A stretch of DNA of 64,000 bases from Bradymonadia bacterium (lineage in GTDB: Bacteria; Myxococcota_A; Bradymonadia; UBA7976; UBA1532), in NCBI GenBank assembly GCA_046290225.1, contig JBKAGE010000037.1, forward strand, positions 96,001-160,000, given 5' to 3'. The position numbers and the translations under genes were made by a program. Shown one piece after another: positions 1 through 64,000 of this stretch. Each line of letters starts with the position of its first letter. The stretch's first letter is position 1. A model generated the notes under the pieces. It saw only the letters and a program-made list of their open reading frames with translations, had not been told where the DNA came from and ran no database searches.

Positions 1-1880
1 GCCCAGCCCAACTCGTTGGGGGTGAGTGTATAGGTCAAGATTCGATTGAGGCCCGGGTTCCGGAAGCTCACCTGACGCGGGCCACCGGATCGGCCCCAGA
101 GCGAGAGCGAGGACTCGGGTGTGACCTCATCACTGAAGACCACCTGGGTGATCCTCGGCGCCCTGCCCTCCATCGGCCGCCCGTAACCGTCCCGGTGGAA
201 CACGCGCATCGTCCGTTGTGGCGCATCTTCAGCGGTGAAGTCGTGGTGGATCGTCACCAACTCGATGCGGTCATCGATCCACAACACGCCAGGGGGCGGT
301 GTGTCTGGATCGACCCTCAGATGATCGAGGCCCATGTCTTCGATGTTGGTGGCTCCTTGCCCGGGGGTGATCGTGGTGCGGAGCATCTCTGGCCGGCCAC
401 CCAAATCGCCGTCGAGCAACTCTCGATACTGATCCACCAGCACAAAGGCGGTCACCACGTCGAGATCGACGCCGTTGTCGTCGACAGTGGCACCGGTGGC
501 GATAAGGTGGCGGGGGGTGCCGAAGAAGTTGTCTTCTGTGGGTAGACCTACGTCTTGGGTGCCGGGGGCCAACGTCAATGAGATCACCTGGTGGTTGTTC
601 CCGATGATGCCATCACTCCGGACCGCGACCACCACCGCCTGCTGACCCACGACGACCACGTCTACATGGGTGAAGGCGTCACTGCCGATGATCAAACGCT
701 GCTGTGCATCGCTCACCCCTTGGGGGGTATCGAACCAGTAGTAGAGATCACCGTCGTCGATCCATGCCACAGCGACCAGGCCATTGGCAGCGTCCACCGC
801 CAGGGCACTCATGTCCTGGATCGGCGCTGAAGGGATCACCCGCCCTGGCGTCGGGGTCGCGTTGCCACAGCCCCGAGGACAGCCCAGCTCCGGCGCCTCG
901 AACAGCTCATAGTAATAACCTTCGTCACACGTGTACTCGCACTGGCTCAGCCCTTCCCCGGCAACACACTCGGTGGAGGCAACGTTGAGCAGATCATTCA
1001 CTGGGCAAAGTTGCTCCGGGGGGGCTTCGTCGGGCTGGCCATCACAATCATCGTCGAGGCCATTGCACAGTTCCTCTGAGGGATCACCAGGGGTGCAGAC
1101 GTTGACCTGCTCCCTGTCGACGCACTGGATGCTGCCCGTCGCTCGACATACACCCACACCACAGGTGATCTCGACCGAGACATAGCCCTCATCGACCAGC
1201 CCGTCACAATCCTCATCCACGCCATTGCAGGTCGCGTCGACTTCGTCTTCCCCTGGCTCTTCTGCCTGCGCGTCGCACACCTGCTCTCCTTCGAGACATA
1301 TCAACTCGCCTTCAGCTCGGCACAGACCGATGCCCGCAAAACATGGCTCACCTGGAGGCACATAGTCTTCGTCGAACCGGTTGTCGCAGTCATCGTCCAG
1401 GCCATTGCACAGATCAGGCTGGCCGGCGCCAGGACATGCAGCATCGGGTATACCCACATCTGGCAGCTCAGCATCTGGTAGCTCAGCATCGGGTATACCC
1501 ACATCTGGCAGCGCCATATCAGGCACATCGGCGTCGGGCAGCAGAGCGTCAGGCGCGTCCACCCTCATGTCCGACATACCCTCATCAGGGGCTGCAGCAT
1601 CAGATGTAGCGGCATCTGGCACGTCAGAGTCCCGCAGGGGCGGGTCTTCCACCTCGGCATCCTCCGCCTGCATGGCGTCGGTGTCGGGCCCTATGTCCCC
1701 TACCCCCTCTTCCGGCAGATCAGCCGAGTCCTGCTCGCCATGGATGGGCGTGCAGATGCCCACGGAGAGCACGCAGTACTGCTCTCGCGGACACACGCTG
1801 TCATCTTCACATTGCGTCTCGAACTCCGGAGAGCAGGCCACGCATGCGAGCACATACACTATGAGGAGGAGACGTCTCAC
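1..1880 (-). CDS. Cys/Asp-repeat (MopE-like putative metal-binding motif) lipoprotein, paralog 1; 3' end runs off the window
   Basis: Absent from the ORF track because no stop falls in the window. Manual translation from GTG at 1880 gives MRRLLLIVYVLACVACSPEFETQCEDDSVCP..., a PD(A/V) linker, three CNG(L/V)DxDCDxxxDE motifs and CDEGYYY...GCPRGC. Frame spot-checked, not checked at every codon. Confidence 0.85.
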   Translation of the reverse strand, partial: MRRLLLIVYVLACVACSPEFETQCEDDSVCPREQYCVLSVGICTPIHGEQDSADLPEEGVGDIGPDTDAMQAEDAEVEDPPLRDSDVPDAATSDAAAPDEGMSDMRVDAPDALLPDADVPDMALPDVGIPDAELPDAELPDVGIPDAACPGAGQPDLCNGLDDDCDNRFDEDYVPPGEPCFAGIGLCRAEGELICLEGEQVCDAQAEEPGEDEVDATCNGVDEDCDGLVDEGYVSVEITCGVGVCRATGSIQCVDREQVNVCTPGDPSEELCNGLDDDCDGQPDEAPPEQLCPVNDLLNVASTECVAGEGLSQCEYTCDEGYYYELFEAPELGCPRGCGNATPTPGRVIPSAPIQDMSALAVDAANGLVAVAWIDDGDLYYWFDTPQGVSDAQQRLIIGSDAFTHVDVVVVGQQAVVVAVRSDGIIGNNHQVISLTLAPGTQDVGLPTEDNFFGTPRHLIATGATVDDNGVDLDVVTAFVLVDQYRELLDGDLGGRPEMLRTTITPGQGATNIEDMGLDHLRVDPDTPPPGVLWIDDRIELVTIHHDFTAEDAPQRTMRVFHRDGYGRPMEGRAPRITQVVFSDEVTPESSLSLWGRSGGPRQVSFRNPGLNRILTYTLTPNELGW

Positions 1881-2014
1881 TGACCCTTCTTTCACCTCGT
1901 GAGAGCTTCACACTCTCAGAATCCACGCTTCCGCTCACCAGCGACACACACAGGTGCATCGCGGTTGCGAAAGTACGCCGACAAGGCAGTCTAATCAAAG
2001 GTCAGTCAGGGACA

Positions 2015-4150
2015 TCAATGACAGGTGATCTCGGCGAAGCGCAGAACAGCAGCTTCTCCAGGGGCATCAGCGCCGGGGTTGTCGTCGACCCAGACAGCCG
2101 CGAGCCGCCCACCGCCGAGTGAGGTGAGCGTACCCCAAACAGGTCCGTTTGTTTCCCCTTGGAACAACCGCGTTGCCCGACCATCCAGGCCCGGTGCATA
2201 GGCAGTGGGTTCCATGCGTTCGCGGGTGTTGTTGAACGCCATCTCCACATCGCTGAGCACCCAGAGCGAGCGGCCACCAAGCCTTTGGGCGTAGGCCACC
2301 ATCCATCGCTCACCGGTGTAGATTGGTTGCAGCCCACCGGAGATATTGATCGGGCCACGGCCCGAGTTCGAGAAGCTCCAGCTCTCACTCTCAGGATCGT
2401 AATTGAGCATGTAGAGGATCATGGGCTGGAAGCCCTCGCCGACATAGACCAGCAAACGCTCCGATGCATCACCAGGCTGCCCACCCAGTACGAGGTCGGA
2501 ATCGCTCGCATCAGGTCGCTCTGCAGGCAGAAGGATCTCATTGAACAGCCGCTCTGAGGCTGCAGGGGGACCATCGTCGGCGATCTGGATGTTGGCCACT
2601 CGATCGTAGAAGTGCAGCCACCAGACCCGGGGCTCGTCGTCATCGGAGAAACCCACACTCTGTATACGATCGCCCGAAGTCCACATGCCCATGGCCAGGG
2701 CGTTCTCGCCGAGGACCGGCATCTCGAGCTCGAGCGGCTGCACCACGGGGACGAACTGCCCTGGATTGATCAACATCTGAGCCGAGAGATTCTCTCCGTT
2801 GTCCCCCTCGGTGAGGGCATACGCCACCACATACGTCTGCGCGCCCACGTCCACGACCCCAAGGGTGAAACGTCGGATGTGCCCGGGGAAGTTCGATCGC
2901 GTGCTTCTCGTGATGTTGCCGCTCCCGTCGATCTCGTAGATCGTCAGGCGGGTGTCTCCAGTGGCGGCATTGCTGGCCAGCACACCGATGAACATCGACT
3001 GCGCATAGGCCACGACCTCTACCTGCAGGTGCCCTCTGCCCTCATCGAGGGCCACCGCCCGAACCGGAGTGATGGTGCCGTCGGCTCCACGCACCAGATA
3101 TTTCACCTGGGCGCCGTCGAGCCACGCCACCACGAACTGGTCATTCGACGAGGCCACAGCCAGGTCTCGAACGTTCTCCAGCGTCAACGGCGCCAGCACC
3201 TCGCCTCCAGCCTGCATACCAGTGAGATCACACCCTCGCTCACACCCGTCACTGTCATCGAGGAAGAGGTCGCTGTTGGGATCTGTGAACCCTTCGATGC
3301 ACGCGTAATCACACACATCTCCGCCTTCCGGGCACTCAGAGGTGGCGTTCGCCTTTGGCGCGCAAATGGGTGACTCCGGACGATCTTCATCGGAGGCACC
3401 GTCACAATCATCGTCGAGCCCGTTACACGTCTCGGGGCTCGCAGGGCCCTCGACGACTGGCAAACGAGTCACCTCGTCCAGACACGCAACAGCAGAGTCT
3501 CGACAGACCTCGACCCCCTCGACGCTGCACACCCCCAACCCGACAGTACATGACGAGCCATCGACGAAGCCCTCGTCGGCTCGACCATCGCAGTCATCAT
3601 CTCGTCCATCACATGTGGTGTCGGGCGTGGGCCCACCGACAGGACACGGAATCTCTGCGTCAGGGACCTCCATATCGGGGATCTCTGCGTCGGGCACCTG
3701 CATGTCGGGCACCTCGACATCAGGTGACATGGCGTCGGGGATCTCCATGTCGACGTCACCCATGTCTGGCATCTCGGCATCTGGCTCGCCCATGTCGGGC
3801 AACATGGCATCTGGTGGCAACGCATCATCGGAGATCTCCATATCGGGGATCTCCATGTCGGCCTCACCCATGTCCGGGCTGCCCATGTCCAGAGGACCCA
3901 TGTCTGCCGTCACCATGCTCGCGTCGTCTGGCAAGGCGGCATCATCGGTCGAGGCATCTGGCTCATCGACGCCCACCCCGAGATCGGGAGACATGATCAG
4001 CGCTGAGGTGCACAGCCCCACACGGGTCACACAGGCAGGCGCAGCAGGTGGGCAATCATTGTCGCTGCTGCACTCCGTTTCAAAGCTCGCAGTGCACCCC
4101 ACAATGCACGTACCGAGCAGCAAAAAGACTGACAGATGGCGTGTGAGCAC
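2015..4150 (-). CDS. Cys/Asp-repeat lipoprotein, paralog 2
   Basis: Signal peptide with lipobox IVGC, N-terminal CSSDNDCP module, PDM/PDA pentapeptide linker, two CxGxDDDCDGxxDE motifs, GCERGCD, then a beta-rich C-terminal domain. AGGAG RBS precedes the GTG. Confidence 0.9.
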   Translation of the reverse strand: MLTRHLSVFLLLGTCIVGCTASFETECSSDNDCPPAAPACVTRVGLCTSALIMSPDLGVGVDEPDASTDDAALPDDASMVTADMGPLDMGSPDMGEADMEIPDMEISDDALPPDAMLPDMGEPDAEMPDMGDVDMEIPDAMSPDVEVPDMQVPDAEIPDMEVPDAEIPCPVGGPTPDTTCDGRDDDCDGRADEGFVDGSSCTVGLGVCSVEGVEVCRDSAVACLDEVTRLPVVEGPASPETCNGLDDDCDGASDEDRPESPICAPKANATSECPEGGDVCDYACIEGFTDPNSDLFLDDSDGCERGCDLTGMQAGGEVLAPLTLENVRDLAVASSNDQFVVAWLDGAQVKYLVRGADGTITPVRAVALDEGRGHLQVEVVAYAQSMFIGVLASNAATGDTRLTIYEIDGSGNITRSTRSNFPGHIRRFTLGVVDVGAQTYVVAYALTEGDNGENLSAQMLINPGQFVPVVQPLELEMPVLGENALAMGMWTSGDRIQSVGFSDDDEPRVWWLHFYDRVANIQIADDGPPAASERLFNEILLPAERPDASDSDLVLGGQPGDASERLLVYVGEGFQPMILYMLNYDPESESWSFSNSGRGPINISGGLQPIYTGERWMVAYAQRLGGRSLWVLSDVEMAFNNTRERMEPTAYAPGLDGRATRLFQGETNGPVWGTLTSLGGGRLAAVWVDDNPGADAPGEAAVLRFAEITCH

Positions 4151-4335
4151 TTGATCTCACTCCTAGAGGCCAGCTCGAAAGACCGTCACAACGTCGTCCT
4201 TCGGGCAGTGGCAAACGCGCAGCATCTGGAAGGACTGGACAGAGTCCTTCGACACCGCAATGCGCTCAATTGGCACAAAATCCGTATTTTGATGCAAATC
4301 GGCGAGGAGAGGGCTCAAGCTGAGGGCCTCAAACG

Positions 4336-6849
4336 CTACTCACAGATCATTTGTCCCAGACGGATCTGGCCTGTGGCGCCATTCACCGGCACATCCAAAG
4401 GCGAGGTCCACACCATCCGGAGTGTGTCGGCCCCGATGAACGCCCCGGCACTCTGGAAGTTGCTTCCAACTGTGCTGATCAAGGTCGCCACCCCAAGCTC
4501 ATCGAGATTGGGCTGCAAAAACCGAAGGTTGAGTGCAGAGACGTCTACAGTGCGCGTTGCGTAGAGCTGAATCGGCCCCACCGCGCTGCTGAAGATCTGA
4601 GGACGCCCGATGACTTCGTCTGGTCCTTGGAAGGGGCCGGCAAGGCTAATGTCTGCGTCGAACAGCCGCAGTGTGTAGAGGTGGCCGCTCTCTCCTCGGT
4701 AGGTCACGAGCGGATCCACATTTTCCTGCCCGGCAACGGACCAGATCGAGAGATCACTCGCCGGTGCCACCGACTCGAGCAGAATCTGAGTGAGCTCAGG
4801 TGGCGCCAGAACTTGCCCACCCCCACCGTCTGCATCCCGCCAGAAGTAGTTGAGGCTCGCCCCACCGATTTGAGGCGCGCCCACCGTGACGAGACGGAGC
4901 CCGACGAGGCGACCCACAAAGGCCGCCATGGGAGAGCCTGTACCCACCGGAGGGGGTACGCTCAACAACATCGGTACGAGATCTTCGGCCGTGAGCACAG
5001 GTGCAGATGCGTCGAAGCGCAGCCTCACGATGTCTGCATTGCGACCTCCAAAGTCGAAGACCTGACCGAGGACGAGTCCTTGATGATCGAGTGGCACATC
5101 TGCGTTGTTGGGATCGGCAACCTGCACCTCACCCACGGTCACCGCTGTGACGGGGGCGTTGGCCTCTGCAGAGATCGGCGCAGGCTCCGGCACGTTCGCC
5201 GTCGGAGCCCACACCTTCAATCTGCCTAGTCTATCGGCTCCACCGATCAGGTTTTCTGCAATGGCGATGACGGGCCGCGTGCCCACCATCGCCACATCGA
5301 GATCATCAAAACGACGCCCAGGCGGCGCGGAGATCGTGAAGGGCCCCAATCCACCTTCGCCGGCAACCCCGAGCCAGTACTTCAGCTCACCACCTTCGAA
5401 CCACGCCACGAGGGTCTGCTGGGCATTGCCCGTGACTCTGAGCTCGGACACGTCCGCGAGCACGACATCGCTGATCAAAGCCCCTGGGATCAGGGCGCTG
5501 GCATCGCAGCCGCGTACACACCCGCCTTCATCATCGTTGATGTACCCAGGGATGCATTGGGTGATGCACTCACCACCCACACATACTTGCTGCATGTTCG
5601 GCATGGGCACCACGTCCGCACACAGCTCGACTGCCTGCTCGTCGACACTGCCGTCACAGTCATTGTCCCGGCCATCACACACCTCGTCTTGCGGCAAGAC
5701 CACAGGTATTTCGGTGAAGCACTCCATGCCTTCGGCGTTGCAAATGGTCGTACCGCGACGGACGCAGATGCCCTCACCGATGAGGCACGGTTGATCCGCC
5801 AATTCCTCGTCTACGAGGCCATCGCAATCATTGTCCTGGTCATCACAGATCTCGTCGGTGATGTGCGCCTCTGGGGGTACGTGGGTGAGGCAAAATGCGT
5901 TCCCCTCTGCATCACAGGCGAGCACGCCTGAGTACTCACACGCCTGGACCTGCAACTGACAGGTGTCGCCGATGCCTGGGAAGCCCTCGTCGGTGCGACC
6001 GTCACAATCATTGTCCACCCCATCACACGCCTCGTTCCCGAAGGGATGTGGAGGCGGATCGAGGGGCTCGCATCGAAATGCTTCTTCCACACAGATCCGT
6101 GTGCCTTCGATCTCACATTGACCAAAGGGCGCGTCGAAACACGGACCGAAGCCGCCTTCGTCGATGACACCATCACAATCATTGTCGGCCCCGTCACATT
6201 GCTCTGGTACGGGCTCGCTGACCTCTCTGCCGTCAGCGTCACAGAACAGCGTCTCGCTGCCGTTGCAGATCCAGACGCCGCGGTACTCGCACTCTCCCAA
6301 GCCCATGACACAGGGCAGTTCGAAGCGCTCCAGCTCTTCTTCAGGGACCCGCTCACACTCAGGGGGGAACATGACCTCGGCGTCTGGCACTTCAGCGTCT
6401 GGCACTTCAGCGTCTGGCACCTCGACGTCGGGCATCATCATATCTTCGACATCACCGTCAGGCGCCCCTACATCAGGGGTCTCGGCATCGACCATGCCCT
6501 CATCAGGGGCTTCGCCATCTGAAGGCTCGCTGTCTGGTATCTCGCTGTCAGGGATCTCGCTGTCTGGCAGCTCAGCATCAGACAACGCAGCATCAAAGCC
6601 TTCAGCATCAGAGGCGTCGATCTCCACGCTGACGTCCGACGTCATGAACAGATCAGCATCCTCAGCCCTCTCGGTGTCAGCATCACCGATGCCTGACTTG
6701 AAGCGACTGCACACACCGGCCTCGATGCAAAACGGTGTATGTGACGGACAATCCTCATCAACAGCACACTCGGCCTCCACCTCGGGGGTGCACCCCGTCA
6801 ACGAGAGGCCTGCACAGGCCAGCAGCGTCAAAACCCAGCGTCTCATCAT
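4336..6849 (-). CDS. Cys/Asp-repeat lipoprotein, paralog 3
   Basis: Start moved to MMRRWVLTLLACAGLSLTGC (lipobox LTGC). DSEIP/DAEVP repeats, four CDxxDNDCDGxxDE motifs, GCVRGCD, C-terminus LGQMICE. Confidence 0.9.
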   Translation of the reverse strand: MMRRWVLTLLACAGLSLTGCTPEVEAECAVDEDCPSHTPFCIEAGVCSRFKSGIGDADTERAEDADLFMTSDVSVEIDASDAEGFDAALSDAELPDSEIPDSEIPDSEPSDGEAPDEGMVDAETPDVGAPDGDVEDMMMPDVEVPDAEVPDAEVPDAEVMFPPECERVPEEELERFELPCVMGLGECEYRGVWICNGSETLFCDADGREVSEPVPEQCDGADNDCDGVIDEGGFGPCFDAPFGQCEIEGTRICVEEAFRCEPLDPPPHPFGNEACDGVDNDCDGRTDEGFPGIGDTCQLQVQACEYSGVLACDAEGNAFCLTHVPPEAHITDEICDDQDNDCDGLVDEELADQPCLIGEGICVRRGTTICNAEGMECFTEIPVVLPQDEVCDGRDNDCDGSVDEQAVELCADVVPMPNMQQVCVGGECITQCIPGYINDDEGGCVRGCDASALIPGALISDVVLADVSELRVTGNAQQTLVAWFEGGELKYWLGVAGEGGLGPFTISAPPGRRFDDLDVAMVGTRPVIAIAENLIGGADRLGRLKVWAPTANVPEPAPISAEANAPVTAVTVGEVQVADPNNADVPLDHQGLVLGQVFDFGGRNADIVRLRFDASAPVLTAEDLVPMLLSVPPPVGTGSPMAAFVGRLVGLRLVTVGAPQIGGASLNYFWRDADGGGGQVLAPPELTQILLESVAPASDLSIWSVAGQENVDPLVTYRGESGHLYTLRLFDADISLAGPFQGPDEVIGRPQIFSSAVGPIQLYATRTVDVSALNLRFLQPNLDELGVATLISTVGSNFQSAGAFIGADTLRMVWTSPLDVPVNGATGQIRLGQMICE

Positions 6850-7023
6850 GTTCCAGCGAGATTTAAATGCGCCGCCAGCGTAGTGCGCGGCGACGCACGA
6901 ATCCACCATGGCCCGGATCAAGCGCAGGGCAATCGACTTGCTCGGCCACCTCGTGTCACACTGTCGGGCAATCGAACCTGTCCAGGAGCTTCTCTGGTGT
7001 CACCTCGCAGCTGGCGTCTCGCC

Positions 7024-8001
7024 ATGGCACGTGGCCCCCTCACACTCTGCGTGTGCTGGCTCACCCTCGTATTCTCCATCTGCTTCACCGCCTCGGCGCT
7101 GGCTCAGACACCGAACGATCCCGGTGCGAGAGCACAGCAGCTCTACAGCGAGGGCAAGGCCTTGTACGCCGAGAAGAAGTACAAAGCCGCGGCGGAGAAA
7201 TTCGAAGCAGCCTACGCCTTCGATCCGAACCCCGTGCTGCTCTTCAACCTCGCCCGGGCGTACGAAGAAGCGGGCGAATATCAGAAGGCCACTCAGTGGT
7301 ACGAGGCCTACCTCGCTCGATACCAGGACGACAAAGACGCTGACGCAGTGCGGCACCGGATTCACCTGCTCAAGCAGCTGATCGCCCGGAACAAGCCCGG
7401 CACGCTGCACATCGTCAGCCTGCCTGCGAGCACAGCCCTGAAGTTCAACGGTGTGCCGGCCCCGGCCCCCACCAGCCCGGGGCACTGGTCACTGGCTCCC
7501 GGTGACTACACCCTCGAAGCCCTCGACGCTCAGGGTCAAGTCACGTGGCAGACCAAGGCCAAGATCGACGCCAGCGCCAAGACTGAGGTCATCTTCACCG
7601 CCACCCTCGTGGAGCCTGCGGAGCCCTGGTACAGCTCGGGCACCGGCATCGGCGCCATCAGCCTGCTCAGCGTCGGCGGCCTCGCCCTGCTCGGTGCGGC
7701 CTTCTTCGAACTGCAACAGGCTGGCGCCGAGTCGGACTACGACGATGCACAGTCTGCGCTCCGAAGCGGTGAAGGGGGCCCCGAGGCGGTGTCACGACAC
7801 GAGTCGGCCATCCTCACCGCACGAGATGACGCCGAGCGCTTCGACAGCTGGAGCAACGTCATGTGGATCGCGGGCGGGATTTGTGCCGCCGGTGGCACGG
7901 GGCTGCTGCTCTGGAGCATGAGCGACGATGCGCCTTCCACCGCCCCCTCGGGCAAGATCACTGTGGCCCCCAACGGGCTCTTCTTCACCGGCAGCTTCTG
8001 A
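7024..8001 (+). CDS. Tetratricopeptide-repeat / PEGA-like secreted or membrane protein
   Basis: Signal peptide ending ASALA-Q, TPR motif (AAEKFEAAYAFDPNPVLLFNLARAYEE), PEGA-like GTLHIVSLP segment, two C-terminal hydrophobic helices, terminal GSF. Confidence 0.85.
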   Translation: MARGPLTLCVCWLTLVFSICFTASALAQTPNDPGARAQQLYSEGKALYAEKKYKAAAEKFEAAYAFDPNPVLLFNLARAYEEAGEYQKATQWYEAYLARYQDDKDADAVRHRIHLLKQLIARNKPGTLHIVSLPASTALKFNGVPAPAPTSPGHWSLAPGDYTLEALDAQGQVTWQTKAKIDASAKTEVIFTATLVEPAEPWYSSGTGIGAISLLSVGGLALLGAAFFELQQAGAESDYDDAQSALRSGEGGPEAVSRHESAILTARDDAERFDSWSNVMWIAGGICAAGGTGLLLWSMSDDAPSTAPSGKITVAPNGLFFTGSF

Positions 8002-8030
8002 CGCCAGGCACATCCACCTGCCAGAACACG

Positions 8031-10205
8031 TCAGTCACATTGCATCTGGCCAAACCGCAAGTGGCCATCAGGCTCTCCGGGGGGCGCGTTCTCACGGCGT
8101 GCCGTCCAAATGACGTGGGCAGTGTTTCCCTCTGTGAACTTCATCTGACCCAACATGGCGCTGCCAAGCGGGCTCCGGGCCAGCTCGAGGTTGCCCACGG
8201 GGATCAGAGCATCGTCGAGCAGGTGCACAGTGAAGACATCTTCTGCAGCAGTACGCTGCACGTAGGTCTGAGCCGAGCCACCATCATATTGCAGCATCTG
8301 CACATCACCCACGAGGTTGCCGGGGCCGACGACGGGCCTGCTGATGCCCCAATCTCCATGTGAGATCTCGAAGGTCAGCAGCGTGTCGGTCACCGAGCGG
8401 TAGCTGACGATTGGGTTGAACGGCATGGCGGTGAACGGGCTCCACAACGACAACGGGCTCGCCGGCAGCTCGCTCTCGAGGAGCACATGCTCGCCCACGT
8501 GTTCGACGTTGTTCGCGACAGAGATGCCGTTCACCAACCTCAAATGAAGCTGTAGGGCATGACCGTCATCATCGAGCTCGGCGACAGAGACCACCTGAGA
8601 CTGAATCGGGCTGTTGGCGGCCACACCAGGCATCACAGGCAAGAGCGGGCGCTGAGGCGTACCCAGAGCCATGGGGCTCAACTGAGAGAGCGGGTCGAGC
8701 TCAGTGAGGAGATCGACCTCGACGACGAACGCTCCAGCAGGGGTCACGTCTCCCGGGCCCTTGAGCACAGTCACCATGACCAGAGAGGCGTTGCCACCAC
8801 CTTCTTGCCCGCCCCCGAAAATCGGGAAGAACTGTGTCGCCGTGACCCCCAGCACCGGGCCGTCGATCGGCAACGTGATGGGCACACCTGCGTGGGTGGG
8901 GTTGTTGGCCAGATAGAAGGTCAACGCGCCGGGTAGATCAGGGTCTTGCTCATTGGTTTGAGCCCCCACTACCAGCAAGTCACCGAACGTCGTCACCTCT
9001 GCCGCCACGTCAGTGAAGGCAAAGCCCGGCTCAGGTCTCAGGGGGTTGAGATTCGACGGAAGTTGTTGATTGGCCTGATGCCACTGCCAACCATGTACCG
9101 CCCCTGACTCGACCCAGGCCGCGACAGCTCTGTTGTTGTCATAGTCGAAGGCGAGCTTTTCCACGGCCTGTAGATCCACCTCACGTACCACGGTGAAGTC
9201 TGACAGCGCTTCGAGATCACACCCTCGCGTACAGCCAGCGGAACCGTCGGGCAGGAAGTAGCCAGGCACGCATTCCACAATGCACGCCGAGGCGACACAG
9301 GCATTGCGCATATTGGGTGGCGGCGGGCTCTCGTTGCAGATCTCCGATCCGTCTTCGTCGGTGTTGCCGTCACAGTCGTCATCGAGCCCGTTACAGATCT
9401 CGTCTCCGGGCACGATCGGCCCCTGCTCCACCACACATGCCCGAACCCCGTTGTTGCACTCGATGCTCCCCTCGCGCGCGCACTCTCCTAAATCGACCTC
9501 ACAGGGCTCACCGTTCAGCGCCTCGTCGCTGTTGCCGTCACAATCGTTGTCCACATTGTCGCAGATCTCAGGCCGTGGCTCTGGCGCGGCATCCTCGGAC
9601 TCACACACCAGTGTGCCCATGCCCGAGCACACCAGACGCCCTGCGTGTCTGCATGCACCGATGCCGAGCGTGCAGGGATCACCCAACATACGCAGCAACT
9701 CTTCGGACACCCCCTCACAGCTTGGTGGCTGCATATCGGGGCGCTCTGCGTCGGGCACCTCGGCATAGGGGATCTCTACATCGGGTACCTCGACATCAGG
9801 CTCGGCGGCATCTGGTATCTCGGCATCTGGCATCTCGATGGGCCCCAGATCTGGTGCGAGTGCCATGTCAGGCTCTGCCGGACGGGCATCCATGCCCCCC
9901 TGATCAGGGTCGACAGGCTCGGCGTCGATGCCTGTATCCGGCGGGGCCAGATCACGCACCTCCATGTCCAGATCACCATCAGGGGTCATCTGTCGACCGC
10001 CATCGCGGGTCAGCGCATCTTCTGGGGGGTTGACGATCTCGGCATCGGCCCCAGCGATCGTGCAGATGCCCACTTCGATCAAACAGACCGGGGTCCGCAC
10101 CGGACAATCACCGTCTGACGTGCATTCGGCCTCTACATCTGCGGTGCAGCTCGCCAGCCAGAGGGGCGAGCTGCCCAGCAATGTCAGCAACAAACGTCTC
10201 ATCAT
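8031..10205 (-). CDS. Cys/Asp-repeat lipoprotein, paralog 4
   Basis: Start moved to MMRRLLLTLLGSSPLWLASC (lipobox LASC). PD repeats, two CxxxDxDCDGxxDE motifs, GCTRGCD, C-terminus FGQMQCD. Confidence 0.9.
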   Translation of the reverse strand: MMRRLLLTLLGSSPLWLASCTADVEAECTSDGDCPVRTPVCLIEVGICTIAGADAEIVNPPEDALTRDGGRQMTPDGDLDMEVRDLAPPDTGIDAEPVDPDQGGMDARPAEPDMALAPDLGPIEMPDAEIPDAAEPDVEVPDVEIPYAEVPDAERPDMQPPSCEGVSEELLRMLGDPCTLGIGACRHAGRLVCSGMGTLVCESEDAAPEPRPEICDNVDNDCDGNSDEALNGEPCEVDLGECAREGSIECNNGVRACVVEQGPIVPGDEICNGLDDDCDGNTDEDGSEICNESPPPPNMRNACVASACIVECVPGYFLPDGSAGCTRGCDLEALSDFTVVREVDLQAVEKLAFDYDNNRAVAAWVESGAVHGWQWHQANQQLPSNLNPLRPEPGFAFTDVAAEVTTFGDLLVVGAQTNEQDPDLPGALTFYLANNPTHAGVPITLPIDGPVLGVTATQFFPIFGGGQEGGGNASLVMVTVLKGPGDVTPAGAFVVEVDLLTELDPLSQLSPMALGTPQRPLLPVMPGVAANSPIQSQVVSVAELDDDGHALQLHLRLVNGISVANNVEHVGEHVLLESELPASPLSLWSPFTAMPFNPIVSYRSVTDTLLTFEISHGDWGISRPVVGPGNLVGDVQMLQYDGGSAQTYVQRTAAEDVFTVHLLDDALIPVGNLELARSPLGSAMLGQMKFTEGNTAHVIWTARRENAPPGEPDGHLRFGQMQCD

Positions 10206-10297
10206 GTTCCAGTGGTGCTTCAGCCTGGCGCCAGAGTAGCTGCCAGCTTCGCCTGAATCCACTCAGACCGTGTCACCCTCGAACGGGCTCGGCGCCC

Positions 10298-11593
10298 TCA
10301 GGGTGCTGGGGCTTCTGCTGGGGGCTGACCCGCGGGGCGGGGCTGCTCGGCGGGGCTCGGCGCCGCCGGCACATTGTTCGTGGGGGCATTGTTCGTGGGG
10401 GCATTGTTCGTGGGGGCAGTGTCTTTGGGCGTCTTCTCGACGGGCGGGGCCTTCGGCGCCGCCGGCTTGGTGGGCGCCAGCTCACCTGGAACCTCATCCG
10501 AGCCCGCTTCGACCTCCCGGCCACCTCCACCGTACTGCTCCCCGAGGGTCTCGATGGCCTTGAGGGTCTCCTGCACCTCGCCGAGGCGCCTCTGACGCTG
10601 TGCCTCGGTGAGACCGGTCTGGCCGCGGGCCTTCAAGTACTTGAAGTACTCGTTGTCGATGGTGAACACCGGGCGGATACGGCCCTTGAGAGAGGACTCG
10701 TAGCTCTGCAGGGTCTGATAGAAGCTGTAGAACTCAGGATCTACGTCGAAGGCCCGGGCGTAAATGCGCGCCGCAACGGCATCGCCTTCACCCTCGATCT
10801 GGCGCGCCTTGCGCTCAGCTGTGGAGCTGATCACCCGCAGGCGGTTCTTCATCTCACCGCTGATGCGCGCCTTCTGACCCAAGCCCTGAGAGCGATACTT
10901 CTCGGCGATCTTGTTTCGCTCGCTCACCATGCGCTTGTAGATGTCTGCCTGCACCTCGTCGACGTAGTTGATGCGCTTGATGCGCACATCGATGACCTCA
11001 ATGCCGTACTCGTCTCGAGCGGTCTTCTGAGCGCTGTCGGTGATCAGGCGCTGGATCGACTCGCGGCCGAACTTGATGCGGTAGAGCAGATCATCTTCGC
11101 TGTTGATGTCGTCACCCTCGGTGCCGATGCTCTGCTCTTCCAGGCGTGCGCGCTCTTCTTGAATGCGACCCACGACCCGGTTCTCGCGATCGGAGCGCAC
11201 CAGCTCGATGAGGTCGTTGTTGGTGATGATGTCTCGCACCTGGGAATCGAGCAGATCGTCAAGACGGCTCTGAGCGCCGCTGGCATCGCGGACCGACTCG
11301 AGGAACTTCAGCGGATCGACCACCCGCCAGCGGGCGGTGGTGTCCACCTCGATGTACTTCTTGTCCCGGGTGGTCACCTGGCTCTTGGAGCCGTCCCAAC
11401 GGATGTACCGTTTGTCGAAATAACGCGCGGTGTGCCACGGCATCTTGAAGTGGATGCCGGCATCGGTCTGCGTGGAGATGGGCTTGCCGAACTCCGTGAC
11501 CACCACCTGCTCGGTCTCGGTGATCACATACAGGCTCTGGCTGCCCACAACTGCGATCAGCGCCACGAGGGCGAGGGCGATGTAACGCTTCAT
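10298..11593 (-). CDS. hflC: FtsH protease modulator HflC with a long low-complexity C-terminal tail
   Basis: N-terminal TM, SPFH domain (YGIEVIDVRIKRINY...IYKRMVSER, DPEFYSFYQTLQSY). Overlaps the hflK stop by 4 nt. Confidence 0.92.
   Translation of the reverse strand: MKRYIALALVALIAVVGSQSLYVITETEQVVVTEFGKPISTQTDAGIHFKMPWHTARYFDKRYIRWDGSKSQVTTRDKKYIEVDTTARWRVVDPLKFLESVRDASGAQSRLDDLLDSQVRDIITNNDLIELVRSDRENRVVGRIQEERARLEEQSIGTEGDDINSEDDLLYRIKFGRESIQRLITDSAQKTARDEYGIEVIDVRIKRINYVDEVQADIYKRMVSERNKIAEKYRSQGLGQKARISGEMKNRLRVISSTAERKARQIEGEGDAVAARIYARAFDVDPEFYSFYQTLQSYESSLKGRIRPVFTIDNEYFKYLKARGQTGLTEAQRQRRLGEVQETLKAIETLGEQYGGGGREVEAGSDEVPGELAPTKPAAPKAPPVEKTPKDTAPTNNAPTNNAPTNNVPAAPSPAEQPRPAGQPPAEAPAP
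10372..10416. repeat. 3 x 15-bp tandem repeat (CATTGTTCGTGGGGG) encoding PTNN(A/V) in the hflC tail
   Basis: Read directly from the sequence. Confidence 0.9.
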
Positions 11594-12654
11594 CGGGCAC
11601 CCCCCTGAGTCGCCTTGGGGCCAACGCCCTTGCCACTGAGATCGAGGAAGGGCAACAGGCCTTGCTGATCGGGATCGATCAAGATGACCTCTTCCATGCG
11701 CGGCAGTACCCGCTCCATGGTCTCGAGGTACATCCGGCGCCGGGTGACGTCGGGGGCCTTGAGATACTCCTCGTACACCCGGGTGAACTTCTGCACGTCA
11801 CCGAGGGCCTGGTTGATGCGCTGTGAGCGGTAACCCTGGGCCACCTGCACGCGCTGGAGCGCCTCACCTTCAGCTTTAGGCACCTGCTTGTTGAACTCCC
11901 GGCGGGCCTCGTCGACAAAGCGCTCTCGATCCTGCTGAGCCTTGTTGACGTCGTTGTACGCCGACTGCACCGACTGAGGCGGCTTCACGTCCCGAAGCTC
12001 CAGAGAGGTGATCTGGATGCCGGTCTCGTACTCTTCCATCTTCTTCTGCAGGTTCTTCAAAACGTCTTGCTGCAGACGAGAGCGGCCCACGGTGAGCACC
12101 TCTTCTACGGTCATGTCGCCGACGACGCTGCGCATGACCGACTCGCTCATGTCCCGCAGCGTCTTCACCGGCTCCTCGTTCTTGAAGAGGTAGTTCTGCG
12201 GGTCGACGATCTTGTACTGCACCACCCACTCGACGTCGGCGATGTTGAGATCACCAGTGAGGAGCAGGCTCTCGTCGTCGAACTCTTCGCGGCTGTAGGT
12301 GGTGCGCTTGTCGGCCCTGAGGGTGCGCAGGCCGAACTCTTCTTTGTGCACCGTCTCTGTGGCCACTCGGTGCACCTTGTCGATGCCGAAGGGCAGCTTG
12401 AAGTGGAACCCCGGAGAGACGGTGTCGTGGTACTCGCCAAAGCGCATGACCACCCCCTTCTCTTGAGGCTCGATGGAATAGCCAGAGGTGATGAGCAGCC
12501 CACCGACGATGAGGGCGGCCCCCACGACGATGGCGATGCGCACCGCCTGCTTGGGGTCGATGTTCAGCTCGGGGGGGCCAAACTGCCCACCACCACCGCC
12601 GCCGCCACCGCCGGAGCGGCGACCGCTGAACTGGTCATTGGGATCCCAGGGCAT
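11590..12654 (-). CDS. hflK: FtsH protease modulator HflK
   Basis: MPWDPN start with Gly-rich N-terminus, TM, LLTGDLNIADVEWVVQYKI, APDVTRRRMYLETMERVL. AAGGAG RBS. Confidence 0.95.
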   Translation of the reverse strand: MPWDPNDQFSGRRSGGGGGGGGGQFGPPELNIDPKQAVRIAIVVGAALIVGGLLITSGYSIEPQEKGVVMRFGEYHDTVSPGFHFKLPFGIDKVHRVATETVHKEEFGLRTLRADKRTTYSREEFDDESLLLTGDLNIADVEWVVQYKIVDPQNYLFKNEEPVKTLRDMSESVMRSVVGDMTVEEVLTVGRSRLQQDVLKNLQKKMEEYETGIQITSLELRDVKPPQSVQSAYNDVNKAQQDRERFVDEARREFNKQVPKAEGEALQRVQVAQGYRSQRINQALGDVQKFTRVYEEYLKAPDVTRRRMYLETMERVLPRMEEVILIDPDQQGLLPFLDLSGKGVGPKATQGGAR

Positions 12655-12917
12655 CCTGTGCTCCTTGTGCGGGTGACTGTCTCACCCACTGTCTCGAGAG
12701 CCACCCTCACTGTCTCAGACAGGTGAGACAGCAGGTGAGGTCAGCTCACCAAGTAGAAATGTTCAAGACTGACATCAATGTCAGGATTTCCGCCCCAGTG
12801 AAGCCACCACCAGGATGCCCACCCTGGTACCCCGGCCCCATCAGAGGCGCTCTCACGCTTTTTATGCCGCGTTCTGCCGCGGCGGTGTCCAACGGAATGC
12901 AACAACGCCGGCCAAAC

Positions 12918-12933
12918 TGGCACGTTTTAAGCA
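12918..12933 (+). promoter_or_regulatory. Putative sigma54 (-24/-12) promoter
   Basis: TGGCACGTTTTAAGCA has GG and GC at canonical spacing, 46 nt upstream of ATG 12980. Confidence 0.6.
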
Positions 12934-12979
12934 TTACGTCACATTCGTTTTTCCACACATGTAGATTTGGAGCCTCACC

Positions 12980-13219
12980 ATGAACTCGAGCAACACCCCT
13001 CACCTCAGCTACTCCGACGTGCAGGCCCAGGTGGTTTCCTCTGCACTGGCGGGCCGCACGCGCACTCAAGTTGATCTCTCAGGGCCTTTAGATGCCCTGA
13101 TGCTGCCGAGGGTGCCATGGGGGCACGCTTTGGCACCCATGTGCCACCTGGCACACCTGGTGACCACGCTCGAGGTGGTGCACCCGGTCACCCTCGATCT
13201 CGAGGAGGATGCCGCGTAA
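12980..13219 (+). CDS. Small hypothetical protein (79 aa)
   Basis: GGAG RBS before ATG and sigma54 motif upstream. No recognisable domain. Confidence 0.45.
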   Translation: MNSSNTPHLSYSDVQAQVVSSALAGRTRTQVDLSGPLDALMLPRVPWGHALAPMCHLAHLVTTLEVVHPVTLDLEEDAA

Positions 13220-13323
13220 ACCCTTGAGGTGTCGGTGGTTTGACGGTCGAACATTCGGTTCGTAGGTGATCGGCCGGATAAAAAAATCATCGCGTTTCTC
13301 AAGTCCCCCGCCAGGGCCGCCGA

Positions 13324-13339
13324 TGTCAAGTCATTGACA
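13324..13339. promoter_or_regulatory. Perfect inverted repeat TGTCAA-GTCA-TTGACA (operator-like)
   Basis: Seen directly, 30 nt upstream of ATG 13370. Confidence 0.5.
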
Positions 13340-13369
13340 GTTCCACGGACGCACCACAGGAGGCCCATT

Positions 13370-13882
13370 ATGTTGACGTGCATCGAATGTCGCTGCTCGA
13401 TCCTGCACCGCCCACAAGAGCCCCTCGTCGAGGTGCAGCACGGTCTGTGTATTCCCTGCTTCACCAAGCGCCTCGAGTCCACCGGGCAGCGCAGCCTGTG
13501 GACGCTCTCCGACGTCGACATCGAGTTGCTGCAGCAAGATGCGCTCATCATCGACGAGCAGCTCTCGGTGGTGGGCATCAACACTCAGGCCTGTAAACGC
13601 TTCAACCTCAAGCCCGTGCGTTGTCGCGGTCGCCGCTTCGACGAGGTCCTCGAGATCCTCGACCGCCCGGAGATCGTCGAATGGTGCGAGGCCAACATCG
13701 AGAGCCGCCGCATCGAGCGTCGAGCCATGGAAGGCCTGCTCGACTTGCCAGAGGGCCCTCAATGGGCGCTGGTGATGCTCACCGTGGGCCGTGGCCGTGG
13801 CTCGGTGGTCATCGACTTCAGCTGGCATAGCCGCACTGAAGATGCTGAGCAGAATCTGCCTGCAGATGTGGTGCACATGTAA
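13370..13882 (+). CDS. Zn-ribbon (CxxC...HGxCxxC) plus PAS-like small protein
   Basis: AGGAGG RBS. CIEC...HGLCIPC followed by a PAS-like segment DALIIDEQLSVVGINTQACKRF...GRRFDEVL. Confidence 0.65.
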   Translation: MLTCIECRCSILHRPQEPLVEVQHGLCIPCFTKRLESTGQRSLWTLSDVDIELLQQDALIIDEQLSVVGINTQACKRFNLKPVRCRGRRFDEVLEILDRPEIVEWCEANIESRRIERRAMEGLLDLPEGPQWALVMLTVGRGRGSVVIDFSWHSRTEDAEQNLPADVVHM

Positions 13883-14021
13883 GAGACCCGCCTGCGATCT
13901 CTGCACGGTCAACTGCGGTTTCTGCCGGCTGACCATCTACTCTCTTCCCGCTCTCCCTTCCGTCCTCTCGTCATCTGCTGGTATGTGAATCCCACCGCAC
14001 ATTGCACGAGGGGTTCGTCTC

Positions 14022-15536
14022 ATGGAGCCAGCGCAGAGCCTCAACATCGCCGAGCGTTTTCTCGACGCCCGCATCGCCGAGGGTGATGGGGATCGCGTCG
14101 CCCTGAAGACCACTGGCGGTGACTTCACCTATGCTCAGGTGCACGATCTCGCGAGCCGCTATGCGACGGTGTTGCGCGATCGAGGTGTACGCCAGGAACA
14201 ACGGGTGATCATCGCGCTCCCCGACGGCGCGGACTTCGTGGGCGCTTTCTTCGGCACCCTGAAGCTGGGGGCGGTGGTGGTGATGGTGAACCCGCACCAG
14301 CCCGCCGATGCCATCTTCGATGTGTGCGATCGCGCCCGAGCACAGGTGTGCGTGCTCTCAGCGGGTACGCTGCCCCACGGCGATACACCCTGGCCCGCCC
14401 GCTGGCTCGAGGTGGGTCACCCTGCAGACGACGAAGCCCTGGCCGGCGCCAGTCCCATGACGCAGACAGTGCCCACGCACCGCGACGATCCGGCGATCTG
14501 GCTGTTCTCCGGAGGCACGACGGGGCGGCCGAAGGCGGTGGTCCAGAGCCACGCCTCCTTCGCGTACACCACGGCCCGCTATGGACACGAGGTGCTGGGC
14601 TATGATCGCGATGACGTGGTGCTCTCGGTGCCCAAGCTCTACTTCGGCTACGCCACGGGGGCCAACCTGCTGTTCCCCTTCTCGGTGGGTGCCACCTCGG
14701 TGCTGTTCTCGGAGCGCTGCACGGTCGATACGCTCTTCGCCATGATCGAGCGCTTCTCGCCGACGATCCTGATCAACGTGCCCACCATGGTGAACCACAT
14801 GGTGAACGCCCCGGAAGCGCCCGACATGGCCTCGCTCCGGCTGTCGACCTCTGCCGGTGAGGCGCTGTCGCCCACCCTGCACGGCCGCTGGCGAGAGCGC
14901 TTTGGAGTGCCCCTCGTCGACGGCCTGGGTACGGCGGAGATGTGGCACATCTTCTTGTCCAACCGCCCCGACAAAGTACAGCCCGGCACGCTGGGCTGGC
15001 CGGTACCAGGCTTCGAGATCGAGCTGCGCGATCCCGAAGGGCGTCCAGTGTCTCAAGGCGAGGTGGGACGCATGTGGGTGAAGGGTGGTGCCCGCGCCAT
15101 CGGATACTGGCAGAACGCCGAGGCTGATCGTGAAGCCTTCGTCGGGCCCTGGTACGCCTCGCAGGACATGTTGTGCCAAAACGCCGACGGCAGCTTCACC
15201 TACTGTGGCCGCGGTGACGACATGCTCAAGGTGTCGGGCCGCTGGGTCTCTCCTCGAGAGGTGGAAGACTCTCTGCTGAGGCACCCGATGGTGAAAGAGG
15301 CTGCGGTGGTGGGGGTGGCCGACGCCGCAGGCCTGGTGAAGCCCTGGGCCTTCATCTTGCCCGCCGAGGGCCTGCCTGCGCACGAAGCTGAAGCGGCGAA
15401 GGCCTTGCAAGATCACGTGAAGTCCGATCTCGAGCCTTACAAGTACCCCCGGCAGGTGCGCTTCATGGCGGATCTGCCCCGCACGCACCTGGGCAAGGTG
15501 AGCCGGGGGGCTCTCAAAAAGATGGCCCACGGCTGA
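14022..15536 (+). CDS. Benzoate-CoA ligase family (AMP-binding) protein
   Basis: WLFSGGTTGRPK P-loop, PKLYFGYATG, DGLGTAEMWHIF, GRGDDMLKVSGRWVSP, YKYPR...LPRT..GK. Confidence 0.9.
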   Translation: MEPAQSLNIAERFLDARIAEGDGDRVALKTTGGDFTYAQVHDLASRYATVLRDRGVRQEQRVIIALPDGADFVGAFFGTLKLGAVVVMVNPHQPADAIFDVCDRARAQVCVLSAGTLPHGDTPWPARWLEVGHPADDEALAGASPMTQTVPTHRDDPAIWLFSGGTTGRPKAVVQSHASFAYTTARYGHEVLGYDRDDVVLSVPKLYFGYATGANLLFPFSVGATSVLFSERCTVDTLFAMIERFSPTILINVPTMVNHMVNAPEAPDMASLRLSTSAGEALSPTLHGRWRERFGVPLVDGLGTAEMWHIFLSNRPDKVQPGTLGWPVPGFEIELRDPEGRPVSQGEVGRMWVKGGARAIGYWQNAEADREAFVGPWYASQDMLCQNADGSFTYCGRGDDMLKVSGRWVSPREVEDSLLRHPMVKEAAVVGVADAAGLVKPWAFILPAEGLPAHEAEAAKALQDHVKSDLEPYKYPRQVRFMADLPRTHLGKVSRGALKKMAHG

Positions 15537-15614
15537 GAGGTCATCGAAAAAACCTGTCAGACTTCTCGAAGGCTCGGCGAACCCCCTGATGAACCACACA
15601 TCAGGAGATTCTTC

Positions 15615-16604
15615 ATGCGCCACGCCACTCGACTCCCCCTCGCTTTCTGTGCTCTCTTCGCCCTCGGCGGCTCTGGCTGCAGCATCTTCTACGACGTCGA
15701 AGAGAGCGCCGGGGTCACCAAAACCATCTTCGACGACACCCTGCCTTCATCTCTCAGCGAGGTCTTTGAAGAGTGCACCGAGCCTCTGATCATCGAAGGG
15801 GGCATCGACGAGATCGACATGCTCGGCAGCTGCACCATCCACGACACCGACAGCGCCGGCGCTGACGCCGTGGTCATGAGCCTCGCGCTCAACGGCCCCA
15901 TCGACCTCGGCGCCTCTATCCCTCGCCGTCTGTACACCGGCACCGAGACCATCGACGGGTTCTCGTGGCCCATGCAGAACTGTGAGGTGGACTTCGACTT
16001 CACCGTGCGCCTCGACAAGCTGAAGATGTACAACCTCGACAGCGCATGGACCAACCACGGCGGCGATCCAGCGCTGTGGATCGACTTCGACTTCAATCGC
16101 TGGGCTGACGTGGTGGAGTTCAAGGTCGAGCACACCGTCGACTGCCCCAGCCGTATCAACGAAGGCATCTTGCGGGGCCTCTTCAACGTGGCCATCCCCA
16201 GCGGATGGCGGCAGATGGAGATCGACGGCCTCGATCTCGACATCTGGGTGGAGCTGTACGACGCCGGTGACGAGGTGGGGGCCGAGCTCGCCCTCGACAT
16301 CGATCTCACCGAGCTCGACACCGACACCTACTTGTCCGATCTGCCCATCTCCGACGAGGTCATCCTCGGCGCATTGGGCTTCAGCCTGAGCAACATCGAA
16401 GACGAGATAGAAGATCAACTGTACGACGCACTCGCGAGCCTGCCCGGCGAGGTGGCCGATCTGATCAATGGGGAACTGCCCGACGGGCACACGGTGTGCT
16501 CGGTGAGCCAGTCTGGTGGTGAGCTCACCGTCACCACCGACGACCCCGGGATCATGGCCTGTGCTCGGGTTCGGACCTGGACGCCTGACCGTATGATCAG
16601 GTGA
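15615..16604 (+). CDS. Acidic hypothetical lipoprotein
   Basis: AGGAG RBS, signal peptide with GSGC lipobox, strong coding codon bias. Confidence 0.8.
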   Translation: MRHATRLPLAFCALFALGGSGCSIFYDVEESAGVTKTIFDDTLPSSLSEVFEECTEPLIIEGGIDEIDMLGSCTIHDTDSAGADAVVMSLALNGPIDLGASIPRRLYTGTETIDGFSWPMQNCEVDFDFTVRLDKLKMYNLDSAWTNHGGDPALWIDFDFNRWADVVEFKVEHTVDCPSRINEGILRGLFNVAIPSGWRQMEIDGLDLDIWVELYDAGDEVGAELALDIDLTELDTDTYLSDLPISDEVILGALGFSLSNIEDEIEDQLYDALASLPGEVADLINGELPDGHTVCSVSQSGGELTVTTDDPGIMACARVRTWTPDRMIR

Positions 16605-16645
16605 TGGCTGAAAGCTGAGCGCGGAGTCGCTATACTGCCGCGCCC

Positions 16646-19216
16646 ATGTCGAAGCACCATCCCAGCACCGCGACCCCCTCACGCCATGGCGCTCCGCTCG
16701 CCCTGATGGTGTTGTGCGTCGCGGCGTTGTGTGCTGTGGCGTCGAGTGCGTGCTCCCCCCGCAATGTGGGCCGGCCTGACGCCATCGAGCCAACAGGGCC
16801 TGCAACGCACGGTACAGAGCAGCAAAACTCGACAGCTTCGGAGTCTTCGGAGCCTGCTGACTCCGGGCTCTTCGAACTGGGGCTGTCGATCTGGCGGTTT
16901 CTGGTCAACCCTCCACTCCCGCCTACCCCCGACATTGAAGTGAAGACGTTCGATCCCGAGCAGGTGAGCCCTGTCTTCGCTGGTGACGATGTGCCCCCGT
17001 CTGCCCAGGCGGGTTGGGCTGCCTTCGAACGCGGCCAGTGGAAGATCGCCCGCGCTGAGCTGCAGACCTTCGTCGACGCCGAGGGTGAGCACGCTTTGGC
17101 CCCCTGGGCCCATTACCTGTTGGGCTGGCTGTACGATCGGGCGGCGAAAGCGCGCCTCGCCATGACACATTACGTGAAGGCGGCTGAAGGGCTGCCTGAG
17201 CTGGCCACCATGGCCCGTGCCCGTGGTGCTCAGGCGGCGGTGCGCGCCGGGCGTCTCGAGCAGGCCCTCGAACTGCTCGACCAGCTGCCTGCGGAGGGCC
17301 GCTTCGCTCAACAGGCATTGTCTCTGCGCTCCAGGGTGCTCCAACGGCAAGGGCATCACCGTGCAGCCCTCGACGCCTTGCAACAATGGCTGGCCACAGG
17401 CCCCCGCAAGAGCGCTCGTCTCAAAGGCTTGCTGCGTCAGGCCACCCTCCTCGGGCACCTCGGCGATCGGCGGGCACAGGCCCAGGCGCTGCACGCGCTG
17501 TGGCGTCGACACCCTGATCACAGCGTCGGCGATCAGGCACGCGTGCAGCTCAAGCAGCTCAAATCGAAGATGAGCACCAAAGACTGGCGGGCGCTCGGCC
17601 CCGGCCTGGGCTTCTCCGGCGCCGCCTCCGTGATCCGGGAGGGCTGGCGCAACCTGCAGCGGGACTACGCCCGACGCATTCAGCGCGACGTCGGCCGGCT
17701 CTTACGCAAAACCGGTCGCCGCGGCGGCCTCACGGCAGGCGATCCGCTCTGGTGCGACGGGTGGTGGCTCATGGCCCACGCCCACAAACTGCGCCGCATG
17801 CGCCCCGAGCAAACCCAGGCGTGGCGTACCTTCATCGAAGAGTGTGCTGCTGATCCCCGACAGGGCGAGGCCCGCTTCGCCCTCGGGCGTGCCCTCTGGA
17901 ACAGCGATGACGACGATGGCGCTCTGGCCATCTTCGAAGCCCTGTGGCGCGAGCACCCGCAAGCCGCCCAGGCCGACGACGCGCTGCTCAACGCCGCCAT
18001 CATCCACCACCGAAGCGATCGGCCCGAAGAAAGCCGCCAGAGAGTGCTGGCTCTCGTTCAGGCCTACCCCTCAGGTGATAAGGCCAGCGACGCCCACTGG
18101 ATGCGCATGAGCGATCTGCTCGCTCAGGGGGCCTGGGCTCAGGCAGCTCATTATGCCGCCGAGGTTCAACAGCAAGGGCAGGCCTTCGCCCGGGCGCCCC
18201 TCACCCGCAACCGCATGCAGTATTTCCAGACCAGGGCCCTCGAGCTGATGGGGCGCGCCGATCTCGCCATAGAAGGCTACCAGGCCGTGGTCCGCAACGA
18301 GCCCATGGGCTACTACGCCCTGCTTGCTCTGAACCGCATGCGGGCGCTGCAACCCGAAGACTTCGATGACATGTACCAGGCGCTCGTGCACAGCACCGGC
18401 GCCGGTGTGGCACACCTGACCCTGCCGAGCCGCCCGTGGATGCAGGACGAAGCCTTCGGCGCTGCCATGGCGTTGATGCGCGTCGGCCTCATGACCGAAG
18501 CGCGACGCGCCTTCACATGGCTGCGGCGTCACTATCAGGCTGGCGACGAGCTGAAGTGGCTCGCAGCGCAGTTCTTCGAGCATGCCGGTGCCGAAGGTCA
18601 TGCTCGGGACATCCACGCCCACGAGGTGCGCTCCGTCGCCGGTGGCTGGCCCACGGGCGATCTCAAGGCCCGGTTCAGCGCCGCCTTCCCACAGCCCTTC
18701 GAAAAAGACGTGAGCACCTGGAGCGAGCAGCGCGATCTCTCCACCCCTCTGCTCTACGCCATCATGCGAGTGGAGTCGGGCTTCAACCCTCGAGTGGTCT
18801 CGTGGGCCAAAGCATGTGGCTTGATGCAGATGCTCGTGCCCACAGCCAGGCGCCTCGCCCGGGACGACGGCGTCAAGCGGTGGAACCGCATCGGCTGTGG
18901 CAGCCTCAAGCGGCCGAGCCTGGCCATCCGCCTCGGCAGCCGGTTCCTCAGCTGGCTCATGCAGAAGAACCAGGATCACCCCGCCCTCGCCGCTGCGGGC
19001 TATCACGCCGGCCAGGGCAACGTGAACAAGTGGCTGCGTCGTGCCGGGCATCTGCCCTTCGACGTCTGGGCCGAGCAGGCCCCCTTCCCCCGTACTCGGC
19101 GATACATTCGCCGGGTGCTCACCACCATGTGGACTTATCAGTGGCTGCGGGCTGAAGAGGGTGTATCTCCTCTGATTCACCTGCCCATGCACCTCGATAC
19201 CCTCGCTACGCGATAG
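16646..19216 (+). CDS. slt: Soluble lytic transglycosylase (SLT domain) with TPR scaffold, probable lipoprotein
   Basis: C-terminal AIMRVESGFNP (catalytic Glu), GLMQ and GYHAG motifs. TPR-like helices and an N-terminal hydrophobic segment ending SSAC. Confidence 0.9.
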   Translation: MSKHHPSTATPSRHGAPLALMVLCVAALCAVASSACSPRNVGRPDAIEPTGPATHGTEQQNSTASESSEPADSGLFELGLSIWRFLVNPPLPPTPDIEVKTFDPEQVSPVFAGDDVPPSAQAGWAAFERGQWKIARAELQTFVDAEGEHALAPWAHYLLGWLYDRAAKARLAMTHYVKAAEGLPELATMARARGAQAAVRAGRLEQALELLDQLPAEGRFAQQALSLRSRVLQRQGHHRAALDALQQWLATGPRKSARLKGLLRQATLLGHLGDRRAQAQALHALWRRHPDHSVGDQARVQLKQLKSKMSTKDWRALGPGLGFSGAASVIREGWRNLQRDYARRIQRDVGRLLRKTGRRGGLTAGDPLWCDGWWLMAHAHKLRRMRPEQTQAWRTFIEECAADPRQGEARFALGRALWNSDDDDGALAIFEALWREHPQAAQADDALLNAAIIHHRSDRPEESRQRVLALVQAYPSGDKASDAHWMRMSDLLAQGAWAQAAHYAAEVQQQGQAFARAPLTRNRMQYFQTRALELMGRADLAIEGYQAVVRNEPMGYYALLALNRMRALQPEDFDDMYQALVHSTGAGVAHLTLPSRPWMQDEAFGAAMALMRVGLMTEARRAFTWLRRHYQAGDELKWLAAQFFEHAGAEGHARDIHAHEVRSVAGGWPTGDLKARFSAAFPQPFEKDVSTWSEQRDLSTPLLYAIMRVESGFNPRVVSWAKACGLMQMLVPTARRLARDDGVKRWNRIGCGSLKRPSLAIRLGSRFLSWLMQKNQDHPALAAAGYHAGQGNVNKWLRRAGHLPFDVWAEQAPFPRTRRYIRRVLTTMWTYQWLRAEEGVSPLIHLPMHLDTLATR

Positions 19217-19233
19217 TGCGTCACTCAGAGGCC

Positions 19234-20928
19234 ATGCTCACCACGATCACCATTCGCAACTTCGCCATCATCGAGCGGACCGAGCTGGAGTTCGGCGCCG
19301 GACTCACCGTCATCACCGGTGAAACCGGCGCCGGCAAGTCGATCTTGATCGACGCCCTCAACCTCGTGCTCGGGGGCCGCGCCTCCACTGAGGTCATCCG
19401 TTCGGGTGAAGACAAGGCCAGCGTCGAGGCGGTCTTCGACGTGACCCGGGCCGCCGATCTCAGAGGTCGGCTCGACGCCTACGGCATCGAGACCGGCGCC
19501 GAGCTGCTGGTACGCCGCGTGCTCTCTCGCAGCGGCCGTCACCGGGTGTATCTCAACGGCACTCTCGCCACGGTGAACATGCTCGCCGAGATCGCCGGCG
19601 GCCTCGTCGATATCTCCGGGCAGCACGAACACTACAGTTTGCTGCGCACCGATTTTCACCTCGACCTGCTCGATCGCGTGGCGGGCCTCGACACCAAACG
19701 CGCGGCAGTGGCCAAAGCCCACGCCGCCATCGCCAGCATCGACCGCGAGCTCGCCGACATCGAAGGGCAGGAGCGCACCCGCCTCGAGCGCGAGGAGTTC
19801 CTGAAGTTTCAGCTCAGAGAGCTCGAAGACGCCCGCCTGGACGATCCGAACGAGGAAGAAGAGCTCGAGCAGGAGGCCATCCGGCTGGGCAATGCCGAGC
19901 GGCTGCGTCAGGAAGCCCTCGATGCCGAGGCCGCCCTCTACACCGTGGACGGCTCTGCAGTCGAGCGCCTGGAGATGGCCGTACGGGCAGCACAGGCCCT
20001 CGGCGAGCTCGATGCAGATCTCAAACCCCTCGCCGACGATCTGCACAGCGCCCTGGCCATTGCTGAAGAGGCCGCCCGCACCCTCGGTCAATATGCCCAT
20101 CAAATCTCGGGTGACCCACAGCGGCTCGACGAGATCCACAGCCGCCTCGCCCTCTTCGCTCGCCTGCGTCGCCGCTTCGGCGCCGATCTCACCGAGGTGA
20201 TCGCCCGGCGAGACGCCATGCGGGCCGAACTCTCATCTCTCGGGGGGATGGACGCCCGCATCGCCGAGCTCAAGGCCAAACGCGCTGACGCCGGCGCCGC
20301 TCTGGTCCGCACCGCCAAAGCGCTCACCGACGCCCGTAAGGCCGGCGCCGCGTGGCTCTCCGAGGCCGTCGCTGGCGAGCTCGCCGACTTGGGCATGCCC
20401 CGCGCCATCTCTCAGGTGGCCATCGAGCCTCTGGAGCGAGGCCTCGAGTTCGACGGGCGCTTCTTCAGCCCCCGGGGGGCCGACAAGGTCGAGCTGCGCT
20501 TCAGCGCCAACCCCGGCTCACCCCCTCAGCCTTTGTCGAAGATCGCATCTGGAGGCGAGTTGTCGCGGTTCATGCTCGCCGTCAAGCGCATCATCGCGGA
20601 GCGAGATCCAGTGCCCACCTATGTCTTCGACGAAGTGGACAGTGGCGTTGGTGGGCCCACCGCTGTAGCCATCGGCCGCAAGCTCAAGGCGGTGAGTGTC
20701 AGGCGCCAGGCTTTGTGCATCACGCACTTGCCTCAGATCGCCGCGCTCGCCGATCGACATCTGCACGTGAGCAAGAACATCGAGGGCGATCAGACCACCA
20801 GCGAAGTCACCGAGCTCGATCGCAATGGTCGAATCGAAGAGCTCGCGCGTATGTTGGGGGGGACGGCGATCACGGGCACGACCCGGGCCCACGCCGAAGA
20901 GATGCTGCACCAGGGCGGCGCAGCCTGA
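19234..20928 (+). CDS. recN: DNA repair protein RecN
   Basis: MLTTITIRNFAIIE, Walker A TGETGAGKS, ASGGELSR, FDEVDSGVGG, ITHLPQIAA, ELARMLGG. Confidence 0.97.
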   Translation: MLTTITIRNFAIIERTELEFGAGLTVITGETGAGKSILIDALNLVLGGRASTEVIRSGEDKASVEAVFDVTRAADLRGRLDAYGIETGAELLVRRVLSRSGRHRVYLNGTLATVNMLAEIAGGLVDISGQHEHYSLLRTDFHLDLLDRVAGLDTKRAAVAKAHAAIASIDRELADIEGQERTRLEREEFLKFQLRELEDARLDDPNEEEELEQEAIRLGNAERLRQEALDAEAALYTVDGSAVERLEMAVRAAQALGELDADLKPLADDLHSALAIAEEAARTLGQYAHQISGDPQRLDEIHSRLALFARLRRRFGADLTEVIARRDAMRAELSSLGGMDARIAELKAKRADAGAALVRTAKALTDARKAGAAWLSEAVAGELADLGMPRAISQVAIEPLERGLEFDGRFFSPRGADKVELRFSANPGSPPQPLSKIASGGELSRFMLAVKRIIAERDPVPTYVFDEVDSGVGGPTAVAIGRKLKAVSVRRQALCITHLPQIAALADRHLHVSKNIEGDQTTSEVTELDRNGRIEELARMLGGTAITGTTRAHAEEMLHQGGAA

Positions 20929-20935
20929 GGCGCGT

Positions 20936-21874
20936 TCAGAAGAGCAGCAGCTCACCCGCTTCTGGGGTCTCACTGTCGTCGAAGAGCGTCTCGCCCATGC
21001 GGGCGCCGATCTCAGTGTGCACTTCTTTGGCGATGGCCCAGTCATCGGGCCGCTCACCAAGAGCCTCAGCCACCTCTCGCTGAAGCTCAACGAAGAGTGT
21101 GTCGATGCGCATCAGGCGCTGAGCCACGGGATCTTGAAACTGCAAATGGGAGATCGCCTTATGAGAGGCAGTCACGATCTCAGCGCCGTGGCTCTCACCG
21201 ATCTCCATCGTCTGCTGTGTCAGGTCTTCGAGCATGTCCACCCCCTGATCCATCTGCTCGACGAGGGCCTGAAAATCTCGAGAGAAGCTCTCAGTCTGCT
21301 CACTGAGCACCTCCCCTTGCTCGATGCACACTGGCAGCGCGCCGAGCAATCCCTCAGCGAGACGGGCGACCTCAGTGTTCGCCTCGGAGACTCTGGCGCT
21401 CATGCGCTGCATCTCAGCAGCGATGACCTCGAAGGCAGCCCCTTGCTCACCCAGACGTTGAGACTCGATCTGGGCATTGAGCGACAAAATTCGAGATGAG
21501 CTCGCCAAGGCTCGGATCGCCTCGCCGATGCGCAAGATCCCCTTCGACTGAGCCTCAGCGTCGATGAGCGCTTTGCTCTGGCGGTCTTGTGCCGATCGCA
21601 CATTCACCATGAAGTCCGTGATCATCTCGTGCTGTTGGCGTGCGACGCGGTGTAGGGCGCTGCGGCCGTCCTCGTCTTGCAAGGCTGAGATGGCTACCCG
21701 CGTCATCTCGATTTGAGAGCTCGCCGTCTCGACGATCTCGTGCACCGCTGTGCCGGTGTTGATGACCTCTGCCTCTGTCGTCTGATTCGCCTCAGAGATC
21801 ACCGACTGAATGGCATCTCGGACGCGCTCGAGCGTGGTCTTGACCACCTCTGCTTTGTGGGCGCTCACGTCCAT
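20936..21874 (-). CDS. Soluble MCP-signalling-domain protein with C-terminal LQFQD (CheZ-like) motif
   Basis: MCP hairpin tip LSLNAQIESQRLGEQGAAFEVIAAEMQRMS, no TM segment, then LQFQDPVAQRL and a terminal GELLLF. Confidence 0.8.
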   Translation of the reverse strand: MDVSAHKAEVVKTTLERVRDAIQSVISEANQTTEAEVINTGTAVHEIVETASSQIEMTRVAISALQDEDGRSALHRVARQQHEMITDFMVNVRSAQDRQSKALIDAEAQSKGILRIGEAIRALASSSRILSLNAQIESQRLGEQGAAFEVIAAEMQRMSARVSEANTEVARLAEGLLGALPVCIEQGEVLSEQTESFSRDFQALVEQMDQGVDMLEDLTQQTMEIGESHGAEIVTASHKAISHLQFQDPVAQRLMRIDTLFVELQREVAEALGERPDDWAIAKEVHTEIGARMGETLFDDSETPEAGELLLF

Positions 21875-21902
21875 CTCCTTTTTCGGAAACCGGTTGGCGT
21901 TC

Positions 21903-22277
21903 TCAGGCGGCGGTCAATTTCCGGGCCGCAGCGACGAGCTGGTCGGCCTTGAAAGGTTTCACGATCCACCCCTTGGCACCGGCGGCCTTGGCCCGCTTGA
22001 TCAGCGCTGGCTGCCCTTCGGTCGTGAGCATGATTACGGGTAACTGAGGCCGTTGCCCTCCGCCCTTGACCCGCTCCAACATCTCCAAGCCATTCATACG
22101 TGGCATGTTGACATCACAGATCACCATAGAGATGTCGGTCTGACGCTCTATAGTCTCTGCCCCCTCCTGACCATCAACAGCTTCCAACACCTGGAAGCCA
22201 ACCTGACGCAACGCAAGGGAGACTTGCTGACGCACAGTGGCAGAGTCGTCGACGATGAGAATACGCTTACCAGACAC
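21903..22277 (-). CDS. cheY: CheY-like single-domain response regulator
   Basis: ILIVDDS, CDVNMPRMNG (phospho-Asp), MLTTE, AGAKGWIVKPF. GGAGGAG RBS. Confidence 0.93.
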   Translation of the reverse strand: MSGKRILIVDDSATVRQQVSLALRQVGFQVLEAVDGQEGAETIERQTDISMVICDVNMPRMNGLEMLERVKGGGQRPQLPVIMLTTEGQPALIKRAKAAGAKGWIVKPFKADQLVAAARKLTAA

Positions 22278-22668
22278 GTTCGCTCCTCCATCAAGTCAAG
22301 CGCATGTTGCGATGACTCATCTTGAATCACCGTCTGTTCAGTGCAGGCCTGATTGTTCACGTACAATGTGGTTCGGACATCTTTACCAAATACTGAAGCC
22401 TGAGAACTCCGGCGATCTCACTTGACCCAGGCATCTTGACTCTGCAGGGCTTCCCCAAAGTTGTCCCCCTCCATACCCACAGTAAAACCCCAACCTTTTC
22501 AATCCAGTACCCAGTGTCCTTCTCATCCAGCCCTTAGGGGTCCGGCATGACCCCCCCTCAATTGTACTTGAGTTCTGACCCCCAACGCGCCGTACCCCCC
22601 CCTGTCTTTGTGAGCACTGGCGAGACGATGTCGATGAAACCAAACCACACGCACAAGGGGAACAAGTC

Positions 22669-23406
22669 GTGAGCCACCAGACTCCACGACCACAGACCTC
22701 ATGGCTGAGGCGGTGCATGCTGCTCTTGACCATGATGATGCTGGTCGTGCCTGCGCAAGCGCTGGCAGAATCAACGCTCTACGTGTTCCTGCCGAGCAAC
22801 GTTCGGCCCAAGAAGCTCGAGAAGCTTCTCTCCGAGCACATGCCTGGGGTCACGGTGGTGGCCTTTGGGCGGGTCAAAGACTTCGAGAAGACTCTGGCCT
22901 CGACGCCACCAGATGCCATTCTCACTGTAAGTCCCATGGTGGACGCCGTGGGGATGAAGGCCAGCCTGCTCGGCACCCGTGGGGGGACTGACTCCGAGCC
23001 GCTCTTCCTCATCGCCGTGGGCCAGGTAGCAGATCAAAGCGCCCTGGAGGGTAAGACCGTGGGCATGGTCGATCTGCTTGGGCGCAAACGCATGAAGAAG
23101 CTGGTGGCCAAATTGCTCAACCTCGGCAAGCCCAAGGTGAAACGGGTGACCAAGCCTGCCGACTTGTTGCCTCTCTTGCAGTTCGAAGCGGCTGATTTGC
23201 TGCTGGTGCCCGAAGGGTATGTCGCTGAGCTCAAGAGTGGCACGGAGCTCGACCTCAAGACCAAAGGCCTGGGCGCAGCCCGCATCGGCCTACCCGCTCT
23301 TGCCCTTCGGGAGGGTGGCAATGGCGGTGGTCTCGTCGACGCGATCAAGAAACTGCCCAAGACCGTGAACTCCAAATTGGGGGTGGAATCATGGAAAGCA
23401 AAATGA
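22669..23406 (+). CDS. Secreted periplasmic-binding-protein-like protein (phosphonate-binding-like class II fold, tentative)
   Basis: Signal peptide ending AQALA-E and a LEGKTVGMVD motif typical of class II SBPs. First gene of the rightward operon. Confidence 0.7.
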   Translation: MSHQTPRPQTSWLRRCMLLLTMMMLVVPAQALAESTLYVFLPSNVRPKKLEKLLSEHMPGVTVVAFGRVKDFEKTLASTPPDAILTVSPMVDAVGMKASLLGTRGGTDSEPLFLIAVGQVADQSALEGKTVGMVDLLGRKRMKKLVAKLLNLGKPKVKRVTKPADLLPLLQFEAADLLLVPEGYVAELKSGTELDLKTKGLGAARIGLPALALREGGNGGGLVDAIKKLPKTVNSKLGVESWKAK

Positions 23407-24416
23407 TGGCCCACCACGTGAAAACGCTGTTGTTGATTTCTGTGTGTGTGCTCCTGGCCAGCTGTGGTGGCCAGAAAGCCAAACAGAACGAGGGCATCAC
23501 CTTTGTCGACCCGCCGCGTCGGGAGGGCACTGAGGCTGTGCTGGTCATGTTGCCCGCGAACTCAGCCTCCGCTGAGGTGCGTCAGGGCCTGCTGGAGTCC
23601 GTAGGCGAGGAATACGACATCGTCACCCGCGTCGTCGGCGGCAAAGTCACTGCTGACGACATCAACACAGCGATGACTGAGGTGTCTCCTGCAGCAGTGG
23701 TCTTGCTGAACAACGCCACCATCAAGGCGTACAAAGCCTGGCAGAAAACTCAGGGTGACGACAAAGAGTTTCCCCCTGCCATGTTGCTGATGGCCTCCTA
23801 CCTCAAAGAATTTGCCGGAGACGTGCAAGCAGCCACGGGGATCGTCTATGAGATTCCCAGCGTCAGCATCTTCTCCAACCTGCGCAAGCTGGTGAAGCAC
23901 GAGGTCAAACGCGTCGGTGTACTGCATCGACCCAACCTGAAGACCTTCATCGAAGGGCAACAGAAGCTCGCAGCCATCGAGAAGTTCGAACTCGTGGCCG
24001 TGGAGATGCCCGCTGATCCGGACGCTCGGGAAGTTCGCCGGGCAGTCCGCCGACTCTCTAAGGAAGTTGACGCATTGTGGGTGCTCAATGACAACGGCCT
24101 GCTCACCTCCAAGATGCTCACGAAGGCTTGGGTGCCGGGCCTGAGGCGCAACACTCTGCCCGTGGTGGTGGGGGTCAAGGCCCTCGTGGCCGAGCAGGCT
24201 GTCCTCGGCACCTTCGCCGTGCTGCCCGATCACATGGAGATGGGCCTGCAGGCCGGGAACATGCTGCTGGAGATCGCCGACGAAGACTGGACCACTGAAG
24301 GGGGCTTTGAGCAACCCATCGCTGTAAAGACGGTCATGCACGTTGGCTTCGCTCGGGATCACCTGGGTCTCATCGAGGATCGCAAAGACCGGATCAACGT
24401 GCTCGTAGGTCAGTGA
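23391..24416 (+). CDS. ABC-type substrate-binding-like lipoprotein (class I PBP)
   Basis: Lipobox LASC. TGIVYEIP...VKRVGVL...VDALWVLND pattern of the ABC_sub_bind-like family. Overlaps the upstream gene. Confidence 0.75.
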   Translation: MESKMMAHHVKTLLLISVCVLLASCGGQKAKQNEGITFVDPPRREGTEAVLVMLPANSASAEVRQGLLESVGEEYDIVTRVVGGKVTADDINTAMTEVSPAAVVLLNNATIKAYKAWQKTQGDDKEFPPAMLLMASYLKEFAGDVQAATGIVYEIPSVSIFSNLRKLVKHEVKRVGVLHRPNLKTFIEGQQKLAAIEKFELVAVEMPADPDAREVRRAVRRLSKEVDALWVLNDNGLLTSKMLTKAWVPGLRRNTLPVVVGVKALVAEQAVLGTFAVLPDHMEMGLQAGNMLLEIADEDWTTEGGFEQPIAVKTVMHVGFARDHLGLIEDRKDRINVLVGQ

Positions 24417-24697
24417 ATCACTGACCACCGCCCCACCTCATCACTCCCCCACCACACAAGATTGATGTCATTGAGCATAGATGACTATTGCTCATACACC
24501 CCGTTCCTCCCCAAACGCTCATCAAAGACTCAGCTTCTATATTTTGTGGGTACCCACCGTCCCACCCATAGAGTGCCCACCAGAATCACCCGAAGGCTAA
24601 CTGAGACCACACACAGGTCCGTCACGTTTTGTCCCAGCACACAGTGCCGGGTGACCGCTCTCTGAGAGAGCCAAAACTCCTCATGGGGAGATACGAC

Positions 24698-26131
24698 ATG
24701 CACGCATTCAAGAAGATCACAGCCGTTTCCCTTGCCCTGAGCATCGCAGGTGTCACCGGCTGCGGCGGAGACGAAGAGCAGGCCAGCGCAGGCACTTCGT
24801 TCAAATACCAGAGCGTCACCGGCAAGTGCCAGGTCCTCGCCGAGGGCGACGTCTACATGGGCATCGCCGTCTCCGTAGGTGGTGACGTCTGGCCCGTAGC
24901 CGAGTTCATCGACATCGCCAACCTCGCCGTCACTGAGATCAACAACCAGGGCGGCCTCGGCGACAAGGGGCAGCTCGGGGCGATCCTCTGCGACACTGAG
25001 TGCCTGCCCGAAACCGGCACCGCCGTCTTCGACGAGCTGCTCGACGCCAAGAACAGCAACGGCATCGACGTTCCCCTCATCGTGGGCCCCTCGTGCAGCT
25101 ACGTCGCTGTGGAGGTCATCGACAAGGCCAAGGCCGCCAACGTCGCGGTCATCGGCTCGAGCACCGAGAGCACCGAGCTGACCAGCTTCGACGATGGTGA
25201 CTACTACTTCCGCTCGATCGCCTCGAGCGCTCAGCTGGGCACCGCCCAGGGGGCGTACCTGGCCTCGGAGCAGCAGCTCGACAAGCTGGCGGTGCTCTAC
25301 CCCGTGGACGCCTGGGGCCCCGGCATGGCCTTCGAGACCTCGAACAAGTTCGCCGAGGTCACCGTGGCGCAGGGCTGCGAGGCCGGCACCAGCGATGTCA
25401 CCGGCGACGGCGAGGATGACGTGCTCAGCATGAACTGCCCCACTGAGATTCAGCTGCTGCCCTACCGCTACCTCGACGAAGACAACACCACCCCGGAGTT
25501 CGACGGCGCCGCCATCGCCGCCGCCCTCGACAACTTCACCACCGAGGGTCAAAACGTCGGCGTGTTCCTCATCGGCTACGAGGCTGACACCTTCATCGCC
25601 AGCCTGCTCAGCGAGATCAACCGCCAGGAGTGGAGCAACGGCGCGCCCTATGTCGAGCTGACCAACACCATGACCACCGAGTTCTGGAACATCGTCGGCG
25701 ACTCTGATCTGCTCGAGGGCATCGGTGGCATCACCGCCAAGGCGCCCGACTCTGCCGCAGCGCAGCACTTCGCAGAGGCGATCCTCGCCGCCACCGGCAG
25801 CGAGGTGCAGAACTACTGGGGCAACCTGTACGACGCCATCTACCTCGGCGCCGCCGCCATGGCCATCGCCCCCGACGCCACCAACGGCCCCGGCGTGCGC
25901 GACAGTCTGCGCAAGACCGGCACCGGCACCAAGGTGTCCGTGGGTGACTGGGCCGGCATCCTCGCCGCCGCTCAGGCCGACGGCCAGGTGGACATCGACG
26001 GCGCAACGGGCCCCCAGGACTTCGACGCCAACGGTGACGTGTCGTCACTGTTCACCCACCAGCGATTCAACAGCTCCGGTCAGTATGAGACCAGCGGCTG
26101 CTGGCTCGGCGACGGCACGCCCTGCGAATAA
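24698..26131 (+). CDS. LivJ/branched-chain amino acid-type substrate-binding lipoprotein
   Basis: GGGGAG RBS, lipobox VTGC, AVTEINNQGG, IVGPSCS, YYFRS, YDAIYL, GATGPQDFDANGD. Confidence 0.85.
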   Translation: MHAFKKITAVSLALSIAGVTGCGGDEEQASAGTSFKYQSVTGKCQVLAEGDVYMGIAVSVGGDVWPVAEFIDIANLAVTEINNQGGLGDKGQLGAILCDTECLPETGTAVFDELLDAKNSNGIDVPLIVGPSCSYVAVEVIDKAKAANVAVIGSSTESTELTSFDDGDYYFRSIASSAQLGTAQGAYLASEQQLDKLAVLYPVDAWGPGMAFETSNKFAEVTVAQGCEAGTSDVTGDGEDDVLSMNCPTEIQLLPYRYLDEDNTTPEFDGAAIAAALDNFTTEGQNVGVFLIGYEADTFIASLLSEINRQEWSNGAPYVELTNTMTTEFWNIVGDSDLLEGIGGITAKAPDSAAAQHFAEAILAATGSEVQNYWGNLYDAIYLGAAAMAIAPDATNGPGVRDSLRKTGTGTKVSVGDWAGILAAAQADGQVDIDGATGPQDFDANGDVSSLFTHQRFNSSGQYETSGCWLGDGTPCE

Positions 26132-26204
26132 GGTTAACTCGGTCCTTCCTCAAGCCGATGCCCCGGGGGGGGCTGGCGTTGTCAAGATACAGGAATCGAT
26201 ATCC

Positions 26205-28526
26205 ATGATGTTGTTCACACGCCCCACCCTCGCCAAGGTGTTTGCCAAGGCACCTGCCAAGGTACTTGTCACAGCATTGGCGCTGAGCTGCGCCTCTGCA
26301 CCTGGGCAAGCCTCTGCAGAGGAAGACGAGCTCGACCTCGCCGCACTGCTGAACCTCAACGTGGTGGTCGCCGCCACAGGTAAAGCACAGTCGGTACGCG
26401 ACGCGCCGGCGATCATCTCCAGTATCAATGGTGATGAGATTCGCGCCGCCGGGTACCGCACCGTGGGCGAGGCTCTTCGCAACATCCCCGGGCTCTCGGT
26501 CATCGAAGATCACGTCAACACCAACGTCGGTGTGCGCGGGTTCTTCTCGAACAGCGACTCGGCAAACGACATCATCAAGGTGATGATCAACAGCCAGCCG
26601 GTGGCCTTCAGGCCCACGTCGAGCAACTACCTGGGCTTCGATCTGATCCCCATCGAGGCGGTGCAACGCATCGAGGTGATCCGTGGCCCCGCCTCAGCCC
26701 TCTATGGCGCCAACGCCTACCTCGGCGTGGTGAACGTGGTGACCAAGACCGGGGCCGACATCAGCAAGTCTGGCATCGGTGGTGAGGCGAAGGCCGAAGC
26801 CTTCATCGCCCAAAACGACGAAGAGACGACGTTCAACCAGAGCGGCAGCTTCGTCGTGGGCGGCACTCTGGGCAAAGCCAAGCTGATGCTCTCAGGTACG
26901 CTGCTCAGCGCAGATCGCTCTGGATTGGCGCTCCCTGATCCGCCCGCTTCCCCAGGCTGGGGCAACACCCGAGCCCAAGAGGCGTTCCGAGCAGCGGCGC
27001 CAAGCGAGAACGACACCGCGGTGGAGGCCTCGGTGTACGGTCTCGGCAGCCTTGAGCTCGACGGTGTGGGCACGCTCACCCTGGACACTCACTTCCAATA
27101 CCGGGACAAAGGCGGCGAGTTCCTCGGTGACACGGCCCTCACCCACGGGACCCGCATTGCTGAATCCAACCTCTTCGCCCGGCTGCAGTTCCAGTCGACC
27201 CGCCCCAAGAAGGGCGTGGGCTTCTACTGGGACGCCACGCTGAGCTACGCCCGGAGCGGCCCTCTCGAGGCCGATGTCATCATCGATGAGAGCAGCCCCG
27301 ACATCGATTTGGAGCGCAACTTCGGCGGTCAAGCCATCGGCGGCGTGCTCGAGCTCAACTATGGCTTCTCGGAAGACACGATCCTCACGGTGGGCTTCGA
27401 CATCGACCACGACATGGAAGATTTGCTCACCATCGAAGAGGTCGACGGCAACGGCGTGGTGAACGAGAAAGATGGCTACGGCGATCGAGACTTCACCAAC
27501 ATTGCCGGATACAGCCAGCTGATCCTGGGCCTCGCCGAGGGGCTCTCGCTCACCGCAGGCGCTCGCTTCGATCACAACAGCGCCATTGTCTGTAACAAGG
27601 ACGACGACTGGGACTGCTTCGGCAGCCAGACCACCGACGTGGCGGCGTCGACGAGCGGCAATGGTGAAGGCGAAGAGACTGACGGTGGCATGCTCCAGAT
27701 GTCGAGCAGGCTGGCGGTGGTCTACAACAACGAGGACTACGGCTTCTACACCAAGGTGGCCTATGGGTCGTCGTACAAGGCGCCGACGCCCTATCAGCTT
27801 TACCACGAGCGCGTGACCCGCAAGGGCACCATCGGTGAGCCCAGCCTCACGCCCCAGACCGCGGACACCTTCGAGGGTGTCGCGGGCTACGACATCACTG
27901 ATGACCTGACGATCACCCTTGGCGGGTTCCTGCTCGAGGCCAGCAACCTCGTGGTGTCGTTCCAGGGGGCCAACGTGGGCATCGAGAGTCGCAACGCAGA
28001 CGCGAGCTCCATGGGCATCGAGAGCGGGCTCACGTACAGCCCCGATCGCGATCTGGTGGTGAAGCTCAACGCCAGCTACCTGCTCAACGCCGAGATCGAG
28101 GCGAAGAAGCGCGCCGCGGAGACCGACACGAGCTTCGCCCTCAAACCCTTCGGTAAGGGTGCCGTGGATGCAGGCCGATACCCGGATCTCATGGCCAACC
28201 TGCACGTGGCTTACACGATGCCTACGGCGCACCTGCGCATCGGCGGCAACCTGAACTATGTCGGCGGCCGAAACGCCTCTTTGCTCAACAACATGGTGTT
28301 CAACGCCCGCGATCTCAACGACACATACACCCTTGATCCTTACATGCTCGCCCGGCTGAACCTCAGCACCACGGGGCTCTACCTCTTCACCGATGAGGCC
28401 GAGACCCAAATCAGCTTGATGTTCATGGGCACAGTGCTCGGAGACGAGGTCGGAGCGGGCTTCGGCGGCGTCGACGTACCTGGTTTGGGACCGCAAGTCT
28501 TCTTGAAGATCAACCAAGCCTTCTAA
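26205..28526 (+). CDS. TonB-dependent outer-membrane receptor
   Basis: Signal peptide, plug motifs DAPAIISSI...EALRNIPG and IPIEAVQRIEVIRGPASALYGANAYLGVVNVVTK, terminal Phe (KINQAF). Start trimmed from 25725. Confidence 0.92.
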   Translation: MMLFTRPTLAKVFAKAPAKVLVTALALSCASAPGQASAEEDELDLAALLNLNVVVAATGKAQSVRDAPAIISSINGDEIRAAGYRTVGEALRNIPGLSVIEDHVNTNVGVRGFFSNSDSANDIIKVMINSQPVAFRPTSSNYLGFDLIPIEAVQRIEVIRGPASALYGANAYLGVVNVVTKTGADISKSGIGGEAKAEAFIAQNDEETTFNQSGSFVVGGTLGKAKLMLSGTLLSADRSGLALPDPPASPGWGNTRAQEAFRAAAPSENDTAVEASVYGLGSLELDGVGTLTLDTHFQYRDKGGEFLGDTALTHGTRIAESNLFARLQFQSTRPKKGVGFYWDATLSYARSGPLEADVIIDESSPDIDLERNFGGQAIGGVLELNYGFSEDTILTVGFDIDHDMEDLLTIEEVDGNGVVNEKDGYGDRDFTNIAGYSQLILGLAEGLSLTAGARFDHNSAIVCNKDDDWDCFGSQTTDVAASTSGNGEGEETDGGMLQMSSRLAVVYNNEDYGFYTKVAYGSSYKAPTPYQLYHERVTRKGTIGEPSLTPQTADTFEGVAGYDITDDLTITLGGFLLEASNLVVSFQGANVGIESRNADASSMGIESGLTYSPDRDLVVKLNASYLLNAEIEAKKRAAETDTSFALKPFGKGAVDAGRYPDLMANLHVAYTMPTAHLRIGGNLNYVGGRNASLLNNMVFNARDLNDTYTLDPYMLARLNLSTTGLYLFTDEAETQISLMFMGTVLGDEVGAGFGGVDVPGLGPQVFLKINQAF

Positions 28527-28602
28527 GGCAGACCCGCCTCCTCAACTCATCTCTTCAATCACTCGAATCTATAGATAGCTCCACTTGCTCTGAGGCGTTC
28601 TC

Positions 28603-30993
28603 ATGACTGCTGTCAAAACTAGTCTGAAGTCCAAGCTGATCCGTAGCACCACTGTCACCCTGACTGTGGTGGGCTTACTGACTCTGGTCTCGGTGGCATG
28701 GCTGCAGTATCGCGGCGCCGAGTCTCACCAGAAAGATGTCGAGTCCTACATCAAGGAAGGCATCGACAAGAAGGGGCAGGTGCTCGCCAGCAACCACGCG
28801 CTGGCGCTGCAGGGTCTCTTCGAGGACAACGCCTTCTCCGCGGTTCAAGAGCTCATCTCGAAAACAGTGGGCGATGATGCCGATCTCGCCTATGGCCTGG
28901 TGCTCGACGAGAACATGAAGCCGTGGATCTTCGCCGAGAACCAGTCAGGCAAGCTGATCAAGGCCGACAAGGCCAAGGCCGGTAAAGCCCTCGGCACGCT
29001 CGGTATCTCCGAAGAGATGCTCGAGGCAGAAAAGGGCGTCACCGCCCGCAAGGTCATGTTCAACGGAGAAGAGATCTACGAGTTCTCGGCCCACATCATC
29101 GTCGATGAGGAAGATCTCGGCTCGCTCCGATATGGCTTGTCCACCCGACGCATGCAGCAGGCTGTGGCTTCGGCAGCAGAGGCGTCGCAGTCGGCGCTGA
29201 TTCAGGCCCTGGCGATCTTGTCGGGCATCTGCTTGCTGGGGATCATCGGTGGGGTGCTCAACACCCGACGCACGGCACAGAACATCACTGGCCCGCTCAA
29301 CGCCCTCACCGAAGCAGCCCACGCCATCGCCGAGGGTGATCGCAGCCGCTCGGTCCAGATCTCCAGCGGCGACGAGCTCGAGGTCCTCGGCGGCACGTTC
29401 AACCAGATGGTGGCCGATCTCAACGCCTCGTATGCCGAGCTCGAAGAGATGAATGCTGGCCTCGAGCAGATGGTGGAAGAGCGCACTCGGGACCTCAAGC
29501 AGAAGACCGACGATGTGGTGGCCATGCTGCAGAACATTCAGCAGGGCCTCTTCACGGTGCTGCCGGGCATGGAGATTCACCCGGAGTATTCAGCCCACCT
29601 CGAGAGCATCCTTGGTACAGCTCAGATCGCAGGCCGCTCGCTGCACGATGTGTTGTTCATCGCCACCGATTTGGGCTCCGACGCCATCAACAGCGCCGAG
29701 GTGGCCCTGGGCTGCACCCTCGGTGAAGACGCCATGATGTTCGAGTGGAACAACCACTTGCTGCCCACGGTCTTCCACTATGAGACGTCCGATGGTCGCG
29801 ACTTGATCCTCGAGGCAGACTGGAACCCCATTGTGGAAGAGGACGATACCCTCAGCCGCCTGATGGTGTCTCTCCGCGACGTGACCGAAATTCGTCGCTT
29901 GCAGGCGGAAGGCGCAGCCCAAGAGCGCCAGTTGGCCATCGTGGGTCAGCTGCTGGCCATGAAGCCCGGTGAGTTCGAGCGCTTCTACGACAACAGCTCT
30001 GCCTTCATCGCCCGTAACCGCGAGCTGGTGGCCGTGAACGAGCGCCCTGGTGACGAGGTGATCACCGAGCTGTTCCGCAACATGCACACGGTGAAGGGCA
30101 ACGCCCGCTTCATGGGTCTGAAGTTCCTCAACGATCTCGTCCACGAGGCTGAGGAAGACTACGATCGCTTCCGTCAGGATGCCGAGGCGGAGTGGTCCTC
30201 CGAAGCGCTCATCACCCGCCTCGACGGTGTGCAGAAGGCCCTCGACGAGTACCGCGATGTACAAAATGAGAAGCTCGGCGGTCGCAGCGCATCTTCTGAT
30301 GGTGGCGCGATCCAGAGCGCTCTCGAGGGGCTGCTTGAGCAGGTGCGTTCGGGGGCCGAGTTCTCGAACGAGGCGCTGATTTCGCGTCTCGAGGCTGTGG
30401 GCCGCGCCGGTGAGGTGGAGACCCTCGGCTCGATTCTGGAGAACACGGTGGAGGGCCTCGCGGAGATCGCCGAGGCCTTGAACAAGCCCACCCCGGAGGT
30501 GGTGATCGAGCCTGCGGACATCGAGGTGCCCGCAGAGCTGGCCCCCACCTTGAGAGATGTCTTCAACCACATGCTCCGCAACGCTGTGGATCATGGCATC
30601 GAGAAGCCCGATGATCGCACCCACGCAGGCAAGGATCCTCAAGGGCGCATCACCTTGCAGGTGGACGCGAGCGAAGGCGAGCTGGTGGTGGAGATCTTCG
30701 ACGACGGTCGGGGGCTCAACCTGATGGCCCTCGGCGCTGCTCACGAGGCGCTGCACACCGCCGCCGGCAAAGAAGCCCCTGCACACCCCGCGGACGAAGA
30801 GCTCGCCCGGGTGATCTTCGCCTCTGGGGTGTCGACGGCAAAGACGGTGACCGATATTTCTGGTCGTGGCGTAGGCATGGAGGCGGTGAAGGCCTTCCTG
30901 CAATCGAAGGGTGGAGATGTGGAAGTGCGCTTCCGCGGCCCTCGTCAGGGTGCTTACCGCCCCTTCGCCCTGGTGATGCGCCACCCGATCTGA
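28603..30993 (+). CDS. Membrane-bound CheA-like histidine kinase: TM-periplasmic sensor-TM-HAMP-PAS-like-Hpt-HATPase, no CheW domain
   Basis: Two TM helices, HAMP (ITGPLNAL...DELEVLGGTFNQM), Hpt LFRNMHTVKGNA, CheA-type HMLRNAVDHGIE, DDGRG and STAKTVTDISGRGVGM. The protein ends right after the ATPase domain. Confidence 0.9.
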   Translation: MTAVKTSLKSKLIRSTTVTLTVVGLLTLVSVAWLQYRGAESHQKDVESYIKEGIDKKGQVLASNHALALQGLFEDNAFSAVQELISKTVGDDADLAYGLVLDENMKPWIFAENQSGKLIKADKAKAGKALGTLGISEEMLEAEKGVTARKVMFNGEEIYEFSAHIIVDEEDLGSLRYGLSTRRMQQAVASAAEASQSALIQALAILSGICLLGIIGGVLNTRRTAQNITGPLNALTEAAHAIAEGDRSRSVQISSGDELEVLGGTFNQMVADLNASYAELEEMNAGLEQMVEERTRDLKQKTDDVVAMLQNIQQGLFTVLPGMEIHPEYSAHLESILGTAQIAGRSLHDVLFIATDLGSDAINSAEVALGCTLGEDAMMFEWNNHLLPTVFHYETSDGRDLILEADWNPIVEEDDTLSRLMVSLRDVTEIRRLQAEGAAQERQLAIVGQLLAMKPGEFERFYDNSSAFIARNRELVAVNERPGDEVITELFRNMHTVKGNARFMGLKFLNDLVHEAEEDYDRFRQDAEAEWSSEALITRLDGVQKALDEYRDVQNEKLGGRSASSDGGAIQSALEGLLEQVRSGAEFSNEALISRLEAVGRAGEVETLGSILENTVEGLAEIAEALNKPTPEVVIEPADIEVPAELAPTLRDVFNHMLRNAVDHGIEKPDDRTHAGKDPQGRITLQVDASEGELVVEIFDDGRGLNLMALGAAHEALHTAAGKEAPAHPADEELARVIFASGVSTAKTVTDISGRGVGMEAVKAFLQSKGGDVEVRFRGPRQGAYRPFALVMRHPI

Positions 30994-31006
30994 GCGGCCC
31001 CTGCCA

Positions 31007-31852
31007 TCACTCTTTCGCCACGGCAGCTTGCCTCACTCCATAATCCGCATCACATCGCAGCTGATGGACCAGGGCGTCGTCGAGATACTTCCGCTCGAGC
31101 ACGGCCTTGCGCACCCTGACGTCCTCGTCACGGGCCAGACGGCTCAAGACCCCACGGGGCAGGTTGGGGTTTCGGGCCACGATGCATCTCAACTCTACGT
31201 GCCTGGACTCCGAGAGCGCGTCGAGGAGATGTCCGGGGGCGTTGGCATTGCCTGCCACCTGACGTTCGAGGCCATAGGCGTTCACCAGGTGCTCGAGCAG
31301 CCACTGCTCCGATCGCCGCTCGGCGAAGATCCGCCGCTCATGGGTGCTGACGAAGTTGAGCATGTGCCGCCACACGAAGGGTGAGAGATCGATCTCGCGA
31401 AACCAGCTCTGATGGTAGAGGTGCATGCTGGCCATGCCATTGACCTTGCGATTCTGCATCCACGTGGACAACTTCACGTTCTGAAGACACAGCAAGATGA
31501 CGTGCAGCTCGGTGAGCCTGGCGTCGGCGTCGCGGACATCAGGCCAGCCCATCTGCTCAGCGACAGCATCCACGTGCTTTGCCAGACCGAGCAGACACCC
31601 ATAGGTCATCGGAAACGGCCACTGCGGCTCGGCGAGCTTGAAGAACTTCAAGGCGGGGTTGGCCGCCACCCCCTCGGCCTGCTCGGGCAACAACGCCACG
31701 AGCAGGCCCCATGGAGCGTTGGGGTGCCGGGCGATGAGATCTCTGACCTTCCGGGCGCCGCGCCGATCAGTGTTGATGCTGCGGTTGATCTCCCGCAGTC
31801 GCGCTCCGGTGGTCTCCACATTTCGAAGCTCTTCTTCGAATGGCAATGCCAT
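31007..31852 (-). CDS. Leucine-rich-variant/HEAT-like repeat protein
   Basis: Repeats IARHPNAP, VAANPAL, VAGNANAP, VARNPNLP...LARDEDVRVRKAV. Coupled to the upstream gene through TGATG. Confidence 0.75.
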   Translation of the reverse strand: MALPFEEELRNVETTGARLREINRSINTDRRGARKVRDLIARHPNAPWGLLVALLPEQAEGVAANPALKFFKLAEPQWPFPMTYGCLLGLAKHVDAVAEQMGWPDVRDADARLTELHVILLCLQNVKLSTWMQNRKVNGMASMHLYHQSWFREIDLSPFVWRHMLNFVSTHERRIFAERRSEQWLLEHLVNAYGLERQVAGNANAPGHLLDALSESRHVELRCIVARNPNLPRGVLSRLARDEDVRVRKAVLERKYLDDALVHQLRCDADYGVRQAAVAKE

Positions 31853-33984
31853 CAGCCGTGCTCCACATTGCGCAGCAGCCTGATCAGGCGGCGGGTCTCA
31901 CCGCGGATCGGCTGGGTGTACGCCCGCATCATGGCCTGACGTTCCGGGCTCAGCGTGGGATCGGCAAGCACGTCGAGGTTGGCGTTGAGCTGCTTTACGA
32001 CCCTGGGGGCGCTGAGAGAGATCTTGACCGCTTTCTGGCTCAACGCATAGCGATAACAGTCTGCAGCGGTGAACGGCAGGGGCTGGCCACCTCGCGCCTT
32101 CAGCATCTGGCCATAGCACAGGTTGCTGAAGGTGATGATCTCCGCCCCGCAGGCTTCGGCGAGGGGCATGACCTCTGCTTCGGCGCTGTGGTGCCCGGCG
32201 CTGTGGCGGATCATGAGGGTGGGCCACCCCTGATGCAGGGCTTCGAGGGCCAGGCCTCGATCGTGTGTCGAGAGTCCGAAGGTGCTCACATCACCTCGGG
32301 CCCGGGCTTCCCACAACAACTCGGCGTTCTGCGCCGAGAGCCGGGCTTTCGACCGCACCCAGAACAAGATGAAGGCGGTCACCTTCGAGATGCCCAGAGT
32401 CGTTTTCATCTGTTCGAGATCTCGAGCGATGTCCCGGGGCTCGCTGGCAAAGGTACCGCCGATGATCGACAACGCCCGCCGCTGCGGATCGGGCAAACTG
32501 CGCAACCACCGGGTGAGGGCTGCGTACTCCGGCTCCCAGAAGAATGTGTTCACGCCCATGGACAGGGCCAGCTCATAGCCTTCCTCGGGGAGCCCGTACC
32601 GGCCAGAGATCGCGAGGGCGCTCACCGCGTCTCCACCAAGGGTCCTCTGCGCCCGTGGCGGCCCTGCGCCCTCGCGGCGCCCAGGTGGCATCCACACCCG
32701 GGGCTCGGTACGCATGGGAAAATAAGGGCCGGTATGGCGCAACGAGACCGGCTCACTCTCGAACACCGAGGCGCCTTGAAGCAGCGCAGGCGCGTAGCTG
32801 TGCAGCGCTTCACCCTCACCATGCACACAGGCCACGGCGGCGGCGATCACCCGCCAGGACGGCTCACACTCCACAGAGTCGAGGATCGCCTGGGCCTCCA
32901 TCTTGCTCATCTGGGCAGCCCGCAGACGATGCGTCGGGGGTGGCGCGCCCATACACCTGACCCCTTGCATTCGGGCCATGGGCGCGCCTCGGGCCCAGGC
33001 CAGAGCCCGAGGTGGACTCTCTGGCCACTCCAGAATCAGCGCTGGGAGATCCTTGCGGATCAGGGCATCAGAGGCTTCTCCATGTCGTTCGAGGAGAGCA
33101 AGTGCCCAGTCCACGGCATATGGCACCCGATCATCGCGCAGCCACGACAGTGCCCTGCGCCAGTGATGCAGCTCGCCGACACGAACCAACACCGCAGCGA
33201 CCACCCGGCGCATCTCAGCCATCCAGTCGTCGAGAGGATAGCCATCCTGGTGACCCACCAGTGGAATCAGCCGTTCGAGCTCTGAGGCGAGGGCTTCCGG
33301 GGGTGTATGACGCAGCTGAGCCACCATCACCGCCGGATCATCATCCCACCAGGAGGCGTCGAGCCACACAGGATCAGGTGGGTGGGGCACATCGGTCCGG
33401 CCTTCGAGACAGGCCCAGAGATATGCCACGGCGTGATCGCGGCATACATCACCGGCCTCGCCCCTGGACAACACCGCACGTAAACGCTCCGGCTCTCTCT
33501 CGGTGAGCGCCAGCAGCCTGTGTGCAGCATCACGCCGTACTCGCCAGACGGGATCGTCGAGGGCCGCCGCGACCCGCCCGGGATCATCTGTGGCTCTGCA
33601 GGCCACTCGACGCACGAGCGGTGCTGGATCAACAGCGATGACATCTTCCCAGCGCACATCGTCCGCCGACGCCATGGTGATAAGGGCCCGAACAGCTTCG
33701 AGTCTCACAGGACCCGACGGGTGTTGCATGGCGGACCACAGCTGCTGCTGTGTCATGGGCGATGACCAGCTGCGCCCCAATCGTCGTACCGCCTTCAGCA
33801 CGACCCCTTCCTCGCAGCCTCCCACCTCAATGGCTGCCTCGACGAGATCACACAGAGCCACTTCCACCGCAGGATGACTCTGTCGTTCGAGGCCCGCCAG
33901 CGCGGCCATGCGCTGGCCAGGGACCCAGAGGGCATAGGTGAGGGCGCGGATCTCTTCGGGGATGGTGGCTGAGGGTGTCGGCAT
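31852..33984 (-). CDS. HEAT-repeat / aldo-keto reductase-like fusion protein
   Basis: Start moved to MPTPSAT so it does not overlap the CsoR gene. N-terminal HEAT repeats (HPSGPVRLEAVRAL, DDPVWRVRRDAA). C-terminal AKR-like region (RTLG...VSALAISG, ARGDVSTFGLSTH, SAPRVVKQLNANL). Confidence 0.8.
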   Translation of the reverse strand: MPTPSATIPEEIRALTYALWVPGQRMAALAGLERQSHPAVEVALCDLVEAAIEVGGCEEGVVLKAVRRLGRSWSSPMTQQQLWSAMQHPSGPVRLEAVRALITMASADDVRWEDVIAVDPAPLVRRVACRATDDPGRVAAALDDPVWRVRRDAAHRLLALTEREPERLRAVLSRGEAGDVCRDHAVAYLWACLEGRTDVPHPPDPVWLDASWWDDDPAVMVAQLRHTPPEALASELERLIPLVGHQDGYPLDDWMAEMRRVVAAVLVRVGELHHWRRALSWLRDDRVPYAVDWALALLERHGEASDALIRKDLPALILEWPESPPRALAWARGAPMARMQGVRCMGAPPPTHRLRAAQMSKMEAQAILDSVECEPSWRVIAAAVACVHGEGEALHSYAPALLQGASVFESEPVSLRHTGPYFPMRTEPRVWMPPGRREGAGPPRAQRTLGGDAVSALAISGRYGLPEEGYELALSMGVNTFFWEPEYAALTRWLRSLPDPQRRALSIIGGTFASEPRDIARDLEQMKTTLGISKVTAFILFWVRSKARLSAQNAELLWEARARGDVSTFGLSTHDRGLALEALHQGWPTLMIRHSAGHHSAEAEVMPLAEACGAEIITFSNLCYGQMLKARGGQPLPFTAADCYRYALSQKAVKISLSAPRVVKQLNANLDVLADPTLSPERQAMMRAYTQPIRGETRRLIRLLRNVEHG

Positions 33985-34011
33985 GGGGTGAGAGTAGCTA
34001 TCATGCCTGCC

Positions 34012-34284
34012 ATGAGCCACCCTGATCACAGCCCGGAGCTTCATCGCCTCAACCGCATCGCTGGCCAGCTTGAAGGGGTGAGGCGCATGATCGAAGAGAA
34101 TCGATACTGTCCCGAAATCCTCGCTCAGGTTCGCGCGGTGCACTCGGCCCTGAAGGGCCTGGAGGCGCAGATTCTCAAACGTCACATCAACCACTGCCTC
34201 CGAGCGGCGATCCACTCAGACGATGAGTCGGCCATCGCCGAGCAGGTCGACGCCGTGGTTGATCTCTTCAGGAAGCAGTCATGA
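34012..34284 (+). CDS. CsoR/RcnR-family metal-sensing transcriptional repressor
   Basis: RLNRIAGQLEGVRRMIEENRYCPEILAQVRAVHSAL...HINHC, with an N-terminal MSHPDH. Confidence 0.93.
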   Translation: MSHPDHSPELHRLNRIAGQLEGVRRMIEENRYCPEILAQVRAVHSALKGLEAQILKRHINHCLRAAIHSDDESAIAEQVDAVVDLFRKQS

Positions 34285-36140
34285 CTACAGTGCCTGCCCC
34301 CATCGCCCACGTGAGGCACCTCCTCGACACCGAGGCGCCCACGCTCACTCTGGTCAACGCCCTCGAAGAGCTGCCGAAACTGCTGAAGGGAGACCAGCAC
34401 GCGGCATCGAGGGCACTGTTCATCGAGGTGCTGAAGCACCCACACTGGCAGTTGCGGAGCGCCGCAGCCCGACAACTCGGCCACCTCGGCCCTGACGATC
34501 CCACGGGGGCAGAGCCCCTCGGCGCCGGCCGAGCGGCGCTGTGGCACAACGCCATGCACGATGACGTGCCCTGGTCTCGGAGCGCTGCTCGCTGGGCTCT
34601 GCGCACCCGTATTCAGGTGCTCGCGACTGACCCCCAGAGCACTGCGCAGTCCGATCAGTTCACCGAGGCCGTCGTCGAGAGCCTCACCACAGCAGACTCG
34701 ACCACCAAACGTCGAGCTCTGGCATTGATGGTCTCGCTCGACCTGCAAGTGCACCCGGATCGCCTTGCCCCTGCGCTCACTGATCCGGACTGGGCGGTGC
34801 GGGCTGCCGCCATCGACGCGCTGAGCCCTCACCGCCTGGCCAGCCCTGCCCTCTCTCACGTACTCCTCGACGCCCTGCACGACACAGCGCCTGGCGTGCG
34901 CGAGGCCGCGGCAGCAACGGCTGCGACGTTCTACAGCAGGGGCATGCCCCTCGATGACAACATCGCCGCTCAGCTGGCTCGTCAGACTGATGACGAAGAT
35001 GGCGCCGCCCGCCAGGGCGCTCTGGAAGCCCTGGCCTGTTGTAAACAGACACAAGCAGTCGAGTTGCGATTGCAGATGGGCATCAAAGCCCTCGGAGACG
35101 ATCACAGCCGCGTGCGCGGTCAGGGCGCTGCCCTGCTGGCACGCCTGGGCACGGAGGCTGCGCCTGCCCTCGACGATCTCATCGCCCATCTGGACGATCC
35201 AGCAGAGTCGGTCCGGCTCACCGTGCACGACACGCTGCAACAGCTCGGCCGCGACGACCAGCACACTCAACAGCGTCTCTGGAAGGCCTTGGAGGCGCCA
35301 CGGGCCCATCAGAGAGTGGCGGCCCTCAAACTGCTCAAAGATCTGCACACGAAAGGGCCGGTACCCCTCAAGGGTGCAGATCTCGAGGGGCTGCTCCACC
35401 AGCCCTCGGGGCAACTCTGGCAAGCGGCGATGTGGTTGATCAACTGGGCGCCGCTGTCGTCTGCAGACACCGCGGAGGTGCTCGTACGGGGTGCCCGCAA
35501 CCCTGATCCCACCATCCGCACGCGCTCGCTCAAGGCGATGCTCGAGCGTCAGGGTGATCTCTCTGCCACGCAGTTGACCCCCACTCTGCTCTGGTCACTG
35601 CGTGACACATCTCGTCAGGCCCGCAAACACTCTGTGGGGCTCGTCGAGCGTCTGCTCCGACACTCTGCGACGCACGCGCATGCCCTCACCCTCTGGCCTC
35701 AGCTGATCCGTCGACTCGCCGACCTGGAGCCTCGGGTGAACCGCGCCGCCTTTTCGGTCTTCAACGCACACTTTCAGACGCTCTCCCCCTGGCTGGGTAA
35801 CCCGGGGCCCTATGCCCAGGCCGTCTGGGTGTGCCTCCGCATCCACTTGATGCAGCCCGGGCACGACCTCCACCGGCAGAGCCGCTACCTGGAGCGAGTG
35901 CATGGTCACATCAGCTGGTATGGTCAATTGATTCAGCGCCGAGAGGCGCATCACGGCCGTCCTGATCCCTTCGAGACACACCCGCCGCCGTCGATGCCCC
36001 ACGACGTCATTCAGGCCTCGGAAGAGGCGATCCGACTCGCAGAGCTCTTCGGCGATCTGGGGCACCGAAAGTCAGGGCACTGGATGAAAGCCCGCGAGGG
36101 GGCCTGGCTGGCTGCAGCGTGGGTTCAGGCTCGGGGTTAG
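34281..36140 (+). CDS. HEAT-repeat protein
   Basis: Many DxxxxVRxAA repeats (HPHWQLRSAAA, DPDWAVRAAAI, DTAPGVREAAA). ATGA overlap with the regulator. Confidence 0.82.
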   Translation: MTTVPAPIAHVRHLLDTEAPTLTLVNALEELPKLLKGDQHAASRALFIEVLKHPHWQLRSAAARQLGHLGPDDPTGAEPLGAGRAALWHNAMHDDVPWSRSAARWALRTRIQVLATDPQSTAQSDQFTEAVVESLTTADSTTKRRALALMVSLDLQVHPDRLAPALTDPDWAVRAAAIDALSPHRLASPALSHVLLDALHDTAPGVREAAAATAATFYSRGMPLDDNIAAQLARQTDDEDGAARQGALEALACCKQTQAVELRLQMGIKALGDDHSRVRGQGAALLARLGTEAAPALDDLIAHLDDPAESVRLTVHDTLQQLGRDDQHTQQRLWKALEAPRAHQRVAALKLLKDLHTKGPVPLKGADLEGLLHQPSGQLWQAAMWLINWAPLSSADTAEVLVRGARNPDPTIRTRSLKAMLERQGDLSATQLTPTLLWSLRDTSRQARKHSVGLVERLLRHSATHAHALTLWPQLIRRLADLEPRVNRAAFSVFNAHFQTLSPWLGNPGPYAQAVWVCLRIHLMQPGHDLHRQSRYLERVHGHISWYGQLIQRREAHHGRPDPFETHPPPSMPHDVIQASEEAIRLAELFGDLGHRKSGHWMKAREGAWLAAAWVQARG

Positions 36141-36165
36141 AGCTCCGCTGTTTTGCCAGGGATTC

Positions 36166-36861
36166 TCAGAACGAGTACGCAGCGCCGACGTTGAAGGCCG
36201 CCTCGAGGGTGGAGAACGGCTGCCCTTCTTCGTCAGTCATGGTCATGTCGTCACTCTCGGGGGTCAGCTCGCCGCTGCGGTAGATGATGTCGATGCCTGC
36301 CTTCAGGTTGAAGTGCTCGTTGGCGTAGAAGGCGAAGCCGATGTCACCACGGGCGGCCACACCGGCGAGCGTGCTCTCTTGCTTGAGACTGCTCGAGCCC
36401 GTCACGGGCGTCTCCCGAGTGCCTGTAAAGCCGCCGATGCCGATGCCCGGCTTGAAGAAGAAGCTGCTGCCCAGACGCACATAGTAGTTCGCCATCAAGA
36501 ACCCGATGATCCCCGAGTCATCCGACGTGGCCTCTGCCACCGTACCGTTGATGTCGGTCTCGTCCGTCCTCGAGCGGAGGAAGAAGTTCACGTTCAGGCC
36601 CAGAGCCAGGTTGTCCATGATGAAGTAGCGGGGGGTGAGGCCCACTGTGTAGCTGAGATCCGTGGTCGTGTTCGTCGTCGTGTCCGAGACCTCCACCGTG
36701 TTCTGGCGGTAGAGCAGCAGATTCTCGAAGCCCAGCTCGAAGACCCCCTTCTGGATCTTCGTCCAGCCACGGTGGTTCCCGCCTACGGTGCGGGCATGGG
36801 CAGAGGTGGCGATGCAGGCCATCGACAGGGCCAGGGCGAAAACGGACAAACGGCGGATCAT
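36166..36861 (-). CDS. Outer-membrane beta-barrel protein
   Basis: Signal peptide ending SAHA, alternating beta-strand pattern, terminal AYSF. GAGGAG RBS. Confidence 0.85.
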   Translation of the reverse strand: MIRRLSVFALALSMACIATSAHARTVGGNHRGWTKIQKGVFELGFENLLLYRQNTVEVSDTTTNTTTDLSYTVGLTPRYFIMDNLALGLNVNFFLRSRTDETDINGTVAEATSDDSGIIGFLMANYYVRLGSSFFFKPGIGIGGFTGTRETPVTGSSSLKQESTLAGVAARGDIGFAFYANEHFNLKAGIDIIYRSGELTPESDDMTMTDEEGQPFSTLEAAFNVGAAYSF

Positions 36862-36972
36862 GACGCGTGCTCCTCAACATGTGCACAGTGCGGGCGGAGT
36901 ATAGCGCTCGGTGCCGCGCATACCAGCACCCCATCAGATTGAAGGCATCCCTGCCGACGCGCGTACCCCTGA

Positions 36973-38304
36973 ATGACACAGGAGTATGCGATGACATCCA
37001 TGACATTCGAAGACAGCGCCCATCTGCTCGGGCGGATCGCCTTCGGTGGTGACGGGGCCAGCCTCGAACACGCCCGCGCTCGAGGGCGCGCAGCCACCAT
37101 CGACACATTGCTCACGGCACCTACTGCCCTCACCCCGCACCCGCCTCTGGACTGGGTGCACGAGAAGCCACCCCTCAGGCGCAGGCGGCTGCTCGATGAC
37201 GCCGAGCGCAAGGCCTTCAGAAAGCTGCGCCGCCAACGTGGCCGCGCCCTGCAGAGCTGGTGGCTCGAGGCCATGGCCACCAGTGAGCACCCCGCCTTCG
37301 AGCGGATGCTCGTCTTCTGGCACGGCCACTTCACCAGCAGCCTGCGCAAGGTGAAGTGGCCCGGCTGGATCTGGCAACAGCATCTCACCATGCGACGACA
37401 CGCCCTGGGCAGCTTTCGAGATTTGTTGAGGGCCATGGTGCGTGATCCGGCCATGCTCATCTATCTCGACAACACCGCCAACCGACGTCGGGCGCCCAAC
37501 GAAAACCTCGCCAGAGAGCTCATGGAGCTGTTCACCCTCGGCGAGGGACACTACACCGAGGCCGACGTCAAAACCGCCGCCCGATGCCTCACCGGCTGGG
37601 GGGTCGACCGTACCGAGGGGTTCAGCATCAAGCAGCGGGCCCACGACGGGCGCACCAAGACACTCTTTGGCCGCACTGGACCGCTCGACGGCGATGATCT
37701 CGTCGACGTGCTCCTCGAGCACCCACGGACCGCTGTGCACATCGCCGAGCGCATGTGGATCCACTTCGCTGGTGCCCCTCATCGGCCCACCATCGAGAAA
37801 ATGGCGCAGGCCTTTCGGCGCAGCGACTACCAAATCACCGCCCCACTGAAGGTCATGCTCGGCGCTGACGCCTTTTACGCCCCGACGTTGCGCGGCGCAC
37901 ACATCAAGAGCCCCATCGATTTGATCGTGGGTACAGTACGCCTGCTCAACCTGAAGCCGGAGGACTGGTCACCTCTCGCCCGGGCCTGTGGCAGGCTCGG
38001 TCAGGGGCTCTTCAACCCACCCAACGTCAAGGGGTGGCCTGGGGGCACCCGGTGGATCACCACCGACACGCTCATGGCCCGTCACGCCCTGCTCGATCAC
38101 GCCCGCGACAGCTTGCCGGAGGACGCCAGCACCGCCTGGCGTCTGCTGGCGCAAAGGCTCGGAGTGCGCGGTGGGCCTCAGCGCACCTACCGACAACTCC
38201 ACCAGCTTTGCCTCCCGGTGCACGACGCCCCGGGCAAGGCCCCTTCTTCTCCATGGGCAGCCCTCGGTGAGGTGCTGCGCCATCCTGCCTATCAGCTTGT
38301 GTGA
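36973..38304 (+). CDS. DUF1800 family protein
   Basis: ERMLVFWHGHFTSS, DPAMLIYLDN, PNENLARELMELFTLG, PPNVKGWPGG, HPAYQL. The true start may be ATG 36991. Confidence 0.93.
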   Translation: MTQEYAMTSMTFEDSAHLLGRIAFGGDGASLEHARARGRAATIDTLLTAPTALTPHPPLDWVHEKPPLRRRRLLDDAERKAFRKLRRQRGRALQSWWLEAMATSEHPAFERMLVFWHGHFTSSLRKVKWPGWIWQQHLTMRRHALGSFRDLLRAMVRDPAMLIYLDNTANRRRAPNENLARELMELFTLGEGHYTEADVKTAARCLTGWGVDRTEGFSIKQRAHDGRTKTLFGRTGPLDGDDLVDVLLEHPRTAVHIAERMWIHFAGAPHRPTIEKMAQAFRRSDYQITAPLKVMLGADAFYAPTLRGAHIKSPIDLIVGTVRLLNLKPEDWSPLARACGRLGQGLFNPPNVKGWPGGTRWITTDTLMARHALLDHARDSLPEDASTAWRLLAQRLGVRGGPQRTYRQLHQLCLPVHDAPGKAPSSPWAALGEVLRHPAYQLV

Positions 38305-38312
38305 GGTGTGTG

Positions 38313-39548
38313 ATGAGACGACGTGAATTCCTGAAGTACACCGGTGGCTCTGCCATGGCCGCATCCGCCCTCGCCGCCCTCCCCCTCAGCGCCTGTGGTG
38401 GTGGCACCACACGCAGCGCCGCCGTCGCTGGACGCACCCTCGTCCTCGTGGAGCTCGCCGGCGGCAACGACGGGCTCAACACCATCGTGCCATATCGAGA
38501 TCCGCTGTATCACGCCCTGCGGCCCACACTCGCCCTCGGCGCAGGCGAATGCCTCGACATCGGCGACGACCTTGCGATGCATCAAAGCCTGAAGCCGCTG
38601 ATGCCCGCCTTCGATGCCCAGGAGATGGCCATCGTACAGGGGGTGGGATACCCCGAGCCCAACCGATCCCACTTTCGCTCCATCGAGATTTGGGACACGG
38701 CCACCGACAGCGACGACTACAGCGCCGAAGGGTGGATCGCCCGAGGCCTCAGCCCTGCCCGCGCCATTCCTCAGCGCCCAGTCAATCAACGGGCTGCAGA
38801 TGCCATCGTCCTGGGCGGTCGCGGTGGCTTCGTGCTCGGTGGTGGGCCGCTCCAGGGCGGACAACTGACCACGCTCACGCTGCAAGATCCCGAGCAGTTC
38901 ATCCGGCAAGTGCGGCAGCAGCGCCCGACGCGCTCGGCGCCAACCCAGGCCTCAGGGCACAACGCGCTGCAGCACGTACTCGAGGTCGAAGCGGCGATTC
39001 AGCGGGGTGCCGATCAGCTCGAGGCCCGCCTCGCCCAGGCCCCCAGCCTGCCAGTGAGTTTTCCCAAGAGCACCATCGGACAACAGCTCGCTCAGGTAGC
39101 CCGGCTCATCGTCGCCGATCTCGGGGTGCCGGTCTTCAAGATCAGCCACAAGGGCTTCGACACCCACGCCCGGCAAAAGAACGCGCACCGACGCCTGCTC
39201 TCCGAGCTCGCCGAAGGCATTGCGGCTTTCAAAGCGGCCCTCGAAGCCCGAGACCACTGGTCCGACACTGTGCTCATGACGTACAGCGAGTTCGGCCGAC
39301 GCCCCAAGGAGAACGGCAGCCGGGGCACGGACCACGGCACCGCAGCACCACATCTGCTCATCGGGGCCAAGGTACGGGGAGGCATCTACGGCGAGCGGCC
39401 GAATCTCAGACAGCTCGATGGCGGGGATCTGGTCCACACCGTGGACTTCCGCTCGATCTACGCCACGCTCGCCTCGTCGTGGTGGGGGTTGCCGCCGGCC
39501 CGGTTCGGCCTCGACGGGCATACAGCCCTGCCCTTGCTCACAGGCTGA
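38313..39548 (+). CDS. DUF1501 family Tat-exported protein
   Basis: Tat motif MRRREFLK, LAGGNDGLNT, PNRSHFRS, GFDTH, SEFGRR..ENGS.GTDHG, VDFRSIYA. Confidence 0.93.
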   Translation: MRRREFLKYTGGSAMAASALAALPLSACGGGTTRSAAVAGRTLVLVELAGGNDGLNTIVPYRDPLYHALRPTLALGAGECLDIGDDLAMHQSLKPLMPAFDAQEMAIVQGVGYPEPNRSHFRSIEIWDTATDSDDYSAEGWIARGLSPARAIPQRPVNQRAADAIVLGGRGGFVLGGGPLQGGQLTTLTLQDPEQFIRQVRQQRPTRSAPTQASGHNALQHVLEVEAAIQRGADQLEARLAQAPSLPVSFPKSTIGQQLAQVARLIVADLGVPVFKISHKGFDTHARQKNAHRRLLSELAEGIAAFKAALEARDHWSDTVLMTYSEFGRRPKENGSRGTDHGTAAPHLLIGAKVRGGIYGERPNLRQLDGGDLVHTVDFRSIYATLASSWWGLPPARFGLDGHTALPLLTG

Positions 39549-39561
39549 GAGCGAAGGTTGA

Positions 39562-41019
39562 TTACTGCCCCTGGCCCAGGGAGAAGCCTGCCTTGCCGTC
39601 GAAGGTGCACAGCGTTTCGATCTTGATCCAGTCGAGGCCCAGGGCGGAGATGCGCTGCAGCAGCTCGGCCATCTCCTTGTGGGTCACCGGCGCGCTGTCC
39701 TTGCGCTGGAAGCGGCAGCGCCAGTGGTCGGTGCAGAAGGTCTCCGGCTGACCACCGGGCCAGACCTTCACGCCGCGGTTGGTGATCATCACCAGCTCGA
39801 CGCCGTCGGCGTTGGCCTTGCTCAGGTGCGTGCCCAGATTCTCCGGGGGGCGATCCGCCTCGTCCCAATCGAGGAACACGTCTACACCAACCATCACCTT
39901 CTCGCGACGCGGGCGGGGCTTCAGGGGCACCACACACTGCGAGAGCGCGCCAGTCTCTGCCTTTGCAGGCTCGAGCTGCTGAGGCTTCTCGCCGAGGCGG
40001 GCGATGACAGCCTGGGCGAAGCCCGAGGTGCCCACCTTCTGCTTCGTCTGCTCAGAGACGATGTCGCCGGTGTGGATGCCGTCCTCGATGGTCTTGAGCC
40101 AGGCGTTGTGCACCTTCTCTGCAACATCGCTCAGGCCCAGATGCTGCAGCATCAGGATGGCGCCGTGGAGCAGGCCCGAGGGGTTGGCGATGTTCTGGCC
40201 GGCGATGTCGGGCGCCGAGCCGTGTACCGCCTCGAACATCGCCGCCTCGGCACCGATGTTCGCCGAGCCGCCGAGGCCCACAGAGCCCGACAGCTGCGCC
40301 GCGACGTCGGAGAGGATGTCACCGTAGAGGTTGGGCAACACCACCACGTCAAAGCGATCGGGGGTATCGGCGAGGCGGGCCGTGCCGATGTCGATGATCA
40401 TGCGGTCGGACTCGATGTCGGGGTACTCCTCGCGCACGGCGTTGAACACCTCGGTGAAGAGCCCATCGGTGATCTTCATGATGTTGTCTTTGACCATGGC
40501 CGTCACGCGCTTGCGGCCCTTCAAGCGGGCGTACTCGAAGGCGTAGCGGATGATGCGCTCGGCCCCGGGGCGGGAGACCAGTTTCAAGCACTGGGCCACC
40601 TCGTCGGTCTGGCTGTGCTCGATGCCTGCGTAGAGGCCCTCTTCGTTCTCCCGGATGATCACGAGATCCATCTCGGGATGCCGGGTGGACACGAAGGGGG
40701 CGTGGGTGCGACAGGGGCGCACGTTGGAGAACAGGCTGAGGGTCTTGCGCAGCGTGACGTTGAGCGACTTCACCCCGCCACCCTGAGGTGTGGTGATCGG
40801 CGCCTTGAGCAGGGCGTCGCAGCGTCGCAGGATCGGCCACGTCTCCGGGGCGATGCCGGCGCTGTGGCCCTGGCGGTAGACCTGCTCCCCGAGCTGGATC
40901 TCTTCATAGATCAGCGGCGCCTGAGCGGCCTTGAGGATGTTGATGACGGCCTCGGTGATCTCCGGGCCGATGCCGTCGCCCCAGGCGACAGCGACGCGAT
41001 GCGTATTTTGAGTGGACAT
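39562..41019 (-). CDS. icd: Isocitrate dehydrogenase (type with extra C-terminal domain)
   Basis: GDGIGPEI, KAPITTPQGGGVKSLNVTLRK, IRENEEGLY, NLYGDILSD, FEAVHGSAPDIAG, C-terminal MITNRGVKVWP...CTDHWRCRF...FSLGQGQ. AGGAG RBS before ATG 41019. Confidence 0.95.
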   Translation of the reverse strand: MSTQNTHRVAVAWGDGIGPEITEAVINILKAAQAPLIYEEIQLGEQVYRQGHSAGIAPETWPILRRCDALLKAPITTPQGGGVKSLNVTLRKTLSLFSNVRPCRTHAPFVSTRHPEMDLVIIRENEEGLYAGIEHSQTDEVAQCLKLVSRPGAERIIRYAFEYARLKGRKRVTAMVKDNIMKITDGLFTEVFNAVREEYPDIESDRMIIDIGTARLADTPDRFDVVVLPNLYGDILSDVAAQLSGSVGLGGSANIGAEAAMFEAVHGSAPDIAGQNIANPSGLLHGAILMLQHLGLSDVAEKVHNAWLKTIEDGIHTGDIVSEQTKQKVGTSGFAQAVIARLGEKPQQLEPAKAETGALSQCVVPLKPRPRREKVMVGVDVFLDWDEADRPPENLGTHLSKANADGVELVMITNRGVKVWPGGQPETFCTDHWRCRFQRKDSAPVTHKEMAELLQRISALGLDWIKIETLCTFDGKAGFSLGQGQ

Positions 41020-41131
41020 GAGATCTCCTGTGGTCACGTGCCAGATACACGATTCACAATTCGTGTTTCTGGTTGCGCAAGAAGCGACCTTTCGTCGCAT
41101 GATCGAGGGCGCTTCTACTACACTGCCGCTC

Positions 41132-42619
41132 ATGCGTGCTCAACCCATTGTGATCCTGATCACCACAGCCCTCCTCGGCGGCTGCCTCGAAGTGGTGCCC
41201 GACGACCGCTCAGACGCCGCTGCCACAGATGCGGCCTCTGGCCCTGACATGTCGCTCGAAGCGGGCCCTTCTGAGATGGGGCCTTCGGACATGGGCCCTG
41301 ACGCCGACATGGAGCCAGAGCTCACCCCCTCCGTGTGCCCGGAAGGCTGGGGCTGGCCACTGCCCGAGACGGCACCGCCTGCCGGCAGGCCCTCGATGAC
41401 CGATCCGATGTGGTCTCCCACGGTGATCGACCTCAACTGTGATGGCTATGACGACGTGGTGCTGCCCATCCCTACAGCAGGGGCCGTGGACATCTGGTAC
41501 GGCAGCGCCGAAGGCCTCGGCGCCCGCGGCGGTACACTCGATCTGGGCCTCGACCCCACCGAGCGCCCGTACGCCGTGCACGTGGCGGATCATGATCCCG
41601 CCACCCCGGGCTATGAGCTGCTGGTACAGGTGCTCGACGATGTCGAGACGCGGCGTTGGGCCCTGGTGGGTGCTCGGCACACCGGCGAAGGACGCCATGG
41701 GCGGGTGGGCCGCCATGATCTCGACGTGTTCGTGGACGATCTGCCCTTCCAGGATTTTCACCTGACCACAGGAGACGTGGACGGCGTGCCTCCTCTCGAC
41801 GTGGTGGTGGGCAGAGACGAGGCTGTCTTCTCCGTGGGCAACCTGGACTGGTCTGCTGGCGAAGCAGGGTTCGCCCTGGCCACACAAGCGCCTGTGCAGC
41901 TGTTCACTGATGACTCTGGCGTACGGCCGATCTTCTCTGCCTTCCTCACACCATACGCGGCCCCTGCGCTCCAGATGGTCGTCGTCAGCGACTCGACGCT
42001 CATCGAGTACCACTACAACGAGGACGAGCGCGCCCTCCTCCACAGCGGCCTCTTCGGGCTCGACAGCGAGCAGCGCACGGTGTCAACGGGCGGATTCGCC
42101 GACATCGATGGTGATGGACAGCCCGAGGTACTCTCTGTGGGCAGCCGCGCCGAAGGTGATCTTTGGATTGCACAACGCACGACGACGGAGGACCCTCCCC
42201 GAGACTGGCAGGGGTACCTGATGCCCACCCTCGATCTCGCCAACGGCTTCAACGACGGTCGCCTCGACGGCCTCACCGTGGGCAACCTGTACGGTGACGA
42301 CACCCCCGATCTCATCATCCTGGATCGACCAAGCCAGCAAGATCCTGAGCAACTCGACCCTGGCGGTACTGTGTGGCTGTACGTGGCGAGAGACCCACAG
42401 CTGGTGGCCCCTACGCTCGGGGAAGACACTGGCGTGGTGACCCCGTTGGAGACCACCCGCTACACCCTCACGGCAGACGTGCCCTTCATTTGGAGCATAC
42501 TCGGGCGGTTCGGCTCGGGGCGGCAGGTGTGGGTGATCGCACCAGACGGCAGGCGAGTGTGCTTTGCGCCCGAAGAAGGCGCCGAGCGGGGGCGCCTAGT
42601 GGCATGCGGCAGTGATTGA
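41132..42619 (+). CDS. FG-GAP/VCBS-like repeat lipoprotein with PD(A/M) linker
   Basis: Lipobox LGGC and Ca-binding-type loops DLNCDGYDDVV, GDVDGVPPLDVV, ADIDGDGQPEV, GNLYGDDTPDL. Confidence 0.82.
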   Translation: MRAQPIVILITTALLGGCLEVVPDDRSDAAATDAASGPDMSLEAGPSEMGPSDMGPDADMEPELTPSVCPEGWGWPLPETAPPAGRPSMTDPMWSPTVIDLNCDGYDDVVLPIPTAGAVDIWYGSAEGLGARGGTLDLGLDPTERPYAVHVADHDPATPGYELLVQVLDDVETRRWALVGARHTGEGRHGRVGRHDLDVFVDDLPFQDFHLTTGDVDGVPPLDVVVGRDEAVFSVGNLDWSAGEAGFALATQAPVQLFTDDSGVRPIFSAFLTPYAAPALQMVVVSDSTLIEYHYNEDERALLHSGLFGLDSEQRTVSTGGFADIDGDGQPEVLSVGSRAEGDLWIAQRTTTEDPPRDWQGYLMPTLDLANGFNDGRLDGLTVGNLYGDDTPDLIILDRPSQQDPEQLDPGGTVWLYVARDPQLVAPTLGEDTGVVTPLETTRYTLTADVPFIWSILGRFGSGRQVWVIAPDGRRVCFAPEEGAERGRLVACGSD

Positions 42620-42642
42620 GACAGGACGATTGAGCTTGGAGC

Positions 42643-45288
42643 TCAACCCCGGCTCGGGCCCGCCTTGCGCAGGGCCTCGACGAGCATGTCGTGGGTCAGG
42701 ATCTCGGGCAACACGATGGTGTCGTCGGGCTTGGCCCCGGGGATGACCACGTACAGGGGCACGCCGACACGGTTGAAGCGCCGCAGCCACTCCGCGATGA
42801 CCGGATCTTCGTTGGTGTAGTCGGCCTTCATGGTGACCACGTCGAGCTCGCCGAGCAGTGCCTTGATCTCGTCGGTCTCGATGACCGTGTTCTCGTTCAC
42901 CTTGCAGGTGACGCACCACGCCGCGGTGAAGTCGATGAAGACGGTCTTGCCCGCCTTCTGATGGGCGGCCACAGCGTCAGGGCTGAAGGCCTGCCAGGCG
43001 ATGCTGCCTTCTTCTGCAGGGGCCAGCTGCGCTGACGCGGGGTTCAGCACCAGAGCCACCTTGCCACCGCCCACGATCATGAACAGGGCCGCGAGGGTTG
43101 CGATCCAGCGACGCCGCGCCGATGAGGCGAAGTTGCCGAACCGGCCATAGACCCAGCTGGCCACGGCGACGATGCCCAGGAACACCAGCACCCGGATCAA
43201 CGAGGCCCGGGTGAGCTGCTGCGACATGACGTCGACGAGCCAGATGACCGTACCCATGAGCAAGAAGCCCATGACCTGCTTGAAGGTCTCCATCCAGGGG
43301 CCCGGCTTGGGGATCTTGCGGGTCCAGGCGGGGAACCGGGCGAGCACCACGAAGGGGAAGGCGAGGCCGAGGCCCACAGTGGTGAAGAACAGCACGATGA
43401 TGCCCGAAGGCTGGGTGAAGGCGTAGCCCAGGGCGGGGCCGAGGAAGGGTGCCGTGCACGGCGTGGCGAGCAGCGTGGCGAAGGCGCCGTTGGAGAACGA
43501 GCCCGAGAGCCCGCTCTTCCCACTGGCGCCGGCGGCCACCTGCATGCCGGGCAGGCTCACTTCGAAGACCCCGAACATGCTCAGGCCAAAGCCGAAGACC
43601 AGGGCGGTGAGGGAGACCACGAACCACGGGTTCTGGAACTGGAAGCCCCACCCCACGAGCTCACCCGACGTCTTCAAGCCGATGACCACCCCGGCGAGCA
43701 CCCAGAACGAGACGAGCACCCCGAGGGCGTAAACCAGACCGTGCTGCAGCACCCGGGTCTTCGACTCCCCAGCCTGATGTACGAGGCCCAGAACCTTGAT
43801 CGACAACACAGGCAGCACGCAGGGCATGATGTTGAGCAGCATGCCGCCGATGAAGGCGTAGAGCAGCATCTCCCAGAGAGGGGTGCCCGCAGGCGCCGAG
43901 TTCTCGGCCTTGGGCAAATCGGCTGCCGGGATCGGCGCCGGGCCGGGGCCCGTGTTCGCTGCGATCTCGGCGTCGTGGGAGACGGGGGCAGCCACCCGCA
44001 GGGCCACCTCGTCGTCGCCGGCCTTCACGCGGATGACGCCGCCGATGTCCGTGGCCCCAGAGTCAGGAGCCAGCTCGCCGGCCTGCACGGTGAAGTCCAC
44101 GCGGATTTTCTTGCCCTGCACATCCCAGGCGACGTCGCTGAAAGTGAAGTGCTTGCCGCTGTCGGGTACGAAGGGCACCACATGATCGCCGCTGGCGAGC
44201 GACAGAGGCGCGTCGGGCCCGCTGTAAGTGAGGGTGATGTGTCCCCGGGCGATCTTCTCGGGCTTGAGGGGGGTGCCCTCATAGGTGATCTCCGCCGCCC
44301 AGTGAGGGTGCTCGGTGACCACCTGCAGCGCCTTGGGGCTGGCGAGGGTTGCCGCGGCCTTCGAAGGCGCTGCTGCGGCAGCGATGTTGAGGGTGCGACT
44401 CAGCGTGGCGCGGCCGGGGATGCACTTCTCGCGGCAAACCAGCCACTCAACCTTGGCTTCTACGGGCACAGTGCTGCCCACCTTCACGGCCTCGGGCAGG
44501 TTGATGGTGCTGGTGAGCAGCTGCTCTTCGGCATAGCCGTAGGTGGTGAGAGCGCCATCCTGCTCGCTGAACTTCAACGGCGCAGGCCACTGCAGAGCCC
44601 CCGAAGTGGCGCCCTCGGGCAGCACCCAGTTCACCTGGGTCGCGCGGCCAGCGTCACCGGGGTACCGCCAGTACACATGCCAGCCATCTTCCACCTGCAA
44701 GTGCACACCGGCCTTGATCGTCTGCCCTGGCGTCGCGGCATCGACGTCGGTGATCAGCCGCGCCACCACAGCTGGCTTCTCTTCAACTGCGGTCTCGGGC
44801 ACGTCGTCAAAGGCAGCGCCGGCCCCCTCGCCTGCCTCATGGCCCGCCACAGCCCCCTCGACGGCAGGCAGTTCGAAATGCGCCCGGGCCTTGTCGAGTC
44901 GAGCGGAGAATGCTGCAGCGTCTTCGAAAGCCTTCAAGGTGAGGGCAGTGACTGCTTCACCTTTGGTGTCGAGGAACAGCACCCGGGGCAGGTTGTCGAC
45001 GTTGTAGCGCTTCCACAGATCCGCGTTCGCCGGGGCATCCATGTCGAGCTTCACGGTGACGAAGCCCTTCAGCCGAGCCTTGACGCCGTCATCGACGAGG
45101 GTGGTCTTGGCGAACTTGAGGCAGGGGCCACACCAGCTGGCCCACATGTCCACCACCATGGGCTGCTGGCTTTGCTGGGCTTTCTCGAGGGCAGGCGCGA
45201 ACTCGGTCTGCCATCCGTCATCGGCGAGAGCCGTTGCGGGCAGGCAGGTGGCGAGCAACAAAAGGGTGAGCAAGCGTCTCAGGGGCAT
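42643..45288 (-). CDS. dsbD: DsbD-family thiol:disulfide interchange protein with additional N-terminal thioredoxin domain
   Basis: WCGPC thioredoxin, GWHVYWRYPGDAG...CREKC domain, TM domain with MPCVLP and TPCTAPF, C-terminal WCVTC thioredoxin. GGAG RBS before ATG 45288. Confidence 0.9.
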   Translation of the reverse strand: MPLRRLLTLLLLATCLPATALADDGWQTEFAPALEKAQQSQQPMVVDMWASWCGPCLKFAKTTLVDDGVKARLKGFVTVKLDMDAPANADLWKRYNVDNLPRVLFLDTKGEAVTALTLKAFEDAAAFSARLDKARAHFELPAVEGAVAGHEAGEGAGAAFDDVPETAVEEKPAVVARLITDVDAATPGQTIKAGVHLQVEDGWHVYWRYPGDAGRATQVNWVLPEGATSGALQWPAPLKFSEQDGALTTYGYAEEQLLTSTINLPEAVKVGSTVPVEAKVEWLVCREKCIPGRATLSRTLNIAAAAAPSKAAATLASPKALQVVTEHPHWAAEITYEGTPLKPEKIARGHITLTYSGPDAPLSLASGDHVVPFVPDSGKHFTFSDVAWDVQGKKIRVDFTVQAGELAPDSGATDIGGVIRVKAGDDEVALRVAAPVSHDAEIAANTGPGPAPIPAADLPKAENSAPAGTPLWEMLLYAFIGGMLLNIMPCVLPVLSIKVLGLVHQAGESKTRVLQHGLVYALGVLVSFWVLAGVVIGLKTSGELVGWGFQFQNPWFVVSLTALVFGFGLSMFGVFEVSLPGMQVAAGASGKSGLSGSFSNGAFATLLATPCTAPFLGPALGYAFTQPSGIIVLFFTTVGLGLAFPFVVLARFPAWTRKIPKPGPWMETFKQVMGFLLMGTVIWLVDVMSQQLTRASLIRVLVFLGIVAVASWVYGRFGNFASSARRRWIATLAALFMIVGGGKVALVLNPASAQLAPAEEGSIAWQAFSPDAVAAHQKAGKTVFIDFTAAWCVTCKVNENTVIETDEIKALLGELDVVTMKADYTNEDPVIAEWLRRFNRVGVPLYVVIPGAKPDDTIVLPEILTHDMLVEALRKAGPSRG

Positions 45289-45408
45289 CGGGTGCTCCAA
45301 CATCACGACAACACCAGCATAGAACGGAGATGATCGCTGATTGCTACCGTAGATGTCGAGACGATGTTGCGAGATGCAGGGGGGATTTATCTGTGGAGGG
45401 GCCTCTGC

Positions 45409-45969
45409 TCAGTCGTAGTCGCGCTTGAGATGCTGGCCCTTGAAGGGGCCGCCCTCAGGATCGAACTCGAAGGTGGGCAGGCCGTAGAAAGTCCACATGC
45501 GCTCGCCTTCCTCCACGGAGAAATCCACCGTGGGGCGGCCACGCTCGGCCTCGACAGGCAGGCCTTCCATGACGACCTCGTCGTCTTCGAGCACCAGCAG
45601 GCGGCGCTGCTCTCCCTCGAGGTAGGCAGAGAAGTGCGCAAACTCGAAATCTGCGTCGATGGCGCAGCAGTACACCCCGGTGCCGAGGATCTCGCTCATC
45701 TTCGCGATGGCATCGGTGTTCTGGTGAAGGAGCAATCCCAGATCGCCCATGACCGTGAACTCACCGACCGTCCAGAAGTACCAGGCATCTGAGCCTTCTT
45801 CACCGCCGATCTCCTCTGTGAGGGGGCGGCAGTAATCCAGGACGGCGTCGAAGTCAGCACAGTCGTGCATCTTGTCCTCGGCGGCCTCCACGGCGTCGAT
45901 GGCCTTCAAAGCAGCATCGCGCAGGGCTTCGATGGTGGCCTTCGCCGCGATGCAGCAGCGAGCTTTCAT
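45409..45969 (-). CDS. Acidic hypothetical protein
   Basis: AAGGAG RBS before MKARCC and strong coding codon bias. No recognised family. Confidence 0.75.
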   Translation of the reverse strand: MKARCCIAAKATIEALRDAALKAIDAVEAAEDKMHDCADFDAVLDYCRPLTEEIGGEEGSDAWYFWTVGEFTVMGDLGLLLHQNTDAIAKMSEILGTGVYCCAIDADFEFAHFSAYLEGEQRRLLVLEDDEVVMEGLPVEAERGRPTVDFSVEEGERMWTFYGLPTFEFDPEGGPFKGQHLKRDYD

Positions 45970-46003
45970 GGGATCTCTCTCCTTCGTGATGGGTACAGGT
46001 TGC

Positions 46004-47560
46004 TCACCTATTGTCGGCAGTTCTGCCCTTGGCCGCAAGGCGTGTTGCCGCGCGGTGGACAAGACCATAGATGGTCAGCTGCGGATCCACCCCCACAGCG
46101 GTGGGGCAAACAGAGCCATCCATGACATAGAGGTTCTTCATGTGATGGTGCCTGAGATCGGCGTTCACCACGCTCGCGCCGGGGTTTCGACCCATGGCGC
46201 ACCCGCCCACCTGAGCGGTGGAGAACAGGCGCAGCCGGTTGGGTCCGTAGTCGGCAGCTTCCAGTGTGGGAATCGCCGCCTCACCGGTGAGTCGCACCGG
46301 CTCTTCGTGGCTGCTGTAGACCGTGTGGGCCCCTGAAGCGAGGGCGATGCGGGCGATGGTGCTCACCGCCCGGCGCACGGAATCCCACAAGAGCGAGGTG
46401 TAGTCGTACGACAGGCTCGGGCTGCCGTCGGGCCTCAAGCTCACCGTGCCCCCGTCCTCGTCCTCATGCAGCCCGTCGATGAGGGTGGCCACCACGGTGC
46501 TGGTGTGCTTGATGCGCTGCATGGCTTCACGATGAAATGTGCCCATGCTCGGCAGCAGGGTGGCGTAGAGGGTCGGGTGCAGCGGCGCCGCCTGGATGTA
46601 GTAGTTCAAGCGGTCGATGTTCTCGTCGAAGAACTGCAGGCAGTCCACCGACTGGGGCACCCCGAAATACGGCTCGATGGGCGCGTCATGCCACCCCGTC
46701 ACCATCACCTTGGGCTGCACGAAGGTGCGCTTGCCCACCATGCCGCTCTGGTTTCCGATCTCGCTCCTGAGCAACAGGGCCGGCGTGTTCAGGGCACCGC
46801 CAGAGAGGATGCAAATCTCGGCATCTACGGAGATGCGCCCCCCGGTGGGCCCATCGCCCTGCTCGGGATGATGGAAGTACCCCTCGACGCGCTTCACCTG
46901 ATTGCCATTGGCCACCAGCCGCCACACTCGACAGTCAGTGAAGACACTGGCCCCAGCGCCGATGGCGTCGGGGAGGCCGGTGATGGCCATGGACTGCTTG
47001 GCGTCGATGGGGCAGCCCATACCGCAATAGCCCGTGTTCTTGCACCCGCGCACCGCCCGCCTCACCAGCTTCCAGCTGAACCCCAGCTGCTCACAGCCAT
47101 TGGCCAGCATCTGGTTGTTGGGGTTGATCTCGTCGAGGGTGGACTCCCGCACCGCGAGGCGGGCCTCCATGGCGTCCCAGTGCGGGTTCAGGGCCTTACC
47201 GGCGAAGTCGATGAGGCCGTGAAACTCTTTCCAGTACTCCCGGATGTGGTGGGGGGTTCGATACGCGGTGGTCCAGTTGGACACGGTGCCCCCGCCGAAG
47301 GCCCGCCCCTGCATCAACAGGATGGCCTGGTCGTCCGTGGTCCGGCGCATGCCCTCCTGGTAGAGGAGCGGATAGACCTCGCCCTCTTCCATGGTGAAGC
47401 GCTTGCGGGTGACGTGGCCCCCAGCCTCGAGCACGATGACCGAATACCCCGCCTGGGCGAGGATCATGGCGGCGGTCCCGCCCCCTGCCCCAGATCCCAC
47501 GATGCACACGTCGCACTGGAGCTGGAGGTGCTCGGTGATGTTTCGACCCTGCTGAATCAT
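46004..47560 (-). CDS. GMC-family oxidoreductase
   Basis: CIVGSGAGGG FAD motif, GRAFGGGT, CKNTGYCGMGCP, GALNTPALLLRS, NLYVMDGSVCPT..GVDPQLTI. Confidence 0.92.
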   Translation of the reverse strand: MIQQGRNITEHLQLQCDVCIVGSGAGGGTAAMILAQAGYSVIVLEAGGHVTRKRFTMEEGEVYPLLYQEGMRRTTDDQAILLMQGRAFGGGTVSNWTTAYRTPHHIREYWKEFHGLIDFAGKALNPHWDAMEARLAVRESTLDEINPNNQMLANGCEQLGFSWKLVRRAVRGCKNTGYCGMGCPIDAKQSMAITGLPDAIGAGASVFTDCRVWRLVANGNQVKRVEGYFHHPEQGDGPTGGRISVDAEICILSGGALNTPALLLRSEIGNQSGMVGKRTFVQPKVMVTGWHDAPIEPYFGVPQSVDCLQFFDENIDRLNYYIQAAPLHPTLYATLLPSMGTFHREAMQRIKHTSTVVATLIDGLHEDEDGGTVSLRPDGSPSLSYDYTSLLWDSVRRAVSTIARIALASGAHTVYSSHEEPVRLTGEAAIPTLEAADYGPNRLRLFSTAQVGGCAMGRNPGASVVNADLRHHHMKNLYVMDGSVCPTAVGVDPQLTIYGLVHRAATRLAAKGRTADNR

Positions 47561-47584
47561 GTCTCTATCGTCATGGCGCGGTGA

Positions 47585-48112
47585 TCATGGCAGCAAATGC
47601 CTCGGCGGCCCCGGATAGTCGATGGCGCCATAAGTGAGCGGGTTGGCATAGTAGGTCCGCGTGATCATCTGCTTGATGACCTGATAGCCCGAGCGACGCA
47701 CCGTCCAGAGGCTGGTGCGCCACGCATCGAGCACGTCGTCCTGATCTTCGGTGTCGAGCTGGGTGAAAGGGGTCCACCGAAAGTCGAGCACAAAGCCGAG
47801 CAGGGCGCTCTCGAGCAGCTTGAGGGTCTTCACGAAGTCTTCGCGGCTCTGAGCATCCATGGCGGCGAGGGTGCGATCGATCTGCAACGGCACCTGGGCG
47901 CGGGCCACGGGGCTCGGCGTGGGATCGGTGAGCACCCGCCCGGTGAAGGCGTGCAAGATGCTGTAGGTCTCTTGATCGAGGACGATCAGGCCCTCGGCAG
48001 GCAACGGCACGGTCCGCGTGGGTTTATAGGCCAGCCAGCCGGCCCCCGTGGCGGTGAGAAGCGCGCCCCCGAAGAGGCCCTTCTTGATGAAACTGCGGCG
48101 GGTATCGCTCAT
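47585..48112 (-). CDS. Tat-signal partner subunit of the GMC oxidoreductase (gluconate 2-dehydrogenase subunit 3-like)
   Basis: TRRSFIK Tat motif, FTQLDTEDQDDVL, YY...IDYPGP. Lies directly upstream of the GMC gene. Confidence 0.82.
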   Translation of the reverse strand: MSDTRRSFIKKGLFGGALLTATGAGWLAYKPTRTVPLPAEGLIVLDQETYSILHAFTGRVLTDPTPSPVARAQVPLQIDRTLAAMDAQSREDFVKTLKLLESALLGFVLDFRWTPFTQLDTEDQDDVLDAWRTSLWTVRRSGYQVIKQMITRTYYANPLTYGAIDYPGPPRHLLP

Positions 48113-48227
48113 GTCGAGGCCTAGTTGACGCCGAGGGACCGCTGGTTGCAAGGACTTGATCGCCCCATGGCGATCAGCGATGAGCATGCAACGGGCTCCA
48201 CACGTGATCTGAGGAGAGAGCATCGAC

Positions 48228-49565
48228 ATGGGACTGAGCACACCGAGGTCATCGGCCCGAGGCGCCCCGGGCTATACCATGTCCCGCCTTTTTGCGGCGC
48301 TCACGGGGCTGATGCTCGTGACCCGAGGCCTGCTGCACCACTACCAATTGCAGCTGTTCGGCCCCAGAGGCAGCCTCGAAAACGCCGATGTGGTCCTCGA
48401 GCGCATGATGCTCGTCGGGCGCATCGACACGCCGATCTCCACAGTGCTGTGGTCCATGGTGCTCTACGTGGGCTGGCGCACGACGCACCGCAACCGCAAC
48501 AACACGGCTTTCACGGCGCTCACAGCGCTGGTGGCGGTGTTGCACTGGCTCGACATCGTCCGACTCTGGATCCCCACGCTGAAATCCGGCGTCGATCGCA
48601 TCTGGCTCTATCTCACCCTCATCACAGTGTTGTGCACTCAAGCCTGGCTGGTGGCGTGCCTGCGTCGCGGTCGCGGGGCAGGCGGCCTGACCTCGGGCCG
48701 CTACACCCTGGGCATCGGGGCGGCCCTGATGATGAGCGTGGGCTGGCTGCCCTTCCTGCTCCGGCCATGGCTGACCTCTCTACCCTTCGAGGTGACCTCG
48801 CTGATGTCCTGGGTGCCCAGCGTGCTGGCCCTGGCGCTGCTGGCGTGGGTGTTCAGTCAGTGGTCCGCTGACCCCAGCCCCTCTGCGTACACCCCCGAAG
48901 CAGAGGGCCTCGGCTTCTACCTCAAAATGTTCTGGCTACGGTTCATCGCCCTGGCGCTGGTGACCGCCTTTCTGGCGGTCGCTGGGGTGAAGGCCGATCT
49001 CGAGCAGATGAAGCTGCTGCTCTGGGTGCGCCCCCTGCTGTCGAGCCTGTGTACGATCTTGATGATCGTCGGTCTGCTCGGCCTCGCTCGGCGCTCTGAG
49101 ACCGCAGGCCTGCGGCTCAGCGTGATGGCCCTCGCGCTGGCCTGTGTCGGCGAGGTGGCCCTGCTCATGATGGGCCACGGGCTCTTCGACGCTACCCCGA
49201 TGGAGATGTACGACGCTCTGAAGTTCATGCCCTATGTGGAGGGCGTCGTGTCGCTGATGAACCTCGTCAGCATTCTGGCACTGTGCAGCGGGCTGCTGCA
49301 GATGGCCCTGCTCAACGACCGGCGCATGCTGAGCATGCACCTGATCAGCGCCCGACGCTGGATGGTCGCGGCGGTCTGCTCGGGCCAGCTCGCGCAGTGG
49401 CTCTTGCAGGTGGGGATCATCGATCTGCACCTGATCGTCGTCATCGGGATGCTGGTGCTCTTCGCTGCGGTGATGGCTCTGGTGACCCTGACTCGTGCTT
49501 TGAACGCGGCGGTGCGGATGCTGCGTGGTCGTGTTGAGTCGAGTCATGCTGCGGTCTTCGATTAG
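48228..49565 (+). CDS. Polytopic membrane hypothetical protein
   Basis: About 11-12 hydrophobic segments. The start is uncertain (possibly 48279). Confidence 0.78.
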   Translation: MGLSTPRSSARGAPGYTMSRLFAALTGLMLVTRGLLHHYQLQLFGPRGSLENADVVLERMMLVGRIDTPISTVLWSMVLYVGWRTTHRNRNNTAFTALTALVAVLHWLDIVRLWIPTLKSGVDRIWLYLTLITVLCTQAWLVACLRRGRGAGGLTSGRYTLGIGAALMMSVGWLPFLLRPWLTSLPFEVTSLMSWVPSVLALALLAWVFSQWSADPSPSAYTPEAEGLGFYLKMFWLRFIALALVTAFLAVAGVKADLEQMKLLLWVRPLLSSLCTILMIVGLLGLARRSETAGLRLSVMALALACVGEVALLMMGHGLFDATPMEMYDALKFMPYVEGVVSLMNLVSILALCSGLLQMALLNDRRMLSMHLISARRWMVAAVCSGQLAQWLLQVGIIDLHLIVVIGMLVLFAAVMALVTLTRALNAAVRMLRGRVESSHAAVFD

Positions 49566-49849
49566 AGAGTTTCGGGCACGGGCACGGGCACGGGCACGGG
49601 CACGAGTTGATTCGGTCCTGGACCTGTGGCCCTGCATGACTCAGGACGAAGGCTGTCATTGAGCTGAGATGATGTGTGTCTGAACGACCTGAGAATTCAG
49701 TTCTTGGGGTGTATGGAGGCCAAGACCTCCAATGAGAGACACATGGGGCCGAGTAGAGCCTCCACCATCACACACCCACGAGCGGAGTCATGCAGGGCCA
49801 CAGGTCAGAGCATGTATCAACTCGTGCCCGTGCCCGCGCCCGAAACTCT
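49566..49849. repeat. Long inverted-repeat element with CGGGCA hexamer arms (MITE/REP-like)
   Basis: Arms 49566-49642 and 49785-49849 are near-perfect reverse complements. Five hexamers on the left, three (one variant) on the right. Confidence 0.9.
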
Positions 49850-50866
49850 TCAGTAGCTCTCACTCCCCAGCTTCACCTTCCCTCGAAACACCCAATAAAC
49901 AATGCCCGTATAAGTCAGCACGAAGGGCATGCCCAGGAGCGCAATCCATCGCATGAGCGAGAGTGTCTCTTCGGAGCTCGCGGCGTTGTAAATTGTCAGA
50001 CTCCACTCAGGGTTCAGCGTCGACACCAGCAGGTTGGGAAACAACGCCGCCCCAAAGAGCACAACCAGCGCGGCGATGGTGCACGACGACGACACGAAGG
50101 CATAGAGCGGACGGTCTTGATGAATCGCCCGGGGGATGTTGGCGATGGCGAGCACGTTGAGCACCACCAGCGCCCAGAGCCAGGGGGCCGACTCGAAGTG
50201 CTGCACCGCGTGGGGCACCTTCACCAGGGTGAAGATGGTGGCCAGCACGTAGAGCACCAGGAACCCGCCGAAGGTGCGCCACAGCCACGGCTTGAGCCGG
50301 GCCTGTAGATCCCCCTCGGTCTTGAGGTTCAGGTAGAGCGCGCCGTGCATGGCGAACAACGCCACGGTGAGGGCCCCCACGAGCAGCGGATACACCCCGA
50401 GGAGATCCATGGTGGTCCCTGCATAGCGGCCGTACTCGTCGATGGGCATGCCCACCATGGCGTTCCCGATGGCCACCCCGAACAAGAGCGAGGCGGTGAA
50501 GCTGGCGCCGAAGAAGGCCCAGTCCCACGTGGCCCGCCACCGGGTGGACTTCACCTTGCTGCGAAACTCGAGAGAGACCGCCCGGAAGATGATAGCGAAA
50601 AGCAACAACATGAAGGGCAGGTAGAACCCCGAGAACGCTGTGGCGTATGCCCTGGGAAACGCTGCGAAGAGCGCCCCTCCGAAGGTCACCAGCCACACCT
50701 CGTTGCCATCCCACAGGGGGCCGATGGAGTTCATGACCAAGCGACGTTCCGTGTCGCCCTTGGCGATGGGGTGGAGCATGCCGACCCCAAGATCGAAGCC
50801 GTCGAGCACAGCGTACCCCGTGAGCAACACGCCGAGGGTGAAGAACCAGAACAGGTGCAGATCCAT
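49850..50866 (-). CDS. cydB: Cytochrome bd ubiquinol oxidase subunit II
   Basis: [48 protein letters not shown]. Confidence 0.96.
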
Positions 50867-50867
50867 C

Positions 50868-52286
50868 TCAGGCCTCCTCCTCGGTGAGCGACGCCGTCGC
50901 CGACGGCCGCGCTGCAGCCGCTTCGAGTAAACCTCCGCCTCCATGGGGCGGCTCGTCACCTTCGGGCTCTGGCGGTCCGTGGGTGATTTTGTTGTGTAGT
51001 ACGAAGATCCAGACCGCGAAGAGCAGGGCGTAGATGAGCCCGAACATGATGATCGAGCTCAACACCATCTCCCCGGTCACCGCCTGCGAGAGGCCATCGC
51101 TGGTCCGCAGCTCGCCATAGACGATCCAGGGCTGTCGTCCCACCTCCGCAGCGACCCAGCCCGCCTGATTGGCCAGATAGGGCGCAATGACGCCGACGAC
51201 GAAGAGCCACAGCACCGGGCGATTGTCGAAGAGCTTCTTGCGCCACAACAAAAACATGCCCAGGGCGGTGAGCCCGATCATGGCCATGCCCAGAGCCGCC
51301 ATGAGGTGATAGCTCAAGAACGGGATCATCACTGGGGGTCGATCCGCCTCGGGGAACGCGTCGAGGCCCTTCACCGGGGCGTCGAAGTCCTGGTGCAGCA
51401 AGAAGCTCAGCCCGCCAGGGATCTTGAGGCCGAAGTGCACCTCGCCTGTCTCCACGTCGGGGATCCCGAACAGGTAGAGATCCGCGGGGCCGGTCTCGAA
51501 ATGCCCTTCGAATGCCGCGAGCTTCGCCGGCTGGGTCTGCGACACCTTGTCGGCCTGGCTGTGACCCGACACCAGGATCGCCACCGACGAGACTGCGGCC
51601 ATGACCAGGGCCGTGGAGAACGATCGTCGGGCAAAGTCGACGTGGCGCTTCTTGAGCAGGTACCAGGCGCTGATGCTCAACACCACGAAGGCCCCCTGGA
51701 TCCACGATCCGAGCACCACGTGGCCGAGCCTGTGCATCGACGAGGGGTTGAAGACCATGGCCCAGAAGTCGGTGATCTCCGCCCGAGCAGCGAGGCCTTC
51801 GCCGACGATGTGATATCCCGCCGGGGTCTGCTGCCAGCTGTTGGCGATGACGATCCACACCGCGCTGAAGGTGCTGCCCAGGGCCACCATGACGGTGGAG
51901 AAGAAGTGCATCTTGCGGCTGACGCGATCCCAGCCGAAGACCAGCACGGCGAGGAAGCCCGATTCCAAGAAGAAGGCGAAGATGCCCTCCGCGGCGAGGG
52001 CGGATCCGAAGACGTCGCCGACGAACCTCGAGTACACCGCCCAGTTGGTGCCGAACTCGAACTCCATGACGATGCCCGTGGCCACCCCCATGGCGAAGTT
52101 CACCGCGAAGATGCGGGTCCAGAAGCGGGCCATGGCTTCGTAGCGTCGATCACCGGTCTTGAGCCACTTGGCCTCGATGAGCACCAGGAAGGCGCCGAGG
52201 CCGATGGAGAGGGGTGGGAAGATGTAGTGGAACATGATGGTGAAGGCGAACTGCAATCGCGACAGGAACAAGACGTCGAGATCCAT
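50868..52286 (-). CDS. cydA: Cytochrome bd ubiquinol oxidase subunit I
   Basis: [52 protein letters not shown]. Confidence 0.97.
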
Positions 52287-52510
52287 GCGGTGACTCCTTC
52301 GGTGGGTCTCACCGAGGGTGCTGCAAACCCGACACCAGGGCCAATCTCCACGATTTTTTGCCCACGTGATGGCTCACTGGGGCATTGTGCCGCGCTCGGC
52401 GTGAGCGCTCTGATCCCACCGCGCAGTTTTGCCGCACCGCCCTCAGCGACACAGACCTGCAGCGTCTCTCGATTCACAGCATCATGCTGCGATTTACAGC
52501 ATTCACAGCC

Positions 52511-52519
52511 TGTGGATAA
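52511..52519 (-). promoter_or_regulatory. Perfect DnaA-box sequence (TTATCCACA on the minus strand)
   Basis: TGTGGATAA on the plus strand, single copy in an AT-richer intergenic region. Function unproven. Confidence 0.4.
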
Positions 52520-52581
52520 CTCTGTGCCTTTTTCATCGATTTTCTTTGAGATTCAGCCATCTGCGGTTACCCCAAGAGGTA

Positions 52582-52597
52582 TGGCACGGTCGCTGCT
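52582..52597 (+). promoter_or_regulatory. Putative sigma54 promoter of the LysM lipoprotein gene
   Basis: TGGCACGGTCGCTGCT with canonical -24/-12 spacing, 36 nt upstream of ATG 52634. Confidence 0.65.
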
Positions 52598-52633
52598 TTT
52601 GAGGCAGCGTATCAACACCTACGGAGATCGAAG

Positions 52634-53347
52634 ATGCGCGACTTGCGTCATACCCTGAGCGCCATGGCCCTGTTGTCTCTCGCCACCCTCACCGGCTGTG
52701 GTGGGGAAGAGCCCACCAAGGTCGAGCCTCCGCCGAAGAAAGTGATCATGGGTGCGCCCACGATCCAGGCGCCGGCGCCTGAGGCCCCACTCGGCCGAGC
52801 CCCCGCCGAGGCGCCAGAGGCTCAGCCTGTAGGCGGCCAGCCGCTGCACATCCCCCTGGGTGAAGCGGATCGCCCTGCGCCGGAGCCTCCCCAGCCTGCG
52901 CCGGCAGACGACGCCCCCGGTGAGGTGCTCGCTGGTGGCTCGGCCCACATCAAGGTGGCCTCCGGTGAGAGCTTTGGCCGACTGGCCAAATGGGCCGGCA
53001 TCAGCGCCCGCGCCATCGCCGAGCACAACGATCTGCCCCTCAATGATCCGTTGCAGATCGGGCAGTCGCTGCACATGCCCCTCAAGGGCAAGGCCCTCGC
53101 CGACTTCACCGACAAGCGTCGGGCGTTCGCCAAGGGCCGGGTGAACAAGTTCTTCAAGCGGAAGGGCGGCCTCGAAGAGGTGGTGGAGTACACCGTGAAG
53201 CGCGGCGATCGGGCCACGAAGATCGCCCGCAAGCACGGCCTGCCTCTCTGGATCCTGATCAGCTACAACGCCAAGACGGATCTCAACAGCTTGTCGATCG
53301 GCGATGTGATTCAGGTGCCCATCACGGGCAACTACGCCAGCCGCTGA
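52634..53347 (+). CDS. LysM-domain lipoprotein (two LysM domains)
   Basis: Lipobox LTGC, Pro-rich linker, IKVASGESFGRLA...LQIGQSL and YTVKRGD...IARKHG...LSIGDVIQVP. Confidence 0.9.
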   Translation: MRDLRHTLSAMALLSLATLTGCGGEEPTKVEPPPKKVIMGAPTIQAPAPEAPLGRAPAEAPEAQPVGGQPLHIPLGEADRPAPEPPQPAPADDAPGEVLAGGSAHIKVASGESFGRLAKWAGISARAIAEHNDLPLNDPLQIGQSLHMPLKGKALADFTDKRRAFAKGRVNKFFKRKGGLEEVVEYTVKRGDRATKIARKHGLPLWILISYNAKTDLNSLSIGDVIQVPITGNYASR

Positions 53348-53354
53348 GCACGGT

Positions 53355-54110
53355 TTACCACCAGCGCTCCAGCCGTATCCGATCTGCAGAAACCCCCTGC
53401 ACCCACAGCTGCTGCTCAAGATCGTCCACCATGGCGGGCGGACCCGAGAGATAGATCGGGGCGCGCTCGCTGGGGCACACCGCCAGAATGTCATGGGCGC
53501 TCAGTCGCCCTCTGTGTGTGCCTTCAGGGCCACTCTCGGTAAACGTCGTGTGCACCTGCAACCGCGCATCAGCGGCGAGCGCATCGATCACCTCGGAGAA
53601 CGGATGCGCTTCGGGTGACTTCACGCTGTACATCAACACCCCTCTGCCTTCGATCTCGGGCCGAGCCACGAAGGCCTTCACCATGGCCAGCAGCGGCGTG
53701 ATGCCGATGCCCCCAGCCACCCACACCGCGTCGGGCTCGATCTCTGGATCGTAGACACACGGGCCGTCGCCGCCGGTGAGGATCACCTGGTCGCCCACCT
53801 GAGCCTCGTCGTGCATCCAGGCGCTCACTCGATGTCGGCTGCGGCGGATCGCCAGCTCGAGGCGTGTGGGTGTGTCTGGGTCCCATGGCGAGATCATCGA
53901 ATAGCCCCCGATGTGGGCTTCACCATCGAGGGTGATTTGCAGATCGACCCACTGGCCTGGCAGCCACCGCAGGCCCGGTCGCTGGACCTCGAGGACGACG
54001 TGCATCACCCCAGGGGTCTCGGCCTGTAGAGCGGTGATGTGGGCATAGCGACGGGTGACGATGGGCAGCTCGACGGCGTCAGACCGCCGAGCGGGCGTCG
54101 AATCGGACAT
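53355..54110 (-). CDS. Ferredoxin-NADP reductase-like FAD/NAD(P) oxidoreductase
   Basis: PGQWVDL, GGYSMIS, VSAWMH, AGGIGITPL, YLSGPPAM, terminal ERWW. Confidence 0.88.
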   Translation of the reverse strand: MSDSTPARRSDAVELPIVTRRYAHITALQAETPGVMHVVLEVQRPGLRWLPGQWVDLQITLDGEAHIGGYSMISPWDPDTPTRLELAIRRSRHRVSAWMHDEAQVGDQVILTGGDGPCVYDPEIEPDAVWVAGGIGITPLLAMVKAFVARPEIEGRGVLMYSVKSPEAHPFSEVIDALAADARLQVHTTFTESGPEGTHRGRLSAHDILAVCPSERAPIYLSGPPAMVDDLEQQLWVQGVSADRIRLERWW

Positions 54111-54185
54111 GGTGCTCACTTGCGACAAACGAATTTTTCCGATTGTCTTTGGCCTCACGCCTGAATCAAGCACTCTGCGATTTCA

Positions 54186-55394
54186 ATGTCTGATCCCAAG
54201 CGCGCCCCGAAGGGCAACCGTGGACGGCGCGGGCCCCGTAAGGGCCCCCCTGCACCAGAAGATCGAGCGGCCCGCATTGTCCGTGACCTGCGGGCCCTGG
54301 CTCACCAGCTCGGCCGCGACATGCCCGGTGGTGCTGGCCAGATGCCTCAACAACTGTCGGTGGCCCTCGAGGTGGCCCTCAGCCGGGAGACTGCAGACGC
54401 CGCGGCGGCCTCGCAGCTCATGTCGGCCATCGAAGACGGCCTGCACAACGCCCGACAGGCGCAAGCGCCCTTTCCCATGGGCCGGGTCCCCTGCTTTCGC
54501 AGCGGCACCACGGATGGCCCTCAGAGCGTGCCGCCGACGCCGACTTCGGTGTTCAACGGTCACGCCGCCACGGGCAAGCCCACCTGGATCGAGTTCACCT
54601 CGCTCTGCCTCGAGCGCCGTGAGCCCCGGGTGAGCGCCCTGTATCGGGATCCCCCTGCGGCCATCGGGCTGGTGCAGCTGGCAGAAGATCTCGGAGAGCC
54701 GCTGCTCCCTGAGTTCGAAAGCCTCGCCGCAGGGCATCAGATCCTCGGGCAAGTGTCGGTGGGCCTGATCCCCGGGCCGGCCCTGGGCATCGATGGTGAC
54801 GTGGGCCGTGTAGCCTTCAGCCTGCAGGTGGTGAGCCTCAAAGGCGGCGCAGGCCGTCTGATGCTCAACCTGATCGGCCTCGACGAGCGCGCCCTGCTCG
54901 AGGCGGCCCATGGCGGCAGCGATCGGGCTGAGGGGCTGCTCAAGGCGATCAAGGCCACGCGGCGGCGGCTTCGCTCGCTCAAGCGTCGCCAGGTGACGCA
55001 GCGCACCGAGGGTCAGGATCTACCCGGCGTGCTGCACCGCACCCGCGTAGAGCTGGAGCGCGCCCTGAGCCCGGATCGCCGCCGGACGAAGCACGCTCAA
55101 AACCGACACGAGAGCGGAGATCGTCCGACGCTGAGCGCGGTGGGTGACGCCACCTCGGCCCCCCTCGAGCGCCTGATGGAAGACACGCAGCGCAAGACGA
55201 TCGTGGTGCTGGGCCGCCGCGGCCGCGCCCACATCTTCTCGCGAGAGGGCCGCCACGTCACCAGCCTGAAGCTGGAGCCGGGTGAGCTGGAGCGCAAGAC
55301 GATCCGCCGCCGCTGGCGCCCGTTGTCTGAAGCGCAGGCCCGGCAGTTTCAGAGCAACTTGTCTACGCGCACACGACGCAATGCCGACGGCTGA
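54186..55394 (+). CDS. Basic (Arg-rich) hypothetical protein
   Basis: 402-aa ORF with coding codon bias that fills the gap between minus-strand genes. Confidence 0.78.
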   Translation: MSDPKRAPKGNRGRRGPRKGPPAPEDRAARIVRDLRALAHQLGRDMPGGAGQMPQQLSVALEVALSRETADAAAASQLMSAIEDGLHNARQAQAPFPMGRVPCFRSGTTDGPQSVPPTPTSVFNGHAATGKPTWIEFTSLCLERREPRVSALYRDPPAAIGLVQLAEDLGEPLLPEFESLAAGHQILGQVSVGLIPGPALGIDGDVGRVAFSLQVVSLKGGAGRLMLNLIGLDERALLEAAHGGSDRAEGLLKAIKATRRRLRSLKRRQVTQRTEGQDLPGVLHRTRVELERALSPDRRRTKHAQNRHESGDRPTLSAVGDATSAPLERLMEDTQRKTIVVLGRRGRAHIFSREGRHVTSLKLEPGELERKTIRRRWRPLSEAQARQFQSNLSTRTRRNADG

Positions 55395-55482
55395 AAGCGG
55401 TCGGCTGTGCTTGGAGCGGACGACCGCGCTGCGCGCCGTCTGTAGCGGACGGTCATCGCCTTGCGGCGACAGCCCAAACGGC

Positions 55483-56823
55483 TCACTCGATGATCGAGTA
55501 CCGGCGCCGCGTCTCCTGAGGCGTTGCACAGTTGAAGTGCCACCACTCGTTGTCCAGGGGCAGAAACCCCGCCCGCACCATCACCTCTCGAAGCAACAGG
55601 CGGTTCCCCAACTGCTCCGCCGTGAGCTTGCCCTTGATGCGCAGGGGCACCTCTCGGCGGGGCTCCGCCTCGGGGCCGAAGTGGTCGAATTTCGTGCCCA
55701 TGTCGATGTCTCGGCCCTCAGCGTCAGCGAGGGTGAGATCGATGGCGCAGCCGTAGTTGTGGATCGAGCCCGCGCCCTTGTCGGGGTTGGCGACGTAGGG
55801 GGCTTGAGGCGTGCCCTTCACCACCGCCCACATCTGCCGCTGGACCGACCGCGGTCGGGCACAGTCATAGGCGTGCAGGCGCAGCTCTGGAGCGCGCGTC
55901 TTCAGATGTGCAGCGGCAGAGGCCAGCATCTCGGCGGCGTCGCGCTGCATCAGACACTGATCGAGCTTGCCGGCGTACACCGCCTTGCCCAGAAAGTTGT
56001 CCGTGGTGGCGTACTTCAACTCTACCTGCAGCGAGGGCACCACTGTGGTGGCGTCGACGAGGCCCGTACCGGCCACCACAGGCAGGCCCAGACGCTGTTG
56101 ATGCTGCTGATAGACCGCTTGGGGCATTTGCACCAGCAGTGGCTTCGCCGACGGTCGCAGCCATGTGACGATCGTCTTCAGCGCGGAGGCCTTCATCGCC
56201 GTACACCCTGCGGTGCCCTTCTTCGCCGAGCGCCAGACGTGCAGAAAAATACAGCTGCCGTCACCCGGGGTGGGCGACCCGCTGAGCAGGCCGTTGTGAT
56301 CCACGGTGACCAGGAGCTGGTAGAGATGATCTCTGCGCTTGAGCACCTCAGCTGAGCGCCATGGGGGCTTGCCCGTCGGGGCGTCCACGAGCTGGTTGTA
56401 TTGCGCCGCCTTCGGATCATCGACGCAGCGCGCCTGCCCTGTAGAGGGGGTGTACTTCAGCGTGGCCCCTTGAGGGGGCTCTGCGGCGTAGCCCATGGCC
56501 TCACCCAGGGCAAAGATCCCAGCAGGGGCCTTGCCATCCCCTTCCCGCTTTCGGGGGCCTTGCTGATCTTCGCGCTCGGGGAGCACGCCTCGACCCCAGC
56601 CGAGGCCCTTGCGGCCCACCACCACCGGCACAGATGCGCCCACGGCCTTCCATGGGCCCTCGTAGCGCTCGAAACGCTGCAGGCGGCCCTGGTGCGCAGA
56701 CCAGTCGTCGGTGATCACCACCACGAGCTGATCGCCCAGGCTCACAGCTGGTTCACCGCCTGCCTGGGCTGAGGCGCCGAGGAGCATGGCGGTAGAGAGG
56801 ATGCCAAGCACAGCAGGGCTCAT
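55483..56823 (-). CDS. L,D-transpeptidase (YkuD-like) / D-Ala-D-Ala dipeptidase (VanX/DdpX, M15D) fusion
   Basis: Signal peptide. KREGDGKAPAG and CIFLHVW...TAGC (YkuD His/Cys), then LKYATTDNF, YDCARP, SIHNYGCAIDLTL, DMGT.FD.F, EWWHF. Confidence 0.9.
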   Translation of the reverse strand: MSPAVLGILSTAMLLGASAQAGGEPAVSLGDQLVVVITDDWSAHQGRLQRFERYEGPWKAVGASVPVVVGRKGLGWGRGVLPEREDQQGPRKREGDGKAPAGIFALGEAMGYAAEPPQGATLKYTPSTGQARCVDDPKAAQYNQLVDAPTGKPPWRSAEVLKRRDHLYQLLVTVDHNGLLSGSPTPGDGSCIFLHVWRSAKKGTAGCTAMKASALKTIVTWLRPSAKPLLVQMPQAVYQQHQQRLGLPVVAGTGLVDATTVVPSLQVELKYATTDNFLGKAVYAGKLDQCLMQRDAAEMLASAAAHLKTRAPELRLHAYDCARPRSVQRQMWAVVKGTPQAPYVANPDKGAGSIHNYGCAIDLTLADAEGRDIDMGTKFDHFGPEAEPRREVPLRIKGKLTAEQLGNRLLLREVMVRAGFLPLDNEWWHFNCATPQETRRRYSIIE

Positions 56824-57902
56824 CGGGTCTCCGTCGGGCAGGGGGGCACCGCCGAGGGCAACATGCGGCCTTCTTCGACGATGTGGCTCATGGGCTCACC
56901 GGGATCGTGGCCATGACGGGGCCACTCTTCGATGCCGTACACATAGCGCAGCTCGACGTTGATGGGCTCGTCGGGGCGCCCCTTGATCTTGGACTCGTTG
57001 AAGTCGAAGCGACGCAGCTTGCCCGGGGGCAGGGTCGAGTCCCAGGTGGTGCGCTTGCCCCCTTTGGGATCAACCTCGAAGCGGCGACCCACGAAGACCT
57101 CGAACATCGCCTCGGGCGCCGTGGAGCGCCACACTCGGGCGTTCATGTGACGGTGCACGTCTCCCGTGGGCACATTGTGGCCTGCACCGACGTTGTGCAC
57201 CCCGACTCTCAAACGCCCCGGCGCTGGCCGGCAGAAGACCAGCTCGAGAGCCTTGTCGAGCATGGCCGGGCTGTGTGCTCCGGGGTAGAGATGCTGGGCA
57301 GGGGTGGCGCTGTGACAGGTGCGGCAGCCATCGGCGCTCTGGGCATGTGGCCCCGCTTGGAACTGCGTCAGCGTGCGCTGCATGGGGTGCTCGGTGAAGC
57401 TCAACGCCTCACCCTTGTCCCCGAAAATCGGGAAGTTGAACTGATGACAGCCCCCACAGAAGTCGGGGTTGCCGAAGTTCGGGTCCACCTGCGTCTCGTG
57501 GATGGATCCTGGACGCTGGCGACGTGCGGTCATGCGGCCAGCGCGTACGTGACAGGCCACACAGGTGATCCCCTCGTCGGCCAGCTCACCGCCGCCGGCG
57601 TTCACCTGAGCCACCTGCTCCATGAGCGGCGCGTGGCAGTTCACACACCAGGCTCGGGGCTGTTGCTGATACTCGAGTTGGAAGATGCCGTTGGTCCACG
57701 ACAGGTGATGTCGGCTGCGAGACCACTCGTCGTAGATCTCTTCGTGGCAGGTGCGGCACTCAGCGGCGCGAAAAGCCGAGATCCCACCCTGCGCGGCGGT
57801 GATGCCCGTATCGATGGGGGTGACGCCTTTGGAGAAGAACCCCGCAGAGGGCCCCCCGGGGCTCGGGGCCATCAGGACCCACACCAGCATCCACACGTGC
57901 AT
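56820..57902 (-). CDS. Multiheme c-type cytochrome (c554-like)
   Basis: Five CxxCH motifs (CRTCH, CVNCH, CVACH, CGGCH, CRTCH) and GAGHNVPTG. ATGA overlap with the downstream gene. Confidence 0.88.
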   Translation of the reverse strand: MHVWMLVWVLMAPSPGGPSAGFFSKGVTPIDTGITAAQGGISAFRAAECRTCHEEIYDEWSRSRHHLSWTNGIFQLEYQQQPRAWCVNCHAPLMEQVAQVNAGGGELADEGITCVACHVRAGRMTARRQRPGSIHETQVDPNFGNPDFCGGCHQFNFPIFGDKGEALSFTEHPMQRTLTQFQAGPHAQSADGCRTCHSATPAQHLYPGAHSPAMLDKALELVFCRPAPGRLRVGVHNVGAGHNVPTGDVHRHMNARVWRSTAPEAMFEVFVGRRFEVDPKGGKRTTWDSTLPPGKLRRFDFNESKIKGRPDEPINVELRYVYGIEEWPRHGHDPGEPMSHIVEEGRMLPSAVPPCPTETR

Positions 57903-57929
57903 GTGACCTCAATGCAGCCTCTGTCGATC

Positions 57930-59369
57930 TCAGCGATCGACCACCGGTGCATAGAACGACAAACCGCGGGTGTTTTCATCCACCTTGAGCGGATGATGCA
58001 GCGGCGGGATCGCCCGCTGCGTGCAGTCGACGCGCTCGCAGAGGCGGCAGGTGACCCCGATGGGCACCGCGGCCTCGGTGTTGTCGAGATCCACGCCGTC
58101 GGCGTAGACCAGCTCCCGGGCGTAGCTCACGTCGCAACCCAGGCCCACGGCCTGCATGTTGTGGGTGCCGTGGTAGCCGATGTGGCCCCGAGAGACCGTA
58201 CGGGCCACGCAGAAGTAGCTGGTGCCGTCGGGCATGCGCGACAGCTGCACCCTCACCTGCCCCGGCAGCTGGAAGGCGGCGTGCACGTTCCACTTGGGAC
58301 ACGCCCCGGAGAAGCGGGCGAAGCGGATGCCCGAGCCGCTGAAGCGCTTGGAGATGTTGCCGGCGATGTCCACTCGGATCATGTGGAAGGGCACGCCCTC
58401 GAGGCCCGGACGCCGGAGCGTAGTGAGCCGGTGGCAGATCTGCTCGAAGCTGCTGTTGAAGCGATGCCCCAGGATCTCCACGTCGTAGCGCACCGCCTTT
58501 GCGGCCTCGTGGAATCGCTCGTAGGGCATGATCACCGCCCCGGCGAAGTAGTTCGACAGGGCCACTCGAGCCAGCTTGCGGGACTCGTCACTCGACAGCC
58601 GGGCCTCGTCCACGACGAGGTTGAGGGTGTCGGAGGCCACCAGCAGCCCGATTTGGTGGGCCACCTGGAAGTTCCTGCTGTTGGGGGTGAGGGCCTCCGA
58701 CAGGTAGAGCCGCTTCTGGGTCTCGTCGAAGCGACGCATGACCCCGCGGCTGTCGCTCACGGAGATCACCCGCACCTCGATGCCGTGACGGCGCTCGAGG
58801 TAGTCGGTCATGCTCCGGTAGATGTCGTTCGGATCGAGACGGGCATCGCGCCACAAGCGTTCTGCTGCGTCTTCCAAGGCGGGGAAGTGGTTCGTGTGCC
58901 GCTGCAGCAGCTCGTGCACCTCTTCCGAAGGGATCCGATCCCGATCGAGGCCGTTCGGCGGCTCGTCGCCGTCGGCCACCCGAGCGGCCAGCGTGTCGGC
59001 GGCCTCACGTACCCCGCGGTAGGCCTCGTAGAGGCGGACCACCGCCCGGGCCACCTGAGGCGTCGTAGCGGCGAACTCCCGCAGATCGCTCGCCTTGAGG
59101 TCGTGATCGTCGAACAGGCCGTCGGCGAAGACCTCAAGCAGCTCCGAGACCAACCGGGCCTCGTCATCGGCAGCGAAGCTCTGCAAATCGAGGTTGAACA
59201 GCGTGGCCAGCTTGATGAGCAGCGGGGCCGTGAGGGGCCGCCGGTTGTGCTCAATCAGGTTCAAATAGCTGGCAGAGATGCCCATCTTCTCCGCCAGCTG
59301 CACCTGTGTCAGGCCCTCGCGACGTCGCAGGGTCCGTACTTTGGCGCCGAGCCTCGGTGAATCACTCAT
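57930..59369 (-). CDS. ramB: XRE-family short-chain fatty acyl-CoA regulator (RamB/ScfR-like)
   Basis: HTH LTQVQLAEKMGISASYLNLIEHNRRP, NYFAGAVIMPY, FEQICHRLTTLRRPG, RVDIAGNISKR, CRLCERVDCTQRA.PP. Divergent from aceBA. Confidence 0.9.
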   Translation of the reverse strand: MSDSPRLGAKVRTLRRREGLTQVQLAEKMGISASYLNLIEHNRRPLTAPLLIKLATLFNLDLQSFAADDEARLVSELLEVFADGLFDDHDLKASDLREFAATTPQVARAVVRLYEAYRGVREAADTLAARVADGDEPPNGLDRDRIPSEEVHELLQRHTNHFPALEDAAERLWRDARLDPNDIYRSMTDYLERRHGIEVRVISVSDSRGVMRRFDETQKRLYLSEALTPNSRNFQVAHQIGLLVASDTLNLVVDEARLSSDESRKLARVALSNYFAGAVIMPYERFHEAAKAVRYDVEILGHRFNSSFEQICHRLTTLRRPGLEGVPFHMIRVDIAGNISKRFSGSGIRFARFSGACPKWNVHAAFQLPGQVRVQLSRMPDGTSYFCVARTVSRGHIGYHGTHNMQAVGLGCDVSYARELVYADGVDLDNTEAAVPIGVTCRLCERVDCTQRAIPPLHHPLKVDENTRGLSFYAPVVDR

Positions 59370-59695
59370 CTCACTCTCGCTTCCTGAGCCGACTTGTCCG
59401 TGCATCCGTCGGGCCCCCAATGGACCCTCATGACCCGCTCGTCGAATGCCGTCGGCTCATCCAGTGTGACACGGGTATTTCAGCCAGATTTTTGTACTGA
59501 TGACAATTGACAACTTTTCAATAAGGTCATTTACAACCATTTACAGACTATCATTACCCTCACACGTCTTGTATTGACTTGGCCTTGGCGCTTAGTAAAC
59601 ATTTGACTCACATCTTTCACTGAGTGACGAGCCTGTGCATTGTATGACACCCAAAACGGTGCTGCACCCTCGCATCTCTCCTGGAGACACAGTCG

Positions 59696-61294
59696 ATGAC
59701 CGCACCTGCCGGCGTACAGATTCTCGGGCCCATGGGCCCCGGCTACGACGAGATCCTGACCTCCGAAGCCTTGGCCTTCGTGGCCGAGCTGGCCCGCACC
59801 TTCGGCGGCCGGGTCACCGAGCTGCTCGTCCGTCGCGATGAGGTGAAGGCCCGCTACGACGCCGGTGAGAACCCCGACTTCCTCCCTGAGACCGCCAGTG
59901 TGCGGGCCGGAGACTGGAAGGTGGCCCCGCTGCCTGCCGATCTTCAGGATCGGCGGGTCGAGATCACCGGCCCCGTCGACCGGAAGATGATCATCAACGC
60001 CCTCAACAGCGGCGCCAACATGTTCATGGCCGACTGTGAAGACTCGAACGCCCCCACCTGGGCCAACTGCGTCGAGGGGCAGATCAACCTGCGCGATGCC
60101 GTGGCGGGTACGATCCGCTTCGAAGACGCCCGTCGCGGCAAGGTCTACACCCTCAAGCCCAAAGAGGAGCGGGCGACTCTGCTGGTCCGCCCCCGTGGCT
60201 GGCACCTGCAAGAGAAACACTGCCTCGTCGATGGCGCCCCCTGCCCCGCAGGGATCTTTGACTTCGGCATGTACTTCTTCCACAACGTGCGCCCCTTGCT
60301 GGCGAACGGCACGGGCCCCTACTTCTACCTGCCCAAGCTGCAGAGCCACCTCGAGGCCCGCCTCTGGAACGACATCTTCGTGCACGCTCAGCGGGCCCTC
60401 GACGTGCCCAACGGCACCATCAAGGCCACGGTGCTCATCGAGACCCTGCACGCCAGCTTCGAGATGGACGAGATCCTCTACGAGCTTCGGGATCACTCCG
60501 CGGGCCTCAACTGCGGCCGCTGGGATTACATCTTCAGCTACATCAAGACCTTCGCCCGTCGCCCCGACTTCGTGATCCCCGATCGCGGCCAGGTGGGCAT
60601 GGCCCAGCCCTTCATGCGGGCCTACGCCCTGAAGGTGATCCAGACCTGCCACAAGCGCGGGGTGCACGCCATGGGCGGCATGGCGGCGCAGATCCCCATC
60701 AAGACCGATCCGGCGGCGAACGAAGCGGCCCTGGCGAAGGTCCGGGCCGACAAGGAGCGCGAGGCCACCGACGGCCACGACGGCACCTGGGTGGCCCACC
60801 CGGGTCTGGTGGCGGTGGCCCGGGAGATCTTCGACGCGAAGATGCCCAACCCCAACCAGATCGACAACGCCCGGGCCGACGTGAGCGTCTCCGCGGCGGA
60901 CCTCATCGAGGTGCCCACGGGCACCCGCACCGAGGCGGGCCTGCGGCAGAACATCAAGGTGGGCATTCAGTACATCGAGGCCTGGCTGCGGGGCTCGGGC
61001 TGTGTGCCCCTCTACAACCTGATGGAAGACGCCGCCACGGCGGAGATCTCCCGCACGCAGGTCTGGCAGCAACTGTTCCACAAGGTCGACGTCGAGGGTG
61101 AGGTGCTCACCGTCGATCGCTTCAAGGCCGCCGTCGTCGAGGAGATGGCGAGCATCAAGGCAGAGGTCGGGCCCGAGCGCTTCGAGACCGGCAAGTACGC
61201 TGAGGCGAGGGCCCTCTTCGAGGATCTCTGCACCGCCGACGAGCTGGTGGAGTTCCTCACCCTGCCCGCTTACGAGCAAATCACGACCCTCTGA
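59696..61294 (+). CDS. aceB: Malate synthase A
   Basis: DRRVEITGPVDRKMIINALNSGA, VRPRGWHL, GLNCGRWDYIFS, GHDGTWVAHP, LMEDAATAEISR, FLTLPAY. Confidence 0.97.
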   Translation: MTAPAGVQILGPMGPGYDEILTSEALAFVAELARTFGGRVTELLVRRDEVKARYDAGENPDFLPETASVRAGDWKVAPLPADLQDRRVEITGPVDRKMIINALNSGANMFMADCEDSNAPTWANCVEGQINLRDAVAGTIRFEDARRGKVYTLKPKEERATLLVRPRGWHLQEKHCLVDGAPCPAGIFDFGMYFFHNVRPLLANGTGPYFYLPKLQSHLEARLWNDIFVHAQRALDVPNGTIKATVLIETLHASFEMDEILYELRDHSAGLNCGRWDYIFSYIKTFARRPDFVIPDRGQVGMAQPFMRAYALKVIQTCHKRGVHAMGGMAAQIPIKTDPAANEAALAKVRADKEREATDGHDGTWVAHPGLVAVAREIFDAKMPNPNQIDNARADVSVSAADLIEVPTGTRTEAGLRQNIKVGIQYIEAWLRGSGCVPLYNLMEDAATAEISRTQVWQQLFHKVDVEGEVLTVDRFKAAVVEEMASIKAEVGPERFETGKYAEARALFEDLCTADELVEFLTLPAYEQITTL

Positions 61295-61412
61295 CGGCCT
61301 GCGCCCTGAGAGGCCTGGTCAGTCGATACACATTTTTTGAACCCATCTGTCTCCGGCACACCGGAGCCCATGAGCCTGCGCACGGTGCCAGGCGTCGAGA
61401 GAGGAGCCCCCA

Positions 61413-62675
<1,263 letters not shown>

Positions 62676-62680
62676 GCTCC

Positions 62681-62736
62681 GGCGCTGCGGCGGCGCCAGC
62701 CGCTCTCTGCTCTGGCGCTGCGGCGGCGCCAGCCGC
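62681..62736. repeat. Two copies of a 23-bp palindromic repeat GGCGCTGCGGCGGCGCCAGCCGC (REP-like)
   Basis: Copies at 62681-62703 and 62714-62736, directly after the aceA stop. Each can form a GC hairpin. Confidence 0.8.
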
Positions 62737-62990
62737 CGTGACGCCGGCGATCTCCCGCCCAGCTCCGACCTTTCCGTCCTCGAGGTAGCGCAGCTACCTC
62801 TGCGGGTGAAAGCCCGCATCTGAACGAGACCTCACCGACCTCACGACGACTTTCGCCACCTCCGCGCCTCCGCGGGGCTCGTGCATACCTGGGTTATGGC
62901 TTTGTGGTGGTTTATTCGAGCCAGAGACCCTGCAGTATCCAGGGATTGGTCTCGGAGAGCTGAGCACCTCTGAGATCGGCTCTCCAGGGA

Positions 62991-63824
62991 TCAGCGCTCG
63001 AGCAACGCCTGGGCGTGATGGATCACGTGCTCGCCGGCGAAAGTGGCGATGAAGTAGTAGCTGTGATCATAGCCCTCGTGCAGGCGCAGGTTCAGTGGGT
63101 GACCCGCAGCCTGACAGGCCTCGGCGAAGCGCTGGGGCTGGAGCTGCTCGTCCAGGAAACCGTCCGCCAACCCCTGATCGATGAGGATGGGCAGCCGCTC
63201 TTCTGCGTGGGCCACCAGATCGGTGGCGTCGTATGCCTTCCAGCGCTCGCGGTCGTCACCGAGGTATTGCGTGAAGGCCTTACGGCCCCAATGCACCTGG
63301 GAGGGGGCCACGATGGGGGCAAAAGCCGACACGCTCGTGTAGCGCCCCGGGTTGCGCAGCGCCAACACCAGGGCGCCGTGGCCACCCATGCTGTGGCCGG
63401 TGATGCCCTCACGGTCAGAGACGGGGAAATGGGCCCGAACCAGCGCCGGCAGCTCCTCCAAGACGTAGTCGTACATCTTGTAGTGCGTCGACCAGGGCGC
63501 TTGGGTGGCGTTGAGGTAAAAACCTGCCCCCTGGCCCAGATCCCAGGCCTCGTCGTCGGGCACCTGCTCACCTCGGGGTGAGGTGTCTGGCGTGAGCATG
63601 ACGACACCATAGGTTGAGCACTCCTGCTGGAATCCCCCCTTGGTGATGACGTTCTGCTCCGTGCAGGTGAGGCCGCTCAGATATGTGAGCATCGGGCGAG
63701 GGCCCTTGGCCACCTGTTGAGGCAAGTAGATGCCGAACTTCATCGGCACACCCAGCGTCTCCGAGTCGTGCTGCCAGACCTCCTGGCGCCCACCGAAGCT
63801 CGCGGTAGAAGACAAACGCTTCAT
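62991..63824 (-). CDS. fghA: S-formylglutathione hydrolase
   Basis: YLSGLTCTEQN, PDTSPRG, GQGAGFYLNAT, GHSMGGHGAL, GYDHSYYFI. ATG 63824 is preceded by GAGG. Confidence 0.96.
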   Translation of the reverse strand: MKRLSSTASFGGRQEVWQHDSETLGVPMKFGIYLPQQVAKGPRPMLTYLSGLTCTEQNVITKGGFQQECSTYGVVMLTPDTSPRGEQVPDDEAWDLGQGAGFYLNATQAPWSTHYKMYDYVLEELPALVRAHFPVSDREGITGHSMGGHGALVLALRNPGRYTSVSAFAPIVAPSQVHWGRKAFTQYLGDDRERWKAYDATDLVAHAEERLPILIDQGLADGFLDEQLQPQRFAEACQAAGHPLNLRLHEGYDHSYYFIATFAGEHVIHHAQALLER

Positions 63825-63831
63825 GCTCACC

Positions 63832-64000
63832 TCAGAAGTGGATCACAGTGCGAATGGACTCGCCTGCGTGCATCAAGTCGAAGGCCTCGTTGATCTGCTC
63901 CAAGGGCAGCGTGTGAGTAATGAAGGGGTCGAGCTGGATCTCACCGTTCATGGCCTGGTCCACCATGCCCGGCAGCTCGGTGCGGCCCTTCACCCCACCG
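63832..64000 (-). CDS. frmA: S-(hydroxymethyl)glutathione dehydrogenase / class III alcohol dehydrogenase, C-terminal fragment (runs off the window)
   Basis: Manual translation: [55 protein letters not shown]. Confidence 0.93.

Follow-up and report, generated by a model that had tools for sequence, protein, structure and literature searches.

Can a TonB-dependent receptor, three exported binding proteins, and a chemotaxis-like kinase encoded side by side form a single signaling route from outside the cell to a CheY regulator? The 64,000-nucleotide stretch of Bradymonadia DNA analyzed here (the window) raises this question through a divergent seven-gene locus. An earlier note had placed the locus at 20936..30993, and every one of its open reading frames is intact:

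20936..21874, minus strand: soluble MCP-like protein, 312 aa (Pfam MCPsignal, E 3.6e-10)
21903..22277, minus strand: single-domain CheY-like receiver, 124 aa (Asp10, Asp11, Asp55, Thr85, Lys107)
22278..22668, no strand: divergent intergenic region between leftward CheY and rightward SBP1
22669..23406 (likely start 22717), plus strand: SBP1, exported, PhnD/type II binding-protein fold
23403/23406..24416, plus strand: SBP2, predicted lipoprotein (lipobox LASC), ABC_sub_bind/TrpX group, two-domain type I
24698..26131, plus strand: SBP3, LivK/Peripla_BP_6-type predicted lipoprotein (lipobox VTGC)
about 26205..28526, plus strand: TonB-dependent receptor (TBDR), plug and barrel
28603..30993, plus strand: class III-type histidine kinase, 796 aa (TM, single Cache, TM, HAMP, Hpt, ATPase)

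Open reading frames and domain matches confirm the reported contents of both arms: three binding proteins, the receptor, and a membrane kinase with Hpt and CheA-type ATPase domains rightward; CheY and a soluble MCP-like protein (MCPsignal match, zero membrane segments) leftward. The SBP1 stop overlaps the SBP2 start (ATGA), and a promoter and terminator scan that included the intergenic region gave no signal above chance. The window had also been described as free of ABC ATPase, cheW, and cheB genes; an ABC ATPase probe found none in the window's range of the contig, and CheW, CheB, and other receiver-domain probes gave no further match. Probes for CheX and GGDEF matched nothing across the window. 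The label "CheW-less" applies to locus and kinase but not to the cell, because CheW, CheA, and CheB operons lie elsewhere in the genome, one CheA operon including CheX.

The Kinase and Its Partners Fit a Class III System

Two membrane segments of the kinase flank a single Cache domain and are followed by HAMP, by an apparently PAS-like segment with no Pfam match, and by Pfam Hpt and HATPase_c matches; the top NCBIfam matches are CheA. The Hpt phospho-acceptor is His495 in MHTVKG, and His495, Asn660, Asp700, and the GxGxG box are invariant in 14/14 kinases aligned. A Pfam search gave no HisKA, H-kinase_dim, or CheW match to the kinase, and P3 and P5 probes taken from a CheA of the same genome did not match it either; the P3 probe matched a second CheA at 2.7e-7. 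For the sensor, NF053592 matches the TM2–HAMP end only, at a score far under its cut-off; the Cache profile found only chance matches among PDB sequences, and a fold search returned LuxQ at Z 9.1.

Class III kinases reportedly combine a sensor with Hpt and a CheA-type ATPase and are said to lack both a dimerization domain and a CheW domain; their systems reportedly include a single-domain regulator, an unorthodox soluble chemoreceptor, pilT in the genome, and a CheX phosphatase. The window kinase has the N-terminal sensor, Hpt, and CheA-type ATPase and neither P3 nor CheW-like P5, and it is accompanied by the single-domain CheY, a soluble unorthodox MCP-like protein, and pilT in the genome; the locus itself has no CheX. 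Kinase and partners fit a class III histidine kinase system, as judged by the features ascribed to the class. They differ from a class II CheA system, which has P3, P5, and CheW in its operon. Class III is not known to take its input from a TonB receptor with binding proteins.

The CheY falls within a KGWIVKPF clade whose members occur next to class III kinases. Across related loci (described below), window-type CheY (>95 bits) occurs in 14/30 class III loci versus 0/27 HisKA loci, a distribution that bears out the proposed pairing of this CheY type with the kinase. CheX shows the same counts (14/30 versus 0/27), and CheW occurs in 0/30 class III loci. A second trio in the same genome likewise comprises an MCP-like protein, a CheY, and a CheW-less kinase. 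With no DNA-binding domain on the CheY and with FliG, FliM, and PilT among the genome's products, motility control is the likely output.

The MCP-like protein has a diverged signaling hairpin, a C-terminal LQFQDxxxQ motif presumably comparable to the CheZ DxxxQ catalytic motif, and a GExxxF tail. QFQDxxxQ is invariant in 6/6 family members, and relatives adjoin the same CheY clade in 5/8 loci. Of the earlier MCP/CheZ-like label, the first part stands on the MCPsignal match; the second comes down to a five-residue motif, Pfam CheZ giving no match at E 0.1. The protein is a candidate CheY phosphatase or scaffold.

Binding Proteins and Receptor

SBP1, the marker gene product for the cassette, belongs to an uncurated family (561 clusters at 50% identity), and its profile found nothing among PDB sequences. 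SBP2 scores 24.1 bits in Pfam, just under the cut-off of 25.9, and its structure model best matches 3LFT (tryptophan-bound; top), 3LKV, and CD0873. A weak match to RmSBP covers the C-terminal half, but the two-domain model rules out a single-domain protein like YfiR or RmSBP. Since SBP2 retains the Asp-Asn motif of tryptophan-binding relatives, our guess is an amino-bearing ligand (an amino acid or peptide end). SBP3 is an optional member of the cassette, its gene directly adjoining the receptor gene in 20/29 loci, and would assist the receptor as an outer-membrane accessory.

The receptor has no STN signaling domain in a Pfam search. Its N-terminus carries a conserved LxLxxLL motif ahead of a TonB-box-like strand, with Leu45 invariant (38/38) and Leu at position 48 in 35/38; an LxLxxLL-like start is also present in related receptor subfamilies. 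Mean identity is about 26% for the receptor and SBP3 and 35–40% for SBP1, SBP2, and the Cache domain, conservation levels which suggest that the former two set specificity and the latter three form a shared relay. Receptor distances correlate with those of the other three proteins at Spearman 0.35–0.43, versus 0.55–0.72 among those three, values that are descriptive and uncorrected for shared ancestry.

A Four-Gene Core Recurs with Exchanged Outputs

We compared 80 related loci, the best 80 of 98, all found via SBP1 with one peptide pattern; 18 are from Sorangium, so the locus counts are neither unbiased nor independent. Genes and domains were assigned by a simple in-house caller plus probes, which missed SBP1 in 2/80 loci found by tblastn. 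The seven-gene set is not a conserved unit: the neighborhood search found it complete in 0/80 loci, and six of the seven genes occur together in a single locus (L081), where the MCP-like protein is without the QFQD motif. Both SBP3 and the MCP-like gene are optional. Around SBP1 we found SBP2 in 78/80 loci, a receptor of the same family in 55/80, and a Cache sensor in 63/80. All four occur together in 47/80 loci, from Myxococcota, Gammaproteobacteria, Fibrobacterota, Calditrichota, and KSB1. Among full-flank loci this core is present in 35/46 (18/28 outside Sorangium), the receptor being missing in 6/46 and the Cache sensor in 7/46. SBP1 lies immediately upstream of SBP2 in 72/76 loci.

The output behind the Cache domain has been exchanged repeatedly. 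It is a class III kinase in 30 loci, a classical or hybrid HisKA kinase in 27, and an MCP chemoreceptor in 2; the same domain also sits on a distant PP2C. In a tree of 49 Cache rows the class III label needs 8 changes (bootstrap 6–8), 5 of them forced by well-supported branches. A single genome encodes four Cache sensors, and two lie in stretches that lack the other cassette genes.

The cassette is patchy among relatives, since the Cache domain occurs in 3/400 genomes of the phylum and 0/17 of the family, and the kinase was not found in 40 close relatives at E 1e-30 (with no more than 25 candidates per genome scored). Named cultured strains that carry the cassette are Sorangium cellulosum So ce56, Pleionea sediminis, Marinibactrum halimedae, and Aliikangiella sp. 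We found no description of the four-gene family in a literature search that covered few subscription papers; published work on class III kinases may list such loci.

Comparison with Known Systems

The earlier note knew of no characterized system with this exact composition; a lack of precedent is not supported: the input layout has been demonstrated for PahS/PahP/PahK, and the output half fits class III systems. For the PahS/PahP/PahK/PahR system of Cycloclasticus sp. P1, the relay from receptor to binding protein to kinase was shown experimentally, with PahS–PahP and PahP–PahK binding detected by SPR, two-hybrid, and FRET (Wang et al. 2023, iScience, PMC10570129). Both loci encode together a TonB receptor, an ABC_sub_bind protein, and a single-Cache HAMP kinase, and neither has FecR or an ECF sigma factor; in the PahSPK locus that we retrieved, PahP is ABC_sub_bind and PahK has a weak sCache_4 match. 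At 16% identity to SBP2 (hhalign E 0.028), PahP falls short of the >45% identity over 80% length used for PahSPK orthology (PMC10570129); because it shares a Pfam family with SBP2 at so low an identity, we regard it as a cousin. The PahK sensor does not align with the window Cache family (E 0.063), and on the receptor profile the larger PahS piece reaches 131 bits, versus at least 400 for full members. We found neither an SBP1 nor an SBP3 partner in the pah loci retrieved. PahK, a HisKA hybrid resembling BarA, is paired with a DNA-binding regulator, whereas the window output is a class III kinase plus CheY.

YfiBNR of Pseudomonas aeruginosa resembles the window locus in joining an outer-membrane component, a periplasmic partner, and a PAS/Cache-HAMP sensor whose output is reportedly swapped among GGDEF, kinase, and MCP (Malone et al. 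2012, PMC3375315). Its YfiR/DUF4154 and CHASE8 domains have no Pfam match in SBP1, SBP2, or 42 sensor domains, and its OmpA/Pal-type YfiB has no counterpart among the locus proteins or the recurrent neighbor clusters scanned; the window locus instead encodes a TonB receptor and a pair of conserved binding proteins, each with two domains. The fold-search rows included no YfiN/CHASE8 structure, an absence that excludes nothing. LuxP–LuxQ and TorT–TorS each place a membrane kinase under the control of a type I periplasmic binding protein; LuxQ has a Cache fold like the window kinase, and LuxP and TorT share SBP2's fold class, but these systems have no dedicated outer-membrane receptor, one binding protein, and classical HisKA kinases. 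FecI/FecR/FecA-type cell-surface signaling also takes its input from a TonB-dependent receptor; its STN, FecR, and ECF sigma factor are all missing from the window locus, whose output would be phosphorylation.

A Proposed Relay and Its Alternatives

From the observed genes, folds, domains, co-occurrence, output exchange, permease absence, and kinase–CheY link, we propose an envelope-spanning four-gene cassette joined to a class III kinase/CheY/MCP-like module and relaying an outside ligand to CheY, a reading whose chances we judge evenly balanced. The receptor would capture ligand from outside the cell, and SBP2 together with SBP1 would carry the signal to the Cache domain, probably through transfer of ligand from the receptor to SBP2, with docking on Cache, by analogy with PahS/PahP/PahK. 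The kinase would then phosphorylate CheY without CheW or receptor arrays; CheY would act on motility, and the MCP-like protein may reset it. Going by conservation, the receptor and SBP3 would provide ligand specificity and SBP1, SBP2, and Cache the common relay.

The locus might instead serve nutrient uptake, with the receptor importing, the three binding proteins delivering to ABC permeases elsewhere, and the kinase sensing independently. All three do have transport-type folds, and 4/5 other cassette-bearing genomes tested encode PF02653 permeases elsewhere. An ABC importer has a cognate permease and ATPase, however, and the window's genome (99.4% complete) contains neither a BPD_transp_2 (PF02653) permease, the family serving SBP2 and SBP3, nor PhnE (controls positive in 12 and 13 of 14). 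Pleionea sediminis also lacks PF02653, and an ABC ATPase occurs in 15/80 loci, 13 of them a single Sorangium exporter that has a membrane domain of its own and 2 unclassified. The missing permeases largely refute uptake for this genome's SBP2 and SBP3, and uptake as an account of the whole locus is very improbable. The lack of these permeases, together with the cross-phylum association of receptor, SBP1, SBP2, and Cache sensor, makes signaling rather than ABC import the most likely role of the binding proteins, as the earlier note had supposed. TonB and ExbB/MotA-family genes are present in the genome. Signaling could also proceed with no physical relay, the receptor being an ordinary importer of a scarce ligand and SBP2/SBP1 with the Cache kinase sensing periplasmic ligand as in LuxP–LuxQ or TorT–TorS. 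The full-flank loci without a receptor, the weakly tracking receptor distances, and a Cache fold common to such sensors are consistent with this; the retention of one receptor subfamily beside the cassette in several phyla and the receptor–binding protein contact measured directly in the cousin Pah system make it unlikely.

A partner switch as in YfiBNR would make SBP1 and SBP2 protein adaptors and not ligand carriers: held by the receptor's periplasmic LxLxxLL helix or by Cache, they would be shifted by ligand or TonB action, with no ligand reaching the kinase. The far better conservation of SBP1, SBP2, and Cache, the invariant Leu45 and largely conserved Leu48, the Cache sensors encoded away from other cassette genes, and the pairing of YfiR, a periplasmic repressor, with the PAS-like YfiN and its swappable outputs (PMC3375315) all speak for it. 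We consider it doubtful, given that SBP2 is a full two-domain binding protein with the Asp-Asn motif kept and with 3LFT (tryptophan-bound), 3LKV, and CD0873 as top structural matches, that YfiR/DUF4154 and CHASE8 go unmatched, and that LxLxxLL-like starts extend to related receptor subfamilies. The leftward pair might, finally, be separate, with the MCP-like protein joining CheW/CheA arrays like McpA, which clusters with CheA3/CheW3 in Shewanella (PMC9855816), and CheY serving another kinase, their link to the cassette being positional. The genome's CheW, CheA, and CheB operons would permit this; the pair lies away from the cassette in one genome (G291) and occurs in genomes with no detected SBP1 (0/5, in a search without a positive control). 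We nevertheless hold a separate pair to be quite unlikely: the CheY clade follows class III loci, the paralogous trio has the same make-up, and the hairpin tip departs from what we take to be the chemoreceptor consensus.

Implications

Within the papers found, PahSPK is the one system behind receptor-to-kinase signaling through a periplasmic binding protein. We know of no class III kinase with a tested input or output. The cassette family unites a PahSPK-like input layout with class III kinase output; it is an unstudied variant of the Cycloclasticus layout, and it brings in SBP1, a conserved protein of an uncurated family. A relay with swappable input and output would also make a useful part for biosensors.

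A broader and rather unlikely reading is that of a general-purpose surface-sensing adapter, in which TonB receptors, each capped by an exchangeable binding lipoprotein of LivK fold in a SusCD-like role, signal via a conserved periplasmic SBP1–SBP2 coupler, which contacts the LxLxxLL helix of the receptor at one site and a dedicated Cache domain at another. If so, multiple kinases, chemoreceptors, and phosphatases in a cell could be served by a single coupler; with class III output, flagella or pili would be steered by molecules outside the outer membrane with no array, an MCP-derived CheZ-type phosphatase providing the reset. Because the cassette occurs in cultured strains, both a wide role of TonB receptors as sensors and steering without receptor arrays are testable.

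The Locus and Its Genome

The seven open reading frames that the earlier note had placed at 20936..30993 are present there, with the following Pfam/NCBIfam assignments:

leftward, 312 aa: soluble MCP-like protein, MCPsignal (E 3.6e-10)
leftward, 124 aa: CheY, a receiver domain alone
rightward: SBP1, no match to any model
rightward: SBP2, weak ABC_sub_bind/TrpX match
rightward: SBP3, Peripla_BP_6/ANF_receptor match
rightward: TonB-dependent receptor, plug and barrel domains, no STN domain
rightward: membrane kinase, HAMP, Hpt, and CheA-type ATPase

The SBP1 stop codon overlaps the SBP2 start. Apart from CheY itself, probes for CheW, CheB, CheX, GGDEF, and receiver domains had no match in the window, and neither did an ABC ATPase probe; the note had likewise listed cheW, cheB, and ABC ATPases as missing. 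Its term "CheW-less" is accurate for the window but not for the genome (8.58 Mb, 99.4% complete), which encodes CheW, CheA, CheB, and CheX elsewhere.

A Recurrent Cassette with Exchangeable Outputs

Loci were found by SBP1 alignment using one genome per species, and the best 80 of 98 were analyzed; their genes were called with a custom caller and labeled from probes and profiles. In these counts, which are anchored on SBP1 and include related, nonindependent loci, SBP2 is present in 78/80, a Cache sensor in 63/80, a family receptor in 55/80, and all four together in 47/80. This core occurs in 35 of the 46 loci with full 10-kb flanks (18/28 without Sorangium) and, among the best 80, spans Myxococcota (17 of these loci are Sorangium), Gammaproteobacteria, Fibrobacterota, Caldithrix, and KSB1. 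SBP1 and SBP2 are adjacent in 72 of 76 of these loci, and the remaining gene order varies. SBP3-like proteins occur in 31/80, their gene adjoining the receptor gene in 20 of the 29 loci with both, and other binding-protein families replace SBP3 in some loci.

Near the window's genome the cassette is rare (3/400 phylum genomes, 0/17 family genomes). This patchy distribution and the window's lowest GC content, at 22001–24000 (0.577 vs. 0.60–0.68 elsewhere), hint at horizontal gain.

Behind the Cache domain, the best 80 of 98 loci carry class III kinases (Hpt plus CheA-type ATPase; 30 loci), HisKA kinases (27), MCPs (2), and other or truncated outputs (6); a distant Cache relative is fused to PP2C. 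Cultured carriers include Pleionea sediminis and Marinibactrum halimedae, with the class III output, and Sorangium cellulosum So ce56, with the hybrid one. On a 49-row Cache tree, from which 15 Sorangium and 2 other near-copies and short fragments were left out, the class III label requires 8 changes, HisKA 4, and MCP 2; outputs have therefore been exchanged several times. YfiBNR is a precedent for swappable outputs (PMC3375315); the YfiR and CHASE8 families have no match to the cassette.

Several loci depart from the single-copy arrangement. In genome G291 (loci L086–L089, contigs C46 and C70), four sensors share this Cache domain—one class III and three HisKA hybrids. Two flank one receptor–SBP3–SBP1–SBP2 block, whereas the 20-kb stretches around the other two contain none; a single input block may feed several sensors. 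Among loci L080, L084, L052, and L027, Fibrobacter loci hold two receptor and SBP sets, and tandem receptors number three in Parabeggiatoa and two in a fen myxobacterium. Loci L025 and L038 have SBP1, SBP2, SBP3-like, and receptor genes without a Cache sensor, next to REC-DUF3369 kinases and an HD-domain protein.

Folds of the Binding Proteins and Sensor

The fold of SBP1 is that of a PhnD-like type II binding protein, with an Atlas TM of 0.76 to a Phosphonate-bd cluster. The family it defines is discrete, numbering 561 clusters (50% identity) at E ≤1e-10 and 624 at E ≤1e-3. The SBP2 model (pLDDT 92.5) is a two-domain type I protein nearest to 3LFT (tryptophan-bound), 3LKV, and CD0873, whose Asp-Asn motif, with its role in amino-group binding, it keeps. 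The periplasmic part of the kinase is a single Cache domain (residues 37–198; model pLDDT 90.7; sCache_3_2 match in 22/42 family members) that matches the WalK sensor with Z 13.0 over 136 residues. The C-terminal half of SBP2 also matches RmSBP (PMC10805632) weakly.

Probing the kinase with P3 and P5 of a CheA encoded in the same genome gave no match. Among the matches listed, ~13 homologues are full-length, and most others have in common the cytoplasmic 65% only, behind other sensors.

The CheY Output Module

The window's CheY type (>95 bits) occurs in 14/30 class III loci vs. 0/27 HisKA loci among the best 80 of 98, as does CheX (14/30 vs. 0/27); 17 of these 27 HisKA loci are Sorangium. A second CheY type appears in 8 further class III loci of this set, and CheW in 0/30. 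The output half agrees with the class III type of histidine kinase system (Adebali et al. 2017, as cited in PMC6501615).

The hairpin tip of the MCP-like protein has diverged; the protein also carries an invariant QFQDxxxQ motif, which includes Asp248 and Gln252, and a GExxxF tail. Because the locus is without CheX, this protein is a candidate phosphatase, proposed from its motif alone. Relatives were found in 8/400 genomes; five of the eight adjoin the same CheY clade, four have a CheX-like gene nearby, and two adjoin a CheA-type kinase without a CheW match. Shewanella McpA clusters with CheA3 and CheW3 (PMC9855816), and an array role is therefore possible for the MCP-like protein.

The earlier note had suggested a gene-neighborhood search for co-occurrence of the seven genes; all seven are found together in 0/80 of the best 80 of 98 loci. 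In G291, the five rightward genes stand together, apart from a second block that holds the genes for the MCP-like, CheY, and CheX-like proteins. Set beside the occurrence of this CheY type at class III loci, independence of the leftward pair from the cassette seems rather improbable to us; it is compatible with the other readings weighed below.

A second output trio lies on contig C36 of the window's genome (~409.6–416.3 kb; L001:9659-16272): a QFQD-motif MCP-like protein, CheY, and a soluble PAS-Hpt-ATPase kinase without a P3 or CheW domain. Next come genes for a small bacterial globin and a Cache-type chemoreceptor, so that the whole may be a class III system linked to oxygen or NO. Gammaproteobacterial loci L010, L020, L053, L057, and L071 carry a different conserved run ahead of CheY: a 250-aa protein with a partial MCPsignal end, then an unknown ~187-aa protein, with a CheX-domain fusion in four of the five; the kinases tested from this group have an additional GAF domain. 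In locus L110 (3-2580), a receptor and a weakly SBP2-like protein of a more distant subfamily lie 7 kb from an MCP-like gene.

Comparison with the Pah System

In PMC10570129, the 687-aa Cycloclasticus receptor PahS binds the 318-aa periplasmic PahP, which binds the 771-aa kinase PahK, with ligand-dependent shifts in binding. One published primer retrieved eight metagenome stretches, four of them the pah locus, where three more published primers match gene starts; in locus L098, both the 318-aa and the 771-aa frame are intact. PahP is an ABC_sub_bind protein (E 2.5e-9); PahK, a hybrid of the HisKA-REC-Hpt kind, matches sCache_4 weakly. PahP and SBP2 share 16% identity (E 0.028), the PahK sensor domain gives no alignment to the Cache family, and the pah receptor scores far under cassette receptor-family members. 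The locus thus likely works like PahSPK without being a member.

The genes ahead of the pah genes in L097:2539-10852 are, judging by their sequence starts, presumably rlmD and cysM. Because of these neighbors, and because the PahK N-terminal part matches BarA best, PahK/PahR is probably a BarA/GacS–GacA pair, upstream of which genes for a receptor and a binding protein have been placed. Contigs L093, L097, and L099 share frameshifts that truncate both the pahS-like and the pahP-like gene, each at an identical position, through either assembly error or natural loss; the pahP frame of L098 is intact. As the supplementary table of PMC10570129 reads, the primer labeled PahS matches pahK and vice versa.

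Our literature search found no paper on the four-gene cassette. The earlier note knew of no characterized system of this exact composition. Each half has a precedent, in class III systems and in PahSPK; the combination and SBP1 appear undescribed.

Signaling, Uptake, and a Proposed Relay

PF02653 is the permease family serving TrpX- and LivK-type binding proteins. Neither it nor PhnE was found in the window's genome (controls positive); PF02653 is also absent from Pleionea sediminis and present elsewhere in 4/5 genomes tested. The ABC ATPases in the best 80 of 98 SBP1 loci are a single Sorangium exporter, present in 13 of them, plus two genes that fit no class. We regard an uptake function as highly improbable.

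The most likely reading, to which we give about an even chance, is a relay running from receptor to motility, reset included. The receptor would capture the ligand with assistance from SBP3 and hand it to SBP2, working together with SBP1; a binding protein would dock on the Cache domain, HAMP would control the CheA-type core, and phosphate would pass from the kinase's His495 to Asp55 of CheY, whose output would be motility and whose signal the MCP-like protein would reset. The genome also encodes FliG, FliM, and PilT, as well as TonB and ExbB/MotA-family proteins. A flagellar cluster lies on its contig C75 (~92.5–118.3 kb), with FliG and FliM confirmed and the other genes named from their sequences.

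A partner switch without ligand transfer is a less likely possibility. Plain import combined with a LuxPQ-like sensor appears unlikely.

Whether as relay, partner switch, or import with a LuxPQ-like sensor, the cassette very probably serves signaling. Pairwise identity averages 40% for both SBP1 and SBP2, 35% for Cache, 27% for SBP3 (9 loci and the window), and 26% for the receptor (28 loci and the window). This contrast in sequence conservation suggests a shared relay of SBP1, SBP2, and Cache joined to variable ligand-facing parts, the receptor and SBP3.
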